In this document: in pieces, positions 1 to 64,000 of the stretch
Layout: every line of letters begins with the position of its first letter
How positions within the stretch are numbered: the stretch's first letter is position 1
DNA from: Promethearchaeati archaeon
GTDB lineage: Archaea; Asgardarchaeota; Heimdallarchaeia; Heimdallarchaeales; Heimdallarchaeaceae
Direction: 5' to 3'
Assembly (NCBI GenBank): GCA_013166775.1
Contig: JABLTJ010000007.1
Span: forward strand, 64,001 to 128,000
Length of the DNA stretch: 64,000 bases
Made by a program: the position numbers and the translations under genes
Notes under the pieces: generated by a model
What the model was told of the DNA's origin: nothing
The model's input: only the letters and a program-made list of their open reading frames with translations
The model's database searches: none

Positions 1-382
1 AGATTGAACCTCAACAAAGACGTGATTGCAATCTCCTATATAAATTATATCCTTGGTTTTAAATGTAAAGCAAAGTGTCGGGAGTCTAATGAGTATTTTT
101 AAACACGATTTTCTTACTCTTTATTATGAACCTAAAACCAAAAGAATATCTGTTTAGCAGATAAACTGCAAAAAAATAAAACCAATCCGAATCTGAAAAT
201 TCAGCTTATGTCACTTACCACCTTCTTGTAAGATACATCCCTATTTTCTTGTGAATTTAGAATCTTCTACCCACCTTATTAATTGGACGAGCTTCCTATA
301 AAATCACCTTCAAGCAATATTAGTTCAATGAAAAATCATTTATTTACTTATATTTTTAAAGACACGCAGAGAGAGTATCCTA

Positions 383-1621
383 ATGAGTAAAACACTACAG
401 CATGAAAAATTGATTGCATATTCAATTATGCTAGTGTTTTTAGTGTTAACTATAGTTCTACCATTTACATTAACAAGAGATACATCAGGTTATATTCTAA
501 TAGAATCCGATAAGGACTTCAAGAAATATAAGCTACCAGGTAATGGAAGTTCTGAAAATCCTTACATAATTGAAAACGTAAATGTAGTTGATTCGATGAA
601 ACGAGGAATTTCAATAGAAAACACTACAAAGCATTTTATTATTCAGAATTGTTACTTAGATGGAAATTTCTTTAATGGTATTCGTATAGCAAATATAGCT
701 GAAGGAACAGCAAAAATTTTCAATAACACTTGTGTCAGTCATTCTATAGAGGGGATCATTGTATTATCAAGTGATTCAACTGAAATTTCAAACAATACAT
801 GTTATAATAACAAGATAGGAATTGGACTATATGATTCAAATAATAGTACAATAAAGCATAATTATGTTTACAGGTATTTACTAGCTGATGATAGAGAGGG
901 TCATTCTGATCGTGGTATAGTTGTTTCAAACTCAAAATATGTTAGTATTACAGGTAATAGAATAAAGAAAACATCAGGAGGGATGGAAATTGAATTCAGT
1001 GAAAATTGTTTTGTCTCAAATAATATTGTACAAACATCTTATCAATTTAGTATTGGTTTAGTTAATAGTTTCAATTGTCAAATAGTAAATTCAGAGTTCA
1101 AATCTAGTATTAGAATTGGAGTTTCTCTCTTTGATTCTAATGAAAATAGCATTCAAGACTGTTTAATAAAAAATAGTGAAAGAGGAATCAGATTATACAA
1201 CGCTACTAACAATATAATTGAATCAAACCAATTAGAAATAAATTTTCAAGGGATTAGTCTTTATTCAGAAAGTAATAGTAATCTGATTATTTATAACGTA
1301 TTTAGTAATAGCTCAAATGAAGGAATTGAAATAGATGATGGGAGCTTCAACAAAATACATCACAATTCCTTCTATGAAAATAACAAAGGAGAAATATCAC
1401 AAGCTAGTGATAATGGATATGATAATAGATGGTACGATGATGTTTCTTCTGAAGGTAATTTTTGGTATGGATGGAATGCTTCATTCCCATATGAAATTCT
1501 TGGAAATGCTAACAGTACCGATCCTTTCCCGCTAAACGATCCTGCTACACTACCAAGCCTTTTTCCTAAGAATAGTATAAGAATTCTGATTCTTTATTGG
1601 AAAAGAAACAACATGAAATAA
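383..1621 (+). CDS. NosD-like right-handed parallel beta-helix surface protein
   Basis: N-terminal TM/signal; GxGSxxNPYIIEN lead-in; repeated GI-x-L/N-x-I-x-NN beta-helix units; GNFW...DPFPL C-terminal motif. Confidence 0.85.
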   Translation: MSKTLQHEKLIAYSIMLVFLVLTIVLPFTLTRDTSGYILIESDKDFKKYKLPGNGSSENPYIIENVNVVDSMKRGISIENTTKHFIIQNCYLDGNFFNGIRIANIAEGTAKIFNNTCVSHSIEGIIVLSSDSTEISNNTCYNNKIGIGLYDSNNSTIKHNYVYRYLLADDREGHSDRGIVVSNSKYVSITGNRIKKTSGGMEIEFSENCFVSNNIVQTSYQFSIGLVNSFNCQIVNSEFKSSIRIGVSLFDSNENSIQDCLIKNSERGIRLYNATNNIIESNQLEINFQGISLYSESNSNLIIYNVFSNSSNEGIEIDDGSFNKIHHNSFYENNKGEISQASDNGYDNRWYDDVSSEGNFWYGWNASFPYEILGNANSTDPFPLNDPATLPSLFPKNSIRILILYWKRNNMK

Positions 1622-1673
1622 ATGAAATTTCTAAGCCAATAATGTTATTAATCCGAAATTCTTTGTATTTTTT

Positions 1674-2024
1674 ATGACAATTCAAGAACAGTATCAGAAA
1701 TTTCAGAAACTAGAAGAAGAATTGAAAGCAGGGAGATTGAAAACCGGAGATAGACATTATCAGCAATTTGCGATAGAACTCTTCGAACAAACAGACTGTA
1801 AATCCCTAACTATTGAAGATTCTATTAAAGCTGTTGAAATATTAAATACTCTTAATATCAAGCTTCATCAAGAGCAAATGGAAATCGGTGAAGGAAGTTG
1901 GTTATCATCTTGTGCAAAATACAAAACAATCAGTAATATTGAATTATTGATTTTCGTCTTATATCCTCTTGGAACTGAAAAATTTACAGAAGAACCTAAA
2001 GTTTGTGTAGTTGAAATTCCTTAG
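1674..2024 (+). CDS. hypothetical protein
   Basis: 116 aa ORF filling the gap between two genes; no recognisable motif. Confidence 0.5.
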   Translation: MTIQEQYQKFQKLEEELKAGRLKTGDRHYQQFAIELFEQTDCKSLTIEDSIKAVEILNTLNIKLHQEQMEIGEGSWLSSCAKYKTISNIELLIFVLYPLGTEKFTEEPKVCVVEIP

Positions 2025-2105
2025 CAAAATTACGAAAACTCTTCTCTGTTTTTCTTTCTACATAAAATTATTATATAAATTAAAAATGTTTAATCCAAAC
2101 AATAG

Positions 2106-2918
2106 ATGGTTTTAGATATGGATTCTAAATTGAAAGAACGAAAAGATATTTTTGAAATTATACACGATAGAAGATCAATTAGGAGATTTTCGGAAAAAGA
2201 AGTATCTAATGAAGTACTTGAGAAAATTCTAAAAGCAGGTTTTAGAGCTCCGTTTGCAGCTCAACTGTGTAGTGTTGTATATACACGGGATTCAGAAAAG
2301 TTGAAACAATTCAAAGGAGTAGGTCTTTATCCCTCAACTCAGGTTTTCATGATATTTTTTATAGATTTTCTCAGAATGGAAAAAATTATGTCTCAAAGAG
2401 GACACACGTATGATTTTGATGACGGGATGACTTTGTGGCTAGGGATACAAGATGTTACACTTGCAATAGAAAACGTCATACTAGCATCTGAATCTTTAGG
2501 TTTGGGTTCAGTTCTCCTTGGTGTTATCCCTCTAAAAGCAGAATTAATATCGGAAATATTTAACGTCCCAAAGAGAGTTTTTCCTGTAGTTGGCTTGTGT
2601 CTAGGCTATCCAGATCAATCTGTTGAAACAGCTATCAGACCACGATTTCCCTTAGTTCATAACGCATTTGAAGATTCATACAAAGATCTTTCTGAAGCTG
2701 ATGTCAAGGAATGTATGAGAGAGATGGATGAAGGTTATTTAACGCAAGGTTACTATATCAAGCAGAGAATAAAAATACCTCTAAAAGAAGGCAAAGATGA
2801 GATTGATTATGATAAGTATTCTTGGTCAGAACATATATCTCGAAAATTTTCCCAAAGGAGATGGAGTGGCGACACTTTATTTTCTATAATCAAAAAACAT
2901 GGTTTCAACATTGAATAA
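2106..2918 (+). CDS. nitroreductase / NADPH-flavin reductase (NfsA-like)
   Basis: RRSIRRF FMN-binding motif, RAP, ESLGLGSV, LCLGYP, RPR. Confidence 0.9.
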   Translation: MVLDMDSKLKERKDIFEIIHDRRSIRRFSEKEVSNEVLEKILKAGFRAPFAAQLCSVVYTRDSEKLKQFKGVGLYPSTQVFMIFFIDFLRMEKIMSQRGHTYDFDDGMTLWLGIQDVTLAIENVILASESLGLGSVLLGVIPLKAELISEIFNVPKRVFPVVGLCLGYPDQSVETAIRPRFPLVHNAFEDSYKDLSEADVKECMREMDEGYLTQGYYIKQRIKIPLKEGKDEIDYDKYSWSEHISRKFSQRRWSGDTLFSIIKKHGFNIE

Positions 2919-2921
2919 AAG

Positions 2922-2948
2922 AATCCTCTTAGTAAGTTTCAGAGGATT
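2922..2948. terminator. hairpin between convergent genes, possible bidirectional terminator
   Basis: AATCCTCT-N11-AGAGGATT inverted repeat in the short gap between two stop codons. Confidence 0.5.
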
Positions 2949-4127
2949 TTATTCCTCTTCTTTTTCTACAGGTAGTCTTGAAATCAGAATATTCCAGTTT
3001 TGCATTAAATGTAATTCTTGAAGCATTTCATCGGTTAGGAACCGTTTCCTATCTTTAAAACCAAGATTAATAGCAGTGTTCAAATGCTTGAAGGCATTAT
3101 CGTTTTTCCCCAATGCTGCCCAAAGAGTTCCTAGTCTAAAGTGTATACTTGCAGGAGAGATTTTATTAGCAGATATTAAATCTGAATCCTTTAGAGCTTC
3201 TCGTTCTTCCTGGATAAAGTGTAAAGCTTGTTCATAGAAATTAATGGATTTTTCAAAATTCTTCCTTGTTAATTCTATATATCCATTGTATAATTTATTA
3301 TCTAGTTGATTTATGTATAATTCAAAGACATTGTAATCTCTAACTAACTTATATCCTACTTTTTCTGAAACTTTCCATGATGGTAGGTTGTCACTTGCAC
3401 AGTGCCATCCAACATCTCGAAAATTTGTTAATGCAAATTCTGCAGAAGCTGAGACAGCTAAAGTTGCGAGTCCTTTCTTTTGATATTCCTTTTTTGTAGC
3501 AACTGCACATTCAATTTTCTTATCTTTTGTTAGATATTCAAACGTACTCCAACAGACTATTTCTCTTTCATCTTTAAGAACACAAAATCCTCCTCCTGTT
3601 TGAAGAAAATCTTTATATGAATCCCATACTCCTTCTATTTCCTCAGTCAACCAGCCAATATTTATTAAGGATTCTTTTGTAAGCAAAGACTCATCGATTT
3701 GAACAACTGTAAATCCTTCTGGAATTAACTCTCGCCAGTTAGGGATAGCAAGTTTTTGAATAGAGTAATATTTTCGAGTAAGAGAAATTGGATCTTGAAA
3801 TTTTGATTCCAAAACCTTCTTCCACTCATCACTAGGCCAATAGAATCTAAAGAATTTTGCATCAGATTTATTTTTCACTATTTTTGGATACTCGATTTCT
3901 AAATAGTGCTTAACTGCATCGATAAAATCTGATATTACATTGAAACCTCCAAAAAAAACTCTCCATTGTGATATTATTACTGCATTCTTGGGATAGTTAA
4001 GATTATCTACGAAAACTTCACTTGTAATTATGCCATCTAAAATACTGAAAATCTGATTATTGTACTCTAGTTCAATAAATAAATCGCGTATTTTGTGAAA
4101 ATCTAAGTTTCTTAATTTGTAAAGCAT
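2949..4127 (-). CDS. GNAT acetyltransferase with C-terminal TPR
   Basis: VATKKEYQKKGLA acetyl-CoA motif, WHCASDNLPS..VSEKVGY; C-terminal helical TPR ending AFKHLNTAINLGF. Confidence 0.85.
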   Translation of the reverse strand: MLYKLRNLDFHKIRDLFIELEYNNQIFSILDGIITSEVFVDNLNYPKNAVIISQWRVFFGGFNVISDFIDAVKHYLEIEYPKIVKNKSDAKFFRFYWPSDEWKKVLESKFQDPISLTRKYYSIQKLAIPNWRELIPEGFTVVQIDESLLTKESLINIGWLTEEIEGVWDSYKDFLQTGGGFCVLKDEREIVCWSTFEYLTKDKKIECAVATKKEYQKKGLATLAVSASAEFALTNFRDVGWHCASDNLPSWKVSEKVGYKLVRDYNVFELYINQLDNKLYNGYIELTRKNFEKSINFYEQALHFIQEEREALKDSDLISANKISPASIHFRLGTLWAALGKNDNAFKHLNTAINLGFKDRKRFLTDEMLQELHLMQNWNILISRLPVEKEEE

Positions 4128-4209
4128 TTGAATTTTATCACTTATTGGTATGGCAGAACCCTCTATTTATAAGTCTTTTAGTACACAAAAAAAGAAAAAA
4201 AATAGATGT

Positions 4210-4800
4210 CTATCTCTTCTTTCTATTTCGGAGTAAAACTATAGTTACTGTTGAAATGATAATTCCAAAAATTGCTACTTCAAAATTGAACGGAATAGGT
4301 AGTTCTTCTAGAGATTTTACTTCTGTATTAGACAGCAATCCTATCAATTTAACATAAGAAACAATCCCTTCATCATTAACTACAGAGATAAAATATGCTT
4401 CTTTCTTTTTTACATGGTCTTCTGATTCAATATGTTCTTTAAGTTCACTTGTATAATATTTAATCTCAGGATTACGAATTTCATAGTCTTCAAAATAAAA
4501 ATTAATAATAAGAGCTACATCATTTGTATCTGCTAATTTTGAACCTCCACCTCCTGGTGATCAACATTGTTGAACATCACAGAAAAAGCAAGTTATAATA
4601 ACTGTAGGACCAAAACCATTTTCAGTAAAACTATAATATGGACTTGAAGAAGGAATTAAACTTCCAGCTTCTATACTAATTGAATTGTGACGCTTATAGG
4701 TTAAATTGAATAATCTTCAAATTCGTTAGCAGTATTTACCTCAAAATCTTCAGCTGATGCATTCATGTATGTAGTATAATTTAAATCAGTTAAACAAATA
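4210..4800 (-). pseudogene. decayed membrane-anchored surface protein
   Basis: My translation shows a frameshift near 4712 and an in-frame TGA at 4563-4561, then an open frame ending PIPFNFEVAIFGIIISTVTIVLLRNRKKR*; no 5' signal peptide. Confidence 0.65.
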
Positions 4801-4806
4801 TTTAGA

Positions 4807-5721
4807 TTAAGAATCAGAGATAGTGAAAAATTCCAATCTATCTATGTTAATCAGTGCTTTTTGTGATAATTTACGGATAGCAGATAAAAAGAAATTCAAA
4901 TCTATATGCATTTTCATCTGTTCATATATGTCCAGAATACTGTCAGTTTCATTATTAAAACAATTAGTTAAAATATTACTGTAATCTGTGTATTCACTCG
5001 GATCTAGATTCTTAAACAAATCCTTCCTCTGTTCTTTGAAAACAGCTATAGCTCTTTGATTGGTATGAGGAAGAGATATCGGCGATCTTATTAGTATCTC
5101 TAGTTCAGAAATTTCTTTATCAGTTGGATAATTGTATATCCTTTCATCTAGAAAGACTAGAATATATGGTAGAATGTTATCATCAAATTGAGCAACAGAT
5201 TCTAATATGTTAGCTAAAACTTGATACCAATCAGAAGCATTCTCTCTTACGATTTCATCTGTTAATATCGAGCTGATCTTAATAAATCCTAATTGTGAAG
5301 AAGCTCGAACATGTTCGAAGTTTCTTGTTCTTATTAATTTCACTCCATATTTTAATTGTCTGAGTCCATCATTTATCTCTAATTCACGAATATATTTGGC
5401 TTTGAAATGTTCAACAAGAGGTATCTCTTTTGTAGTGATATCTAATTTTTCTGGTTTAGGAATAGAAAACAGTTCTTCTTTTTTATCTATAGTTTGATTA
5501 TCGGATCCGACATGTACTTGTGATCTAACAACATAAAAGCTGTCTATGAAAAGAATATTTGCTGTAAGGTTGGATTCACGACATTGATGAACATCAACTA
5601 ATTCGCATAATCCTCTGGAATCCACTGTAACCTTGACAGAGGATGGAACGAAGACCTTCCTCTTTTTGTTACATTGATTACATTGGTATGAAATACTAGC
5701 TTTATCAGGAAAGTCAACCAA
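4807..5721 (-). CDS. hypothetical protein with N-terminal Zn-binding domain (CxxC...HxC)
   Basis: CNQC...GLCELVDVHQC; C-terminus resembles a winged helix; GAGG RBS before the TTG start. Confidence 0.7.
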   Translation of the reverse strand: MVDFPDKASISYQCNQCNKKRKVFVPSSVKVTVDSRGLCELVDVHQCRESNLTANILFIDSFYVVRSQVHVGSDNQTIDKKEELFSIPKPEKLDITTKEIPLVEHFKAKYIRELEINDGLRQLKYGVKLIRTRNFEHVRASSQLGFIKISSILTDEIVRENASDWYQVLANILESVAQFDDNILPYILVFLDERIYNYPTDKEISELEILIRSPISLPHTNQRAIAVFKEQRKDLFKNLDPSEYTDYSNILTNCFNNETDSILDIYEQMKMHIDLNFFLSAIRKLSQKALINIDRLEFFTISDS

Positions 5722-5850
5722 TTTTAGACCTCAATACACCGGACAAATAGAAATAAGACTCAAATCCTTTAATTTCTTTCTTTAGTACTAGGAAAAAAAA
5801 CCTTATAAGACTCCAATCGATGTTGCCTATTTATTGAAAGAGGGTAAAGA

Positions 5851-6903
5851 ATGAGCGAATTAAGAATCATTATTGGAGAAAAAGAAGAGATATCAGAACA
5901 ATATCTCGCTCAATTATTCGCTTTAAGGCAACAACATGAAGAAGAAATATTTCCCTTTATACCTCCCTCTCTTGAATTTTATAAAGAATCTTGGAAAATT
6001 CCTGATATTTCAAGTAGGAAAAGCTTGTGGTCTTTAGCAATAAATGAGGATAATCTTGTTATAGGTTATGGTATCGCTTCCTGGAACATCAAATTCGATA
6101 ATCTAGACAAAGCATATTTCTCTATCTATGTCTCTAGACTCTTTAGAAGGAAAGGTTATGGTTCTCTCCTTCTAAAAAATATCTTGGAAAAACTTCCCTC
6201 ACAAATAGAAAAATTGAACTCAGGAAGTTCAGAGAACTGTGATGGCTTACCGTTTCTACGAAATTTAAAGACTGAAGAAAGCTATGTCGAAATGATTAGC
6301 ATTGCAGATTTAGCTGATTTTAATCTGAATCAAATAATAAATCAAGCACAAGAACAGAAGGAGAAAGCTTTAGCTAAAGGCTATGAGATCATTTTTGTTG
6401 ACAATGCAAATTATGCAGATTATCTTGATTATCCAGAATTCGTTAAAGTGGTTGAAAGTATATGGAATGATATGCCAAGAGAGAATCTTTCTGATGAGGA
6501 TTCCAAGGTTACAGTAGAACTTCACCAAGAGATCTATGATTATTACAAACTTAGAGGAGCAAAGTATTTTACATATGTTGCTATGCACAAACAAACCAAA
6601 AAAATCGTTGGGTTTACTACTGCAGCTGTTTATAAATATCAGCCTTGGGTTACATGGCAGGATGATACAGGAATAATACATGAACATAGAGGACATGGAT
6701 TAGGTCTAGCAATTAAATATCAAATGCTTAAGAAATTATTACAAGAAACGAAAGTAAAATATTGGTTTACGGGGAATAATCATAAGAATGAGCATATGAT
6801 CAAAATAAACAGAATTCTTAAACACAAAAAAAGGGATTCTGAAATTATTTTCGAATTTGATAGAAAATTAGTTTCCAATCATTTAGCTAAAAAAACTAGT
6901 TAA
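5851..6903 (+). CDS. tandem-domain GNAT acetyltransferase
   Basis: Two acetyl-CoA motifs: FRRKGYG and HRGHGLG...TGN...NEHMIKIN. Confidence 0.85.
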   Translation: MSELRIIIGEKEEISEQYLAQLFALRQQHEEEIFPFIPPSLEFYKESWKIPDISSRKSLWSLAINEDNLVIGYGIASWNIKFDNLDKAYFSIYVSRLFRRKGYGSLLLKNILEKLPSQIEKLNSGSSENCDGLPFLRNLKTEESYVEMISIADLADFNLNQIINQAQEQKEKALAKGYEIIFVDNANYADYLDYPEFVKVVESIWNDMPRENLSDEDSKVTVELHQEIYDYYKLRGAKYFTYVAMHKQTKKIVGFTTAAVYKYQPWVTWQDDTGIIHEHRGHGLGLAIKYQMLKKLLQETKVKYWFTGNNHKNEHMIKINRILKHKKRDSEIIFEFDRKLVSNHLAKKTS

Positions 6904-6913
6904 ATTGAGCTAA

Positions 6914-7027
6914 ACAACAAAGGATCCTGGAAATGGAGATGAGAAACCTACTCTAACATCATTTGCAGTTTTTCTAATACCATTGTCAATAGTAACTTTA
7001 GTTATGATATATCAAAAGAGAAAGTAA
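6914..7027 (+). pseudogene. orphan C-terminal membrane-anchor remnant
   Basis: Start-less frame TTKDPGNGDEKPTLTSFAVFLIPLSIVTLVMIYQKRK* (linker, TM, basic tail) followed by a T-rich tract. Confidence 0.55.
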
Positions 7028-7125
7028 ACTCTTCTTCCTTTTTTGTTTTTGTTCTAAACGATTGAGTTTTAAGTATAAAGTAAGAATAAATTTATTATAA
7101 TATACAACTTAAGAATAGTGATTCA

Positions 7126-8814
7126 ATGTCCAAGAAAGTAGTAATCATTGGAGGTGTAGCTGGAGGAGCTACAGCTGCTGTGAGATTAAGAAGATTAGAT
7201 GAATTTGCAGAGATTATTGTTCTAGAGAGAGGAGATTATGTATCATTTGCTAATTGTGGACTACCTTACTATGTTGGAGGAGTAATCAAGGAAAAAGAAA
7301 GATTACAACTTGTGACTCCAGATACATTTCTTAGAAGGTTCAATATAGATATAAGATTGAACAATGAAGCAATTGCAATAGATAGAGAAAAGAAATCAAT
7401 TCTAGTTAAAGATAGAAAAGAAAATAAAGACTACAATCTAGACTTTGATTACTTAATCCTAGCTCCTGGGGCTGAACCAATTCGTCCACCTTTCAAGGGT
7501 ATAGAAGAAGTTTCAGTATTCTCTCTTAGAACTATTCCTGACACATATGATATTGATGAATTTATTACTCAAAATAATCCTGCACATGCAACAATAATTG
7601 GTGGAGGATTCATTGGATTAGAAATGGCAGAGAATCTAAAAAACAGAGGATTAGATGTAACAGTTGTAGAATTAGTTGATCAAGTTATGGTCACTTTGGA
7701 TAGGGAAATGGCTCAGTTTGTTCATCAAGAATTATATCTTAATGATACTGATTTAGTATTAGGTGATGGAGTGGATTCTTTTGCTAAAAACACTGAAGGT
7801 AAAACAATTGTTAGAACACAAAGTGGCAATGAAGTACTAACAGATATGGTTATACTTGCAATAGGTATCAAACCCGAATCCAAACTAGCTAAAGAATGTG
7901 GTTTGGAATTAGGACAAAGAGGGCATATTATTGTCAATAAAAATATGAAGACTTCAGATGACAGTATTTTTGCGGTTGGAGATGCAGTTCAAGTAATAGA
8001 TTTGATAACTGGTGATTCTGCAGTAGTTCCTTTAGCTGGACCTGCAAACAAGCAAGGAAGAATCGCAGCTGATAATATAGCTGGAAGAAAAAGTGAGTAC
8101 AATGGAGTACTAGGAGCAGCTGTTGTGAAGATTTTTGATATTGTTGTTGCTCAAGTTGGTTTAAATGAGAAGAGATTAAAAAATACGAATATAAAATATG
8201 AAAAAGTTTACACTTATCCAATAAATCATCCTAGTTATTATCCAAACAGAGAAAAATTAGCGCTTAAACTTCTTTTTGAAGTCCCTTCTGGAAAAATTTT
8301 AGGAGCTCAAGTAATTGGTGGCAAGGGAGCGGAAAAAAGAGTAGACATTATTTCAACAGTCATTTACTTTAGTGGAACAGTGTTCGATTTGGAACAACTT
8401 GAGATAACATATGCTCCACCATTTAACAATGCAAAAGCAGCTGTGAATGTCCTCGGCTATGTAGCCTCAAACATGCTGAAAGGTGATTTTGATTATTGGC
8501 ATTGGGATGAAGCTGGCAAGCTAGTAGAAAACAATGATTATCTTCTTGATATTAGAAGAGAAGATGAATATGTAAGAGGAACAATAGGTAATGCAATTCA
8601 AATGAATGATCTTGATCTAAGAACAAGAATTGATGAGATTCCAAAAGATAAAGATATATACATTTTCTGTGAAGAAGGATACAGAGCGTACATAGCACAG
8701 AGACATCTAACTCAAAGAGGATATAAAGTTAAGAATCTCGTTGGAGGTTATATCTTCTATAAAATGGCACAAGCTTCAAAAGAAGAACTACTGACAAGGA
8801 TTGCTTTTAACTAG
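7126..8814 (+). CDS. cdr: CoA-disulfide/persulfide reductase with C-terminal rhodanese domain
   Basis: GGVAGG FAD motif, SFANCGLPY redox Cys, GGGFIGLE NAD(P)H motif, YAPP, rhodanese FCEEGYR. Confidence 0.9.
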   Translation: MSKKVVIIGGVAGGATAAVRLRRLDEFAEIIVLERGDYVSFANCGLPYYVGGVIKEKERLQLVTPDTFLRRFNIDIRLNNEAIAIDREKKSILVKDRKENKDYNLDFDYLILAPGAEPIRPPFKGIEEVSVFSLRTIPDTYDIDEFITQNNPAHATIIGGGFIGLEMAENLKNRGLDVTVVELVDQVMVTLDREMAQFVHQELYLNDTDLVLGDGVDSFAKNTEGKTIVRTQSGNEVLTDMVILAIGIKPESKLAKECGLELGQRGHIIVNKNMKTSDDSIFAVGDAVQVIDLITGDSAVVPLAGPANKQGRIAADNIAGRKSEYNGVLGAAVVKIFDIVVAQVGLNEKRLKNTNIKYEKVYTYPINHPSYYPNREKLALKLLFEVPSGKILGAQVIGGKGAEKRVDIISTVIYFSGTVFDLEQLEITYAPPFNNAKAAVNVLGYVASNMLKGDFDYWHWDEAGKLVENNDYLLDIRREDEYVRGTIGNAIQMNDLDLRTRIDEIPKDKDIYIFCEEGYRAYIAQRHLTQRGYKVKNLVGGYIFYKMAQASKEELLTRIAFN

Positions 8815-8957
8815 AATCATGTGTTTATTCATTTTATCTTAGGAGAAATAATTTTGAAAAACTTCTTTGATTTTCTTGATGAAAAGATATAAATCTGGAT
8901 GTCTTTGAGTAAGATTTTTAAGATTTTATTATACAAATAAATCTGAAAGTGTATTAA

Positions 8958-10121
8958 ATGAAATTTAGAATTATTTGTATACTGTATTTAATCTTATTTT
9001 CAACTTATTCATTATCTCTTGTGGAATCAGAGAACAAGAAGAAATCAGTATCTACTGAACTAAATTTAATCTTTCAATCAGCAAGCAATATGAATAAGGA
9101 TGAAATTTTCGTTAGATTTAATAGATCTATATTAGAGGAAGATAGTACTTTTATTATAAACGAACCAATTGAATTTAGTATTGAAATTGATGTTGCTGAT
9201 GTGACGCTCATAAATGATACTGAACCCACTCAATTGGATAATTGGTTTTTTGATGAACCTGATCCACTAGGAGAGTTTTCTGAAACAAGAATTTTAGGAG
9301 CTTTCAATTTCTATTTAGATGATACAGATCTTGGTGTTTACCAAACAATCAATTATCATAATGGACCTATCATTTCTGATCAAGAAATAGACGTAGAAAT
9401 AGAGGAAGGATGGCATTGGATTACTATCTTCGCTGCTGAATATTGTTCAGATGAAACAAGGAATACGTTTTATTGGAAATATGCAAAAGATCAAACCCGT
9501 TTCTATGTAGCAGAAGAGATACCAGAAACACTTCCAGCAATTGAAACAGCAAATAATCTATGCAATGTAAAAGCTATACCAGTCAACCATAAGGATTTGA
9601 AAGTATATCAAGCTGATCCTTTCTCCTGGACATATGAAAAGATTCAACCTCGTATAGAAATATTGGATGAACAACCTACTGATTTTGAAAGAACAATTCT
9701 CCGTTCTAGAGATGATGCTTTTATTGAAGTAGTATTTAATTCAACAGACACAGATTTAGTTTTAGTAGATGATTCCGGGAGAGCAATGTACACAGATGTT
9801 ACTCATATGGGTCATAGCACTTGCTACTGGTGGGTAAATGACGGAGAACCAATTAATGAGCTTGAAGGGACTTTTAATATTAATAATGGGTACAATTTCA
9901 TAATTATTGTGGTAGCTGGATTTAGTACGTACTATGATTTTCAAAAGAGTGTATATATACCTATGGTTAAATTTGGAACTAAAACATTTGTTGTTATAAA
10001 TGAATTTCTTTTGACACCAATCAATTTCATATCTGTGATATTGTCAATAGTTGTTCTTGCTTCATTATGCTATCTAGTTAAAAGAAGAAGGAAGTATAAG
10101 ATTTCATTATTTTCTTTATAA
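8958..10121 (+). CDS. secreted acidic surface protein with C-terminal TM anchor
   Basis: Signal peptide, acidic beta-rich body, C-terminal TM followed by KRRRK. Confidence 0.75.
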   Translation: MKFRIICILYLILFSTYSLSLVESENKKKSVSTELNLIFQSASNMNKDEIFVRFNRSILEEDSTFIINEPIEFSIEIDVADVTLINDTEPTQLDNWFFDEPDPLGEFSETRILGAFNFYLDDTDLGVYQTINYHNGPIISDQEIDVEIEEGWHWITIFAAEYCSDETRNTFYWKYAKDQTRFYVAEEIPETLPAIETANNLCNVKAIPVNHKDLKVYQADPFSWTYEKIQPRIEILDEQPTDFERTILRSRDDAFIEVVFNSTDTDLVLVDDSGRAMYTDVTHMGHSTCYWWVNDGEPINELEGTFNINNGYNFIIIVVAGFSTYYDFQKSVYIPMVKFGTKTFVVINEFLLTPINFISVILSIVVLASLCYLVKRRRKYKISLFSL

Positions 10122-10253
10122 TAAGTATCCAATCCGTCTATATCTTGAACATATGATACGAATATAGAATCAATTTAACTTATTATGCGTAAAAAGAAAT
10201 TTTACAAATGTAGCTATCGATAAAGCTAAATTTGTTTAACATAATTATCTGTC

Positions 10254-11009
10254 TCAGGATTTAAGCTTAAAACAATTTCTCAGTTCTTCTGAAAACTCGG
10301 AAGCTCTAAGAATTGAATTCAAAATATCAAAGCTCTGAATAACAGTTTTTAAAATTTCATAAGAAGCATTCTGTGAAATTTCTGCTAATTCCTCTGAGTG
10401 TTTTTTAAATAGCTCTTTTCTCTCATCTGATAATCTTGTATAGATTTTAATCAAAACTTTAGATAAGCATTCAATCGATGGTTCTGGTAGGTTATTCATC
10501 ATACTAAGTATTTTGCCAAGAATAGGAACAGAGTTTTGAAATTCGCAATTATTTTCAAAACCCAATTCTTTTCCAGTAAAAAAGTATAATTTAGCTATGC
10601 GTCCATAAAGATTCTCTGAAGCTGCTTTAGTGATTCTTCCTGTTTCATCAACTTGGATTCTTTTTCCTGCTTTGACAACGAGTTTCTTTTCTTGTAAAGC
10701 ACTGAGGTATTTGTAAATTGTTTTCTCTACTCTTTCCAATTCTTCTTTCTTCTTTTTCTTGTCTTTAGTGGGTAGTTCCAGTCCTTCAATAAAATCATAA
10801 ATTATTTGGTTATATTTTTTTGTTAAATCTCTAACAGTCATTGGTCCTTCTCTAAGAGCTTGTAAAATAGGTTCATATCTTGGATCAGAAATTATTTCCC
10901 ATAGATATGCATCTTCTATAACAGATATTGCTTCTTCTTTGAAAGTTATAATATCCTCATTCAAAATATTCACTCGAATTAATTCTCTTATTATACCTTT
11001 GTAAATCAT
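10254..11009 (-). CDS. winged-helix (ArsR-like) transcriptional regulator
   Basis: ILQALREGPMTVRDL...KTIYKYLSALQEKKLV..AG; divergent from an MFS gene. Confidence 0.75.
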   Translation of the reverse strand: MIYKGIIRELIRVNILNEDIITFKEEAISVIEDAYLWEIISDPRYEPILQALREGPMTVRDLTKKYNQIIYDFIEGLELPTKDKKKKKEELERVEKTIYKYLSALQEKKLVVKAGKRIQVDETGRITKAASENLYGRIAKLYFFTGKELGFENNCEFQNSVPILGKILSMMNNLPEPSIECLSKVLIKIYTRLSDERKELFKKHSEELAEISQNASYEILKTVIQSFDILNSILRASEFSEELRNCFKLKS

Positions 11010-11025
11010 TGAATTTAAATTTTTC

Positions 11026-11050
11026 TCTACATGTAGAAAACTTTATATAT
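11026..11050. promoter_or_regulatory. palindromic operator abutting a TATA box
   Basis: Perfect palindrome TCTACATGTAGA (11026-11037), then AAAC-TTTATATAT. Confidence 0.55.
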
Positions 11051-11076
11051 ATTATTGGAGACAGTATTCTTCAAGT

Positions 11077-12456
11077 GTGGAGAAAATCAAAAGGAAGGAT
11101 GTGAAAATGGAAGATGCAAGCATAAAGGAGAACAATATAACATCGAATCTCAAAGGATATTTATTTTTCTGGTCAGGCCAATTAACATCTTTGCTTGGAT
11201 CCAACATAGTTCAGTTCGTACTTATATGGTGGATCACAGTTAAAACAGAGAGCGCTATCTATCTTTCATTATCAGCTTTTATTGGATTCGCACCTACTAT
11301 ACTATTAACACCAGTTGCAGGTGTTCTTGTAGATAGATTAAATAGAAAAGGACTCCTAGGTTCTGTTGACTTTCTGCAAGCACTTGCAACTGTAGTACTT
11401 TTATTCTTATTCAGATTAGAAATTGCTACTGTTTCAATACTTCTAGGTTTCATAGCTATTCGTGGAGTTTTCCAAGCATTTCACACACCTGCTATTCAAG
11501 CATTAATTCCAATAATGATACCTCGAAAGCATCTTAACAGATTTAATAGTATAGACTTTTTCATGTCTAGTGTAATTTTCATGATAGGTCCTCTAGTTGC
11601 TGCAGTACTTTATGCAGCTTTTCCTATGCATCAAATACTATGGATCGACGCAGCAACTTTCCTAGTTGCAGTTATCCCATTGATATTAATCAAAATACCA
11701 AAAATAAAGAAAGATGAAATATTAAAGAAAGTTCAGAAATCTTCCTTCTATGCAGAATTAAAAGAAGGAATTTCTTTTATTAGAGAGAAGAAAGGATTAT
11801 TATCTTTACTAAGCGTTTTTACTGCAGCAAATTTAGTCTTTATGCCACTCTTTGTTCTCATGAATCTATTTGTGATAGAACATGGTGGAGGAGAAATACA
11901 ACTCTCATATGTGTTAGCATTTAATCAAGCAGGAACGATTGCAGGTTCACTCCTATTCATTGTATGGAAGGGTTTCAATAAGAAGGTCAATGGTGTTGCA
12001 CTAGGTATTTTAATTGCATATATTGGGTATATAGTAACAACTGTAACTCCTCTAGGACTGTTCTGGTTCATGGGAATAGGGATGTTAATAACTGGTTTTG
12101 CACTACCTATGGCAAATATTTCAAGTCAAACCATATGGCAAACCGTTGTACCTAAAGAAAAACTAGGAAGAGTAATGTCTGTAAGGATTACTATTGCACA
12201 AATGACAGCTCCAGTTGGAATGATACTTAGTGGATTTATTGCGGAAGCAATATCAATCAAATATTTATTTATGGCTTCAGCTATCTTAGGAACACTTGCT
12301 CTTGCATCTTCTTGGTTCTTTACATCCTTCCGTAAAGTAGAAGACGATATAGTCTATGATGAAGATGAATCTGTTGAAGAAATTTCTGAAATACCTAGTA
12401 TCGAATTTTCATCTATAGATATTGAACAAGTACAAACATCTAGTGTTAAGGATTAA
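11077..12456 (+). CDS. MFS efflux transporter (MefA/DHA3-like)
   Basis: FWSGQLTSLLGS, GVLVDRLNRK motif A, about 12 TM; start probably ATG 11107. Confidence 0.9.
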   Translation: MEKIKRKDVKMEDASIKENNITSNLKGYLFFWSGQLTSLLGSNIVQFVLIWWITVKTESAIYLSLSAFIGFAPTILLTPVAGVLVDRLNRKGLLGSVDFLQALATVVLLFLFRLEIATVSILLGFIAIRGVFQAFHTPAIQALIPIMIPRKHLNRFNSIDFFMSSVIFMIGPLVAAVLYAAFPMHQILWIDAATFLVAVIPLILIKIPKIKKDEILKKVQKSSFYAELKEGISFIREKKGLLSLLSVFTAANLVFMPLFVLMNLFVIEHGGGEIQLSYVLAFNQAGTIAGSLLFIVWKGFNKKVNGVALGILIAYIGYIVTTVTPLGLFWFMGIGMLITGFALPMANISSQTIWQTVVPKEKLGRVMSVRITIAQMTAPVGMILSGFIAEAISIKYLFMASAILGTLALASSWFFTSFRKVEDDIVYDEDESVEEISEIPSIEFSSIDIEQVQTSSVKD

Positions 12457-12529
12457 TTTGGAGGAAATAATCTTTCTTAAGAACTGAAACTCTTTTAAAT
12501 TCCTTTTATTTCCTTATCTTACAGTTACA

Positions 12530-13678
12530 GTGGTTTTAGATATGAAAATTGTAGTTCTTGGTGCAGGATTAGTAGGAAACGTTATTGCAAGAGATTTGGC
12601 TGAAGATACTGCATTTGAAGTTTCAATTGTAGATTTTAATCAACAAACATTAGATATACTTACACATGATTATGATCTTCAAGGAATTTGTGCAGATTTA
12701 TCCAATCCTAATATAATCAAAGATATCGTGAAAGATTATGATTTGGTTATAGGTGCGCTCCCAGGTTTTATTGGATATCAAGCTCTTAAAGCAGTTATTG
12801 AGGTTGGGAAAAATATTGTTGACATATCTTTCTTTGAAGAGGATCCATTCAGTTTAGATGAACTAGCAAAAGAGAAAGGAGTAACAGCAGTTGTCGATTG
12901 TGGAGTTGCACCTGGATCTAGCAATATAATTCTGGGATATGTTGACAGCATTCTAGAAAAAACAGAAAGTTTTCTTTGCTATATAGGAGGATTACCTGTT
13001 GAGAGAGATTGGCCATTTGAATATAAAGCACCTTTTTCACCAACAGATGTAATTGAAGAATATCTACGACAAGCACGATACATTGAGAACAGTGAAATAG
13101 TGATCAAACCTGCTTTATCTGAACCTGAATTGTTAGATTTCCCAGAAGTGGGAACTCTAGAAGCTTTCAATACTGATGGTTTAAGATCTCTTATTCAAAC
13201 AATGGATATACCTTTTATGAAGGAAAAAACACTCAGATATCCTGGTCATATTGAAAAAATGAGAGTGTTAAGGGAAACAGGATTCTTCAATAAGGAAGAA
13301 ATTGATGTAAATGGAATCAAAATAAAACCAATTGAATTAACATCTAAACTTCTTTTTGATCAATGGAAACTTGAAGAAAGAGATGAAGATCTTACAGTTA
13401 TGAGGATAATTATAGAAGGAATAAAAGAAGGGAAGAAGCTTAGATACACCTATGAGATGTTAGACAAATACGATAAAGAAAAACGAGTAATCTCAATGGC
13501 TAGAACAACAGGTTATACTTGCACAGCTGTTGCACGAATACTTCTAGAAGGTAAATTTGACAAAAAAGGAATCATTCCTCCAGAATTACTTGGGAAAGAT
13601 TCAGAAGTCTATCACCAGGTCATAGAAGACCTATGGAAAAGAAATGTGATATTTAAGGAGACAATAGAAGAGCTTTAA
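12530..13678 (+). CDS. saccharopine dehydrogenase / lysine 6-dehydrogenase family
   Basis: GAGLVG Rossmann motif, DCGVAPG, GGLP, EAFNTDGL, KTLRYPGH, MARTTG. Confidence 0.9.
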   Translation: MVLDMKIVVLGAGLVGNVIARDLAEDTAFEVSIVDFNQQTLDILTHDYDLQGICADLSNPNIIKDIVKDYDLVIGALPGFIGYQALKAVIEVGKNIVDISFFEEDPFSLDELAKEKGVTAVVDCGVAPGSSNIILGYVDSILEKTESFLCYIGGLPVERDWPFEYKAPFSPTDVIEEYLRQARYIENSEIVIKPALSEPELLDFPEVGTLEAFNTDGLRSLIQTMDIPFMKEKTLRYPGHIEKMRVLRETGFFNKEEIDVNGIKIKPIELTSKLLFDQWKLEERDEDLTVMRIIIEGIKEGKKLRYTYEMLDKYDKEKRVISMARTTGYTCTAVARILLEGKFDKKGIIPPELLGKDSEVYHQVIEDLWKRNVIFKETIEEL

Positions 13679-13722
13679 GATAAAGAATATATAACAATAT
13701 TCAATATATTAGATAGAGAATC

Positions 13723-14781
13723 ATGCCCAAAATCTCTTCTGGTTGTTCAATGATTGAACAAGGTTATCCGCAAGGAAGTTGTTTAGTAGAAACATCAGAA
13801 GGTAAAACAAAATTAGCTTGTAAATCAACGCTTAGATACTCACAAAACAAAGGTTATGAACGTGTTATTAAGTCGCATCATTTATCTCGACCAGAGGATT
13901 ATCTTTCTATATACCAGAGTGGTTGTAATCATACTTGTCTGAAATGTCACTCACATGATTTTAGCAAAGTTGTTAATGGCAAATGGATGAGTGCAGATGA
14001 AATTGCACAAGCAACTATTGAATATAGTAAGCATATAACAGTCTTTGAACCAAGAGAAGCAGCTACAAGTTGGCATGCTCATAGACTCTGTCGACATTGT
14101 GGTTCTTGTGTATTATATGGTGTTCAATCAGAAGATTGTCCTAGAAAACTCAAACAAGAACAAGTAGTTTTCAGTCCTCAAGGATTTGGTCCTGCTAGAA
14201 ATATAGTTGCTTTCACAGGTGGAGATGTAATGTGTAAACCAGATTTTTATCTAGAAGTTGCTAAGAAAATAAAGAAAGAGCTGGATGATTTTTGGATTCT
14301 TCTTGAATCAAATGGATATGGCTTAACACCTCAGAATTTAGAAGCCTATGCAGCTGGAGGTATCGATGCTTTTTGGCTAGATATTAAGGCTTTTTCAAAA
14401 GATGTTTATAGAAAACTCTGTGGAACAACAAACGAACAAATTCTGGAAAGCGTGCAAAGAATAATAGATTTTGGTTTTACTTTAGAGGTTTTAACATTGT
14501 ACATTCCTTTTTTCGTTGAAACTGATGAGCATGAAAAAATTGCTGAATTAATTGCAGGGATTGATCCAACTATTCCAACTACATTACTAGCTTTTTTTCC
14601 TTGTTACAAATTGGAATCACCAATTTATAGACCTCCAAGAAAAGAAGAGATAGTTGAGAGTATAAAAAAAATGAGAGATATTGGTTTAAAGAACTTAAGA
14701 ATTGGTAATCTTGGTACTTTTATAAAAGACAGTAGTGACATAGATTATTTAGAGGAGGAAATAGGTGCTGATTTCTTCTGA
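13723..14781 (+). CDS. radical SAM protein, PFL-activase-like
   Basis: CNHTCLKC, FTGGD, ESNGY, WLDIKA. Confidence 0.85.
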   Translation: MPKISSGCSMIEQGYPQGSCLVETSEGKTKLACKSTLRYSQNKGYERVIKSHHLSRPEDYLSIYQSGCNHTCLKCHSHDFSKVVNGKWMSADEIAQATIEYSKHITVFEPREAATSWHAHRLCRHCGSCVLYGVQSEDCPRKLKQEQVVFSPQGFGPARNIVAFTGGDVMCKPDFYLEVAKKIKKELDDFWILLESNGYGLTPQNLEAYAAGGIDAFWLDIKAFSKDVYRKLCGTTNEQILESVQRIIDFGFTLEVLTLYIPFFVETDEHEKIAELIAGIDPTIPTTLLAFFPCYKLESPIYRPPRKEEIVESIKKMRDIGLKNLRIGNLGTFIKDSSDIDYLEEEIGADFF

Positions 14782-14823
14782 ACAGCATTCCTTCAAATTG
14801 GTAAGAATTTTATATATCATTAA

Positions 14824-16230
14824 ATGATTAAAAGTATTGAGCAGTTGAAGAAAATGAAGAAGAAAGCTGTTACTGCAATTGTTATCGGAGCAGGAGATAG
14901 GGGAGCTGATGTTTATGCAAACTATGCATTAAGATTCCCTGATGAAATGAAAGTTGTAGCTGTTGCTGAACCAATTGAAGAAAGAAGGAATTTAGTAAAA
15001 GTAAAACATAATCTTAAAGAAGATAGATGTTTTTCAAGTTGGGAAAAAATTCTTGCAGAACAAAAACTAGCAGATCTAGCCATAGTAGCTACACAAGATC
15101 AAATGCATGCGGAACCTGCAATTTTAGCTATGAGAAAAGGTTACGATGTATTATTGGAAAAGCCAATGGCAAACACTATTGATGATTGTAAGGAACTTGT
15201 AGAAGTATCAAAAGAAACAGGAAAATTATTGCAAATATGTCATGTTTTAAGATATGCACCTTATTTTTCACAACTTAAGAGTGTTATCGAATCAGGAAGA
15301 ATAGGAGATATTGTTAACATATCTTGGAGAGAAAATGTTTCCTATTGGCATTACTCGCATTCATATATTAGAGGCAATTGGCATAATCGAGATGAATCAA
15401 GTCCTATGATTCTAGCGAAATCATGTCATGATATGGATCTTCTATTTTGGTTAATTAGAAGTCCAACAAAAAAGATTCATTCATTCGGAAATCAAACTCA
15501 CTTCGGAAGATTTAATCAACCAGAAGGAGCACCAGATAGATGTTTAGATGGATGTCCAGTTTCTGAATCCTGTTTATACTATGCTCCAAGGTTATATTTA
15601 GATCTTGTACCACTTATTCATATGCATAAAAAAGCAGGTTCTATTTCAGAGAAATTGTTTTCAAGTCTAGTACTTAGGTATCCAAATCTTACACAAATTC
15701 CTCCTTTTAAAAAAGTGAAAGAGTATACAGGTTGGCCAATTAGTGTTATTTCTAAAGATCTATCTTATGAAGGAAGAATCAAAGCTCTACAAGAAACTAA
15801 TTATGGAAAGTGTGTTTATGCAATTGATGATCATAATATAGTAGATCATCAAATAGTGAATATTGAATTTGATAATAAAGTAACAGCTTCATTTACAATG
15901 CATGGATTTTCAGATGAAGAAGGAAGATCATTTCGAATAGATGGCACAAAAGGAACAATTAAAGGAGATTACTTCTTCTCCAAGCAGATAATTTCAATTA
16001 TTGATGTTCTAACAGGTAAAGAAGAGCAAATTGGAACTGAAAAGATAGATATGGCTCATGGTGGTGGAGATGATGTGATCATGAAGGTTTTCTTAAAAAG
16101 TGTAAGATTTAGAGAGAAGGAGGATATTCTTACTACAGCAAGTAATGCTTTAGAATCTCATCTTATGGCTTTCGCAGCCGACATTTCTAGAGTAGAAGAA
16201 AGGATTGTTGAAATGAAAGAACTAAGATAA
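14824..16230 (+). CDS. Gfo/Idh/MocA oxidoreductase
   Basis: GAGDRG, LLEKPMA, KSCHDMD, HGGGD. Confidence 0.9.
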   Translation: MIKSIEQLKKMKKKAVTAIVIGAGDRGADVYANYALRFPDEMKVVAVAEPIEERRNLVKVKHNLKEDRCFSSWEKILAEQKLADLAIVATQDQMHAEPAILAMRKGYDVLLEKPMANTIDDCKELVEVSKETGKLLQICHVLRYAPYFSQLKSVIESGRIGDIVNISWRENVSYWHYSHSYIRGNWHNRDESSPMILAKSCHDMDLLFWLIRSPTKKIHSFGNQTHFGRFNQPEGAPDRCLDGCPVSESCLYYAPRLYLDLVPLIHMHKKAGSISEKLFSSLVLRYPNLTQIPPFKKVKEYTGWPISVISKDLSYEGRIKALQETNYGKCVYAIDDHNIVDHQIVNIEFDNKVTASFTMHGFSDEEGRSFRIDGTKGTIKGDYFFSKQIISIIDVLTGKEEQIGTEKIDMAHGGGDDVIMKVFLKSVRFREKEDILTTASNALESHLMAFAADISRVEERIVEMKELR

Positions 16231-16282
16231 TTTCACAAAGAAGAACAGTAAGAATAATATATGGAGTATCAATTTTTACTTA

Positions 16283-16915
16283 ATGATACAAAATATAATC
16301 ATTACACACGAAAGTGGGATACCGCTTTTTGCTCGTTCATTGATGTGTCATATAGGGATGCATTGCATAGATTTAGCTAAAGATAGCACATTTACAGATG
16401 AAACTCTTTTGAATTCAGCATTGTATAGTGCTATGTTAATCTATGATCAAGCAAATCCAAATCAATTTCATGAGTTTAAGATGGATAAAAGTAAGACTCT
16501 GACCTTTCCAAACAAGAATATAACCGTCATTATGAATACAGATCCTGATGATGATTTTAATGAATATAAGAACAGATTAAGATTATTCGCAGATTTATTC
16601 ATGAAGAATTACTCGGAGAAAATAATAAATTTTGATGGAGATATCAGTCATTTCATCGGTTTTCAAGAAATTATTGCACAAGAAGGTTTACTAGATGAAG
16701 GGGAAAGATTCAGAAAGAATTGTGTGGAATGTGAATATGATAAAGCATGTGTTTACCGTATTAATATTGGACCAACCAACAAGACTTTGAAAGAAAGATT
16801 CGCCACTATAAGACCAATTGGATGGTTCAGAAAGTTTATGCTTATCATGCAAGGAATGTTTAAACCTCGCTATATTAAACTTGAACTTGAACTAGCATAT
16901 ATGATGAAGAAATAA
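16283..16915 (+). CDS. longin-like domain protein with Cys-rich C-terminal extension
   Basis: IQNIIITHESGIPLF beta-hairpin, LNSALYSAM helix, F...Y...I..FDGD...F..F longin signature; CVEC...C tail. Confidence 0.6.
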   Translation: MIQNIIITHESGIPLFARSLMCHIGMHCIDLAKDSTFTDETLLNSALYSAMLIYDQANPNQFHEFKMDKSKTLTFPNKNITVIMNTDPDDDFNEYKNRLRLFADLFMKNYSEKIINFDGDISHFIGFQEIIAQEGLLDEGERFRKNCVECEYDKACVYRINIGPTNKTLKERFATIRPIGWFRKFMLIMQGMFKPRYIKLELELAYMMKK

Positions 16916-16916
16916 C

Positions 16917-17921
16917 TTATTCTAGTTTTACTTTCTTCTTATTTTCCCTATAGTAAGGAGACCTAAGAATCAAGTATAATTTTGCTAATGGACTAACCAC
17001 CCTGATCAAAGCTTTTCTGACCTTTATTCTTCTTTCAAATTCTTGTGCAAAATCTTCAAGAGTATATCGTTGATATTTCAGAAGTTCTTGAGAATCTTTA
17101 GTATACAACCAATCTAAATGAAACCAGTCTTTATCATTTTTTGGCTCTCTAAAGCATTCGCGAGGGATAGCTCCCACTCCGAAAGCTTCTAATAGACGAG
17201 TAATATATTCTCCAGAAGTCATTCTACAAGAATCACCTCCAGCAATATTCATAATTCTTTGATTTTCAAACGCTTTAATTGCATTCACACAGGCTAAACC
17301 TGCATCCCAAGTATGGACTGATTCCATTCTTTGATCATAAGGAACCTCAAACATTAATGCGGGTATTTTCATTGGCATTCTCATTGAAGGAACAGCAGTT
17401 AATCTCAGGATCATCCAATCTAATGAGCTAGCTTGTAATATTTTTTCCATATCCCATTTTTGGAAAGCATAGATATCGTGAGGTAAAGGTTCGATTTTAT
17501 CCGTAACTTTTCTAGGTGGTTCTTCTCCCATCGTTGAACCATATAAAGCAAGACTACTTGTAAAAAGGATTTTAGGCTTATTTTGTAACATTTCAGCTGC
17601 ATTGACTAAGTTCTGCATACCACCTGTATTTACTTCATTTGCATATTCTGGATCCTTTTCGAAATCAGGAGGAATAACAGCACAAAGGTGAATAGCAAAA
17701 TCTATTCCTCCTTGAAGAATTCTCTTTACTTCTTCAAAATTTCTAATATCTCCCCATATTGTTTCGAATCTATTTGGATATTTTTTTGACATGTGTTTGT
17801 AAACTTTCTTGGTACGTCTAGTCTTTTTATCAAAACAACGGACTTCATAGTTATTTTTCAAGAGCTCCTCTAGGGTACTTTCGCCAACATTTCCAAAAGG
17901 ACCTGTAAGTAAAATTTTCAT
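16917..17921 (-). CDS. NAD-dependent epimerase/dehydratase (extended SDR)
   Basis: TGPFGNVG, TSS, YAFQK (YxxxK). Confidence 0.9.
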   Translation of the reverse strand: MKILLTGPFGNVGESTLEELLKNNYEVRCFDKKTRRTKKVYKHMSKKYPNRFETIWGDIRNFEEVKRILQGGIDFAIHLCAVIPPDFEKDPEYANEVNTGGMQNLVNAAEMLQNKPKILFTSSLALYGSTMGEEPPRKVTDKIEPLPHDIYAFQKWDMEKILQASSLDWMILRLTAVPSMRMPMKIPALMFEVPYDQRMESVHTWDAGLACVNAIKAFENQRIMNIAGGDSCRMTSGEYITRLLEAFGVGAIPRECFREPKNDKDWFHLDWLYTKDSQELLKYQRYTLEDFAQEFERRIKVRKALIRVVSPLAKLYLILRSPYYRENKKKVKLE

Positions 17922-18003
17922 AGTACGCTTGTGTGCTTTATAGCTTTTATTTAATTCTTGTTAACAGAAAATTTACAATATTCTGAAAATAACGGATAGC
18001 TAA

Positions 18004-19749
18004 CTAGCCAGAAGTTAAAGTAGTTTCTTTTGATTTATCAGCTTTTGGAAACATTTTGTTAGCTACGAATATTAATATTACAAGTAAGATTGCTTCAGCT
18101 ACTCCAACTAAATAAAGTTCAATTTGAGTGAGGAGTATAAGACCAACTAACAGGGATGCAGGGAAAAGAAACAGTGTGATATATTTGACAGTTTTATTAC
18201 TATTATTAATTTCGTCTAGAACATTCTTATACCTCAATTTTCCGAACATTACTACTTTAAGTAATAATGTTGATATACCAATTAAAGGTACTGCTGGAAG
18301 AAATATTAGTATTAAGATTACGTTATCTAAAAAACCTCCTTGATTTATCATAACTGGAATTGTAAGCAATAATCCTAATGGAATATTGATGAAGAAATAC
18401 GGTAGTTTAGATTTAAATTTATCTCTCTCTATTATAGGTAAAGAAGACGTAATCGTCTCTCCTCCTGCATCTACATATGTTAAACCCATTATCAGCATTA
18501 CAGTTGTAAGTGCGACATAGAACATTATAATAATGAAACCTATTGATATGCCACCAGTGCCAAAATAATCCGCGTCAATAGTTCCTATTGCACCAAAAAT
18601 GGGGATCATTAAAGGCATTATCATGAAGATTATCAGTTGCATTTCTCGAGTAATCAATGATAAATCCCTACGTATAAAAGCTTTAACAGGAGAGGAATTA
18701 ACAATTTCATAATTCTGTAATTGTTCTTCATCTTTTATCTTAACATCTTTAATTTCGGTTGATGAGATGCCTTTCAACATGTCTATTGCTTTGTTATACA
18801 TAAAATAAGTAATAACTGAATATAGTAATAAGCCTATAATTGAACCAACCAAAACGATTACTGAAATCGATTCAAATCCAAGAGCAATGTTGGATAAAAG
18901 AAATCCTCCAGCGAAAGGAAATGGGATAAAACTCAATATAATACTAATGATGTTAGTTGTTCCATCACCAATCGATTGTAGGGGATAAAGTTGTGGGATT
19001 TTTTCCATAGCGAATCGTATTAAAATTGACATGAGCATTGTAGCCATTAGGTAAACAACAACACTGAATATTCTGAAGAAAGTGGTTTTCTTGTCTCCAA
19101 TCTCACTTCCTTCCATTAAGATTGCCATCTTACGTAATACAATTACTACTAAACTTAAAATGAATATAACATTTATAATTGAAATAACAATACTTGAAAA
19201 AATAAGTAAAATGATTGTAGGAACTGAAAAAGAAGGATTATTTTGTATAAGTACACCAATGATAATCCCAACAGGTAAGAGAAGACCAATAGCAATTAAT
19301 TGAAGATTCATCCCTCTTATGAAAGTAAACATACCTATTTTTTGTACATCTCTTCGACTGAAAGGAAGAGTACCTAACCATTCATAGGGTCCTCCAGACA
19401 TTAATCCCCAAGTAAACATTACTGAGAAAATTAACAAGATTACAGGAAGAAAGAGAAGGAAACCACTCATAGATAATCCTCCAACAAAATTAACCCACTG
19501 AGGACTAACACCAGCAGCAGATACAGTTGCAATTTGTAATAAAGAAACAACAGGGACTAATGTCATAATTGCGATATAAAGTACAGTTATAGCTTTCAGA
19601 ATAATTGCTGGAGCTTTGGCGGAATTTTTATCTTTTTCCACTCTCTCTAAAAATTTCGCTTGACTACTGCCAGCTGTATTCATGCCAGTATGTAATATTG
19701 CTTCATTGTAGGTTTTCTTAGAATATTTGTAGAGTTCACTGTTCTTCAT
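18004..19749 (-). CDS. ABC-2 type exporter permease
   Basis: More than 12 TM, LPFS, RRDLSLITRE; overlaps the ATPase stop by 4 nt. Confidence 0.8.
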   Translation of the reverse strand: MKNSELYKYSKKTYNEAILHTGMNTAGSSQAKFLERVEKDKNSAKAPAIILKAITVLYIAIMTLVPVVSLLQIATVSAAGVSPQWVNFVGGLSMSGFLLFLPVILLIFSVMFTWGLMSGGPYEWLGTLPFSRRDVQKIGMFTFIRGMNLQLIAIGLLLPVGIIIGVLIQNNPSFSVPTIILLIFSSIVISIINVIFILSLVVIVLRKMAILMEGSEIGDKKTTFFRIFSVVVYLMATMLMSILIRFAMEKIPQLYPLQSIGDGTTNIISIILSFIPFPFAGGFLLSNIALGFESISVIVLVGSIIGLLLYSVITYFMYNKAIDMLKGISSTEIKDVKIKDEEQLQNYEIVNSSPVKAFIRRDLSLITREMQLIIFMIMPLMIPIFGAIGTIDADYFGTGGISIGFIIIMFYVALTTVMLIMGLTYVDAGGETITSSLPIIERDKFKSKLPYFFINIPLGLLLTIPVMINQGGFLDNVILILIFLPAVPLIGISTLLLKVVMFGKLRYKNVLDEINNSNKTVKYITLFLFPASLLVGLILLTQIELYLVGVAEAILLVILIFVANKMFPKADKSKETTLTSG

Positions 19750-20624
19750 TTGGAAGCACCAGAATGATTGTTTCTTTTCATTTTTCTAAGATTGGAAATA
19801 ATTCTATTGACAGATTCATCTTCATGAGTAAGTTTCAAGAAAATATCTTCTAGATTTGCACCTGCTTTGTCTGCCATTTTTGATAATTCTTCTACTGTGC
19901 CCATAGCAATTGATTTTCCATGATCAATTATACAAATTCTATCACAAATTTCTTCAGCAATTTCCAATATGTGTGTAGAGAATATTACAGAACCACCACG
20001 TTCAGTGTGAAGCTCTATGATTTCTTTAACAACCTTTGATGATTTGGCATCCAAACCTGTTAACGGTTCATCTAAAATTAACAAATCTGGTTCATGTAAG
20101 AGAGAAGCTATAACTTGAATTTTCTGTTTTGTGCCTCGTGATAAAGTTGCGATAAGTTTTTCATAGTATTCTTCTGCTTCCAAACTTTCAAGATAATACT
20201 GCAATTTTTCTAGTGTTTCTTCCTCTTTTAGATTTCTGATTGAAGCTATAAAATTAAACAACTGTTTGGGTGACATTGATTTGAAAATCAATGGTTCTTC
20301 TGAAACATACCCAATTCGTTCTTTAACCTTAATTTCATCCTTACCAGGATGTAAATCGAAAACGCTAATATCACCTTTGTCAGGTTCTAATAACCCAAGA
20401 ATAAGTTTAATAGTTGTAGTTTTTCCCGCGCCATTAGGACCTAAAAGTCCAAAAATCTCCCCTTTCTTTACTTCAAAACTCAAACCATCTACTGCTATAA
20501 CAGGTCCAAATGTTTTTGTAATGTCTTTGACACTCACCAGATTCTCAATTTTTCCATTCATTTTATCATCCATTATTAGATCGCTTTCTATTTTTGCTAA
20601 TCCTGAAAGAACTGTATCATCCAT
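19746..20624 (-). CDS. ABC transporter ATP-binding protein
   Basis: GPNGAGKTT, LSRGTKQK, LILDEP, STH. Confidence 0.95.
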   Translation of the reverse strand: MDDTVLSGLAKIESDLIMDDKMNGKIENLVSVKDITKTFGPVIAVDGLSFEVKKGEIFGLLGPNGAGKTTTIKLILGLLEPDKGDISVFDLHPGKDEIKVKERIGYVSEEPLIFKSMSPKQLFNFIASIRNLKEEETLEKLQYYLESLEAEEYYEKLIATLSRGTKQKIQVIASLLHEPDLLILDEPLTGLDAKSSKVVKEIIELHTERGGSVIFSTHILEIAEEICDRICIIDHGKSIAMGTVEELSKMADKAGANLEDIFLKLTHEDESVNRIISNLRKMKRNNHSGASK

Positions 20625-20790
20625 AACTCCAACTCCTGATTTTTTTTATTACGAATTTTTGCCCAGTTTAGACTCTTATAAATTTTCTAATTCGAGCGAA
20701 TTGCCCCAGCTCTTCACTGATATCTCAAACTATTTTTGTTGAAAATGTTCACAGACATTTAAATACCTTTCAAAATAAGCTAACGTGAAA

Positions 20791-22155
20791 TTAATGCAAA
20801 TATTTCACAATAAAATTACATTTTGCTGCGAGTTCTATTGCTTTTTTGATGAAACTTTCTGGAAATGGAGCATGTTGAATAAATTCTAGAAGTTTAGATT
20901 TTGCTTCATCTTTTCCTTGTAAAGCAAAAGAAGTTATGATGAATGACATAGATACTAATTTTCTTAATTCATGAAATATCATTACTGAAGCAGTTTCTAT
21001 ATCTTCACTCTTTTTAGTTTCTAAGATATTCAAGAAGTAAGTACTATCAAATTCACCATCAACAAATCCTGTGTTTAGGTTCATGATAGCTGCATTAGAT
21101 TCAATAGAATTTATTAATGAATGTTTTTCAAATACCTCAGCAGACATTCCACAAATCTTTGTTGCAGTGTTACATCTTCTCTCTTTTTCAATATCTTCTA
21201 ATGTTGTCCAGTCATGGAAATTGATAGAGAAATGTTGAGTAAAAACAGAGAGAATATCAATAATCAAGCGAACAGTTGATCTAGCTCCAATCACATAGAC
21301 AGGTCTACCGGTAATAACTGAATAGATTGCTTTTCCAAGACCTTCTTCTATTACATTTGCTAGAAATGAGAGAGAGATATCTTCAGTATCAGTTCCAGAA
21401 AAACGGATACCTGAATCTTCTATTTTTTGTAGATTATCAAGAACATCTAAAACATCAGTTATATTCTGATTTGATAGCTGAAGAAGTTTTTCATCTAAAA
21501 TAGGGAAAATTCTAAAAAGAGTGAAATCTAACTCCCGAGGAAACTTTAAGAAACCAATTTCAGTGACATCTTCTTTTCGAGAAATAACAATATAGACAGT
21601 ATATTTTTGTTCAGGTAAAAGAAAAATAATCCCAGATAGATTATCCTGTAATCGGAAGAGATCTATATAATTATGAACCATTGATGCAAGATAGCTAATA
21701 TGAGAACCAGAACCTACTTTGTCAATAATCTCATAACCATCTTCTTTATGTCTTATAGTAATTTTCGAAGGCTCTGCACCAAATATAGGATTTTTGGTAA
21801 AAAACAATTGCAGACTATTAATATCATGGAAACAGTGTTCAAGAATTAGTGCTGCTTCTCCGAAAGATAATGAATTGGGATCTCTCTCTTCTAACAGAGG
21901 AGAAGCACTTAATTTTACCTGTTCTAGAAGTTGTTTAAGTTGTCTTTCTGAAAATGTCTCTTCATCAACAATACTCTCAATAATTATGATAAAATCATGA
22001 GCTCTAACAAATGATACAGTTCTATCATGATAAGAAATAGATTGCAATTCTCTTTGGTGTACTTCCTTTGAAAAGGATATTAAAGCTGTCATTAAACCTG
22101 TAGCAAGAATCTGTTTTGTTTCATCTGATGTTTCAGGTTTAGTTGCTAGTAACAA
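20791..22155 (-). CDS. longin + DENN (folliculin-like) domain protein
   Basis: GLMTALISFSKEV longin helix; second longin-like (uDENN) unit; cDENN-like LGKAIYSVITGRPVYVIG..VRLIIDILSVF; the frame stays open upstream to 22200. Confidence 0.65.
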   Translation of the reverse strand: MLLATKPETSDETKQILATGLMTALISFSKEVHQRELQSISYHDRTVSFVRAHDFIIIIESIVDEETFSERQLKQLLEQVKLSASPLLEERDPNSLSFGEAALILEHCFHDINSLQLFFTKNPIFGAEPSKITIRHKEDGYEIIDKVGSGSHISYLASMVHNYIDLFRLQDNLSGIIFLLPEQKYTVYIVISRKEDVTEIGFLKFPRELDFTLFRIFPILDEKLLQLSNQNITDVLDVLDNLQKIEDSGIRFSGTDTEDISLSFLANVIEEGLGKAIYSVITGRPVYVIGARSTVRLIIDILSVFTQHFSINFHDWTTLEDIEKERRCNTATKICGMSAEVFEKHSLINSIESNAAIMNLNTGFVDGEFDSTYFLNILETKKSEDIETASVMIFHELRKLVSMSFIITSFALQGKDEAKSKLLEFIQHAPFPESFIKKAIELAAKCNFIVKYLH

Positions 22156-22282
22156 TCCTGAAGAAGTTACTAAAGAGAGTTTTACGTCAAAAATTAACTT
22201 TCACTTTGTTAAGTTGTATAAGTAAATTTCTTTTTGTATACTTTTCTTAAAATAGATGTAACAGATAAAATAAGAGAGAAAG

Positions 22283-22455
22283 TTATCTAAGCTTTTTCTC
22301 TTGATTTCTTTTGTCACGGATTTCATCCATGATTTCTGTTGTGAGAGTTGTAACTCCTCTTTTCTTAGCTTCTTCTACAATCATCGTCATTGCTTTTTTC
22401 AAGAAGACTCTAGGAATAGCTACAATTTTTACACAACTTCGTAAGTCCAGTAAAT
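22283..22455 (-). pseudogene. remnant of a PCP_red-like (BchB C-terminal) small domain
   Basis: WTYEVV* then frameshift into KIVAIPRVFLKKAMTMIVEEAKKRGVTTLTTEIMDEIR; matches the W..eA...iP.f......e..A...G...iT.e.m pattern. Confidence 0.5.
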
Positions 22456-22491
22456 CTATGGATTTTTTCTATCAGTTTGATATCTTACATC

Positions 22492-22922
22492 TTAATTATA
22501 ACGGATGTTCAAAAGTGAAATCGAAGCCAGAATGGTAATAAATATTCCAAACTACATATTAAGAGTCAATGTAAATGAAAGAGGAATCAACTCTCTTCTT
22601 ATTTTTGATAACCTACTGAACTTAGAAACGAAGACAAATAGAAGAAGAATTCTAATCAAAGCTATAATCTCAGCTATAGCTCCAATTGAAATACCAAAAT
22701 AGAAAGCTAAAATATCAAAATCTCCTTCTCTATGATAATCAATAAAAACTCCAAGAAGAAAGATAAATAGTGAAATTATAGAGATAGAAATAAAGATACC
22801 AAACAGATTGGAGTTCACACTTATTTTCTTCCCAAAATTAACAGGAACTTTGTTTTTTGGAGTTTTATCTTCTTCTCGAAGTTTAACATTCTTCGAGTTT
22901 TTTTTATTTCACTCTTATTCAA
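22492..22922 (-). pseudogene. small membrane protein, apparently disrupted
   Basis: ORF 22552-22818 ends at a TAG mid-TM helix that continues FGIFITILASISLLNIRYN*; a candidate TTG start at 22922 is out of frame by 1 nt across an A8 run. Confidence 0.45.
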
Positions 22923-23077
22923 TCAGACAGCATACAAATATTGAATCAAATGTAAAATCTAATTTATTAGTAGTAAAAATTTTGAGGAAGAGGAAATCTC
23001 TTGACGTTAAGATAGTTTTATAAATACTTTTACAAGAAAATATTGTAGTTTAAAAATAAATTTAAACCAAAGATTAG

Positions 23078-24505
23078 GTGGAAAGTATGAACAGCGATTA
23101 TATTTTTGATCTTCTTCACGAAGCAGTTGAAGAAGGAGAGAAGAATGGAGCAAAGTTTGTGGAAGCTAGATTTGATGATTATCAGATCAATACTATTGAT
23201 CTAACTAATGATATTATCAAGGAATCTTCCTCCAAACGAAGAAGAGGAACGGGAGTGATGGCATACTACAATGGTACACCAGGTTACTCATTTACTCCTG
23301 AGGTAAACTCAGAAGGAGTTAAAGCAGCTGCAAATAGAGCTGCTAAATTAGCTATAACTGCAGATCCTAGAAATAGAATGAAAATGGAGTTTATTGAACG
23401 TCCAGCAATAAAAGATAAAGCAGTTCCAATAATAAAGAAGCATCCAAAAGATTACGAGTTTCAAGACAAACTCGAATTGTTAAAACGTGGAACAATAGCA
23501 ATCAAAGAGAATGTTGATGCAACAACAATCCAAGGGCAATATGGAGAATTCTATGGTGAGAAATACTTTGTTAATTCTGAAGGTTCAGAAATTTATTGGG
23601 TACCAATTGTTGTAGATATGAGAGTAAGAGCAGATATTGTTGAGAATGGAAAACGTGCAACAGCAATGGATGGAATGGGACAATCTCAAGGATTAGAGTT
23701 TTTTGATCAAGAGAGAAATAGTCCAGAAGTTGTTGGAGCTAATGCAGGTAAATGGTGTAAAGAACAATTAGATGTTGTTTCAGCACCAACAGGTAAGCAA
23801 AAAGTATTAGCTGGTTCAACCTTAGGAGGAGTAATAGTTCATGAAAGTTTTGGACATCTGTCGGAAGCTGATTTTGTAGTTACAGGGATGAGTCCTATAG
23901 CTGATAGATTAGGAGAAAAACTTGGAAATGATCTTGTAACAATAATCGATGAAGGAGTAACTCCATATGGTGGTTGGTTCTTCCCTTATGATGATCAAGG
24001 AACTAAAGCTGGTCGAACTGTAATAGTAGAAAATGGAATCCTGAAGGGATACTTACATGACAGAGGAACAGCACAAAAAATGAACACTGAACCTACTGCG
24101 AATAGTAGAGCTTTAAGTTTTATGTTCCCAAGTATATGTAGAATGAAGAATACATATTTTGAAAAGGGTGATCTCACGGAAGAAGAAGCTATAGAAATGG
24201 TAGGTGATGGGATATATGCAATAAGCTGGAGAGGAGGAACAGCGAGTTTCGATGGTAATTTCCTCTTTAATTGCAGCAGAGGATACTTGATAGAGAAGGG
24301 AGAAGTGACAAAACCTATCAAAACAGCATCATTATCAGGAAATGTTCTCGAGCTACTAAAACATGTAGAAGGAACAACAAAGAATATGATTTTGCGAGGA
24401 AACTTCTTTGGGGGCTGTGGGAAGGGAGAACAGTTTCCGCTACCTGTAGGGATGGGTGGTCCTGAAGTAGTGATGGACCAAGTTCTAGTTGGAGGTGCTC
24501 AATAA
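23078..24505 (+). CDS. tldD: TldD metalloprotease subunit
   Basis: HESFGH (HExxxH), YDDQG, RMKNTY, CGKGEQ...PVGMGGP. Confidence 0.92.
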   Translation: MESMNSDYIFDLLHEAVEEGEKNGAKFVEARFDDYQINTIDLTNDIIKESSSKRRRGTGVMAYYNGTPGYSFTPEVNSEGVKAAANRAAKLAITADPRNRMKMEFIERPAIKDKAVPIIKKHPKDYEFQDKLELLKRGTIAIKENVDATTIQGQYGEFYGEKYFVNSEGSEIYWVPIVVDMRVRADIVENGKRATAMDGMGQSQGLEFFDQERNSPEVVGANAGKWCKEQLDVVSAPTGKQKVLAGSTLGGVIVHESFGHLSEADFVVTGMSPIADRLGEKLGNDLVTIIDEGVTPYGGWFFPYDDQGTKAGRTVIVENGILKGYLHDRGTAQKMNTEPTANSRALSFMFPSICRMKNTYFEKGDLTEEEAIEMVGDGIYAISWRGGTASFDGNFLFNCSRGYLIEKGEVTKPIKTASLSGNVLELLKHVEGTTKNMILRGNFFGGCGKGEQFPLPVGMGGPEVVMDQVLVGGAQ

Positions 24506-25878
24506 TGTCCTTTGATGATTTTCGTGATAAATTACTCAATATTTCTGATTCAGCAATTAAATATTCGAAAGATTTGAGTATACCATCTGCAGAGATTTTC
24601 GTTTTTAGTCAATCTTCAACAGATCTCTCTGATCAAAATGGAAAGATAGATATCAAAGATGGTGTGAAACAAGGAGTAGGTATCCGAGTAGCTATTGGTA
24701 AGAAATTAGGTTTTGCTAGTTGTACAGGATTTGAGGAGGAACCAATAAAAGGTGCATTAAAACAAGCTCATTCATTGGCTAAAGTTAGTCCGGAAAATCC
24801 TTTATTTAATGGTTTTACACCTGATAGTATCAGAGCGAACGAAGGTACACTTGATTCAAGATTGTTTGATGTTGATGCAATTGCTCTAGGTAAAAATATT
24901 GATGAAATCAGCAATCAGATAGATAAAAATGATAAAAGGCTTACATTTACTTATTTTGGTGCGACTGTTAGTATCGAAGGTTATGCTGTAGGTACTACAG
25001 AAGGTTGCCTTTCTTCAACTCTGTCATCTGGTACAGGTTCTTTTGCTTATGTTATTGCAATGGAAGCTGGAGAGAGAAGTACAGGTAGTTGGAGTGAATT
25101 CAGTCGTGGAATCCATTCTTTAGAGGGTATAGGCGAAACTGCTAGTAAAAGAGCATTGAGAGGATTAGGAAAGAAAGATTTTGAGGGAACAGAAATACTT
25201 CCAACAGTTTGGGAATCTAAAACTACTGCTTCATTTCTATTATATCCATTTTTCACAGGAACTTCAGGTTCAGGATATGTTGAGAAGAGAAATCCTTGGG
25301 GAGAAAAATTAGATAAAGAACTCGCAGTTAAAGAGTTGAATGTAATTGATGATGGAATTAATCCTGATTACCTAACTACTCACGCAATAGATACTGAAGG
25401 TACTCCAAGAAGGAAAACAACAATTGTAGAAAATGGTGTTCTGAAATCATTCTTATATAATAGAATGTATGGTCATGCTGTAGGAAAAGAATCAACAGGA
25501 AATGCTAGAAGAGAAGGTGCGGGGGGAACACCTTTTGAAAATGTTCCAAGCTCCGTACCAAATAAAATTATAGTCCAAACTGGAAGTAAAAGCCTAGAAG
25601 ATCAAATAAGCGAAATAGACAAGGGAATTCTAGTACCTACACTACCTTTAGGAATAGAGAATTTCAATCCTATTACTGGAGATTTCAGTAGTTCTTCAAC
25701 TGACTCTTTTCTAATTCTTAAGGGTCAAATAGTTTATCCGATAAAGAATATTACAGTTGCAGGAAACTTTAACGACACATTGATGAATATACAAACCATT
25801 GGATCAGATAGAATTCCAACATCAAATCCTATAGATTCTCCTTCAATGACATTCAGGGGACATACAATAGGCAGTTAA
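24505..25878 (+). CDS. pmbA: TldE/PmbA subunit
   Basis: Translationally coupled to tldD; DTEG, STGNA, NPITGDFS, AGN; lacks HExxxH. Confidence 0.9.
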   Translation: MSFDDFRDKLLNISDSAIKYSKDLSIPSAEIFVFSQSSTDLSDQNGKIDIKDGVKQGVGIRVAIGKKLGFASCTGFEEEPIKGALKQAHSLAKVSPENPLFNGFTPDSIRANEGTLDSRLFDVDAIALGKNIDEISNQIDKNDKRLTFTYFGATVSIEGYAVGTTEGCLSSTLSSGTGSFAYVIAMEAGERSTGSWSEFSRGIHSLEGIGETASKRALRGLGKKDFEGTEILPTVWESKTTASFLLYPFFTGTSGSGYVEKRNPWGEKLDKELAVKELNVIDDGINPDYLTTHAIDTEGTPRRKTTIVENGVLKSFLYNRMYGHAVGKESTGNARREGAGGTPFENVPSSVPNKIIVQTGSKSLEDQISEIDKGILVPTLPLGIENFNPITGDFSSSSTDSFLILKGQIVYPIKNITVAGNFNDTLMNIQTIGSDRIPTSNPIDSPSMTFRGHTIGS

Positions 25879-26053
25879 TTTTCTTAACTGCTTTTCTTAT
25901 TTTTATTCTAATTTTCCACATAATAAAGAAGTTAAGTTTTCATAATGAATTTAACACTTAATGTTTTCTATTAACTACATCTAAAATGGTCTTCAAGTAC
26001 ATAAAAAACCATAATAGGGAATTTAAATCTGAAGGAATTCTGCAATTGCTATT

Positions 26054-26416
26054 TTATTTTGAGGTTTTCCCGCAGTTATTGCATGTTTTTGTACCTGGAT
26101 CCAACTTCATCCCACAAGAATCACAGAATTTTACTTCGGTTGATTTCTCAGAGATTTTTGAATCCTTTCCATTTGCTAAATCTTCACCTTTTGTGATGTC
26201 ATAAGTGCTTCTACGTGTTGGAGAAGTAGTTTGTCCAGTTTTCTTTAAGAAAGTGAATAGACCTATAACACCTAGAATAGCAAAGAATAGAATTATAGCA
26301 AATAGAATGTAGAACACAATCTTCCCGGTTACTATACCTAAAACTAATAATGTTATTAGAACTACAACAAATCCGAACAATACACCATTAAAAGAACGTC
26401 TGCTTCTGATTCTCAT
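26054..26416 (-). CDS. two-TM membrane protein with C-terminal double zinc ribbon
   Basis: Two TM; FCDSCG...CNNCG. Confidence 0.75.
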   Translation of the reverse strand: MRIRSRRSFNGVLFGFVVVLITLLVLGIVTGKIVFYILFAIILFFAILGVIGLFTFLKKTGQTTSPTRRSTYDITKGEDLANGKDSKISEKSTEVKFCDSCGMKLDPGTKTCNNCGKTSK

Positions 26417-26438
26417 TTCTATAATTTGTTTCTTCTAA

Positions 26439-26956
26439 CTAATATAAAGAGTTTTTGACATTTAGGTCTTTATGGAAAATAGACATTTCTTCCCAATTTT
26501 CCTCAATCCCAGTAGCTACAAATCCTTCAATCTCTTTATATCCTCGTTTTCTGCAGATAGTTAAAGCTGCAGAGTTGTATGCATAAAAAATCGTATCTTC
26601 ATGACCTTCTTTTCGCATTAGTTCTTCAAAGAAATCAAAGAATTTTTTTCCATAACCTTTACCACGATGTTCTTGTGTTAACCAGAGTTCATGAAGCTCA
26701 ACAAATTCTTTCTCTCCTCCTAGTAATTGTTCAAGAATTCGTAAATCCTCACTATCTCTTTTATCACCAGGTTTGTGTTCTTTTGATGAACTCTCATGCC
26801 AGATAGCATGTCCAATAATTTGATCATTCTCCAACCATATTATAAGATGTGATGGATTTTTTATACCCAATTTCTTTCAACGTCTCCTTTAGTACCTACT
26901 ACACGTGTTTTATACTCCATAAACTCTTCAATATCCCATCCTACTACAAACTTCAT
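26439..26956 (-). pseudogene. GNAT acetyltransferase split by a -1 frameshift
   Basis: MKFVVGWDIEEF...ERNWV* from ATG 26956 overlaps the frame IKNPSHLIIW...HRGKGYG; frameshift near 26865. Confidence 0.65.
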
Positions 26957-26998
26957 ATGCTAGAAGTTAAAAAAAATATATTTCAATCTTTATTAAAA

Positions 26999-28024
26999 TC
27001 ATTGCTTCAAAGCTCTTATCCAGAGATAAAGATCTTTCTTGCAATTAGGACATTTAGGATTTTTTTCGAGCCATGCTAAGATATGATTTTTATGAGCATA
27101 GACTTCGCAGCAAGGAGTTCGAACAACATCTTCTTTCTCTGAAGGTTTTAAATCCAATAAACAGACACAACAGGTTGGTCTGGAAGCAGTACACTTATCA
27201 CATTTTTCTTCTTTTGTTTCAAATAAATCCCCACATGAATAACAGAGTAATTCTTCAACATCAACTTCTCCATAATCATCAATGGAGATTTCCTGATATA
27301 ATAATCGGATAAGCTCCAATATTTGATAGATCTCATAAGGGGATTTTAATATTCCTGAAACAAACTTTCCATTAAAAGTCACAGATTTGATATTTAATGC
27401 TTGTTTCATAAGAATCGATCGTATATTTTGATTATTTGAAACAGTATCAATTAGAGATGATCGTGTTGAAAAAACATAATACAATGAACTAAATTTCGCA
27501 TTTTCTGTTTCTTTTGTATCTGTTTTTCTTACACTCAAAGCAAAAGGATATGCATTCTTTAGTATAGCATCAATTGTAATTATTTCTGATGATTTTAGAA
27601 CCAAACTGACATTAGCTAGGAAACTAAGCTTATTATCAGGCGGAAAATTAAAAGATACTCTAGGTGGAAATTCATAACTTGCTTGTATGTTAACAGCTCC
27701 TATTGTTTCCAAACTTGGTGTAATAGTTTCACTTAATACATGACTCTTATCAGTTGAAGTGTTTCTGTCTCTTAGTCTTTGAACTAATGCAAAATTCTGT
27801 CTGAAACTCTTTTCTTTTGTCATTCTAAAATACCATCCTGCTCCAAGAAATAGAGGTATGCCTACTATACCTGCTGTAATCATAAGAGTTAATGCATTAA
27901 GATTGGTTATTTTAAAAAGAAAGTAAAAAAGTGTTATAAATCCTCCAAACAAACCAATAACAATTATTATTGCAACTAATGTAGAAAAAGAAGATCTCCA
28001 AGTAGACTTAACAGACATTTCCAA
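26999..28024 (-). CDS. membrane-anchored zinc-ribbon + RING-finger protein (E3 ubiquitin ligase-like)
   Basis: Two N-terminal TM; CYSC...CDKC; RING-like CCVC-x16-CC-x4-H-x2-H-ILAW-x6-CPNC. Confidence 0.8.
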   Translation of the reverse strand: MEMSVKSTWRSSFSTLVAIIIVIGLFGGFITLFYFLFKITNLNALTLMITAGIVGIPLFLGAGWYFRMTKEKSFRQNFALVQRLRDRNTSTDKSHVLSETITPSLETIGAVNIQASYEFPPRVSFNFPPDNKLSFLANVSLVLKSSEIITIDAILKNAYPFALSVRKTDTKETENAKFSSLYYVFSTRSSLIDTVSNNQNIRSILMKQALNIKSVTFNGKFVSGILKSPYEIYQILELIRLLYQEISIDDYGEVDVEELLCYSCGDLFETKEEKCDKCTASRPTCCVCLLDLKPSEKEDVVRTPCCEVYAHKNHILAWLEKNPKCPNCKKDLYLWIRALKQ

Positions 28025-28157
28025 CCTATACTAGTTAATTCAGTATTAAATACATTTCCAAATCCTTGATGTATGTTTTTTCGCAAGTAGTATTCGTTTT
28101 TATATTACGTATAAGAGTCTTATTATTAGACAAATGAAATAAAAAAAGGGGATAAAG

Positions 28158-28667
28158 TTGAAACTTTTAAAAAGTAAAACAACTTTGATTTCTGTTTTTA
28201 TAATTTTGTTACTAGTCTCTACATCAAGTTTTGGAGTACCTAAAGTTCAATATTCTAGTAACACTATATCTATCCTATACGATTCGTCAGATGATATAGC
28301 TAAATACACATCTAAGAAATCATTCAATATCATAGAAAAATATGGGTATCAATCAGTAGAAATCAATCCAATTCATAGTTTAACTGATTTCAAAAAAACA
28401 ATAGCAACAAATCCTTATATCTTAATCTTAATTTTTCATGGAGATAGAAATGGAATTCAAATAGGATCAAAGAAAATAGATTGGGAAGGATTAAGTAAAA
28501 TTCTAAAAAATATCAAAACAAAAAATATCATAATAGAAAGTTGTAGTTCTGATGAAGTAAAAAAATCTATGAATGAAGAAAAATATGAACATATCTTGAG
28601 GGAAGAATTTTTTTACTTTTCTTTTTGTAGATTATTTAATAATCTTTCAAGATATCCTTCAAATTGA
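28158..28667 (+). CDS. secreted caspase/CHAT-like (clan CD) peptidase fragment, probably truncated
   Basis: Signal peptide; ILILIFHG...IIIESCSS His/Cys dyad pattern; 3' end overlaps the convergent marR gene by 55 nt. Confidence 0.5.
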   Translation: MKLLKSKTTLISVFIILLLVSTSSFGVPKVQYSSNTISILYDSSDDIAKYTSKKSFNIIEKYGYQSVEINPIHSLTDFKKTIATNPYILILIFHGDRNGIQIGSKKIDWEGLSKILKNIKTKNIIIESCSSDEVKKSMNEEKYEHILREEFFYFSFCRLFNNLSRYPSN

Positions 28668-29050
28668 TCAATCTCTTCTGAAGAAAAATCTTGATAGAAT
28701 AATTTCGTCATATCTTGTGAAACTGTAAGATACTTATTAGATAGATCTTTGCTTTTTTCAGTTAGAAAGATTAGAATTTTTCTTCTGTCATCCTCTGAAT
28801 GGACTCTTTTAATATGTCCCGACTCATCTAATCTATCTAACATTGATGTTAAAGTAGATTTACCAAGAGCAGTTTTTTGAGATAATTCTGCAATAGAAAT
28901 TCCATCCTTTCTCCATAGTGGGAAGAGGATTCTTCCTTGTGCTGAATTAATATCTATTTCATGATCTGCAAGTAATTTAGTAAAGATTCGATTAGATAAC
29001 TGATGAATCTTTGATATAAGATAGCCACCTTTTCTTTGATGTTTCATCAT
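28613..29050 (-). CDS. MarR family regulator
   Basis: QGRILFPLW, KSTLTSMLDRL, DDRR. Confidence 0.92.
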   Translation of the reverse strand: MMKHQRKGGYLISKIHQLSNRIFTKLLADHEIDINSAQGRILFPLWRKDGISIAELSQKTALGKSTLTSMLDRLDESGHIKRVHSEDDRRKILIFLTEKSKDLSNKYLTVSQDMTKLFYQDFSSEEIDQFEGYLERLLNNLQKEK

Positions 29051-29074
29051 CTACCACTAATATTTTCTATATTA

Positions 29075-29551
29075 TCAATCTAAACTTTCTGGTATAAGAA
29101 AATTAACGTTAATTGGGCTTTTGTAATAATTCCCATATTGTGCAACAAAATGCAATACGGTGTAATCAGGATCATCAGCTCCAAGTGGATAGTATTTTTC
29201 ACAATCGTCATTCCATAACATTTTTCTTGATTCAGAATCTCTTTTGATTTCAATTCTACCTACTAACATTAAACCTTCCCAAGTTTCAAAATCAACAAAA
29301 TATACACAGGATTTATCATTCATCTTAAATTGGTTTACTCTCTTTGAGGAAGTGTTTGTACTAAACCAAATTTCCTTTAAATCATTATATTTTGCATTTA
29401 TCATTGCTTTGATATTTGGAAAACTATCACTACCTATTGAACCTACTAGCGCAATACCACTCCGCTCTACTAATGATCTAGATTTTTCTATAGCTTCTTT
29501 CATTTGCTCTCCTTTTTTCATAATAATCACAACATGTTCTATACAATACAT
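29075..29551 (-). CDS. pyridoxamine 5'-phosphate oxidase-like / general stress protein 26
   Basis: FPNIKAM, IWFSTNTSS, YYPLGADDPDY; true start probably 29503-29521. Confidence 0.85.
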   Translation of the reverse strand: MYCIEHVVIIMKKGEQMKEAIEKSRSLVERSGIALVGSIGSDSFPNIKAMINAKYNDLKEIWFSTNTSSKRVNQFKMNDKSCVYFVDFETWEGLMLVGRIEIKRDSESRKMLWNDDCEKYYPLGADDPDYTVLHFVAQYGNYYKSPINVNFLIPESLD

Positions 29552-29552
29552 T

Positions 29553-29584
29553 ACTATATAGGACTATATTATATCGAACTATAT
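29553..29584. promoter_or_regulatory. ACTATAT x3 direct repeats upstream of the PNPOx-marR operon
   Basis: ACTATAT at 29553, 29563 and 29578. Confidence 0.4.
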
Positions 29585-29625
29585 AAGTTTTTCTCAAAAG
29601 GTAGATAGTTAGAAAGACTCAGACC

Positions 29626-30432
29626 TTAGATACTTTTGAAATCTTCAAGTCCAAATGCGTTCTCTATAAGATCAATCAGTCGAGCACTAAATCTAGTTGC
29701 AGGAGCTCCATCAACCATTTCATGATCTATTTTAATTGTAAGATTTAGAAAATCTCGATTTAACAATTTACCATCATAAATCCTTGGTTTTTTAGATATA
29801 CCTCCAATAATGATTATAACTGGTAAGAATCCTAAGTTCACCCCCCATCCGCTTGTACCTTTACCAAACATTCCAATTGAAACTAAATTGATGGTTCCAG
29901 ATATTTTTTTCAAGTAGAAGGGATTCTTTTTTACTTTTCTCCAAAAAATAAGGTTTCTTATAGGACGAGGAAGCTTGTAGAGCGTATCGAATCGTTTTCT
30001 TGAGATCTGTGTGGAATATTTCTCGTCTTTTTCCTTTTGAAGCCCCCTGATTTCGTTATGAATTTCTCTTAAGCTTTTCGCATTTGACTTCCGTACAGTT
30101 AATGCTGTGGGAAATGGTTTCCCATCAATTATTTTTTCCACAGGAATCATTATATCTACATCATCAAAGATTATAACTTTTCTTCCCTTTCGAAGAGCAT
30201 GAACTTCTTTGTGCTCAAATACTGCTTGACCAATACATTTCGCAATAAAGGCGGTGAAAGATATAGTTTCACCAGTTTTTTCTTTATGGTTTTTGATAAG
30301 CTCACGGGATTTAGTAATATCTATTTCCGCATAACCTTCCATGAAAAATCTGTTTTTTGATAGCCTAACTACATCCTTAACTAAACTTCTTTTGAAAGGC
30401 AGTTCCTCGTAATTACCAGTATACTTATTCAT
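29626..30432 (-). CDS. stand-alone 2-oxoacid dehydrogenase acyltransferase (E2) catalytic domain
   Basis: ISFTAFIAKC, DHEMVDGAPA (DHxxxDG); no lipoyl domain. Confidence 0.85.
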   Translation of the reverse strand: MNKYTGNYEELPFKRSLVKDVVRLSKNRFFMEGYAEIDITKSRELIKNHKEKTGETISFTAFIAKCIGQAVFEHKEVHALRKGRKVIIFDDVDIMIPVEKIIDGKPFPTALTVRKSNAKSLREIHNEIRGLQKEKDEKYSTQISRKRFDTLYKLPRPIRNLIFWRKVKKNPFYLKKISGTINLVSIGMFGKGTSGWGVNLGFLPVIIIIGGISKKPRIYDGKLLNRDFLNLTIKIDHEMVDGAPATRFSARLIDLIENAFGLEDFKSI

Positions 30433-30504
30433 TAGGAATTAAAAAAAATCAGTTTTTATTAACTTTACTGTTTTTTCATAAAAAAAACGCTTTTTTCACA
30501 CATT

Positions 30505-31536
30505 TTGTTTGTTGACGGAAAAATCTTTAACTTCAAGAAGATATTATTGTATGCAATGAAGAAAGAAACTCAATCATGGACAAATATTCTAAAATACATG
30601 ATTGGAAAACCTAAAACCACTTCATTGGCAATTCTGTATCCTATTTCCAGAACTAAACTAGCAACGACTATCAGTGATGCTGCTTTAAAAATTGATCTGA
30701 AAGCAATTAAATTAGAAGTAAATCCAGCAAAAGATTTTGAAACTGTCCCTCAAAATCTAGCATCTATACTAGATAATCTAACCGAAGATGATTTTTTAAT
30801 TGTTATAAGAGGGGACAATTTCATAAATAAAATGAAACTAAATAATCATTTCAATACTTTCAGTGGTTTAATTAATAGTAAGGCTAGAAGCCTTGTTCTG
30901 CATATGTTAATCGATGCTAAGAATCTTACTTTTCTCTCCGATATAGATTATGAAGAGCTTATATCTTACACAAACACTTTAAAAACGAAATTAGAAAATT
31001 TCAAGAAAGTTAGAATTCAAACTCCTATTGGAACTGATCTCAAATTTTATCCAAGAAAATGGAGTACACTGCCAATAAAACCAAATGATGAGATAAAAAA
31101 CGGAATGCTACCTGCAGGGCAGTTATTTACAACTCCAATTGAATCTAGATCAAATGGGACAATCGTCATTGATAGATGTGTAAGCGAATTCCCAATTGAT
31201 TTCAAAGATATTATCCCCTTTCCAAAAATCGAAAACGAACTGATATTGGAAATAGAAAAGGGAAGAATTGTTAAGACTGAAGGAAAACAAGAAGCAGATT
31301 TTCTAAAAAACGAATGTTTAGCAAGAGTTGATTACAATGGATACACTCTTGGAGAGGTTACTTTTGGTACAAATCCAAATAAGAGCTTAGAGAACAATAT
31401 TGCTATTCAAGAGGTCTTAAGAGACACAATTCACTTTGGATTTGGATTAAATACACATTTAGGTGGAGATACAGTTTCGAATGTCCACTGGGATGCAGTA
31501 ATAGAATTCGATCACGATGAAATAGAATATTACTAA
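30505..31536 (+). CDS. M29-like (thermophilic) aminopeptidase
   Basis: GTDL, LPAGQ, GEVTFGTNP, TIHFGFG, HWD. Confidence 0.75.
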   Translation: MFVDGKIFNFKKILLYAMKKETQSWTNILKYMIGKPKTTSLAILYPISRTKLATTISDAALKIDLKAIKLEVNPAKDFETVPQNLASILDNLTEDDFLIVIRGDNFINKMKLNNHFNTFSGLINSKARSLVLHMLIDAKNLTFLSDIDYEELISYTNTLKTKLENFKKVRIQTPIGTDLKFYPRKWSTLPIKPNDEIKNGMLPAGQLFTTPIESRSNGTIVIDRCVSEFPIDFKDIIPFPKIENELILEIEKGRIVKTEGKQEADFLKNECLARVDYNGYTLGEVTFGTNPNKSLENNIAIQEVLRDTIHFGFGLNTHLGGDTVSNVHWDAVIEFDHDEIEYY

Positions 31537-31542
31537 ATTGTG

Positions 31543-31890
31543 TTAAAAGTCGATATCAGGTCTTCTTTCAGGAATCATTTCTATTGGTTTTGAAAAATCA
31601 AATTTTGCATCAAAGTAAAGAGCACAATAACACCTTCCAAATTCAGAAATATCAGGTTCAGCGTAATCACAAGGACAGACAATATCGCGATCCATTTTAA
31701 AATCTTCAAATGTATCTCTGCATGGACAATTATAATATCCAACATTGTTAAAATACCTGGTTAGTCCATCTATTAACATGTCTAAAGTACCATCAGCATT
31801 ATTATGGAGAATCCATCCTCTTGTTGAAGCAACTCTTTTGATATAGTCTAGTGTGTTTTCTAGAGTTTTTTCATGGTTCATATTCATCAA
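31543..31890 (-). CDS. ferredoxin:thioredoxin reductase catalytic subunit-like
   Basis: CPC, CPC, CYC motifs. Confidence 0.9.
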   Translation of the reverse strand: MMNMNHEKTLENTLDYIKRVASTRGWILHNNADGTLDMLIDGLTRYFNNVGYYNCPCRDTFEDFKMDRDIVCPCDYAEPDISEFGRCYCALYFDAKFDFSKPIEMIPERRPDIDF

Positions 31891-31893
31891 CTT

Positions 31894-32205
31894 CTATTCC
31901 AATATTTCTTTCCAGTTGTCAATATTAAAACCAGCATAGAAATCTTTGCCATTTACTACTAAAAAAGGATATCTTATCATTGTATTGAAGAACTCTCGTA
32001 GTTCTCTTTTTAAGACTCGTTTTTCTTCAAATGGTATGAAATCAACATCGACGTATCTGTAGGAATAGCTATTATCCAATAACCATTGTTTTCCTTTCTT
32101 ACACCATTGGCATGTACTCAAAGCAAACAGTATGATGTCTTTTTCACATTTTTCGCCTTTTACAATTACTATCTCACCAGATATCTTGATGTCCTCGAAA
32201 CTCAT
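31894..32205 (-). CDS. glutaredoxin (NrdH-like)
   Basis: LSTCQWCKK, cis-Pro YP, GF; 3 nt upstream of the FTR gene. Confidence 0.88.
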   Translation of the reverse strand: MSFEDIKISGEIVIVKGEKCEKDIILFALSTCQWCKKGKQWLLDNSYSYRYVDVDFIPFEEKRVLKRELREFFNTMIRYPFLVVNGKDFYAGFNIDNWKEILE

Positions 32206-32315
32206 TGAATTACCAAAATAACCTTAAATGAAGCAAATATAAATTTGCCTCTGTTACAATTAGAGAAAATTTGTTAGAAGTTAGCTTTTTTATTTCAAGT
32301 TGAGAAGGTTTCTTA

Positions 32316-32945
32316 ATGAAAATAACAAATCATAAAGTGGAAAAGTATATGGAAAATCTTCTTGATAATCGAACCCCTGTACTCAAAGAAATCGAAGATT
32401 ATGCAAGAAGTGTAAAATTTCCCATTATAGAGCCACTTGTAGGAAGTTTAATCAATCATTATGCAAAAATGTTACAAGCGAAAAAAATACTTGAATTAGG
32501 CTCAGGTTTTGGTTATTCAGCTTTATGGTTTTCTGAAGGTATGGATGAGCTAACAGAGATAATCTGTACTGATTTCAAGGAAGAAAATAAGAAGCGTGCA
32601 GAGAAATATTTCAAGAAAGCAAAAATTAAAACAAGAATAGATTTTAGATTTGGGGATGCTTTGGAGATATTAAATACCATTGAAGGAGAAATTGATATTA
32701 TCTTTAACGATATTGAAAAAGAAGATTATCCAGAAGCTTTCAAGAAAGCTATACCTAAACTCAGAAAGGGAGGATTATTAATAACAGATAATACATTGTG
32801 GTATGGAAAAGTAGCAAAGAAGAGGAAGAAGGATTATCAAACTGAAGGTTCAAGAGAATATAATAGATTAGCATTTACAGATAAAAGGGTTTCATCTGTA
32901 ATTTTACCATTAAGGGATGGAATAACAGTTTCTCTCAAATTGTAA
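32316..32945 (+). CDS. class I SAM O-methyltransferase (COMT/CCoAOMT-like)
   Basis: LELGSGFGYS, DIEKEDY, GGLLITDN.LW.G, PLRDG. Confidence 0.9.
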   Translation: MKITNHKVEKYMENLLDNRTPVLKEIEDYARSVKFPIIEPLVGSLINHYAKMLQAKKILELGSGFGYSALWFSEGMDELTEIICTDFKEENKKRAEKYFKKAKIKTRIDFRFGDALEILNTIEGEIDIIFNDIEKEDYPEAFKKAIPKLRKGGLLITDNTLWYGKVAKKRKKDYQTEGSREYNRLAFTDKRVSSVILPLRDGITVSLKL

Positions 32946-33043
32946 AAGTATTAATTTAATAGCTTGTAACAAAACCAAGAATATGAATTTCAACAAAATA
33001 ATAGCTTTAATTAATAAAAATAGGAAAGAGTGGTGTTCACTCG

Positions 33044-34975
33044 CTAATCTAAATATTTAGCTTTGAACTCCTCCCAGTCAATCATTTTCACTCCTAGGGC
33101 TAGGGCTTGTTCTTGGCGTTTTTTTCCAGCTTTCTCTGCTAGTACTAAATAATCTAAGCTTTTAGATACACCAGAGCCCCATTCTATACCTTTTGATTCA
33201 ATCATTTCTCTTAATTCGTTTTTTGTATATTCTTCTACTTTTCCTGATATGTATATTTTCATTGTTCTGATCACCTTTGTTTGTTCTTGATAAGTGATTC
33301 TTTGAAATCTAGATAGATCTTGTTTCTTATATGTATAAATGATTTTAAGCCCGTTGTTGAATAAATTGGAATATCTCTCCGTCTGTCTGATACCAGTCTT
33401 TATGTTATTGGCAGTTATATCGGATATCCCTTCAAGACTGGTTAATTGTTCAATAGTCGCATTCTTGAGTTCATCAAAATCAGCAAAACTATTCGCAAGT
33501 TTCTTTCCCATTGTTCTTCCTAAAGATTCTATCCCTAATCCAGCTAGAAAAGTTCGAAAAGGAAGTTCTCTTGTGTTCTCTATTGATGAAAAAATCTTTG
33601 AACCATTTTTACCTAATAGACTAACTAATTGTTCTTCAGTAAGTGAATATAGATCGGAATAGTGCACTACTAAACCATTGTCATATAGTTTTTCTCGACT
33701 TCTACCACCTAAACCATCAATCCCTGTTATTCTTATCCAGTAGCTAATCTGTTGAATATCTCTATTTCGACAGTTACTCCCAGTACAAATTAGATTAACT
33801 CCTGATTTCTCAGTTTTTGAACCGCATGAAGGGCAACTCTTTGGCAGTGTTACTTCTCCTTTTGTATTCTTTGTAGTGACACTGATTATTTTAGGGATAA
33901 CTTCGCCTGATCTTTCGACATAGACAAAGTCACCAGGTTTTGCTCCCAGACTCTTCAAGAAATCAGCATTGTGGAGAGTAGCTCTACTGATTACTGCACC
34001 TGATACTTCTACAGGTTCTAATTCTGCAACTGGAGTCAGAACAGAAGTTCTGCCTACCTGCCAAGTAATATCATTAAGTTTAGTTGCTTTACCTTTGCTT
34101 TCGAATTTCAATGCAATTTGCCATCGAGGGTGATGATCTGTAGCTCCAACTGCATCTCTATCTGTTGCAAGGTTGTATTTGAATACTACACCATCGATTT
34201 CATAATCTAAATTCTCTCTTTCATTCTCTACTTGCTTGAAATGCTTTGAGATTATGTCTATGCTAGGGTTATCAATTTTGAGAAAATCAGCTGTTTCAAA
34301 TCTCCAAGAATTCAAGATTGATGCTTTTTCTTCTACAGTTACGTTTTCATTCCATCCCAAAAGATCAAAGGCCATAAAATTGAGAATTCGTTCTTCCATC
34401 ATTCGAGCATCTTTCTGTTTTGCAGTACCTGCTGCTAAGTTTCGAGGATTACTATATTTTTCACCTTCAGGCAAGGATTCATTTATTCGATTAAATTCAG
34501 AGATTTTCATGTAGAGTTCACCTCTAATCTCTACATTATTCTCGAAAGGTATTGTCTTAGGAATAGCATCGATTTTTAATATGTTCAAAGTCACGTCGTC
34601 TCCAAGAGTTCCCGAACCTCTGGTTGCAGCTAGAATTAGTTTAGAATTTTGATAAATTAGTTTAAGAGATAGACCATCAGTTTTGTAACCCATTATTAAT
34701 GGACGATTTTCAGCCCAGGAAATGATCTTGTCTACTGATTTAGCTTTTTGAAGGGAAAGCATAGGAGGATCATGAGGAACATTACCTCCTGCAGGAGTTC
34801 CAACAATAAATAAAACAGGATTTTCAGGATCAATTTCACTCAATCGATCTTCTAAGCTGTCATATTCAGAATCAGAAATTTCAGGTTCACCATCGTAATA
34901 TTTTCGTTTATGATAAAGTATCAAGTTCTCAAGTTGCTTCTTTTCATCTTCAGCCATTTCAACCACTAATCTCAA
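33044..34975 (-). CDS. ligA: NAD+-dependent DNA ligase
   Basis: YYDGEPEISDSEYD (domain Ia), MLSL, KTDG adenylation motif, EIRGE, DGVV, QVGRT, ATLHN, C4 Zn finger, HhH, BRCT. Confidence 0.95.
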   Translation of the reverse strand: MRLVVEMAEDEKKQLENLILYHKRKYYDGEPEISDSEYDSLEDRLSEIDPENPVLFIVGTPAGGNVPHDPPMLSLQKAKSVDKIISWAENRPLIMGYKTDGLSLKLIYQNSKLILAATRGSGTLGDDVTLNILKIDAIPKTIPFENNVEIRGELYMKISEFNRINESLPEGEKYSNPRNLAAGTAKQKDARMMEERILNFMAFDLLGWNENVTVEEKASILNSWRFETADFLKIDNPSIDIISKHFKQVENERENLDYEIDGVVFKYNLATDRDAVGATDHHPRWQIALKFESKGKATKLNDITWQVGRTSVLTPVAELEPVEVSGAVISRATLHNADFLKSLGAKPGDFVYVERSGEVIPKIISVTTKNTKGEVTLPKSCPSCGSKTEKSGVNLICTGSNCRNRDIQQISYWIRITGIDGLGGRSREKLYDNGLVVHYSDLYSLTEEQLVSLLGKNGSKIFSSIENTRELPFRTFLAGLGIESLGRTMGKKLANSFADFDELKNATIEQLTSLEGISDITANNIKTGIRQTERYSNLFNNGLKIIYTYKKQDLSRFQRITYQEQTKVIRTMKIYISGKVEEYTKNELREMIESKGIEWGSGVSKSLDYLVLAEKAGKKRQEQALALGVKMIDWEEFKAKYLD

Positions 34976-35106
34976 TAGCCTTTCAATGATATTTTAAATA
35001 CTTATTGGGGAGACCTTAGTAAAACAATTGAAAGTAAAAAACCCATTAGATTTTTAAATATTAAAATTTAGAAACAAAAGAGTACATTCAACTTACAACT
35101 AACTTA

Positions 35107-36399
35107 GTGGTCACTATGCTCTATAAATTCCATCCAGCTGTAATCGTTCGAGCAGAAGAGAAAGCTTCAATGTTTTTTCAGAAAAAGATAGCTGATACTA
35201 CATTAGTTTCATTTGAAGCAATAGACGCTTTTCTAGAGCATTTTAAATCAAAGGAAGATATACCTAAAGAACTCCTTCATCATTTTATTACTAGAGGATA
35301 CTTAATCCCTGCAAGGAATAAATCTGAACAAAAACAAGATCTTGAATTACTGGAAGAAATAAGAGAGCAAGCTAAAATCAGAAAATCTCCCTTGAACTCA
35401 TTATATGCTCCAGAGACTATTCATTTTTCCCTTACTAATGCATGTAATCAGAAATGTATAGGTTGTTTCTATTCTAGAGGGGAAGTCGAAGAAGAGAAAT
35501 ATCTAGATTCATCTATGTTCGAATCGATTACAAAAAAAGCTAATGAGCTGCAAGTTTTCCAATATGCTCTTGGAGGGGGAGAACCTCTACTTCATGAAAA
35601 CATTGTCGAATTTTGCTATTTATCAACAGAGAGTAATATAATCCCTAACATTACTACTAATGGAAATCTATTTACAAAAGAACTAGCTAAAGAGTTTAAA
35701 CAAGCTAAATTGGGTCAGATACAATTTTCATTAAATGGTTCTGAAGAAACAATAAACAAAGACACACGACCTAATTTCAAGAAAACTATGAATGCAATAA
35801 AGATAGCTAGGGAAGCGAATTTAAGATGGGGAATCAATTTTCTTGTAACGAAAAGAAATATTTCAGATGTTCCTGCTATGATCCTTCTGGCAAATAAACT
35901 AGGAGCGGAAACACTTAATTTTCTAAGAATTAAACCTCCAATTGCAGAAGGCAATACTTGGGTTCAGAATGAATCCCTGAGTTCTCACGAACATCTTAAG
36001 CTTCATGAAATGCTTAAAAATCAGTCTTCAATAACAAGATTAACAGTGGATGCGTCTTTCTGTTTTCTATTTAATCATCTCTCTTCAGAAGAGATGTATT
36101 CTAGAGGAATGTGGGGATGTGCAGCAGCTCAAAGATTTTGTACAATCTCTCCATTTGGTCATGTACTAGCTTGTTCTCATATGCATCATCACTGGGATGT
36201 AGAAAATGGTGATTTCGATAAAGCTTGGAGAGAATCTAAAGTTTTTCAGAAATTTAGAGAATTAAATTCAACAATAACAGGTCCTTGTTCCAGTTGTAGC
36301 ATCAAACCTACTTGTAAAGGGTGTAGAGCTGTTGTAGAACTTATTACGGATGATTTTTGGGCTTCGGATACACAATGCCCTAAGAATAACAATCAATAA
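35107..36399 (+). CDS. radical SAM/SPASM protein (MftC/PqqE-like) with N-terminal RRE-like domain
   Basis: CNQKCIGC, GGGEP, SPASM CAAA..C...G.V.AC...CxxCxxxxxCxGCR...C. Confidence 0.88.
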   Translation: MVTMLYKFHPAVIVRAEEKASMFFQKKIADTTLVSFEAIDAFLEHFKSKEDIPKELLHHFITRGYLIPARNKSEQKQDLELLEEIREQAKIRKSPLNSLYAPETIHFSLTNACNQKCIGCFYSRGEVEEEKYLDSSMFESITKKANELQVFQYALGGGEPLLHENIVEFCYLSTESNIIPNITTNGNLFTKELAKEFKQAKLGQIQFSLNGSEETINKDTRPNFKKTMNAIKIAREANLRWGINFLVTKRNISDVPAMILLANKLGAETLNFLRIKPPIAEGNTWVQNESLSSHEHLKLHEMLKNQSSITRLTVDASFCFLFNHLSSEEMYSRGMWGCAAAQRFCTISPFGHVLACSHMHHHWDVENGDFDKAWRESKVFQKFRELNSTITGPCSSCSIKPTCKGCRAVVELITDDFWASDTQCPKNNNQ

Positions 36400-36437
36400 T
36401 GTTTTTAAATTTCTTTAACTGATTTTAATAGAAATTC

Positions 36438-36923
36438 ATGAGGATTAATAAACAAATTGTAGAAATTTTGAAAGATAGAGGATGGTATATTTCAACTGCT
36501 GAATCTTGCTCAGGAGGTTTTTTAGCTCATACGATTACAAATGCTTCAGGGAGCTCGGATTATTTCTCATATGGATATATTACATATTCAGATCAAGCTA
36601 AGATTCAGACATTAAATATCCAAAAAAATGTGTTAGAAGAGTCTACTAGTTATTCAGGAAAGATAGCTGAATTAATGGCTACGGGAGTAAGAAGCAAAAC
36701 TGAATCCACTTTTGGTTTAGCTATAACAGGTATAGCTCCTCCTGGTGATCCTTCATCTTCTCTTCCAACTGGAACAGTATTCATTGGTGTTTCATCGTCA
36801 AAATATACTACACATTCTAGGTTTAAAATAAAAACTAAATCAAGATGTCGTTTCAAAAGACAAGTTGTTAAGATTACTTTAAACTTACTCGAAGATATTG
36901 TTCATGAATATAATAAGAACTAA
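36438..36923 (+). CDS. cinA: NMN deamidase (CinA C-terminal / PncC)
   Basis: STAESCSGG, GSS.YF, YS..AK, ITGIAPP. Confidence 0.9.
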   Translation: MRINKQIVEILKDRGWYISTAESCSGGFLAHTITNASGSSDYFSYGYITYSDQAKIQTLNIQKNVLEESTSYSGKIAELMATGVRSKTESTFGLAITGIAPPGDPSSSLPTGTVFIGVSSSKYTTHSRFKIKTKSRCRFKRQVVKITLNLLEDIVHEYNKN

Positions 36924-36930
36924 ATTAAAT

Positions 36931-37542
36931 TTACTTTAGATGCTTCTTAATTTTCTTTAAAACAATTTTTTTCTTCTTTTGATATACTTTTATTGGCAGA
37001 TCATGTTTTGTTAATTTTGCGAAATTCTTTAGAACAGATATATTTTGTAAGAGAGATAAATCCTCATCTGCTCTTTGATACAGCAGTTCCATAGCTTGAT
37101 CGAATTCCTTTTTTGTTATACTATCAACAATTTCGTTTCTAAGATTCTTATGAACTATATCAGAGTTTTTCTTATGAAGGTGGGATATAAGCACACTAAG
37201 AACAACCATCATCTTGAATTTCTTATCTTTCTTCTGAACTTCTTCGAGAATAGATATTTTTTCTGAATACTGTTCATGAATGCTTTTTGTTCGAATATCT
37301 AGTTCAGATGCTAAACTATTAATAAACTCCTCATCCTTCCCATTTTCAAACAATGGACTATGCTCCTTAATCTTATAGATCATATCATTCATTATCTCTC
37401 CACTACCCTTGATTTTTATCTTTTTATTTGCTCTTCTGTCTATTATAAAATCAGGCTTTGAGAAAAATTGTTGTGATAATAGATATTCAACAACATCATA
37501 ATATTTCCATTTTTTTTCAGTAGCCTGATTCTTATTAAGCAT
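36931..37542 (-). CDS. hypothetical basic, helical protein downstream of the DNA MTase
   Basis: 203 aa ORF co-oriented with the MTase; no firm motif. Confidence 0.6.
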   Translation of the reverse strand: MLNKNQATEKKWKYYDVVEYLLSQQFFSKPDFIIDRRANKKIKIKGSGEIMNDMIYKIKEHSPLFENGKDEEFINSLASELDIRTKSIHEQYSEKISILEEVQKKDKKFKMMVVLSVLISHLHKKNSDIVHKNLRNEIVDSITKKEFDQAMELLYQRADEDLSLLQNISVLKNFAKLTKHDLPIKVYQKKKKIVLKKIKKHLK

Positions 37543-37610
37543 TCTAATCCTCTTAAATTAGAAGTTATTATCTTTAAAAATCTTGGCCTTTCTTTGTGTA
37601 ATAAAAATCA

Positions 37611-39158
37611 TTATTTATCTATTAGTTTTCGAAAATGCTTTTCTTTGAAGGAATTTTGGATGAGAGTTTCTATTTCTTTTTTTCTTGAAACATCTTTTAT
37701 TTTTAATATCTGTTGAGTGATAGAAGCTATTTCCTTCTCTACCTCTTTAGTAAAAAGTGGAATTTGTATATTAGACATAATTCGTTGTGTGAAAGCTATT
37801 CGATGACCTCTTCGAGCACCTGCTGATAAATAATACTCTCTAAAGAAGTTACTATTCAAATAACCAAGAAGGAAAAACGGATCAATTATCAGAGGAACAA
37901 TAGTTAGTATATCTCCTGAAGGTAGTAATTCTTCATCAGACAAGCTAAATCTATTATATTTACTTCTATCTAGAGTTGGAATATAGATCTTAGGTTTGTC
38001 AAGATAATCCAGAAAGTGCTTATAGTTTCTAAGAGCTTGCCATTGGAACCATTTTTTATTTGAAGGAAGGAATCTATCATTCATCTTCTCTTTGAAATCA
38101 GAAATTTTCTTGTAAATGTTAGGATAACGATTTCTTAAGATTTCCTCTGAATTCAAATCATCAGGAATCAGAATGTAATTAGTGCAACCTTCAGTCCAAT
38201 AAGCTTTGCAATGGCTAGCTTTTACGCTTCTAATGATGAATTTTCGTTCGTCTTCATTAAGACTCATTATTTCTTCATTTGAAATAATAAATGCTCTATC
38301 AAAACCTGAAACTAAACCTACACCTATCCAAGCGACTTCTTTAAGAGAAATTGACGTTTCTATTAGAATCTCAGGATAAGTAGTCCAGATTGAATCCGAA
38401 TCAATGAAAATAGGTTTCTCATAATAAAAAAATGCATCATTGCTTTCTTTACTTTTTATTGAATCTAATCCCTTTTCCAAAATATCTTTTTTCGAAATTT
38501 TTCTACTCACAATTCGAAGAATTTGCGTCTTATCTCTTTCATCAGGTTTTGTTTTCTTAAATTTAAAGATAATAGTTTCAGGATTTTCACCTTCGAATAA
38601 GCGGATTTCATCAAGATCAATAACAGCATACAAAAAACCTTCAGAGATTATTTTTTTTCTTACAATTTTCGCAAAAGTATTGTAGAAAAATCCATATGGA
38701 ACGATGTATATTAGTTCTCCACCATCCTTAAGTAAATCAATTGATTTTAAGATAAAGGCATAATAAATGTCAGATTCTTTACTAGAAACGATTTTAACTA
38801 CTTTTTCTTGTACTTCAGAAGGAAGAGAATTATAATGAGCATAAGGTGGATTACCAATAATTATATCGTATTTCTCTTTTGGTTCCCAATCAAGATAATC
38901 TTCATGATAGAATTTAATTTGAGGAAATTTACTCTTGCAAATCTTGATTAATTCATTATCTAATTCAATTCCTTCAATATTTGAATACTTATCTGCTAAG
39001 AGTTGTTCAAGAAATACTCCTCTCCCACAACCACTATCTAAGACTTGAACTTCTTTCTGGTTTTTGTATTCAGTACTTATTAGAGAAACCATTAATTTAG
39101 CTACTTCATCAGGTGTTTCAATGAAAGCTATCGATTCTTTTCCTATGTCGTGTGTCAC
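37611..39158 (-). CDS. N6-adenine DNA methyltransferase (gamma class, TaqI/Eco57I-like)
   Basis: LDSGCGRGVF motif I, GNPPY motif IV, C-terminal TRD ending LLGYLNS. Confidence 0.9.
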   Translation of the reverse strand: MTHDIGKESIAFIETPDEVAKLMVSLISTEYKNQKEVQVLDSGCGRGVFLEQLLADKYSNIEGIELDNELIKICKSKFPQIKFYHEDYLDWEPKEKYDIIIGNPPYAHYNSLPSEVQEKVVKIVSSKESDIYYAFILKSIDLLKDGGELIYIVPYGFFYNTFAKIVRKKIISEGFLYAVIDLDEIRLFEGENPETIIFKFKKTKPDERDKTQILRIVSRKISKKDILEKGLDSIKSKESNDAFFYYEKPIFIDSDSIWTTYPEILIETSISLKEVAWIGVGLVSGFDRAFIISNEEIMSLNEDERKFIIRSVKASHCKAYWTEGCTNYILIPDDLNSEEILRNRYPNIYKKISDFKEKMNDRFLPSNKKWFQWQALRNYKHFLDYLDKPKIYIPTLDRSKYNRFSLSDEELLPSGDILTIVPLIIDPFFLLGYLNSNFFREYYLSAGARRGHRIAFTQRIMSNIQIPLFTKEVEKEIASITQQILKIKDVSRKKEIETLIQNSFKEKHFRKLIDK

Positions 39159-39302
39159 TATTCTGATATATTTGTGTTGTATTTAAAATCATTTCTAGAA
39201 TTTCTCTTAGTTTCACGCAAAACAATGTTGATTTTGGTAAAAGAAAAAGAATATAAATTTCCTCTTTAATTCGACTTAATTACATAATTAGAGCTGATAA
39301 CA

Positions 39303-40349
39303 ATGTCTGTTGAGGATTATAGAAAAATCGCCAGAGAAAAAATGAAAGGTCATTGTGGTGTCTATAAACACTGTGATGGAGCAGATATAAGAATCTGCCA
39401 AAGAAATGCTTATGGAAAAGGAATTGGTTTTGGAGGAGTAGGATCGGGTCAGAGTTTCAAAAACAACTTTGAAGCAGTGAATGCAATCAAACTGAAGATG
39501 CGTGTAGTAGGAGATCATTATAATCCAAATACTGAATATGATTTTTTTGGGAATAAACTAACGATGCCTATTATGGGTGCAAGTGTAACTGGTGTTAATT
39601 CGTTTGGAGGAGATGAAGTAATCACTGAATCCGAATTCTGTAAAGCTACTGTTTTGGGTGCGAAATATGCAGGAACTATTGGTTGGAGAGGCGATACATA
39701 TACATATGATTGGGATTTCATGCCTTGCTATGATGCAATATGTAATGTAGCTGAAGGATGGGGAGTCAAAATAAGCAAACCAAGAGATCAAGAGGTTCTG
39801 AAGAAAGTTTTCAAGAAGTATGAAGAAGGTGGAGCGATAGCTGTTGGAACAGATGTTGATGGTTGCGGTTCTACAATTATGGCAGCGCATCAAAAACCTG
39901 TATTCAAAAAATCTCCTGAAGACATAAAAGAGTTAGTCAATTCTACAAAACTTCCTGTTATTATCAAGGGAATCATGACACAAGAAGATGCTATAGCAGC
40001 ATCAGAAGCTGGTGCAGCTGCAATAGTTGTCAGTAATCATGGAGGAAGAGTTCTTGATTATACACCTGGAACAGCTGAAGTACTTCCTTCTATCGTTGAT
40101 GCGATCAAAGGCAGAACACGAATTCTTGTTGATGGTGGAATAAGAAACGGTTATGATGTTCTGAAAATGCTAGCTGTTGGAGCTGAAGCTGTACTTATTG
40201 GTAGAGATATTGTAAGAGCAGCTGTAGGCGGTGGAGCTGAAGGAGTTAAAACACACTTTATTCATCTCCAGAAAACTTTAGAAAAAGCTATGAGAATGAC
40301 CAACGTAGCATCTTTAAGCGATATCACTAGAGAAGTAATATATGGGTAA
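39303..40349 (+). CDS. FMN-dependent alpha-hydroxy acid oxidase/dehydrogenase with N-terminal Cys motif
   Basis: IIKGI, VVSNHGGR, DGGIRNG.DV.K.LA.GA, IGR. Confidence 0.92.
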   Translation: MSVEDYRKIAREKMKGHCGVYKHCDGADIRICQRNAYGKGIGFGGVGSGQSFKNNFEAVNAIKLKMRVVGDHYNPNTEYDFFGNKLTMPIMGASVTGVNSFGGDEVITESEFCKATVLGAKYAGTIGWRGDTYTYDWDFMPCYDAICNVAEGWGVKISKPRDQEVLKKVFKKYEEGGAIAVGTDVDGCGSTIMAAHQKPVFKKSPEDIKELVNSTKLPVIIKGIMTQEDAIAASEAGAAAIVVSNHGGRVLDYTPGTAEVLPSIVDAIKGRTRILVDGGIRNGYDVLKMLAVGAEAVLIGRDIVRAAVGGGAEGVKTHFIHLQKTLEKAMRMTNVASLSDITREVIYG

Positions 40350-40353
40350 CAAT

Positions 40354-41454
40354 CTAAGAAACTAGAATCTTCTTTATTTTTTCAATAGAGATAGCTTCAA
40401 TTTTCTTATCATCCCTTCCTTTCATTGTATTAGCTTTCAATAGAGAGTTTAAGATTGCCTCTTCTGTAGCTTCTACTGTAGCTTTAAGTAAGAAATTGAA
40501 TAACTTAGAAGTTTCATTTGTTATCTCTGTTTCAAATTTGTGATCTTTTCTGTCATGAAGAAGTTTATTAGCAGTTGTAAAAGATATGATAATATCTCCA
40601 GATCCCCAAGACACGAAACTACCAGTCCTGGTAATTCCCAAAGGAGCTCTTTTAGCAATCCTTTGAAGTTGTCTTGAATTCAAAGGTGTATTGGTTGCAA
40701 CAACTACCATTATCGATCCTTTTTCTTTTGATTCGGATTCATCTGTTTCATGTTCATGATGGAATTTTTGACCTAAAATTGTTAAATCTTTTTTGCGACC
40801 AAAGTTTGATAACACAAGAACACCTAGAATATATTCTTCACCTTCAACTACTATTTTTCTGGAAGATGTACCAATTCCAGCTTTATAACCAAATGACACC
40901 ATACCTGTTCCAGCACCAACTGCACCCTCTTCAACATTTGAAGAAGCGTTTTTTATAGCTTCAATTACATGTTCTTTCCTTACATGTCTTCCTTGCATAT
41001 CGTTCAAATAACCATCATTACATTCCCCAACTACTACATTAATTGTTGAGGTTTTGATACCGATATCAGGATTTTCTTCTAGATGATAATCTATCAGAGC
41101 ATCAGCAACTAAAGGTATATTCAAAGTTCCAGTTAATGCAATGACTGATTCAATAGAACCTAGTTCCTGAATCTGTGGTAAACCTATTGCTTTACCATAA
41201 CCATTCATAACAAAAGAACTTGCAACAATTTTTTCTTTGAAAATATTTCCTTGATGAGGAATAATAACTGTTACGCCAGTCCTTACAGGTCCTTTTCCAG
41301 GGATTAATGCTCCTTCTCCTTCAATTATTGTATAATGTCCCACCTTTACTCCTGGAACATCTGTTATTGAGTTCAACTTTCCAATATTTAATTTTCCCAC
41401 TTTCAGACCTAATTCTCTTAATCGGAACCTTTTCTCTGACATGATGATAACCAA
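40354..41454 (-). CDS. dmpA: DmpA-family (P1/S58) aminopeptidase
   Basis: NSITDVPGVKVGH, NGYGK, ECNDG.LND, GAGTGM, G|SI autoprocessing site, SGD. Confidence 0.9.
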   Translation of the reverse strand: MVIIMSEKRFRLRELGLKVGKLNIGKLNSITDVPGVKVGHYTIIEGEGALIPGKGPVRTGVTVIIPHQGNIFKEKIVASSFVMNGYGKAIGLPQIQELGSIESVIALTGTLNIPLVADALIDYHLEENPDIGIKTSTINVVVGECNDGYLNDMQGRHVRKEHVIEAIKNASSNVEEGAVGAGTGMVSFGYKAGIGTSSRKIVVEGEEYILGVLVLSNFGRKKDLTILGQKFHHEHETDESESKEKGSIMVVVATNTPLNSRQLQRIAKRAPLGITRTGSFVSWGSGDIIISFTTANKLLHDRKDHKFETEITNETSKLFNFLLKATVEATEEAILNSLLKANTMKGRDDKKIEAISIEKIKKILVS

Positions 41455-41491
41455 AAATATTAGAATTTGTTTCTTTATAATTTTTTAGTTC

Positions 41492-43204
41492 TCAAGTATA
41501 GTAGTAAGTTTCCAAAACTAGTTTTGAGTAGATCTCATCATACATAGCAACCATTGACTCTTTTGCTAAATCTTTCTCGAAGTTTCTATTTTTTCTAGCT
41601 TCTGGTTGACGAAATCTCCAGATACTAACAAAGAGCTGGAAGAATAATTTGAGCATATACCAGATACTCAGAGGTAATGCTAGGATAACCTTAAACAGGA
41701 ATAGGAATGCTTTCCATAGCATCTTCAGGACTTCTTTTGCTTCAGCTAGATTTTGTTTCTCTTTTTTGTCTATGTTTTTAGCTTCTTCTAGTAGTATAGA
41801 AAATAATCCCCTTTGAATTTCAGCAAATCTTGTTCCTAAAAATACTCCAGCTCTTTTACTCCATCCTTTAGAAAATCTTTGTTTCATATAGCTTCCTATA
41901 TGTTTTCCATAAGATATGAAAGCATCAAAGAGTTCGATATAAGGTACAACTAAACCATAAGAAAGATTTCGTAATTTTATTCTTAATCCTCGTTTGAATT
42001 TCGGTTTAGCAAAGTGATCTAAAATATATCTTTGAGCTCCTAGAGCTAAAGAGAAAGCTAATTGATTGTACTCTATATCACTCATTGGCATATCATAGCG
42101 AGTTTCTACAGCCATTACTCCCTTAAGTGCACCTGTGAGTAAAATTGAACTGTAAAATGGTTTAGAGACGAATTTGTCTTGGAGTTTTACTGTAACAAAA
42201 TCAAAAGTTTGCTTGGCTTCTTTGTATGAGAGATTGTGTTTTTGCGAAAATGCACCTAAACCAGGTTCTTTTATCCATGGTATCAGAGTGGTTTCTTTTT
42301 GCCATATTTCAAGAGCAAAAGCACGCGAAATATAATCTTCAATTTGAGTCATATCCAATCTATCTTCAGTTTTAGATGAGAGAAATCTACGATAAACATC
42401 TTTAGTTTTTTCAGATAACGATGTAGGATCAAGATTTAGTATATTAGTGAATCTTCTCCGTAGATTTTTCAAATCACCCATTAAATCAATTTTAAACTCT
42501 TCATAAGTTTCTTGAGAGATAGGAGGCGCATCAAAAAATGAAAAGCTAGCTTTTGAAGCTAGATAAGGTAGTGCAAATAAATCTTCAACTTTTTGATAGT
42601 ATGAAGCGAATCTATAAGCACCTATTTTAACCATTCTAAGACTTGCTTTGTGGAATAAACTGTAAATAGGACCGGTAATAGTGGCAATAAAAGAAAGAAT
42701 ACCCATAACAGTAGAACAAATAATTGCGATTACAGTGAGTAGCAACCATCGAGCAGTTTCACCAAGTCTTTGGAAGAATTCAAATCGATTAGTAATAGCA
42801 TCTAAAAGAGCATCAAAATTGGTTGTTTGACTTTGAATTAAAACCAAAGAAGCAACAATGATGACAACAATGATGAGAACATGATCATAGGTTTCACCCA
42901 CTCCTCTTTGGATTGGATAAGCTTTATTGATTCGATCTTCTCGGATAATTATCTCATCAATTTCTTCCTCAATCTTGACCATTTCCATTTTTTCACTACT
43001 AGAAAATAAATTGGAAATATAAACTAGGTATTTTCTCCAGAGATTAAGAATTGGAACAAGCTCACGTAAACCTCTAGGGATAAGAATCTCATAAATCTGA
43101 AAGATGAATTTAGCAAATACAACAGCAAGATAGAGAACTATTCCTCCTAACCATAAGAAGGGAAGTAAAAACATTTTGAATATCTTGGCAATGCTCATTT
43201 TCAT
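41492..43204 (-). CDS. multi-pass membrane protein of unknown family (paralogue A)
   Basis: Several TM/amphipathic segments; full-length similarity to 61560-63383. Confidence 0.8.
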   Translation of the reverse strand: MKMSIAKIFKMFLLPFLWLGGIVLYLAVVFAKFIFQIYEILIPRGLRELVPILNLWRKYLVYISNLFSSSEKMEMVKIEEEIDEIIIREDRINKAYPIQRGVGETYDHVLIIVVIIVASLVLIQSQTTNFDALLDAITNRFEFFQRLGETARWLLLTVIAIICSTVMGILSFIATITGPIYSLFHKASLRMVKIGAYRFASYYQKVEDLFALPYLASKASFSFFDAPPISQETYEEFKIDLMGDLKNLRRRFTNILNLDPTSLSEKTKDVYRRFLSSKTEDRLDMTQIEDYISRAFALEIWQKETTLIPWIKEPGLGAFSQKHNLSYKEAKQTFDFVTVKLQDKFVSKPFYSSILLTGALKGVMAVETRYDMPMSDIEYNQLAFSLALGAQRYILDHFAKPKFKRGLRIKLRNLSYGLVVPYIELFDAFISYGKHIGSYMKQRFSKGWSKRAGVFLGTRFAEIQRGLFSILLEEAKNIDKKEKQNLAEAKEVLKMLWKAFLFLFKVILALPLSIWYMLKLFFQLFVSIWRFRQPEARKNRNFEKDLAKESMVAMYDEIYSKLVLETYYYT

Positions 43205-43295
43205 AATTACATTAAAGTTGTTAAACTTCCTTTAATTTTAATTTTTTGATACGTTTATTATAATAAAAATAAAAGAAAGAAAGAAAAATTAAGGA

Positions 43296-44303
43296 TTAAT
43301 ACTTAATTCTTGGATCAATAAACACGTACGTGATATCCGTCAGTAACCTAGCAATTAGGAACAAAAATGGAAAGATTGTGTTCGTAGCCATCATTAAAGG
43401 GTAGTCCCTGAAAAGTGCTCCGTTAAGAAAATACGTTCCGATTCCAGGCCACCCGAAGACTCGTTCGATCATTACTGATCCACCTAATAATCCAGGTAGC
43501 GAATTACCGATTATTGTCACTATTGGTAAGAGTCCGTTTCTAAATGCGTGTTTATATATCACTCCTCTGTTTGAAACTCCTTTCGCTTTCGCTGTCGTCA
43601 CATAATCTTGTCTAAGAATTTCTAGTAATTGTGATCGCATTAATCTTGCCATAAAAACAAGATGCCCAAGTGTTAGCGCTAGTGTCGGCAGTATCAGATA
43701 TTTATAGAATTGTCCGTTTAGCATTAGTGGTTTTATAAACGCATCCTTATTTGTTACTCCTGTAAAATTAAATAATTGATAGGATCCTAGCATTAGCAGT
43801 TTGGCGATCCAAAATAGTGGCATTGAGTAGCCAACAAGCATTGCTATAGTTAATGTTTTATCCCAGAATGACCTCATTCTAGTTGCTGAAATTACTCCTA
43901 TTGCTGTAGATAAAAGTAGAGAAACTATAAATGAAATTATGTTGAGGATAACACTATAGAATAAATGATCTTCAAGTATTTTGGTTATTGGGATTCCAGA
44001 TCCTGCTTTTGTATAATACCAGCTTGATCCGAAATCAAAACGTAATAGATCACTTACAAAATCGAAATATCTTGAGTACCATGGGACAGTATACATACTT
44101 TCATCTAACAATCCCATCTCAATTGCTTCTCTGTTATATGCCCGATTATAGCAATCTTCTGATTCACAGTGTATTAGTCCTAATCTGATGATAACAGGAT
44201 CTCCAGGAGAGATATTGATTAGGGTGAAATTCATTAAAGTTATTCCTAACATCAATGGTATTATGTACAGAACTCTTCGAATAATATATCCTCTTAAAGA
44301 CAA
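43296..44303 (-). CDS. oligopeptide ABC permease (OppB/DppB-like)
   Basis: YIIRR, PGDP, DFG.S, QDYVTTAKAKG EAA loop, HAFRN, IERVFGWPGIG, RDYP, DPRI. Confidence 0.92.
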   Translation of the reverse strand: MSLRGYIIRRVLYIIPLMLGITLMNFTLINISPGDPVIIRLGLIHCESEDCYNRAYNREAIEMGLLDESMYTVPWYSRYFDFVSDLLRFDFGSSWYYTKAGSGIPITKILEDHLFYSVILNIISFIVSLLLSTAIGVISATRMRSFWDKTLTIAMLVGYSMPLFWIAKLLMLGSYQLFNFTGVTNKDAFIKPLMLNGQFYKYLILPTLALTLGHLVFMARLMRSQLLEILRQDYVTTAKAKGVSNRGVIYKHAFRNGLLPIVTIIGNSLPGLLGGSVMIERVFGWPGIGTYFLNGALFRDYPLMMATNTIFPFLFLIARLLTDITYVFIDPRIKY

Positions 44304-44380
44304 ATAACTACACTTTCCTACTACTCAACAAATTGACACCTTTATGATTGTTTCTATGTGTATAAATTTATTTTTTTTAC

Positions 44381-44426
44381 TACGAATATATATTCATAGA
44401 GAAACACTTATGAATAATTATTCATA
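44381..44426. promoter_or_regulatory. tandem 18-bp palindromic operators upstream of the DUF134 operon
   Basis: Perfect TATGAATAATTATTCATA (44409-44426) and near-perfect TACGAATATATATTCATA (44381-44398). Confidence 0.75.
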
Positions 44427-44433
44427 GATATAC

Positions 44434-44727
44434 ATGATGGTTCAAAGACGAAAGGAGAGGAGATGTATTGACTTTAAAGGGGAGGTTTTCAAACCTATTG
44501 GCATCCCCATGGTTGATTTAGAAACTGTGGAGCTAACTAAGGAAGAATTTACAGCAATGTACTATTCGGATTATTTACAACTGAAACAGACAAAAGCTGC
44601 GAAGAAAATGGAAATCTCTCAAGCATCGTTTAGTAGAGAGCTTTCTCTAGCTCATAAGAAACTCTCTGATGCTCTAATAAATACCAAAGCAATTCAGTTT
44701 GAGATTGAACCTATCAGCGACTCATAA
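44434..44727 (+). CDS. DUF134 HTH regulator
   Basis: FKPIGIP, EEF.A....DY....Q..AA.KM.ISQ.SF. Confidence 0.85.
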   Translation: MMVQRRKERRCIDFKGEVFKPIGIPMVDLETVELTKEEFTAMYYSDYLQLKQTKAAKKMEISQASFSRELSLAHKKLSDALINTKAIQFEIEPISDS

Positions 44728-44740
44728 GAAGGAACTAAAA

Positions 44741-45070
44741 ATGAAAATAGCATTACCTGTTGCTACAAGAGATGAAAATTGTGTACTAGATAATAGATTT
44801 GGCAGAGGATCATTTTACTATATTTTTGACACGGAAAATGATTCTTTTGAAATAGTTGACAATCCTGCAAAACAAGCACGAGGGGGTGCAGGAATTCAAG
44901 CTGTGGAATATCTAATCAGTAAAGGTATTGAATCAGTGATAATCCCTGAAATGGGTCCAAATGCAGAAAGAGTTTTGCGCTCTGCTAACATTAGTGTTTT
45001 TCAAGGAGAGATTCTTCCAGCTAAAGTACTTGTAGAAAAATGGAAGAACAAGTCATTAAAAGAGATATAG
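44741..45070 (+). CDS. NifB/NifX-family (FeMo-cofactor-binding-like) protein
   Basis: MKIALP, RFGR, GAGI, MGPNA; start refined from 44699. Confidence 0.88.
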   Translation: MKIALPVATRDENCVLDNRFGRGSFYYIFDTENDSFEIVDNPAKQARGGAGIQAVEYLISKGIESVIIPEMGPNAERVLRSANISVFQGEILPAKVLVEKWKNKSLKEI

Positions 45071-45078
45071 GTGAAAGA

Positions 45079-45426
45079 ATGAAATTTGCAATACCAGTAG
45101 AAGATGATAATAGTTGGAATTCGGAGATAGGATTTCATTTCGGAAGAGTCCCATTTTTTGCTATATGGGATGATGGTGATGATTCAATAAATGTTATTGA
45201 AAATAAAAGCTCTCATAGAGGAGGAACAAAGTTACCTGCAGAATTCTTGGCAGATCATTGTAACGGAATTTTATCAAGTGGAATAGGATCAAGAGCAATA
45301 ACGCTTTGTAACCAGTATGGTGTAAAAGTATTCATGGGAGCAACTGGAACCGTAAAGGAAACAGTTGAACTTTATAAAGCAGGAAAACTGAATGAAGCAA
45401 ATCCTGATGAAGGTTGTCAGCACTGA
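45079..45426 (+). CDS. NifB/NifX-family protein
   Basis: MKFAIP, HFGR, GIG.RA, C-terminal CQH; GGTGA RBS; start refined from 45040. Confidence 0.88.
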   Translation: MKFAIPVEDDNSWNSEIGFHFGRVPFFAIWDDGDDSINVIENKSSHRGGTKLPAEFLADHCNGILSSGIGSRAITLCNQYGVKVFMGATGTVKETVELYKAGKLNEANPDEGCQH

Positions 45427-45444
45427 AATGAGGATCAGAAACAA

Positions 45445-46287
45445 ATGCAGATAACAATCGCATCAGGCAAAGGTGGTACTGGAAAGACCACTATAGCTAC
45501 AAGTCTCTTTCTTTCTCATGAAAATATACAGCTTCTTGATGCTGATGTAGATGAACCTAATTGTTCACTATTTTTGAGCATAAGTGTGAAAGAAGTTGGT
45601 GAAGCACAGATATTAGTTCCTGAAATTGATTACACTAAATGTACTCACTGTGGAATATGTAGTGAAAACTGTGAATTTCATTCTCTAATCAATCTTCCAG
45701 GTCAAATATTAGTTTTCGAGAAAATTTGTCATGGTTGTGGTGTATGTTCATATTTATGTCCAGAGAAAGCGATATCAGAAAAACCTAGAACAATTGGGAA
45801 AATATTCGCAGGCACTGATAAAGAATTAATATTTCATTATGGTGAATTAATTGTAGGAGAAGAATTAAGCACTCCTGTAATTGCGAAATTAAAGAATTTT
45901 ATCCATCAAGAAAAAGGTCTAATAATAATTGATTCTCCTCCAGGTTCAGCATGCTCAATGGTAGAAGCTGTAATTAATTCAGATTATGTTATTATTGTAG
46001 CTGAGCCTACACCTTTTGGTCTATCAGATATGCAAATAGTTGTTGAAACTCTGAGAAGAATAAAAATGGAATTTGGAGTAATTATTAACAAAGATGGAAT
46101 AGGAAATGACGAACTAGAGACTTTTTGCACTGAAGAAGAAATTCCTATACTTATGAAGGTACCATTCGATATTGAAATTGCTCAGAAGTATTCTGAAGGT
46201 AAAACATTAGCAGTAAGTTCACCGTACTGGAAAAAAAAATTCATCGAACTGATAAAGAAAATTAAGGGAGAAATCAACAATGACTAA
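45445..46287 (+). CDS. MinD-like P-loop ATPase with inserted 2x[4Fe-4S] ferredoxin
   Basis: SGKGGTGKT, DADVDEPN, CxxCxxCxxxC twice, DSPPG..C, EPTPFG. Confidence 0.92.
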   Translation: MQITIASGKGGTGKTTIATSLFLSHENIQLLDADVDEPNCSLFLSISVKEVGEAQILVPEIDYTKCTHCGICSENCEFHSLINLPGQILVFEKICHGCGVCSYLCPEKAISEKPRTIGKIFAGTDKELIFHYGELIVGEELSTPVIAKLKNFIHQEKGLIIIDSPPGSACSMVEAVINSDYVIIVAEPTPFGLSDMQIVVETLRRIKMEFGVIINKDGIGNDELETFCTEEEIPILMKVPFDIEIAQKYSEGKTLAVSSPYWKKKFIELIKKIKGEINND

Positions 46288-47179
46288 GAATGTGAAGATT
46301 AATCAAGTTACAGTTATATCTGGGAAGGGAGGGACAGGGAAAAGTTCGATTATTGCTTCTCTTGCTTATCAGCTTAAAGAAATTTCGATATTAGCTGATG
46401 CAGATGTTGATGCTCCTGACTTGTATTTGATTTTTGATCCAAAAGAAACTGAGCAATTTAGTTATTATGGATTGAAGAAAGCTGTAATTGATAAAGAACT
46501 ATGTGTAGAATGTAATGAATGTAGAGATTCATGTAGATTTGAAGCAATTAAAGAAAGTTTAACGGTAAATGATTTCAAATGTGAGGGATGTAGTATGTGT
46601 TTTCACGTTTGTCCAGAAAATGCAATCAAGATGGTTGACAGAGTATCAGGAATTTATATGAGCTCGAACACAAGAATCGGAAAAATGGTTCATGCACGTT
46701 TAAATCCTGGAGAAGAAAGTTCAGGACTATTAGTTGCAGAGGTAAGAAAACTATCAAAGAAAGAAGCAGAAAAAGAGAAAATGAAATTAATCCTAATAGA
46801 TGGATCGCCAGGAATTGGTTGTCCTGTAATTAGCTCGCTTACTGGCGCAGATCTAGCTTTAGTAGTTACAGAACCCACTTTATCAGGATACCATGATCTG
46901 AAAAGAATTCTAGAATTGCTAAAACAGTTTAACATAGGTGGATATGTAATAATAAACAGATTTGATATAAATGAAAGGATTTCGAATGATATTGAAGAAT
47001 ATTGTAAAGAAGATTTCCCAGTTATAGAAAAAATACCTTTCAACAATATATTCACACAAGCTATGATTCAGAAAAAAACAGTTCTGGAGATGGTTTCAGA
47101 AGATGTTGATGTGATTGAGATTCAAAGAATATTAAGAAATATATCGAATTTCATCACATCTCACGATAAAATTTTATAA
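46280..47179 (+). CDS. MinD-like P-loop ATPase with ferredoxin (second paralogue)
   Basis: SGKGGTGKS, DADVDAPDL, two ferredoxin motifs, DGSPGIGCPV, EPT.SG.HD. Confidence 0.92.
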   Translation: MTKNVKINQVTVISGKGGTGKSSIIASLAYQLKEISILADADVDAPDLYLIFDPKETEQFSYYGLKKAVIDKELCVECNECRDSCRFEAIKESLTVNDFKCEGCSMCFHVCPENAIKMVDRVSGIYMSSNTRIGKMVHARLNPGEESSGLLVAEVRKLSKKEAEKEKMKLILIDGSPGIGCPVISSLTGADLALVVTEPTLSGYHDLKRILELLKQFNIGGYVIINRFDINERISNDIEEYCKEDFPVIEKIPFNNIFTQAMIQKKTVLEMVSEDVDVIEIQRILRNISNFITSHDKIL

Positions 47180-47200
47180 TAACCACTCTATTTAATTTGT

Positions 47201-48031
47201 ATGGAATATAAGGAAGACTATTTTACTGGATTGAAAAACCATAGAATCTATTATCAATCATGGATACCAAAAAAACCTAAAGCTGTTGTTCAAATATTCC
47301 ATGGTGGATTTGAGCATTTAGGCAGATACAAATATTTGGTAGAAAGACTAGCAGAAGAGAATATTATAGTTTATGGAAATGATCACAGAGGTCATGGAAA
47401 GAGTGAAGGAAAGAGGAATCATATAATGTCTTTTGATGATTACGTAGAGGATTGCTATACTCTAAGTAATTTAATAAAAGAAGAACACCCAAATATACCA
47501 TTTTTCGTTCTAGGTCATTCAATGGGATCTTTTATTGCTCAAAGATTTGCTCTCAAATATCAACAAGAGCTAAAAGGTTTGATTCTCTCAGGTTCAGGTA
47601 CAAATATTATGGAAATACCAGGTCTCCTTCGCATGCTAGCAAGGATTATGGTAAAAATATATCCTTCGTTTAAAGCAGCTTCAAATCTAGACCCTAATGA
47701 GATTTCATCAGATCCTGAGTCTGTAGCTGATTATACTAGTGATCCTCTTATAAACTATAAAGTTGCTTCAGCTGGAATGGGTGTAGCATTTATGGATCAC
47801 TACAAAGAAATTAAACAGAGGATTGGAGAAATTCAAATCCCCGTGCTTATCCAGAAAGGTGAATTAGATACTATGGTACTTGGATTAGATGAGTTAAACA
47901 CAGATTTGAATCCCAAAGATAAAACAGTAAAAATCTATAAAGGTTGTAAACACGAAGTATATCAAGAAAATAAGAAAATGAGAACTGAAGCTTTTTCTGA
48001 TCTAGTTGAATGGTTAAATTCTCATTTATGA
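47201..48031 (+). CDS. alpha/beta hydrolase (lysophospholipase/monoacylglycerol lipase)
   Basis: HG..EH..RY, DHRGHG.S, GHSMG, D, HE. Confidence 0.9.
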   Translation: MEYKEDYFTGLKNHRIYYQSWIPKKPKAVVQIFHGGFEHLGRYKYLVERLAEENIIVYGNDHRGHGKSEGKRNHIMSFDDYVEDCYTLSNLIKEEHPNIPFFVLGHSMGSFIAQRFALKYQQELKGLILSGSGTNIMEIPGLLRMLARIMVKIYPSFKAASNLDPNEISSDPESVADYTSDPLINYKVASAGMGVAFMDHYKEIKQRIGEIQIPVLIQKGELDTMVLGLDELNTDLNPKDKTVKIYKGCKHEVYQENKKMRTEAFSDLVEWLNSHL

Positions 48032-48042
48032 AATGAACAATT

Positions 48043-49218
48043 CTATTCAGGATCTTCAGGACTTGAATATTCTTTTATTAGAAGTCCATCTCCTGCTTTT
48101 ATTTTCTCATTATCTTTAGGGAAAAGGGAATATAGACCTCTTTGTCGAATTGCTAGAATCTGCATGAAATCGTTCAGATATTCAGCTTCTTTTACTGTCT
48201 TACCTATATAGGGTGAATCTTTCGTAACTGGAATATAATCCAAAGCTTCCGAAGAATCGTCAACAACTTCTTCAAGTATTGTATAAGGTTTATGTCTAGT
48301 TGTAACTCCAAAAGAAATTTTGATAGCTGCATCCGCAATCTCTTCAAAAGAATCTGCCATTCTTAGGTATGCCATAAGTGTTTTCTTTCCAATCATTTCC
48401 TGTTTATATAAGCGCAATACCTCTTCGATCAACTCATATTGGAGATTATCAATTTTATCTTCTGTTGATAAGATTAAACTCTTGATTTCTGGTAAATCTT
48501 CAAAGGCATATACATAAGCTAAATCTACAGCTAATTCAGCAGATTCCTTCATAGTAACAAGTAAATCTTGATGATATTTTAGCTCTTTTTCTGGAGTGAT
48601 TTCTCCTTGTTTAATAATAGCGTCTCTAGCTTGTTCAACAGTCTGATGTTCTCCCTTTGCTAAAGAAATGAAATGATTTACATTCTCTAAAGGTCCTCTG
48701 AATATCAATAAATCACCAGCCTTCATTATCTCATCATAATTGGTTAAGAGCTTTGTATCTGGTCTGATGATACCTATAATATCCACTCCTAACATATCAT
48801 GAATGCATGACGATAATTCAGATTCATCACACAAAACTGATGATCCTTCCAAAGGAACGAGATCCACAAGTTGATCCATATGCTGTTGAACTAGCTTTAA
48901 TTCGTTCTCCATCTGGTAATCCAATAGGACTAAAGAAGCTATATCTGCTGCAGAGTCTGATATGATATTATTAGCTTCTCCTATTATATAGTAAATTCTA
49001 AGCTGTTCTGCTTGATTACGACTCTTAATTGACAATGACAAATAATCTAGAAGTTTCTTATACAAATCATCGATTTTTTCTTCTAAAACTAAAACTTGCT
49101 CAGCGACAACTCTATCTGAATATAAGAGAGATGCAAAAGCTAAATCTACACATATCTCAGAGAGCGTTTTCATTTCTATTAATATGTCTTTAACACTATC
49201 GGGTTCTTCACTGCTCAT
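48043..49218 (-). CDS. duplicated PhoU + TrkA-C (RCK_C) domain protein
   Basis: Two repeats of MK..SE..VDLA...E.KID.L...I.D.A..I, each followed by an RCK_C-like unit. Confidence 0.8.
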   Translation of the reverse strand: MSSEEPDSVKDILIEMKTLSEICVDLAFASLLYSDRVVAEQVLVLEEKIDDLYKKLLDYLSLSIKSRNQAEQLRIYYIIGEANNIISDSAADIASLVLLDYQMENELKLVQQHMDQLVDLVPLEGSSVLCDESELSSCIHDMLGVDIIGIIRPDTKLLTNYDEIMKAGDLLIFRGPLENVNHFISLAKGEHQTVEQARDAIIKQGEITPEKELKYHQDLLVTMKESAELAVDLAYVYAFEDLPEIKSLILSTEDKIDNLQYELIEEVLRLYKQEMIGKKTLMAYLRMADSFEEIADAAIKISFGVTTRHKPYTILEEVVDDSSEALDYIPVTKDSPYIGKTVKEAEYLNDFMQILAIRQRGLYSLFPKDNEKIKAGDGLLIKEYSSPEDPE

Positions 49219-49331
49219 TGATGATCGAACACTCTTTCAGTAAGAATTTATCTTGTACAAATATCAACTTTTCGTTTTTTAATCATTTTACATGAAGAAA
49301 AGTTAAGAAGTGCAAGTTTTAAGCTGAAAAT

Positions 49332-50618
49332 ATGAACTCCCATTCAAGGACAGAATCTAAGAATGGAAAAAAAATCAATTTAAAAACCCTAGAATGGTTG
49401 AGTTTTGAAAAAGGAGAATTCATAATTATTTTAAGTATGTTTTTCTATCACTTAGGAGTAGCTAATTTTGCACCATATGCACCTCTTTGGTTATTTCAAA
49501 TATTCGAAGAACAATCATTTGTGGTTATTGGATTAGTAAGTATAATTCCAAATGCTATGGTAATTGTTGGTACTCTATTATGGGGATTTCTAGCTGATAG
49601 AACAAGTATAAAGTGGTTTGTTGTAGGTGGATTAGTGTTTATGGGATTAATGTATACTAGTTTAATTTTCTCAAAAAATTCCGCATTCTTTTTGATTATG
49701 ATTTTTGTTGGTTATTTTTTTGGTTCTGCACAATCTGCTAATTATTACGCTTTGGGTACTACTATAACGAGTAAACCTAAAGAAGTAATTCTAGGAAAAA
49801 TTTCAGCAATAACAAGTATTGCTTGGATAATAATGAGTCCAATTTCTGGAGCACTACATGATAATTATGAAGAAGATGCGATGGATATACAACTAATTAT
49901 AGCAGCAGTTGCTTGTCTCATTGCTATAATTTTAGCTATACTAGTTAAGGAAAAGCGAGCTCTAAAAGAAGAAACCAATCATAGAGAAGAAATAAATAAA
50001 ACTTTACCAATTACAACGTTTCCAAAATTGTTCATAATAACATTAATATTGGCATTTTTTATGCAAAGCACAATGGGGGGATTTTGGGCTTATAACACGA
50101 TATATTTTATTGAAACTCTTAAAGTTAAAGCAATACATTATTCTATTTTTTTGGTTGCAACTACAACTATTGCAATTCCGCTATCGTTTATTTTTGGAAA
50201 CATAACTTCCAGTAGAGCGATTAGCAAGACAGCAATTATCTATATTTTCATCCAAAATCTAGTATTTCTGTTTATGTCAATATTTCCTATGAATGCCATT
50301 TTGGCGATGATTCTCTACAGTATTCCAGTTTATCCATTCTATACAGTTTGCATGTATTCCTTAGTTGCAAATTTCACTTCAAAAGAAAGAAGAGCAACAG
50401 CTTATGGTATTTTTAGCTCTATAGGAATTCTTGGAGTAGTGCTAGGGATTCTTATCTTAGGAGTAGTTGCAGATTCTTCTTCACTTGGAATATTTATCAT
50501 GCTAAGATATTCTCTTGCTTACGCTTTTCTTACTTTAGTAATAACATTCATACTCTATTTTCTAATCAAAAGGAATTCTCATATTGATAAGGAAAACTTA
50601 AATGATAAAAAAAGATGA
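49332..50618 (+). CDS. MFS transporter
   Basis: About 12 TM, WGFLADR motif A, RRATAYG. Confidence 0.85.
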   Translation: MNSHSRTESKNGKKINLKTLEWLSFEKGEFIIILSMFFYHLGVANFAPYAPLWLFQIFEEQSFVVIGLVSIIPNAMVIVGTLLWGFLADRTSIKWFVVGGLVFMGLMYTSLIFSKNSAFFLIMIFVGYFFGSAQSANYYALGTTITSKPKEVILGKISAITSIAWIIMSPISGALHDNYEEDAMDIQLIIAAVACLIAIILAILVKEKRALKEETNHREEINKTLPITTFPKLFIITLILAFFMQSTMGGFWAYNTIYFIETLKVKAIHYSIFLVATTTIAIPLSFIFGNITSSRAISKTAIIYIFIQNLVFLFMSIFPMNAILAMILYSIPVYPFYTVCMYSLVANFTSKERRATAYGIFSSIGILGVVLGILILGVVADSSSLGIFIMLRYSLAYAFLTLVITFILYFLIKRNSHIDKENLNDKKR

Positions 50619-50641
50619 ATTACTTCGTAAAAACATTAAAA

Positions 50642-50681
50642 GTGACCAATTTGTGACCACCACCTTCAATATAAGTGACCA
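50642..50681 (+). promoter_or_regulatory. three phased GTGACCA direct repeats
   Basis: GTGACCA at 50642, 50653 and 50675 (spacing 11 and 22 bp), upstream of the AGGTGA RBS of a three-gene operon. Confidence 0.6.
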
Positions 50682-50706
50682 TTCGAGTATACTTAGGTGA
50701 AGCAAA

Positions 50707-51075
50707 TTGAATTTAAACGAATTGGGTGATAAATTGAACGAAAAAATCGAAAACGAGGTAAAAAAATCAAAAAAAGATAAATCTTCAGATGCAGCGGAAG
50801 TAAAAGAAATGCTTGGTGTAGTATCAACAGAAATTCCTGATTTAATCAAAAATATCTTTCAATCAATATATGATCCTTCAATAGCTGGAAATTATGCTAA
50901 AGGCATAGGCTCATTATATCAAGAATTAAAGGATCAAGGATTACCTGAGGATATGATCAGAGAAATAGTCTTGAACTTTTCTAAATCTTTTGATCTTTTA
51001 GGTAACGCGATGAAGACAATGCCTCAAGAAATTGAGAAGGAATTTGGTAAAAAGAAAAAATCAGAAGAAGATTAA
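50707..51075 (+). CDS. hypothetical helical protein
   Basis: AGGTGA RBS; IP.LI......Y........G......Y..LK..G.PE pattern. Confidence 0.7.
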   Translation: MNLNELGDKLNEKIENEVKKSKKDKSSDAAEVKEMLGVVSTEIPDLIKNIFQSIYDPSIAGNYAKGIGSLYQELKDQGLPEDMIREIVLNFSKSFDLLGNAMKTMPQEIEKEFGKKKKSEED

Positions 51076-51100
51076 TCTTCAGTAAAAATTAGGTGAAAAA

Positions 51101-51406
51101 ATGACCAAAACTCTGTGGGCAATATTCTGGATAACATTATATATTACCTACTTGGGAGGTATTTTTCCCTATTTTATTCTATATCTCTTGATACTGAGTC
51201 CAATCAGAAAATCAAGAAACAAAGAATTAGTTGGTAGATATCTCAAAGAATATGGAATACCAAGAGAGCTTCGAAGAGAATTAAAGAAATCATATTCCAA
51301 CACTCAAAGTTTGGGTAATATGCTGAAACTTGCGGACATACAAAGACCCTCAGAAAAGAAAGGGTTCTTAATCAAGCTAGGAATCAGCTCAGAAAAATCA
51401 TCGTAA
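51101..51406 (+). CDS. small membrane protein
   Basis: AGGTGA RBS; N-terminal TM; YLKEYGIP.EL echoes the preceding gene's motif. Confidence 0.65.
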   Translation: MTKTLWAIFWITLYITYLGGIFPYFILYLLILSPIRKSRNKELVGRYLKEYGIPRELRRELKKSYSNTQSLGNMLKLADIQRPSEKKGFLIKLGISSEKSS

Positions 51407-51448
51407 GACATTAAATCAAATCTAAATTACGAATTCAGTGATTTTCCT

Positions 51449-51913
51449 ATGTCAGAAGAAGAATCTTTAGAGAGTAGAATTAATGAGTTAGAGGAAAAAA
51501 TCAATTATGTTATTCTACAGATTAACAATCTCCAGCATAAAGTAACTGAGGATAATCCTGAACTTAAGCAAATGATGAGTCTTCTTCAAATTTTAACTTC
51601 TACTTTACAAGTTTCAAAAGCTCCTTTTTCAGTACTATCACAAACTCTTTCTTTGAAGGATAGAATTCTTGAAAGATTTCCTGATTTTAGATATGATGAT
51701 ATTTCTAAAGCTATAATTTCTTCACTTGAAAGAAAAGAAAGACTGAACATCTCACAATTAACTGACCAAGTGAGAAAGGAAAGAGGATCAGCGTCAAGAA
51801 GAATTGTTAGAGAAAGAGTTGATAAATTAATTGAGGAAGGGATAATCCAAGAAGTTGAGTCTGGATATGGAAGACAATTAGAATTAGTTCCAATAGATGA
51901 AGAAAAAAAATAG
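51449..51913 (+). CDS. coiled-coil + winged-helix transcriptional regulator
   Basis: NISQLT..VR..RGSASRRIVRERV..L...G. Confidence 0.75.
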   Translation: MSEEESLESRINELEEKINYVILQINNLQHKVTEDNPELKQMMSLLQILTSTLQVSKAPFSVLSQTLSLKDRILERFPDFRYDDISKAIISSLERKERLNISQLTDQVRKERGSASRRIVRERVDKLIEEGIIQEVESGYGRQLELVPIDEEKK

Positions 51914-51928
51914 AAAAATAGGAAATTA

Positions 51929-52921
51929 TTATTTCCTAAATTTATTAGAGGCTTTTAATGCTGCTACAAAAATAACGGGAGCGATTAATGCTGTAACCCA
52001 TGCAAACGGAACATTATCTTCTTCTCCAGAATCATAAGTTCCTAAAGAAGGGTCGTATATAAGATAGTCAAAATGTTCAAATGATAAATATATTCTTAGA
52101 ACATTTTCTCCAGTTGCGCAATAGGATGCATTTACACTGCTATATTCATATTGACTTTCTGTTTGGTTTTTGATTTGTGCTTTATCTGCATAGCCAAAGA
52201 AAGCAGTCTTTTCTTCGTTTTGGAATGTAAGTTCTTGTTTTAGCTCACCAGCTTTGTTTTCCAATTTCTTCTCGCTTCCAGAATTATCTACTGAAGTATC
52301 TATTTGCTGATCAAATTGGTTTCTTACTTGCATACCTTCACTAAGAATTATATCAAATCGAAGTGCTAGAAAATTAGTATCAGATTCCCAAGGCCATCCA
52401 CTAATATAGAGATCAAATTTGAGTTCAGTTCCTCCAACGAGTTCGTATCCATCTATAACTTGATCTTCTAAATAAAGATGCATAGCGATAGTAATATCTA
52501 ATTCATCATACACGAGACCTATTATTTCATCAGCTGTAAAGTTGAAATGAATAGCTGTAACTAATCCTTCTGTCTCTTCAACATTGAAACCGCTGAAAAT
52601 CCAACTAATACTAGTCAATGTTAAATATGGCATTCCAGTAAGAGTTTCACTTGCTTGAAAAACTCCATCTTCATTCTGATCCTCATATTCTGCAAGCTGC
52701 TTGAAGATTACAGTATAATTCAAACCTGAAACTAATTTGTAATGAAATCCAGGCAAATTGCCGAAAGTATTAACACTGATAGTAACATTTTCTGTTTCAA
52801 CAGTTGCAATTCCATTCTTCCATTCATATTCTATTCCTTGCTCAGGCGCTGCTTGAGATCCCATTGTTAGAAGCATCAATGCAATAAAGCCTAATCCAAT
52901 TAGTGTGAGTTTTTTATTCAT
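51929..52921 (-). CDS. secreted/surface protein with C-terminal TM anchor
   Basis: Signal peptide ending AQA-like SQA, EYEDQNEDG Ca-binding-like loop, YDPSLG, TM plus basic tail. Confidence 0.75.
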   Translation of the reverse strand: MNKKLTLIGLGFIALMLLTMGSQAAPEQGIEYEWKNGIATVETENVTISVNTFGNLPGFHYKLVSGLNYTVIFKQLAEYEDQNEDGVFQASETLTGMPYLTLTSISWIFSGFNVEETEGLVTAIHFNFTADEIIGLVYDELDITIAMHLYLEDQVIDGYELVGGTELKFDLYISGWPWESDTNFLALRFDIILSEGMQVRNQFDQQIDTSVDNSGSEKKLENKAGELKQELTFQNEEKTAFFGYADKAQIKNQTESQYEYSSVNASYCATGENVLRIYLSFEHFDYLIYDPSLGTYDSGEEDNVPFAWVTALIAPVIFVAALKASNKFRK

Positions 52922-52986
52922 TTTGTCACCAACAACTAACCCTCATAAATAATTTAATACGTGTTCATTTAACTATCTGAAGAAAT

Positions 52987-53006
52987 TACTTTAATTTTCT
53001 AAAGTA
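52987..53006. promoter_or_regulatory. inverted-repeat operator between divergent genes
   Basis: TACTTTA-N6-TAAAGTA. Confidence 0.45.
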
Positions 53007-53054
53007 TAGTTTTAAAGTTAAAATTATATAGGAGAGCTTTCTCTATCTTACTCA

Positions 53055-53873
53055 ATGGATTCTCAAATAGTGGAAGATGATAGTAGTATTCAAATGAAAA
53101 TTCTATCCAATTCTATCAGACAGAGAATCCTTAAATTAGTTGCTGAGCAAGGTTCTATTTCCTTTACAGCTATTAAGGAAGAATTAGAACTGACAGATGG
53201 TAGTTTGTTTTACCACCTTAAAAACCTAGATTCGTATATACAAAAGGATCAACAAAATTTCTATCAGCTTAATGAGAAAGGAAAAAAAATAGTCGAAGAT
53301 ATCATCCATAAAATATCTCTCCCTGATACAGAGGAAGAAAAGAAATCATGGTTTATAGATAAACTAGCTTTTCGAGAATTATACTATTATTTCTTTGGTG
53401 ATCCAGTTAGAAGTCTCATTGAATTGAATATATTTCTTATAGTTGTTGCTTGGTTATTTGGTGTATCTAACACACATTTCAGCTCTGTAGAATCAATTCT
53501 TGAAGGAGGCGCAATAATCAATGGATTATTATCCATTGCTCATTGGTATCTTTATTTAGCAGTCGTATTTCTTACTCTTAAAACACTAAAAAATGAATCG
53601 AATATCAAGGAATTATGGGTAGGAATCTTTGTTGGGATTATTCCTTATATTGTTTATCTAATTCCTATCGGGATAATTCATTATACCAATACAGCTATGG
53701 AAGGTTGGTTATTGATTCTGATGAATATTGTTTTTGCAATTGTAAAAATAATATCAGCAATATTTGTTTCTCAGGGTATTTATCTATCAACTAACTGCAA
53801 GCAATATCAAGCTGTGATAATAGCTAGCGCACTGATAATTATTGATTACATTTACCTTATGATTATGATGTAA
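53055..53873 (+). CDS. ArsR-type wHTH fused to a multi-TM domain (membrane-bound regulator)
   Basis: LSNSIRQRIL...SFT.I...L....GSLFYHL; about 5 TM C-terminally. Confidence 0.8.
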   Translation: MDSQIVEDDSSIQMKILSNSIRQRILKLVAEQGSISFTAIKEELELTDGSLFYHLKNLDSYIQKDQQNFYQLNEKGKKIVEDIIHKISLPDTEEEKKSWFIDKLAFRELYYYFFGDPVRSLIELNIFLIVVAWLFGVSNTHFSSVESILEGGAIINGLLSIAHWYLYLAVVFLTLKTLKNESNIKELWVGIFVGIIPYIVYLIPIGIIHYTNTAMEGWLLILMNIVFAIVKIISAIFVSQGIYLSTNCKQYQAVIIASALIIIDYIYLMIMM

Positions 53874-53947
53874 GAAAAATAACTTTAAAGAATTAAATAA
53901 GAAGAGTAAAAAAAGTGAATGAGAAAGATAAAGTGAAGGGATAGACA

Positions 53948-54604
53948 ATGAATGGCAGAAATAAAATTACACTAATACTTCTGATCATGATGTTATCAGG
54001 TGCTACAGTAGCAGTGATGATTACTGTAAAGGATTTTGGTTTAATTATTTCTGACATACAAGATTTTAGAGAATATCCTTTTGATTGGCAAGATTCAAGA
54101 TACGATGGTACTCTATTGTTATATGTAGATGGGGATATATCAGAAAATGCATCTTTGGAACAGGTAATCACCTTAGAAACATCTATGCCTTCTTATCAAG
54201 TCCTTCATATGTATCTTATAATTACAGCATTAAGGATGAAAAGCAAGAGTCAAGGTATTCTTATTGATTTGATTGATAATCCAAGAGTCATTGATCTAAA
54301 ATCAATAAATAATACAGTTGATTTATTTGCTAGTTTTCCTCTTCCAGAAGGTGAGTATTCCGCGGTTCACTTTTATTATGACAAAGAAATAATTACAGAA
54401 ACAAGTTTAGGGAATAAAACTTTCTCTGCTCAAGGAAGTAATTTCTTTACTGTGACATTTTATCAAAATAAGAATAACAATACAGAATCTGATTTGAGAA
54501 TTCGTAGAAATAAAGTATCAGGATTATTACTATCGTTTCAAATGCAAATAAGATGGCAACAGCAGATAATTTTCCCACACATTTTTGGATATTTATCTTT
54601 CTAA
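53948..54604 (+). CDS. membrane-anchored hypothetical protein (DUF4382-like)
   Basis: N-terminal TM; IDL......LFA...LPEGEY..V pattern. Confidence 0.55.
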   Translation: MNGRNKITLILLIMMLSGATVAVMITVKDFGLIISDIQDFREYPFDWQDSRYDGTLLLYVDGDISENASLEQVITLETSMPSYQVLHMYLIITALRMKSKSQGILIDLIDNPRVIDLKSINNTVDLFASFPLPEGEYSAVHFYYDKEIITETSLGNKTFSAQGSNFFTVTFYQNKNNNTESDLRIRRNKVSGLLLSFQMQIRWQQQIIFPHIFGYLSF

Positions 54605-54614
54605 TTTTTCTTAA

Positions 54615-55541
54615 TTATTTCCAACAATCTTTCATAACACGTATAAAATTCTCATACTTGATTTTGTTTAATTCAGTTTCATTATATCCAGTTTCTTCTA
54701 AATATTTTAGGAGTATTGGATAATGACTAATATCTTTTATAGCAGTTGGTATCGTAGCTCCATCATAATCTGAACCAAGACTTACATGATTTATTCCTAC
54801 TTTATCTACTATATGATCTATATGATTCTTAATTATTTCAAAAGTTATTTCATCTTTATTTAATTCAGAGGAAAGAAAACTTACACAGAAATTTATCCCT
54901 ATAGTACCATTAGATTCTCCTATTGCTTCTATTTGTTCATCTTTCAGATTTCGAATGTGATCACAAAGTGAGTAAGCATTACTATGCGATGCAATTATTG
55001 GTTTAGAAGTATTATCTACTACATCCCAAAAACTCTTTTCATTCAAATGACTCACATCTACTATTATCCCCAATTCTTCCATTTCTCCTAAGAGCTGTTT
55101 CCCTTCAATTGTTAAACCTCTCATCTCATCATTTCCTACTCCTGTTGCAAATTGATTTAGATTAGACCAACTTAATCCCATACTTCTTAGACCAAGTTTG
55201 TGATAATTTCTCAGGTTATGAAACTCTGATTCCAATCCTCCGGAACCTTCAAAATGGAGAATTGCCCCAACTTTGTTTTCTCTCTTACATTTTTCAAAAT
55301 CTTCGATTCTTTTAATTTGTAGTAGCTCATTTTCAGGATTATCAACAAGTTGAAACCAGTAATCAACACCTCTAGAAATTGAATAACTACTAACTTTAGG
55401 GAAAACAGCAAAAAAAGCTGCTAGCACATTTCCTTTTTTCATTCTAGGTAAATCTACATGTCCTACTTCTGATTCTCTTGAAAATGATCTTTGTTGCCTC
55501 TGAAGAGCAAATAGAACATCAATATGGCCATCAATAATCAT
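54615..55541 (-). CDS. membrane dipeptidase (M19)
   Basis: DGHID, HVDLPRM, EG, DVSH, ASHSN, RNL.D, GSDYDG. Confidence 0.92.
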   Translation of the reverse strand: MIIDGHIDVLFALQRQQRSFSRESEVGHVDLPRMKKGNVLAAFFAVFPKVSSYSISRGVDYWFQLVDNPENELLQIKRIEDFEKCKRENKVGAILHFEGSGGLESEFHNLRNYHKLGLRSMGLSWSNLNQFATGVGNDEMRGLTIEGKQLLGEMEELGIIVDVSHLNEKSFWDVVDNTSKPIIASHSNAYSLCDHIRNLKDEQIEAIGESNGTIGINFCVSFLSSELNKDEITFEIIKNHIDHIVDKVGINHVSLGSDYDGATIPTAIKDISHYPILLKYLEETGYNETELNKIKYENFIRVMKDCWK

Positions 55542-55592
55542 ACATGATGAAGCTATGTAAAAAATATAAGCTTTTGTAATTTACTTGAAGAT

Positions 55593-56423
55593 TTACAATT
55601 TATCTAATCTCTTTAAGACTATCAACATAGCTAGAGTAGTTGCTAAATCAAAATTTTCTCCATCTTCTGACGTCCATCTTCCATCTAGTAGTTGACGTGT
55701 TGATAGAATTTCAAGTATTTTATTTGCAAAATTATGATTTTCAAGATCTGCATGAATAAAACACTCTATCATCGATACTAATGATGAGGAAGGATAATTT
55801 CGAAGTTCTAATGTTTCAAGTATTTCAACTCCTCTTCTGGAAATAGAATCATCATACCCCTTTATATTAATAAAAACTGGTATTGCATTCCATAGAGATT
55901 GAGGATAACTCCTAAATCCTTTTTCGTCATCCCACTTCTTTGATAAGAAACTTATTCCTCTTTCTAATGCTTCTTCGATGTTTGGTATTTTTGTACTACA
56001 GAGAAAATTAATCACCACAGAAGTGCAATATATTTGTGTTGATTCAAAACCAGGTGCTTCCCAAACTGTGCAATCAAGTTTACCAATTTCAGACGGTTCC
56101 TCAAAGCAACCATCCAATTTTTGTAGAGAAATGAGATATTCTACTGCTCTACCTAATTCAATTGATACCAGAGACACTTGGTTGAGAAGTAAAATATCTT
56201 TAAAGAACAATATTGTTGAACTAATTGTACTAATTGAATCTTTTTCAAATCTATGAGGAATTCCTCCATCTTCGTTCTGAATAAGAAGAAAATCTTTAAT
56301 CTCTAATTTAGCATCTTCAAGTTCATTCAATAGTAGAAGGAGTTTATATTTGTCAACTTCTTTACTTTTTTCCACCACATAATTCATAGCTTTTTGAATA
56401 TCAAAGCTAATTTCGTTCATCAA
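55593..56423 (-). CDS. prenyltransferase/squalene-cyclase repeat protein
   Basis: QW-like repeats QNEDGG, QKLDGCF, QLLDGRW. Confidence 0.75.
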   Translation of the reverse strand: MMNEISFDIQKAMNYVVEKSKEVDKYKLLLLLNELEDAKLEIKDFLLIQNEDGGIPHRFEKDSISTISSTILFFKDILLLNQVSLVSIELGRAVEYLISLQKLDGCFEEPSEIGKLDCTVWEAPGFESTQIYCTSVVINFLCSTKIPNIEEALERGISFLSKKWDDEKGFRSYPQSLWNAIPVFINIKGYDDSISRRGVEILETLELRNYPSSSLVSMIECFIHADLENHNFANKILEILSTRQLLDGRWTSEDGENFDLATTLAMLIVLKRLDKL

Positions 56424-56487
56424 TAATAATAAGATAAAATATTACTTAAACCTTGTGAGAAAAAAGAAATAGAATTATGTAAATCCA

Positions 56488-57213
56488 TCATTTCTTTATC
56501 TTTAATTGTTTGATTATGACTTCTGCTGCTTCCATTCTTGCTTGTTTCTTATTTCTACCTTTCCCTCCACCTTTATATTCCACTGCATCTATTTTAACTA
56601 AGCACTCCATTATATAGACAGGTTCATGCTCTTTCCCTTTTTTTGAAAGGAGACTGTAAGTAGGAAGATCATATCCCCTCTTTTGACAAAACTCTTGCAA
56701 AAGATTGATTGGATTCCTTTCACATACAGCTAATTTCAATAGTTTATTTCTTTTTTTTGTGTCGGAGAGATCTTTACGGAATTTTTCCAAATCTCCAAGA
56801 AAAAGCTGATTAAAGAACTCTCTGGCTATATCAATTCCTGTAGAAAGGTAAACTGCTCCGAAAATTGCTTCTAGACAATCTTCGATATCAGTAGTTGTTA
56901 TTTTATATTTTGGTCGAACTATCAGTTTTTTGTGTAAATTGATTTCTTTTCCTATCTCAGCTAGACTTTCAGTTTGAACTAGAAGGGATCTTAGTTTAGA
57001 TAGAATCCCGACATCCTCCTTTAGATTTTTGTACAGCCATTCAGCAGTAAACATATCTAATACTGCATCTCCTAAGAATTCTAATCTCTCAAAATGATTC
57101 TGTTCAGGTCTTATGTTTGTCAAATTTGGATGTGTTAGTGCTTCGATTAAAAGATCATTTTCGATTTCCCATCCATTTACAGTGCTTCTCTCTAAATCAA
57201 TCATAGATCTCAC
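56488..57213 (-). CDS. rnc: ribonuclease III (nuclease domain + dsRBD)
   Basis: ALTH, ERLEFLGDAVL signature, EDCLEA, dsRBD NP...LQE..Q.....P.Y.....G..H.P...G.G.NKK.A...AA. Confidence 0.95.
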   Translation of the reverse strand: MRSMIDLERSTVNGWEIENDLLIEALTHPNLTNIRPEQNHFERLEFLGDAVLDMFTAEWLYKNLKEDVGILSKLRSLLVQTESLAEIGKEINLHKKLIVRPKYKITTTDIEDCLEAIFGAVYLSTGIDIAREFFNQLFLGDLEKFRKDLSDTKKRNKLLKLAVCERNPINLLQEFCQKRGYDLPTYSLLSKKGKEHEPVYIMECLVKIDAVEYKGGGKGRNKKQARMEAAEVIIKQLKIKK

Positions 57214-57256
57214 ATTTGGGATAGATTCAAATCAAAGCGAGAGTTTTTAAATTCAT

Positions 57257-57727
57257 TTGTTTGAGAAAAATAGAATGGAATTCTATAATCCAATACATGA
57301 TATGAAGGACTTAATCGGAAAGTGGGAAGGGAAACTAGAAAAAGATGAAAATAAATCAGCATCATCAATAATATTCAGCTATCATGGTTCAGATATTATT
57401 CAGTATGAACTGAAGATTAACCTTACAAATGAAGAAAAAATCCTTGAAACAGGCTTCTTCTTCTTTGATAAATTAAAAGAAGAACTAAAACATATCGTAT
57501 TTAATGAAGAAGGATATATTGAAGTGAATTCAATGACCTCTTCAAAGAAAGCAAAACTTCTCAAAATGACGAGTTCTTTCGATACTGGTTATAATCTTCC
57601 TCCCAATATGAAAATAAAGAGAGATTTTAAACTAAAAATAGTTGAAAGAGAGTTAGATATTTTTCTGAAAATGGGCAAAGAAGCAAATCTTATCTTAGAA
57701 GGAAGTTATAATAAAAAGGAAAAATGA
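57257..57727 (+). CDS. beta-barrel protein, nitrobindin/lipocalin-like
   Basis: P...LIGKWEG start motif, ETGFF, all-beta pattern. Confidence 0.5.
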   Translation: MFEKNRMEFYNPIHDMKDLIGKWEGKLEKDENKSASSIIFSYHGSDIIQYELKINLTNEEKILETGFFFFDKLKEELKHIVFNEEGYIEVNSMTSSKKAKLLKMTSSFDTGYNLPPNMKIKRDFKLKIVERELDIFLKMGKEANLILEGSYNKKEK

Positions 57728-57794
57728 ATATCAAGTTAAATCAGATTGAGAATAACATAAATATTATTAGTGTTAAAATTAAGATTAATGATGA

Positions 57795-58292
57795 TTGCAT
57801 TTGCCCAAGGATTTCAAAATCTATTATTGTGAAAAAATTACAGATGAAATCTCTGAACATGTAGAAAATGTACTAAGAGATTTATTTGGTCTGCAATTTC
57901 GTTCAGTAGGAGTTCATATTCCTAGGGTAAATGCTTGGGATGATCATTCAAATGCTTATGATGCTCGTAATCTGCTTGAGCAGATGGTAGCTGAAAGATT
58001 ATCATTTTTCTTGTGGTTAATCACTGTACCTATTTCTTTAGATCAAAAATCAATTTTTGGATATGCAGAACCGTTAAAAGGGACTATTGTTTCTACCTCA
58101 AAAATGGCTACTAGAACTCTAGTTGCTAAAGAAGCAGCATATTTTGTTGGAATAGTTTTGGGATTGAGTTCTTGTAGAAATGAATGTTTAATGCAATCTG
58201 CAGAGAACTTTGAGGTATTGATAAACAAACCATCAACACTTTGTTCTACATGCAATGCCAAATATAATCGATTAAAATTAAGATATATGTAG
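57795..58292 (+). CDS. archaemetzincin-like protein lacking the catalytic zinc motif
   Basis: YDA..LL, IFGYA, IVS, KEAAYFVGIVLGLSSC...CLM...LCSTC. Confidence 0.7.
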   Translation: MHLPKDFKIYYCEKITDEISEHVENVLRDLFGLQFRSVGVHIPRVNAWDDHSNAYDARNLLEQMVAERLSFFLWLITVPISLDQKSIFGYAEPLKGTIVSTSKMATRTLVAKEAAYFVGIVLGLSSCRNECLMQSAENFEVLINKPSTLCSTCNAKYNRLKLRYM

Positions 58293-58297
58293 ATAAT

Positions 58298-59590
58298 CTA
58301 TTCGAAGAAAGCAGTCTTAGAATATTTTACATCTTCAGCTATAACTCTCTCTCCTTCGTTCCATATTACTTGCTTCCCCCATGTTTTTTCTATTTCAACC
58401 AAACTCATCTCGAATTGTTGAGTAGTTTTATTTAGATATGTTTGTAATTGATTGAGCTTCTTTTGAATATTCACTCTATTACCTTTTCCAATTCCTGGGC
58501 ATGAAAAATCTAAGTCTACAATTATCTCATTTTCATCTACCTTTGAGACCAAAAATGGATAAAACTTACAATTAAAGGGTGCATATTTGTAAATTATACA
58601 TTCCCTATTCTTTAATTCTTGAAAAGTGCATATTCCGTTTTTTTGTTTTAAACAAAGTCCAATGTCTATTTTTCCAATATTCACTTTCTCTTTACCAAAA
58701 ATTGGTCTAGAGAAATCACTAAGAGTATATTTGAGTTCTTCAGATATTCTAATAGCTTCTGAATAACTTAGTGAAGGCAAATTACATGGAAAACAAATTC
58801 TATTTTTGAATGTAACCAGGAATTCCTCAATGTTACCCAGATTATTAGGGATTGGATTAGCTGAAAAATTACTTGGATATTCACAATAATTACAGCTTAA
58901 ACATTCAAAAAAGCATTTTTCAGGAATATTCCAACGTATTAGAACGTTTTCAGCTTCTATTACTTTAGTTGTTAAATAGAAAATTTTCGTTTCTATTTTC
59001 AGATTTTTTTCAACAGCTAGACTTCTAATCTGCTCACAAATGTCATCAATTGTACTATCTCTATAATGTGTTCTAAATCTAAAAAGATAATCATTTCGAA
59101 TTCTTAGTTTTGGGATAGATTCCAAATTTGAGAGTATTTTATTTCTTACCGAGATATCTTTTAAAAAAAGAAGAATTTCGTCTGGACATTCTGTATGAGA
59201 TCCATAAATTACTCGCATTTCCAAATCATTTTTCATTTCATAGGGATTAGATTCCCAATACGAATCAACTAGCTTTCTGTCTGAGATATATCCTAGTCCT
59301 ATTGATTTTCCGTCTTCTAACAGTTTTTCATTTACTCTTCTCAGGATATATGGAGAATAATTGAATAGTTTAGGATCAGGATTATCAGAAATTAAAATAG
59401 ACAATAGATCTTCTTCCGCCTTTTTTTCTATATCTTCACAAATCAGAAAACGTGAAACCATAGTGTACATTAGCTGAAGATTGCTAAAAAATTTTTGTAC
59501 GTACAAGATAGATTTTTTAATGAAATTATAATGAAGACATATAATGAATATAACCTCTAAGTTGTTAGTTTCATATAATAAAATAAACAA
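58298..59590 (-). CDS. YkgJ/UPF0153-like Cys-cluster protein with long N-terminal extension
   Basis: FECLSCNYC, C.F....C.IY..AP..CKFYPF, CPGIG; true start probably near 59461-59470. Confidence 0.75.
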   Translation of the reverse strand: MFILLYETNNLEVIFIICLHYNFIKKSILYVQKFFSNLQLMYTMVSRFLICEDIEKKAEEDLLSILISDNPDPKLFNYSPYILRRVNEKLLEDGKSIGLGYISDRKLVDSYWESNPYEMKNDLEMRVIYGSHTECPDEILLFLKDISVRNKILSNLESIPKLRIRNDYLFRFRTHYRDSTIDDICEQIRSLAVEKNLKIETKIFYLTTKVIEAENVLIRWNIPEKCFFECLSCNYCEYPSNFSANPIPNNLGNIEEFLVTFKNRICFPCNLPSLSYSEAIRISEELKYTLSDFSRPIFGKEKVNIGKIDIGLCLKQKNGICTFQELKNRECIIYKYAPFNCKFYPFLVSKVDENEIIVDLDFSCPGIGKGNRVNIQKKLNQLQTYLNKTTQQFEMSLVEIEKTWGKQVIWNEGERVIAEDVKYSKTAFFE

Positions 59591-61496
59591 TTATAACAAT
59601 AGCAACAATCTTAGGGGTCAAAATCTTGTTCTTAGTAATTTTCAAATTTTGGGGGAGTTATTCTTAATTCATCTTGCTGATAGAAGTGGATTATTAAGAA
59701 ACTCAAACAATTTTCCAGAAAAATATGAAAAAACGAAAAATCACTTCCTAGACATTTTTTCAAAGAAATTTAATGGAGAGTATATAACATTTTATCAAGA
59801 ATTAAGAGAGATTTTCACAACTGAAGCATTCAAAGAAAAAGATGATCCTTTTGGTATGCTTTATCAACAAATCATCTCAGCTACTAAGAAACAAAATAAA
59901 GGAATAGTTTTCACTCCATTTTCAATTATTGATTATATCCTGGAGCAGTTAAACTATCCAGAATCATTAGAGAATTCAGAGACAGCAAAATTAATAGATT
60001 TAGCTTGTGGATCCGGATTGTTTTTATCTAGAGCAACAAGGAGAATATGTACTTTAGGTAAGAAACAACAATTATCTCCACAAAAAATTGTAAGGTTTAT
60101 GGAAAAATCGATTTTTGGATTCGATATAGATCCTATTGCTGTTTTACTATCAAAGATCAATATAGTAATGGTGCTAATGGAAACTCTCAAAGCTGATTAT
60201 CCTTTTGAAAATCCAATATCAATAAATGTGCATAAAACAAATTCAATGGTTAAAGAGGGTAATTCCGATTCAAAGATAATTAAGGAAATTAAGTCAAGCA
60301 GTTTTGATTATATTGTAGGTAATCCTCCATATATAGAATCAAAGAAGATGGATATAAAAACCAAGAAAATTTGTCAAGAAAATTTCCCAGAGGACGCTAA
60401 AAGACATTATGACATTTATGCATTATTTTTAGTATTAGGAGCTAGTATGTTAAATGATACTGGACAATTAGGATTTATAATTCCAAATAAATTCCTCATA
60501 TCTAGATTTGCAAGACAATTCAGGGAAAGATTTCTAGAGGAAAATCTTATCTCTCAAATTTTGAATTTAGCACATCAGAAAGTTTTCATACCAGCTGTAT
60601 ATCCAATAATTTTACTTCTAAATAAACAAAGAAAAAAAGAAGAATCAATTAAGATGTTCACTAATATAGATTTAGAAGAGATTGCAACATCAGAGCTACA
60701 CAATAGAACAGAGTTTGTTAGTCCTGGATTTTTCGAAAAAACAAAAAACAAAACTATCTATTTCCCCCAAAACTGTGCCTTTCCTTTATTAGAAAGAGTA
60801 TTCTCTCAATCTCAACACTCTCTTGGAGATGTCATTAGATTCAGATGGGCTATATCTTTTCATAGGAAAGGATTAAGGGAGCAATTTGTTTCGAAAACTC
60901 CAAAAGGTGATAATCCACAAAAATTACTGGGGGGTAAACCTTTTGGTGGAAATAGGGAAATTGAGAGATATAAGGTAAAGTGGAATGGTTATTGGCTTGA
61001 TTACGATCGAGAAAAATCAACAACTCTTAAAAATAATTTTCAAGACTTGAAATACTTCAAGGAGAAAAAAATCATCATATGTCAGCATGCTTTGAGAATG
61101 AGAGCAACAATAGATACGCAAGGTTACGCTTGTAAAGATATTTTTCTTTTAGGACACCTACGAGATATTGGAAAACAACTAAATCTTTCGTTAGAATTCA
61201 TTTTAGGGTTATTGAATAGTAAATTGTTTAGTTTCATGTTTAACATAATGTTCTCAGGTTCAGAAATCATGGGAAAATATCTCCATTATCTACCTACATT
61301 TCTTCATGATCTACCGATTCTTATTCCTTCTGAAACAGAACAGAAACTGATGGAAGAGTACGTAAATCAAATGCTTAAAGAAGTAGATGATGAAGTTGAT
61401 AATAAAATAGATGAACTAGTTTTCAAATTATATGATTGTACGGAAGAAGAAATTAACTCTATAGAAGACCATATCTCAATGCATTTAGTAAAATAA
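59544..61496 (+). CDS. N6-adenine DNA methyltransferase (TaqI/Eco57I-like) with TaqI_C-like TRD
   Basis: G.VFTP, IDLACGSGLF, GFDID, GNPPY, GFIIPNKF, ILGLLNS; start uncertain. Confidence 0.9.
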   Translation: MNITSKLLVSYNKINNYNNSNNLRGQNLVLSNFQILGELFLIHLADRSGLLRNSNNFPEKYEKTKNHFLDIFSKKFNGEYITFYQELREIFTTEAFKEKDDPFGMLYQQIISATKKQNKGIVFTPFSIIDYILEQLNYPESLENSETAKLIDLACGSGLFLSRATRRICTLGKKQQLSPQKIVRFMEKSIFGFDIDPIAVLLSKINIVMVLMETLKADYPFENPISINVHKTNSMVKEGNSDSKIIKEIKSSSFDYIVGNPPYIESKKMDIKTKKICQENFPEDAKRHYDIYALFLVLGASMLNDTGQLGFIIPNKFLISRFARQFRERFLEENLISQILNLAHQKVFIPAVYPIILLLNKQRKKEESIKMFTNIDLEEIATSELHNRTEFVSPGFFEKTKNKTIYFPQNCAFPLLERVFSQSQHSLGDVIRFRWAISFHRKGLREQFVSKTPKGDNPQKLLGGKPFGGNREIERYKVKWNGYWLDYDREKSTTLKNNFQDLKYFKEKKIIICQHALRMRATIDTQGYACKDIFLLGHLRDIGKQLNLSLEFILGLLNSKLFSFMFNIMFSGSEIMGKYLHYLPTFLHDLPILIPSETEQKLMEEYVNQMLKEVDDEVDNKIDELVFKLYDCTEEEINSIEDHISMHLVK

Positions 61497-61559
61497 CCCA
61501 TTAATTTCATGCATTAGCACTTACAAAATGTTAAAATTCAATGGTTCTCTTGTTTAATT

Positions 61560-63383
61560 GTGTCATCAGATAAAAAAACCTCTAAAACAGAGCAATTTGA
61601 GGAAGCTGAGGAAGCTGAAGACATAGATAAAAAGCAGGAATTCCCAAGAGCTGCAAGTATTTCAGTTTCCTTTCTATCATGTTTATTTACAGCAGTTTTT
61701 GTTGGAGCTAAGTTATTCTTAATTATTTTTGATTTTTTAATTCCTAAATCCCTGAGGGAATATGTTCCATTCTTCGCTATGGTAAGAAAGTCAACAACTG
61801 CAGCTTCGGAAATGTTTGCTGGAAAAAAATCAAATGAAGTTGTTGAGGTTAAAGAAGAATTAGAAGAGCTTGAACTTAAAGGACAAAAAGTGAAAAAAGC
61901 TTACCCATTACGAAGAACTATTGGTCAAGCAATTAGTATGGGTATCACTCCTATTTTACTCATTGTCATACCCTCTGCTATTTGGGGAGAAAAAATAGTT
62001 GTGATGATCAGCAATAGATGGCCAGAAATTCCAACTATTGTAATTGGATTAGCATTAGGAACCATTATGTTGATCATATCTTGGATTGTCACAGTTTTTG
62101 GTCCTCTTTATGTTGTTTTTCACAATACTAGTAAGATTTTCATGGATCTTGGAGCATATCGTTGGGCTGCTTTGTATCAAGATTTAGAAAATTTGTTTTC
62201 AATACCATATTATGCTGCAAAATCTTCCTTTAGTTTCTTTGATGCGCCACCAATATCTTCTGAAACTTATCAAGAGTTTAAACTGGATTTGACTGATGAA
62301 ATTGTTACCATAAAAGAAAAGGTTGAAGGATTACTAGCTTTGGATGCTAATAACGTTCCTGATAGATCAAAAGAAATGCTTGAACAGCTATTGAAAAGAG
62401 TAGAAGTTCCAATAGAAAAATTTGACCTAACAAAGGTAACAAAACAGACTGCAAGGTCGTTTGCTTTGTTAATCTGGAGTAAGGAATCTTCTTTCTTTTA
62501 TTGGAGACGAAAAGAGGCATTTGAGAAATTCAAAATTAAGAATAAACTCTCTGAAGATGATGTAAATGTAGGTTTACTTTCAATAATTCATAGGATAAGA
62601 AGTGGAGACATTACTGATCTTTTATACAAATCTGTGATTGTTACAGGAGCATTGAAAGGAATAGCGAGTCAAGAGAAGAAGTACAAACAGACTATATCTG
62701 ATATTGAATATCAGAAATTAGCTCTTTCACTAGCCTTAGGTGCTCAACAATATATCACTGATACTTTCAGACCTATTAACAAATATGTTAAAATCATGAA
62801 ATTCATTGGATTTTTCTTTTTAGGAATCTCTCTTCCAATGTTGATAATCATATACTCTTTATTACAATATATCAAGCATTTGATTTTCTATCTACACAAG
62901 ATTTTATTTGCAACACCTGTCAAACGATACATTAAATCGTTAGAAGAAATGGATGCAATGAAATATATTGGATATGTTTCTTTACCACTAATAACTCCAT
63001 TCTTAGCTGTATGGGAGATTAAGTTTATTGTTCTAATCATTATAGAGCGATTCAGAGAAATAAAAAGAATATTTACTGATACTTATTTCTCAATGAAAGA
63101 GAAAGGGAAGAAACCCAATGTTAGAAAAGAGCACAATATTGATTTTCGAAAATTCTTCAAAAGATTTGGAAAAATACTACTGAAAATTATCCTTTTACCT
63201 GCAGTTCTATTATGGTCTTTAATTAAATCAATTTATAGACGATTAGTGAAATTGTTTGAAAGAAGAAAATCTGAAAACAAAGAAAAGAGACTCTTTGAGA
63301 AGGAAATTACTACCGAAACATTAGTTGCAATCTATCAAGAGCTTTATGATAAATTCATTTTAGAGAACATTAAACCTAGTTAA
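61560..63383 (+). CDS. multi-pass membrane protein of unknown family (paralogue B)
   Basis: Full-length similarity to 41492-43204. Confidence 0.8.
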   Translation: MSSDKKTSKTEQFEEAEEAEDIDKKQEFPRAASISVSFLSCLFTAVFVGAKLFLIIFDFLIPKSLREYVPFFAMVRKSTTAASEMFAGKKSNEVVEVKEELEELELKGQKVKKAYPLRRTIGQAISMGITPILLIVIPSAIWGEKIVVMISNRWPEIPTIVIGLALGTIMLIISWIVTVFGPLYVVFHNTSKIFMDLGAYRWAALYQDLENLFSIPYYAAKSSFSFFDAPPISSETYQEFKLDLTDEIVTIKEKVEGLLALDANNVPDRSKEMLEQLLKRVEVPIEKFDLTKVTKQTARSFALLIWSKESSFFYWRRKEAFEKFKIKNKLSEDDVNVGLLSIIHRIRSGDITDLLYKSVIVTGALKGIASQEKKYKQTISDIEYQKLALSLALGAQQYITDTFRPINKYVKIMKFIGFFFLGISLPMLIIIYSLLQYIKHLIFYLHKILFATPVKRYIKSLEEMDAMKYIGYVSLPLITPFLAVWEIKFIVLIIIERFREIKRIFTDTYFSMKEKGKKPNVRKEHNIDFRKFFKRFGKILLKIILLPAVLLWSLIKSIYRRLVKLFERRKSENKEKRLFEKEITTETLVAIYQELYDKFILENIKPS

Positions 63384-63499
63384 GCAAAGTTTTTTAAACA
63401 CAGATTTTTTGTTACAAATTCTTGGATAACAAGATTTATTAAATGAGTAACTGAATATCTGTTCGCAGTTACAATATTATCAAAATAACAAGTGATTTC

Positions 63500-64000
63500 A
63501 TGAGCAAAGATAAGAAATTAAAGGGACAGGCTTTTGGTCCAGCAATAGTATCAATAGCTAATGCAGCGAGAGCTTTTGATGCTCCAGTTAGATATCCTGT
63601 TTTATTCAAAGCCCCCCATCTTTTTGAGGAAGGTTTAGCTGGTACTATGGCATTTCCTCGAATGTCGTCATTCATAGCAATGATAGAGCATTTGTTTGGT
63701 TTTTTGATTTTATTTCCGATTTTATGGATAACAAGAGGGTTCAAAAAATTAAAAGAAGCAGTTAAAGATTTTGACAAAAGAGATTGGTTTGCACTATTTT
63801 TCATATCATTTGGAGGTTCAGCTTTAGGTTTGTTTTTCTTTCTGATATCATTTGCTTATGGAAATCCAACTATAGCAATCTTACTGCAGAAAGCTCAACC
63901 TCTGATAACTTTAATTTTTGCATTTTTTATTCTTAAGGAAAGACCAAAGATTCTATTTTGGGCTGCACTTGGTTTAGCTATTATTGGTATTGGTTTAATA
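63500..64000 (+). CDS. EamA/DMT transporter (runs off the window end)
   Basis: My translation from ATG 63500: MSKDKK...EHLFG...GGSALG...LLQKAQPLITLIFAFFILKER, open to the end. Confidence 0.85.
   Translation, partial: MSKDKKLKGQAFGPAIVSIANAARAFDAPVRYPVLFKAPHLFEEGLAGTMAFPRMSSFIAMIEHLFGFLILFPILWITRGFKKLKEAVKDFDKRDWFALFFISFGGSALGLFFFLISFAYGNPTIAILLQKAQPLITLIFAFFILKERPKILFWAALGLAIIGIGLI

Follow-up and report, generated by a model that had tools for sequence, protein, structure and literature searches.

DENN and longin modules regulate small GTPases in eukaryotes, in all of which Rab, Arf and Rag GTPases are under their control. FLCN-FNIP and C9orf72-SMCR8 are longin-DENN heterodimers that act as GAPs for RagC/D and Arf, and in the tri-longin Rab GEFs (Mon1-Ccz1, Fuzzy-Inturned, BLOC-3) each chain carries several longins and functions in a heterodimer with a paralogue. 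The GAP longins of the FLCN/SMCR8/C9orf72/NPRL2 type are marked by a GP motif ending the loop before longin strand 2, with an adjacent arginine finger, and FLCN/SMCR8-type longins with both features have been described in Heimdallarchaeia (PMC12290439). Liu et al. (bioRxiv 10.1101/2020.10.19.343400) report DENN proteins in Asgard archaea, with paralogue families expanded in Loki, Hel and Heimdall, Heimdall proteins with the longin-DENN organisation of FLCN, and an operon in which a DENN protein is encoded together with a small GTPase and a Roadblock protein.

The gene described here lies in a window of 64,000 nucleotides, the whole stretch of DNA that we analysed, from a Heimdall-group Asgard archaeon (Heimdallarchaeaceae) whose genome has a GC content of 31%. 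Its family has the phylum-level group and the domain class in common with the published Asgard DENN proteins. It appears to differ from them by an additional N-terminal longin and by adjoining a different gene cassette, and the present gene differs further as a hybrid of two paralogues, B and A (B::A), that lacks the cassette. We consider it likely, taking all the evidence together, that the gene belongs to a putative GTPase-regulating double-longin DENN family, that it is a B::A hybrid, and that the neighbouring cassette has been lost. The features on which this account relies are listed in Table 1.

Table 1. Features of the gene and of its upstream flank, in positions of the window.
Feature	Position	Strand	Basis or remark
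Whole gene, double-longin DENN protein (P0001)	20791..22194	(-)	ORF calls, homologues, AF2 model; 467 codons plus stop
Predicted dDENN helical bundle (residues 385-467)	20794..21042	(-)	AF2, structure alignments
Predicted cDENN alpha/beta core (residues ~270-383)	21046..21387	(-)	AF2, structure alignments; family-invariant G303, Q320-H321, G349
Predicted longin/roadblock domain 2, uDENN-equivalent (residues 141-245)	21460..21774	(-)	Single-domain model, pLDDT 86.7
Predicted longin domain 1, extra N-terminal longin (residues 1-128)	21811..22194	(-)	AF2 secondary structure; VIA Z 11-12.3
Probable crossover interval, B-type to A-type (codons 57-60, HDRT)	22016..22024	(-)	Five-way DNA alignment
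Probable paralogue-B-derived segment (codons 1 to ~58; strands 1-2, helix 1 and strand 3 of longin 1)	22021..22194	(-)	Identity, nucleotide windows, partition trees
ATT where all four compared relatives have an ATG start	22192..22194	(-)	Next in-frame start TTG 22155, codon 14
AAATTTACTTATA box, candidate archaeal TATA/BRE	22217..22229	(-)	Largely conserved 5' of paralogue B; identical in 3 of 4 compared relatives
3' stub of 286-aa flavin-reductase-like gene (residues ~222-287 only)	22283..22489	(-)	tblastn 78-92% identity; blastn 86% to G019
~510 bp unmatched in relatives	22490..22999	(.)	Replaces ~2.6 kb: 164-aa gene, Arf-like GTPase, membrane protein, most of 286-aa gene
88-aa membrane-like ORF inside the ~510-bp stretch	22552-22818	(-)	ORF

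Translation of positions 20794-22194 on the minus strand gives 467 residues without a stop, in agreement with the single open frame that the initial annotation had placed at 20791-22194; all the strings quoted there (SGLLLA, GLMTALISFSKEV, LQSISY, RHKEDG, FLLPEQKYTVY, the LSFLANVIEEGLGKAIYSVITGRPVYVIG segment, ICGMS and IMNLNTG) are present in the product. The ORF is called from the ATT with the table-11 start set, and from the TTG, giving 454 aa, when only ATG, GTG and TTG are taken as starts. A TGA two codons 5' of 22194 makes an earlier in-frame start impossible, and the homologues have their initial methionine (MFDVKLSLV...) exactly at the position of the ATT, which shows the coordinates of the initial annotation to be right. 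Contigs encoding the 454-aa product of the window were searched for and none was found. The gene is no chance ORF, given 76 homologues (E-values 1e-69 to 1e-251), which all belong to Heimdallarchaeaceae or Heimdallarchaeota; 40 representative homologues are likewise of the Heimdall type where named. The homologues are collinear, cover 97-100% of the ~467 aa, and have 30 invariant residues in common. Judged by sequence, the double-longin DENN family is small, lineage-restricted and, as far as searched, confined to one archaeal family.

The AF2 model of the protein (pLDDT 85.7, pTM 0.85) has four parts. The first longin matches Fuzzy LD1, Sec22b, VAMP7 and the LD1 of Mon1 and Ccz1. Domain 2, when folded alone, has its best matches in 8yqg, a longin of Lokiarchaeal origin (Z 7.6), and in that of Lst4/FNIP (4zy8, Z 7.1), followed by C9orf72, FNIP2, FLCN and the uDENN of DENND1A (Z 5-5.7); these Z-scores are moderate and the Foldseek TM is ~0.5, in a match list consisting mostly of longin and roadblock domains. 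Residues 271-465 align with DENND1A (6ekk_A, Z 12.3, 182 residues aligned), DENND1B (3tw8_C, Z 12.1), SMCR8 (6lt0_B, Z 11.8, rmsd 3.3 over 195) and the C-terminal crystal structure of FLCN (3v42_B, Z 11.7, rmsd 3.3, 176/199), and the alignment to full-length FLCN covers residues 141-460. The cDENN region alternates strand and helix units, and the dDENN helices (385-394, 399-423, 428-441, 446-459 and 461-466) fall inside DENN alignments that end at 460-466. The model therefore has an alpha/beta cDENN, an all-helical dDENN lobe and a longin directly before the cDENN.

Sequence comparisons were much less informative. A local Pfam search of the protein returned no match to DENN, uDENN, dDENN, Folliculin (PF11704) or Folliculin_C, its sole match being Intu_longin_1 at an E-value of 0.007, below the cut-off. 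The NCBIfam search returned nothing, a PDB sequence search with the single sequence gave only a chance match to SIR2 (E 0.8), and a search of PDB sequences with the family profile gave no match. PF11704 found nothing in the gene's own genome, nor in control genomes. Precomputed annotation assigns Pfam PF27109 (SMCR8_C) to the product encoded in the window and to many homologues, some of these assignments being marked as weak, and the feature and shape neighbours in the atlas are Folliculin/C9orf72/SMCR8 clusters, which we take as leads only. As significant sequence and profile matches are missing, membership in the DENN fold rests on the predicted structure and the precomputed SMCR8_C match. 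On this basis the protein almost certainly belongs to it, and its architecture in the model is that of a complete folliculin/SMCR8/DENND1-class DENN module with one extra longin in front. This agrees with the initial annotation, which had proposed a DENN protein of Asgard origin preceded by an additional longin, with a second longin-like unit and a helical tail, and had named a C-terminal half without the cDENN alpha/beta fold as the result that would speak against it; AF2 and the Foldseek and structure alignments recover that fold at Z 11.7-12.3. It was also right, according to Liu et al. (bioRxiv 10.1101/2020.10.19.343400), in saying that there are reports of DENN domains in Asgard archaea. 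It further raised the conjecture that the two longins might pair within one chain, as an intramolecular counterpart of the longin heterodimers of FLCN-FNIP or C9orf72-SMCR8.

The extra longin raises the question of whether the protein is instead a subunit of a tri-longin-domain Rab GEF, of the Mon1-Ccz1, Fuzzy-Inturned or HPS1-HPS4 kind, and not a DENN protein. Its only local Pfam match is the one to Intu_longin_1, chains of Mon1, Ccz1, Fuzzy, Inturned and BLOC-3 are among the Foldseek matches, and the first longins of these GEFs resemble its N-terminal longin at Z 11.5-12.2 (Fuzzy LD1 at Z 12.2, with 17-19% identity). However, these matches cover residues 1-130 only, or two domains at an rmsd of 15: single-chain comparators that span both longins align no better than this over residues 1-247, where the orientation of the domains differs. 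The third domain, with its strand-helix alternation and helical bundle, does not follow the longin order of two strands, helix, three strands and helix, and aligns to DENN domains at Z ~12. We rejected the tri-longin reading, which has next to no chance of being right, because the third domain is a DENN in the predicted fold. The DENND1A/DENND1B Rab35 GEF module gives the best Foldseek and VIA matches of the C-terminal 195 residues (E 4e-8, Z 12.1-12.3) and has the same tripartite order of longin, alpha/beta core and helical lobe. It is nevertheless distant, with an rmsd of 4.8-5.4, an identity of 10-12%, no match of the protein to the Pfam DENN, uDENN and dDENN profiles, and no Rab35-like client identified.

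Genomes of the same genus mostly hold two copies of the gene, and those of other genera one. In relatives the two paralogues stand in tandem, with B upstream and A downstream. The protein encoded in the window fits neither paralogue clade along its whole length. Over residues 1-60 it has 97% identity to clade-B proteins and 60% to the nearest clade-A proteins, whereas over residues 61-467, taken in windows of 60 residues, the identity is 78-92% to the nearest A proteins (P0003 and P0004) and 23-58% to those B proteins. Nucleotide-window similarity changes from B to A at nt 150-185. In the partition trees, the N-terminal 61 residues branch within clade B (distance 0.035) and residues 62-467 within clade A, beside P0003, P0004 and G019-A. 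The upstream flank is that of paralogue B, including a stub of the 286-aa gene that precedes B in relatives. Searches of the own genome (88.7% complete) by protein and by family profile found no second copy. These sequence patterns indicate that the gene is very probably a genuine B::A hybrid. It would have arisen by a deletion, with a crossover inside codons 57-60, that joined the promoter, the start and the first ~58 codons of B to the remainder of A. We also considered, and rejected, a gene conversion after which B would persist elsewhere, since the upstream flank is B's own and a second copy is absent from the assembly.

The hybrid junction and the ATT both come from a single assembly, a MAG of 115 contigs with 88.7% completeness and 4.46% contamination, which could suggest that the assembler collapsed real B and A genes and that the ATT is a consensus error. 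An exact junction-spanning 35-mer has indeed 0 matches in other metagenome and genome contigs, in a collection from which this genome's own records may have been withheld. Yet near the junction the B and A genes of relatives have common runs of only ~5-6 bases, far under the word size of any assembler, collinearity with relatives extends for kilobases on either side within one contig of more than 128 kb, leftover 3' fragments of B or 5' fragments of A are absent from the rest of the assembly, and the separate deletion of the cassette is paralleled in L006, an independent assembly. We regard an assembly or binning artefact as very unlikely, and we treat the gene below as a hybrid.

The neighbourhood of the hybrid gene has changed too. 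The cassette of relatives encodes, in this order, a 164-aa protein, an Arf-like GTPase (matching Pfam Arf at 1.2e-40), a membrane protein and the 286-aa protein, followed by B and A. This tandem arrangement with the Arf cassette is found in L003, L008 and G019, and B-A without the cassette in L006. Around the hybrid gene, a search of positions 22150-23120 for remnants of the genes for the 164-aa protein, the GTPase and the membrane protein found none; what is left there is the stub of the 286-aa gene. The GTPase cassette would have been lost in a second deletion; the start codon is now ATT. The link to the Arf GTPase was seen within one genus only, and neither this locus, nor L006, nor the surroundings of the single-copy genes in other genera show it. 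The own genome encodes about a dozen other small GTPases, the best match to the cassette GTPase being only 37% identical, so the presumed GTPase client was not found. Since L006 retains the B-A pair without the cassette, the cassette is not required for retention of the genes.

These losses make it relevant to ask whether the hybrid is a decaying relic, superfluous since its partner paralogue and the cassette were lost, with the change from ATG to ATT as its first disabling mutation. ATT is a poor start codon, though accepted in table 11, and stands where the four relatives have ATG; one copy is present rather than two; and the cassette is down to a 3' stub. The TATA-like box lies only ~22 nt upstream of the ATT, a spacing that may leave the mRNA almost without a leader and could badly impair expression. 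A scan for bacterial-type promoters and terminators gave background levels, with bacterial models that are not relevant to archaea. Against decay, this box is conserved, as is a GTGA 6 nt 5' of the ATT when the upstream regions of relatives are aligned, and the persistence of the pair without the cassette in L006 speaks in the same sense. The 467 codons are free of stops and frameshifts in spite of the 31% GC of the genome, and every family-invariant residue is kept. The dN/dS of the A part against the nearest A orthologues (0.25-0.27) is slightly above that among these orthologues (0.19), which would fit decay, but it is well below 1, and that of the B part is 0.005-0.026. The coding sequence thus shows an intact frame that looks to be under purifying selection. 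We consider that the copy probably still functions; a relic in decay is a distinctly less likely alternative, if one to be taken seriously.

By likeness to the eukaryotic modules, the hybrid protein would bind and regulate a small GTPase, probably via its extremely conserved longin 1, and its client would be one of the dozen or so other small GTPases of its genome. Reasoning by analogy in this way, we lean, with some reserve, towards a GTPase regulator. The best-known comparators, FLCN-FNIP and C9orf72-SMCR8, are similar in several respects: a longin precedes the c/dDENN, and domain 2 resembles the longins of Lst4/FNIP, C9orf72 and SMCR8. Relatives also encode two paralogues side by side. The double-longin family differs from these comparators by the extra longin in front, the low identity (9-16%), the lack of the GP motif and the apparent lack of a conserved arginine in the expected loops. 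FLCN-FNIP and C9orf72-SMCR8 are moreover obligate heterodimers, whereas here the hybrid gene stands alone, a further copy not being found in the 88.7%-complete assembly.

These differences bear on whether the protein is an arginine-finger GAP of the FLCN-FNIP/C9orf72-SMCR8 type, with a longin-longin catalytic pocket by which it would inactivate an Arf- or Rag-like GTPase. The precomputed SMCR8_C matches across the family argue for it, as do the superposition of the DENN half on SMCR8 and FLCN at an rmsd of 3.3, the tandem paralogues beside an Arf-family GTPase in relatives, which recall the heterodimeric CSW Arf-GAP, and the published Heimdallarchaeial longins with GP motif and arginine finger (PMC12290439). 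However, the GP dipeptide exceeds 30% in no column among 90 family members, and the hybrid has G13-L14 (longin 1) and G152-Y153 (longin 2) at the corresponding positions. The only arginine-rich longin columns are R58, in the turn between strands 3 and 4 (R 74%, K 20%), and R228, in the last helix of longin 2 (89%); both are expected to lie off the sheet side where a GAP finger should be, an expectation that is our reading of longin topology and not a measurement. Pfam Folliculin (PF11704) does not match the hybrid protein either. The initial description of the protein as folliculin-like thus holds for the fold, and does not extend to the GP motif, nor apparently to the arginine finger, of the FLCN/SMCR8 GAP longins. 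An arginine-finger GAP seems improbable to us, and given that this signature of the FLCN/SMCR8/NPRL2-type GAPs appears to be missing, our reading of the sequences leans towards a GEF-like or scaffolding role for the putative regulator.

The presence of DENN/longin modules in Heimdall-group archaea bears on the origin of the endomembrane switch machinery. This locus adds no new class, as Asgard DENN proteins and FLCN-like Heimdall proteins were already published. What is particular to this copy, on the sequence evidence, is its B::A recombinant nature, its ATT start and its deleted neighbouring cassette. For the double-longin variant the fold assignment stands, with good confidence in the model, and the apparent absence of the FLCN/SMCR8/NPRL2 GAP signature from the family argues against a simple transfer of the 'Rag/Arf GAP' label. 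As a remote possibility, the double-longin DENN architecture may have survived from a stage between tri-longin GEFs and DENN regulators.

A paralogue pair can apparently collapse to one recombinant gene that survives without a neighbouring Arf-like GTPase, which constrains the ideas of an obligatory heterodimer and of an obligatory client. The hybrid might even be a working single-gene substitute for the A/B heterodimer, pairing with itself and offering both paralogue-specific surfaces on each protomer, an idea that we hold to be a long shot; a two-copy complex prediction of the hybrid protein, run without controls, scored 0.01 and speaks neither for nor against it. If true, the gene would be a natural domain swap in which ~58 residues set the choice of partner, in an archaeal forerunner of complexes of the FLCN-FNIP/C9orf72-SMCR8 type. 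The hybrid gene in any case provides a natural chimera for experiments.

Several lines of evidence indicate that the double-longin DENN gene is a recombinant of the two tandem paralogues of relatives, starting as B and continuing as A. Residues 1-60 (counted from ATT 22194) are 97% identical to the clade-B proteins P0029, P0043, and P0045 and 60% identical to the nearest clade-A proteins, P0003 and P0004; the rest is 78-92% identical to the latter and 23-58% to the former (60-residue windows). The nucleotide best match goes from B to A at nt 150-185 of the gene, and a five-way alignment places the crossover at codons 57-60. In partition trees, the N-terminal part falls within clade B, at a distance of 0.035, and the C-terminal part within clade A, beside P0003, P0004, and the A protein of genome G019. 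The 5′ flank is also that of B: it carries the conserved AAATTTACTTATA box, GTGA at 6 nt from the start codon, and a remnant of the 286-aa gene comprising its final ~65 codons. In the simplest history, a deletion of ~1.46 kb between the tandem paralogues would have joined the 5′ end of B to A. An assembly artefact could be suspected because no other assembly was found to contain the junction, but it is unlikely: A and B of the relatives have only 5-6 identical bases in common at the junction, and orphan fragments of either are absent from the assembly.

Searches of the 88.7%-complete assembly with the protein or the family profile found no second family copy. The only other family-like matches are a distant paralogue of 342 aa on contig C16, a longin-DENN protein of plain FLCN-like architecture, and a longin match on contig C10, which may belong to another longin-headed protein. 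The former lies ~3 kb from a 317-aa Arf-family GTPase, with unrelated genes between.

The locus of relatives comprises, in order, a TldD/PmbA pair, a 164-aa protein, an Arf-family GTPase (Pfam Arf, 1.2e-40), a membrane protein, a 286-aa flavin-reductase-like protein, paralogues B and A, an ABC ATPase, a 12-TM protein, and an epimerase. The window has the same flanks and a single family gene. A second event would have exchanged ~2.6 kb (the genes for the 164-aa protein, the GTPase, and the membrane protein, plus the larger part of the 286-aa gene) for ~510 bp of unrelated sequence. The best match of the cassette GTPase in the source genome is only 37% identical, and its orthologue was thus not found in this incomplete assembly. 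On the other side of the DENN gene, the 210-aa gene is a conserved neighbour of the locus, since genes of 204-210 aa have the same relative position in three relatives (L003, L005, L008).

Coordinates of the features (nucleotides of the window unless another sequence is named; residues of the hybrid-gene protein)
Feature	Position	Strand	Description
Hybrid gene	20791-22194	-	467 codons
Crossover	22016-22024		
Unmatched segment	22490-22999		~510 bp without counterpart in relatives, at the expected site of the GTPase cassette
ORF inside it	22552-22818	-	88 aa; resembles a small membrane protein of 2-3 helices
TldD/PmbA metallopeptidase tandem pair	23078-25878	+	475 + 457 aa; outer flank, kept in all relatives examined
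RING-finger protein	26999-28024	-	341 aa; C-terminal zf-RING_2 (Pfam, E 3e-6, just above cut-off)
Neighbour	16283-16915	+	210 aa; ~4 kb from DENN gene; ABC, 12-TM, epimerase genes between
342-aa paralogue	C16, L002:1327-2355 = L009:7916-8944	-	One longin + cDENN-like segment; family profile E 2.3e-9, positions 273-417
317-aa Arf-family GTPase	C16, L009:3763-4716		C-terminal extension; Pfam Arf 1.2e-32
671-aa open frame	C10:14666-14884	-	Weak family-profile match, E 8e-5, positions 21-91 (first longin)
Longin 1	residues 4-126		2 strands, helix, 3 strands, 2 helices (AlphaFold2)
Domain 2	residues 141-242		Order as longin 1, one terminal helix (AlphaFold2)
cDENN region	residues 275-383		Helices/strands in alternation (AlphaFold2)
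dDENN region	residues 385-466		5 helices (AlphaFold2)

Two family matches are present in 15 of the 24 other genomes of the genus and three in two more; one further genome has the B-A pair without the Arf cassette. Two other genera (including two closed genomes) have a single copy and no Arf cassette within 8 kb. This distribution indicates that the duplication occurred at the genus level, that the single-copy state is ancestral, and that the link of the family to the Arf-like gene is local, not general.

The frame is open end to end, contains every motif quoted in the initial annotation, and is shut off 5′ by a TGA two codons before the start. If all table-11 start codons are allowed, the ORF begins at ATT 22194, exactly where the Met of homologues aligns; the earliest ATG, GTG, or TTG is TTG 22155, giving 454 aa. 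The 76 homologues (E 1e-69 to 1e-251), nearly all of 465-473 aa and collinear over their full length, show that this is a real gene. Those with a named source are from Heimdallarchaeaceae or Heimdallarchaeota. Only 40 clusters were retrieved when 1.8 billion representatives were searched exhaustively with HMMER, so the family is small and lineage-restricted.

We regard it as fairly probable that the hybrid gene is still functional. It has stayed open in a genome of 31% GC and keeps 30/30 invariant family residues and conserved upstream elements. Its dN/dS is 0.25-0.27 in comparisons with the nearest A orthologues and, in the B-derived part, 0.005-0.026. Against this, ATT replaces an ATG conserved in four relatives, and the partner paralogue and Arf cassette have been lost. 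The TATA-like box, also unfavourable, lies just ~22 nt upstream of the start; this could leave the transcript with almost no leader, and transcripts of that kind rely on AUG.

The AlphaFold2 model, built on a 66-sequence alignment (mean pLDDT 85.7, pTM 0.85), has in its C-terminal half the cDENN fold expected from the initial annotation. With VIA-align, residues 271-465 match DENN structures at Z 10.8-12.3: DENND1A c/dDENN (6ekk_A; Z 12.3, rmsd 5.4, 182 aligned), DENND1B (3tw8_C; Z 12.1, rmsd 4.8, 176 aligned), SMCR8 (6lt0_B; Z 11.8, rmsd 3.3, 195 aligned), the Folliculin C-terminal domain crystal structure (3v42_B; Z 11.7, rmsd 3.3, 176/199 aligned), and DENND10 (Z 10.8, rmsd 4.0, 183 aligned). 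Residues 1-128 correspond to a generic longin, with VIA-align scores tied (Z 11-12.3) across longins including Fuzzy LD1, Sec22b, VAMP7, Mon1/Ccz1 LD1, and sigma/zeta adaptin subunits; the sole local Pfam match of the protein is a sub-threshold Intu_longin_1 (E 0.007). The middle domain, modelled alone (residues 132-250, pLDDT 86.7), has as its best match a Lokiarchaeal longin, from a Roadblock-Longin protein (Z 7.6; Foldseek E 5e-4, TM 0.54). It matches the Lst4/FNIP longin at Z 7.1; next come Roadblock proteins and the longins of C9orf72, FNIP2, FLCN, and the DENND1A uDENN. Although these Z-scores are moderate, the list is consistent and indicates a uDENN-equivalent longin. The modelled domain order and structural matches thus support the core of the earlier interpretation, an additional longin before a complete longin-cDENN-dDENN module. 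Precomputed Pfam assigns PF27109 (SMCR8_C) to the product and many homologues. ESM Atlas neighbours, which are leads only, include Folliculin, C9orf72, and SMCR8 clusters and a Heimdall cluster of 380 aa that lacks one of the longins.

Given the DENN/longin fold homology, the protein most likely binds a small GTPase. Constraint is by far the strongest over the first ~60 residues of longin 1 (97% identity among the closest B proteins, at dS 0.56-1.5 over these codons against the B genes whose DNA was compared), which would thus form the key interface. In clade B, codons 1-61 of L006, L012 (G019), L008, and L005 are nearly frozen in protein (dN/dS 0.005-0.026, dS 0.56-1.5). Between L006 and G019, dS is 0.96 for B and 0.27 for A, so these neighbours seem to differ in history, possibly through strain recombination.

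The longins of FLCN, SMCR8, C9orf72, and NPRL2, which are of GAP type, are characterised by a GP motif with an arginine finger, a signature also present in some Heimdall longins (PMC12290439). This family appears to lack that signature: a GP dipeptide is conserved at no position among 90 members, and the sole conserved arginines are R/K58, in the turn between strands 3 and 4, and R228, in the final helix of longin 2. A GEF-like or scaffolding function therefore seems, tentatively, more likely than that of an arginine-finger GAP of the FLCN type.

The occurrence of DENN domains in Asgard archaea, as the initial annotation stated, is described in a preprint (Liu et al., bioRxiv 10.1101/2020.10.19.343400). 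[quoted passage not shown] The class is thus already known; specific to this locus within it are the recombinant nature of the gene, its non-ATG start, and the loss of the GTPase cassette.
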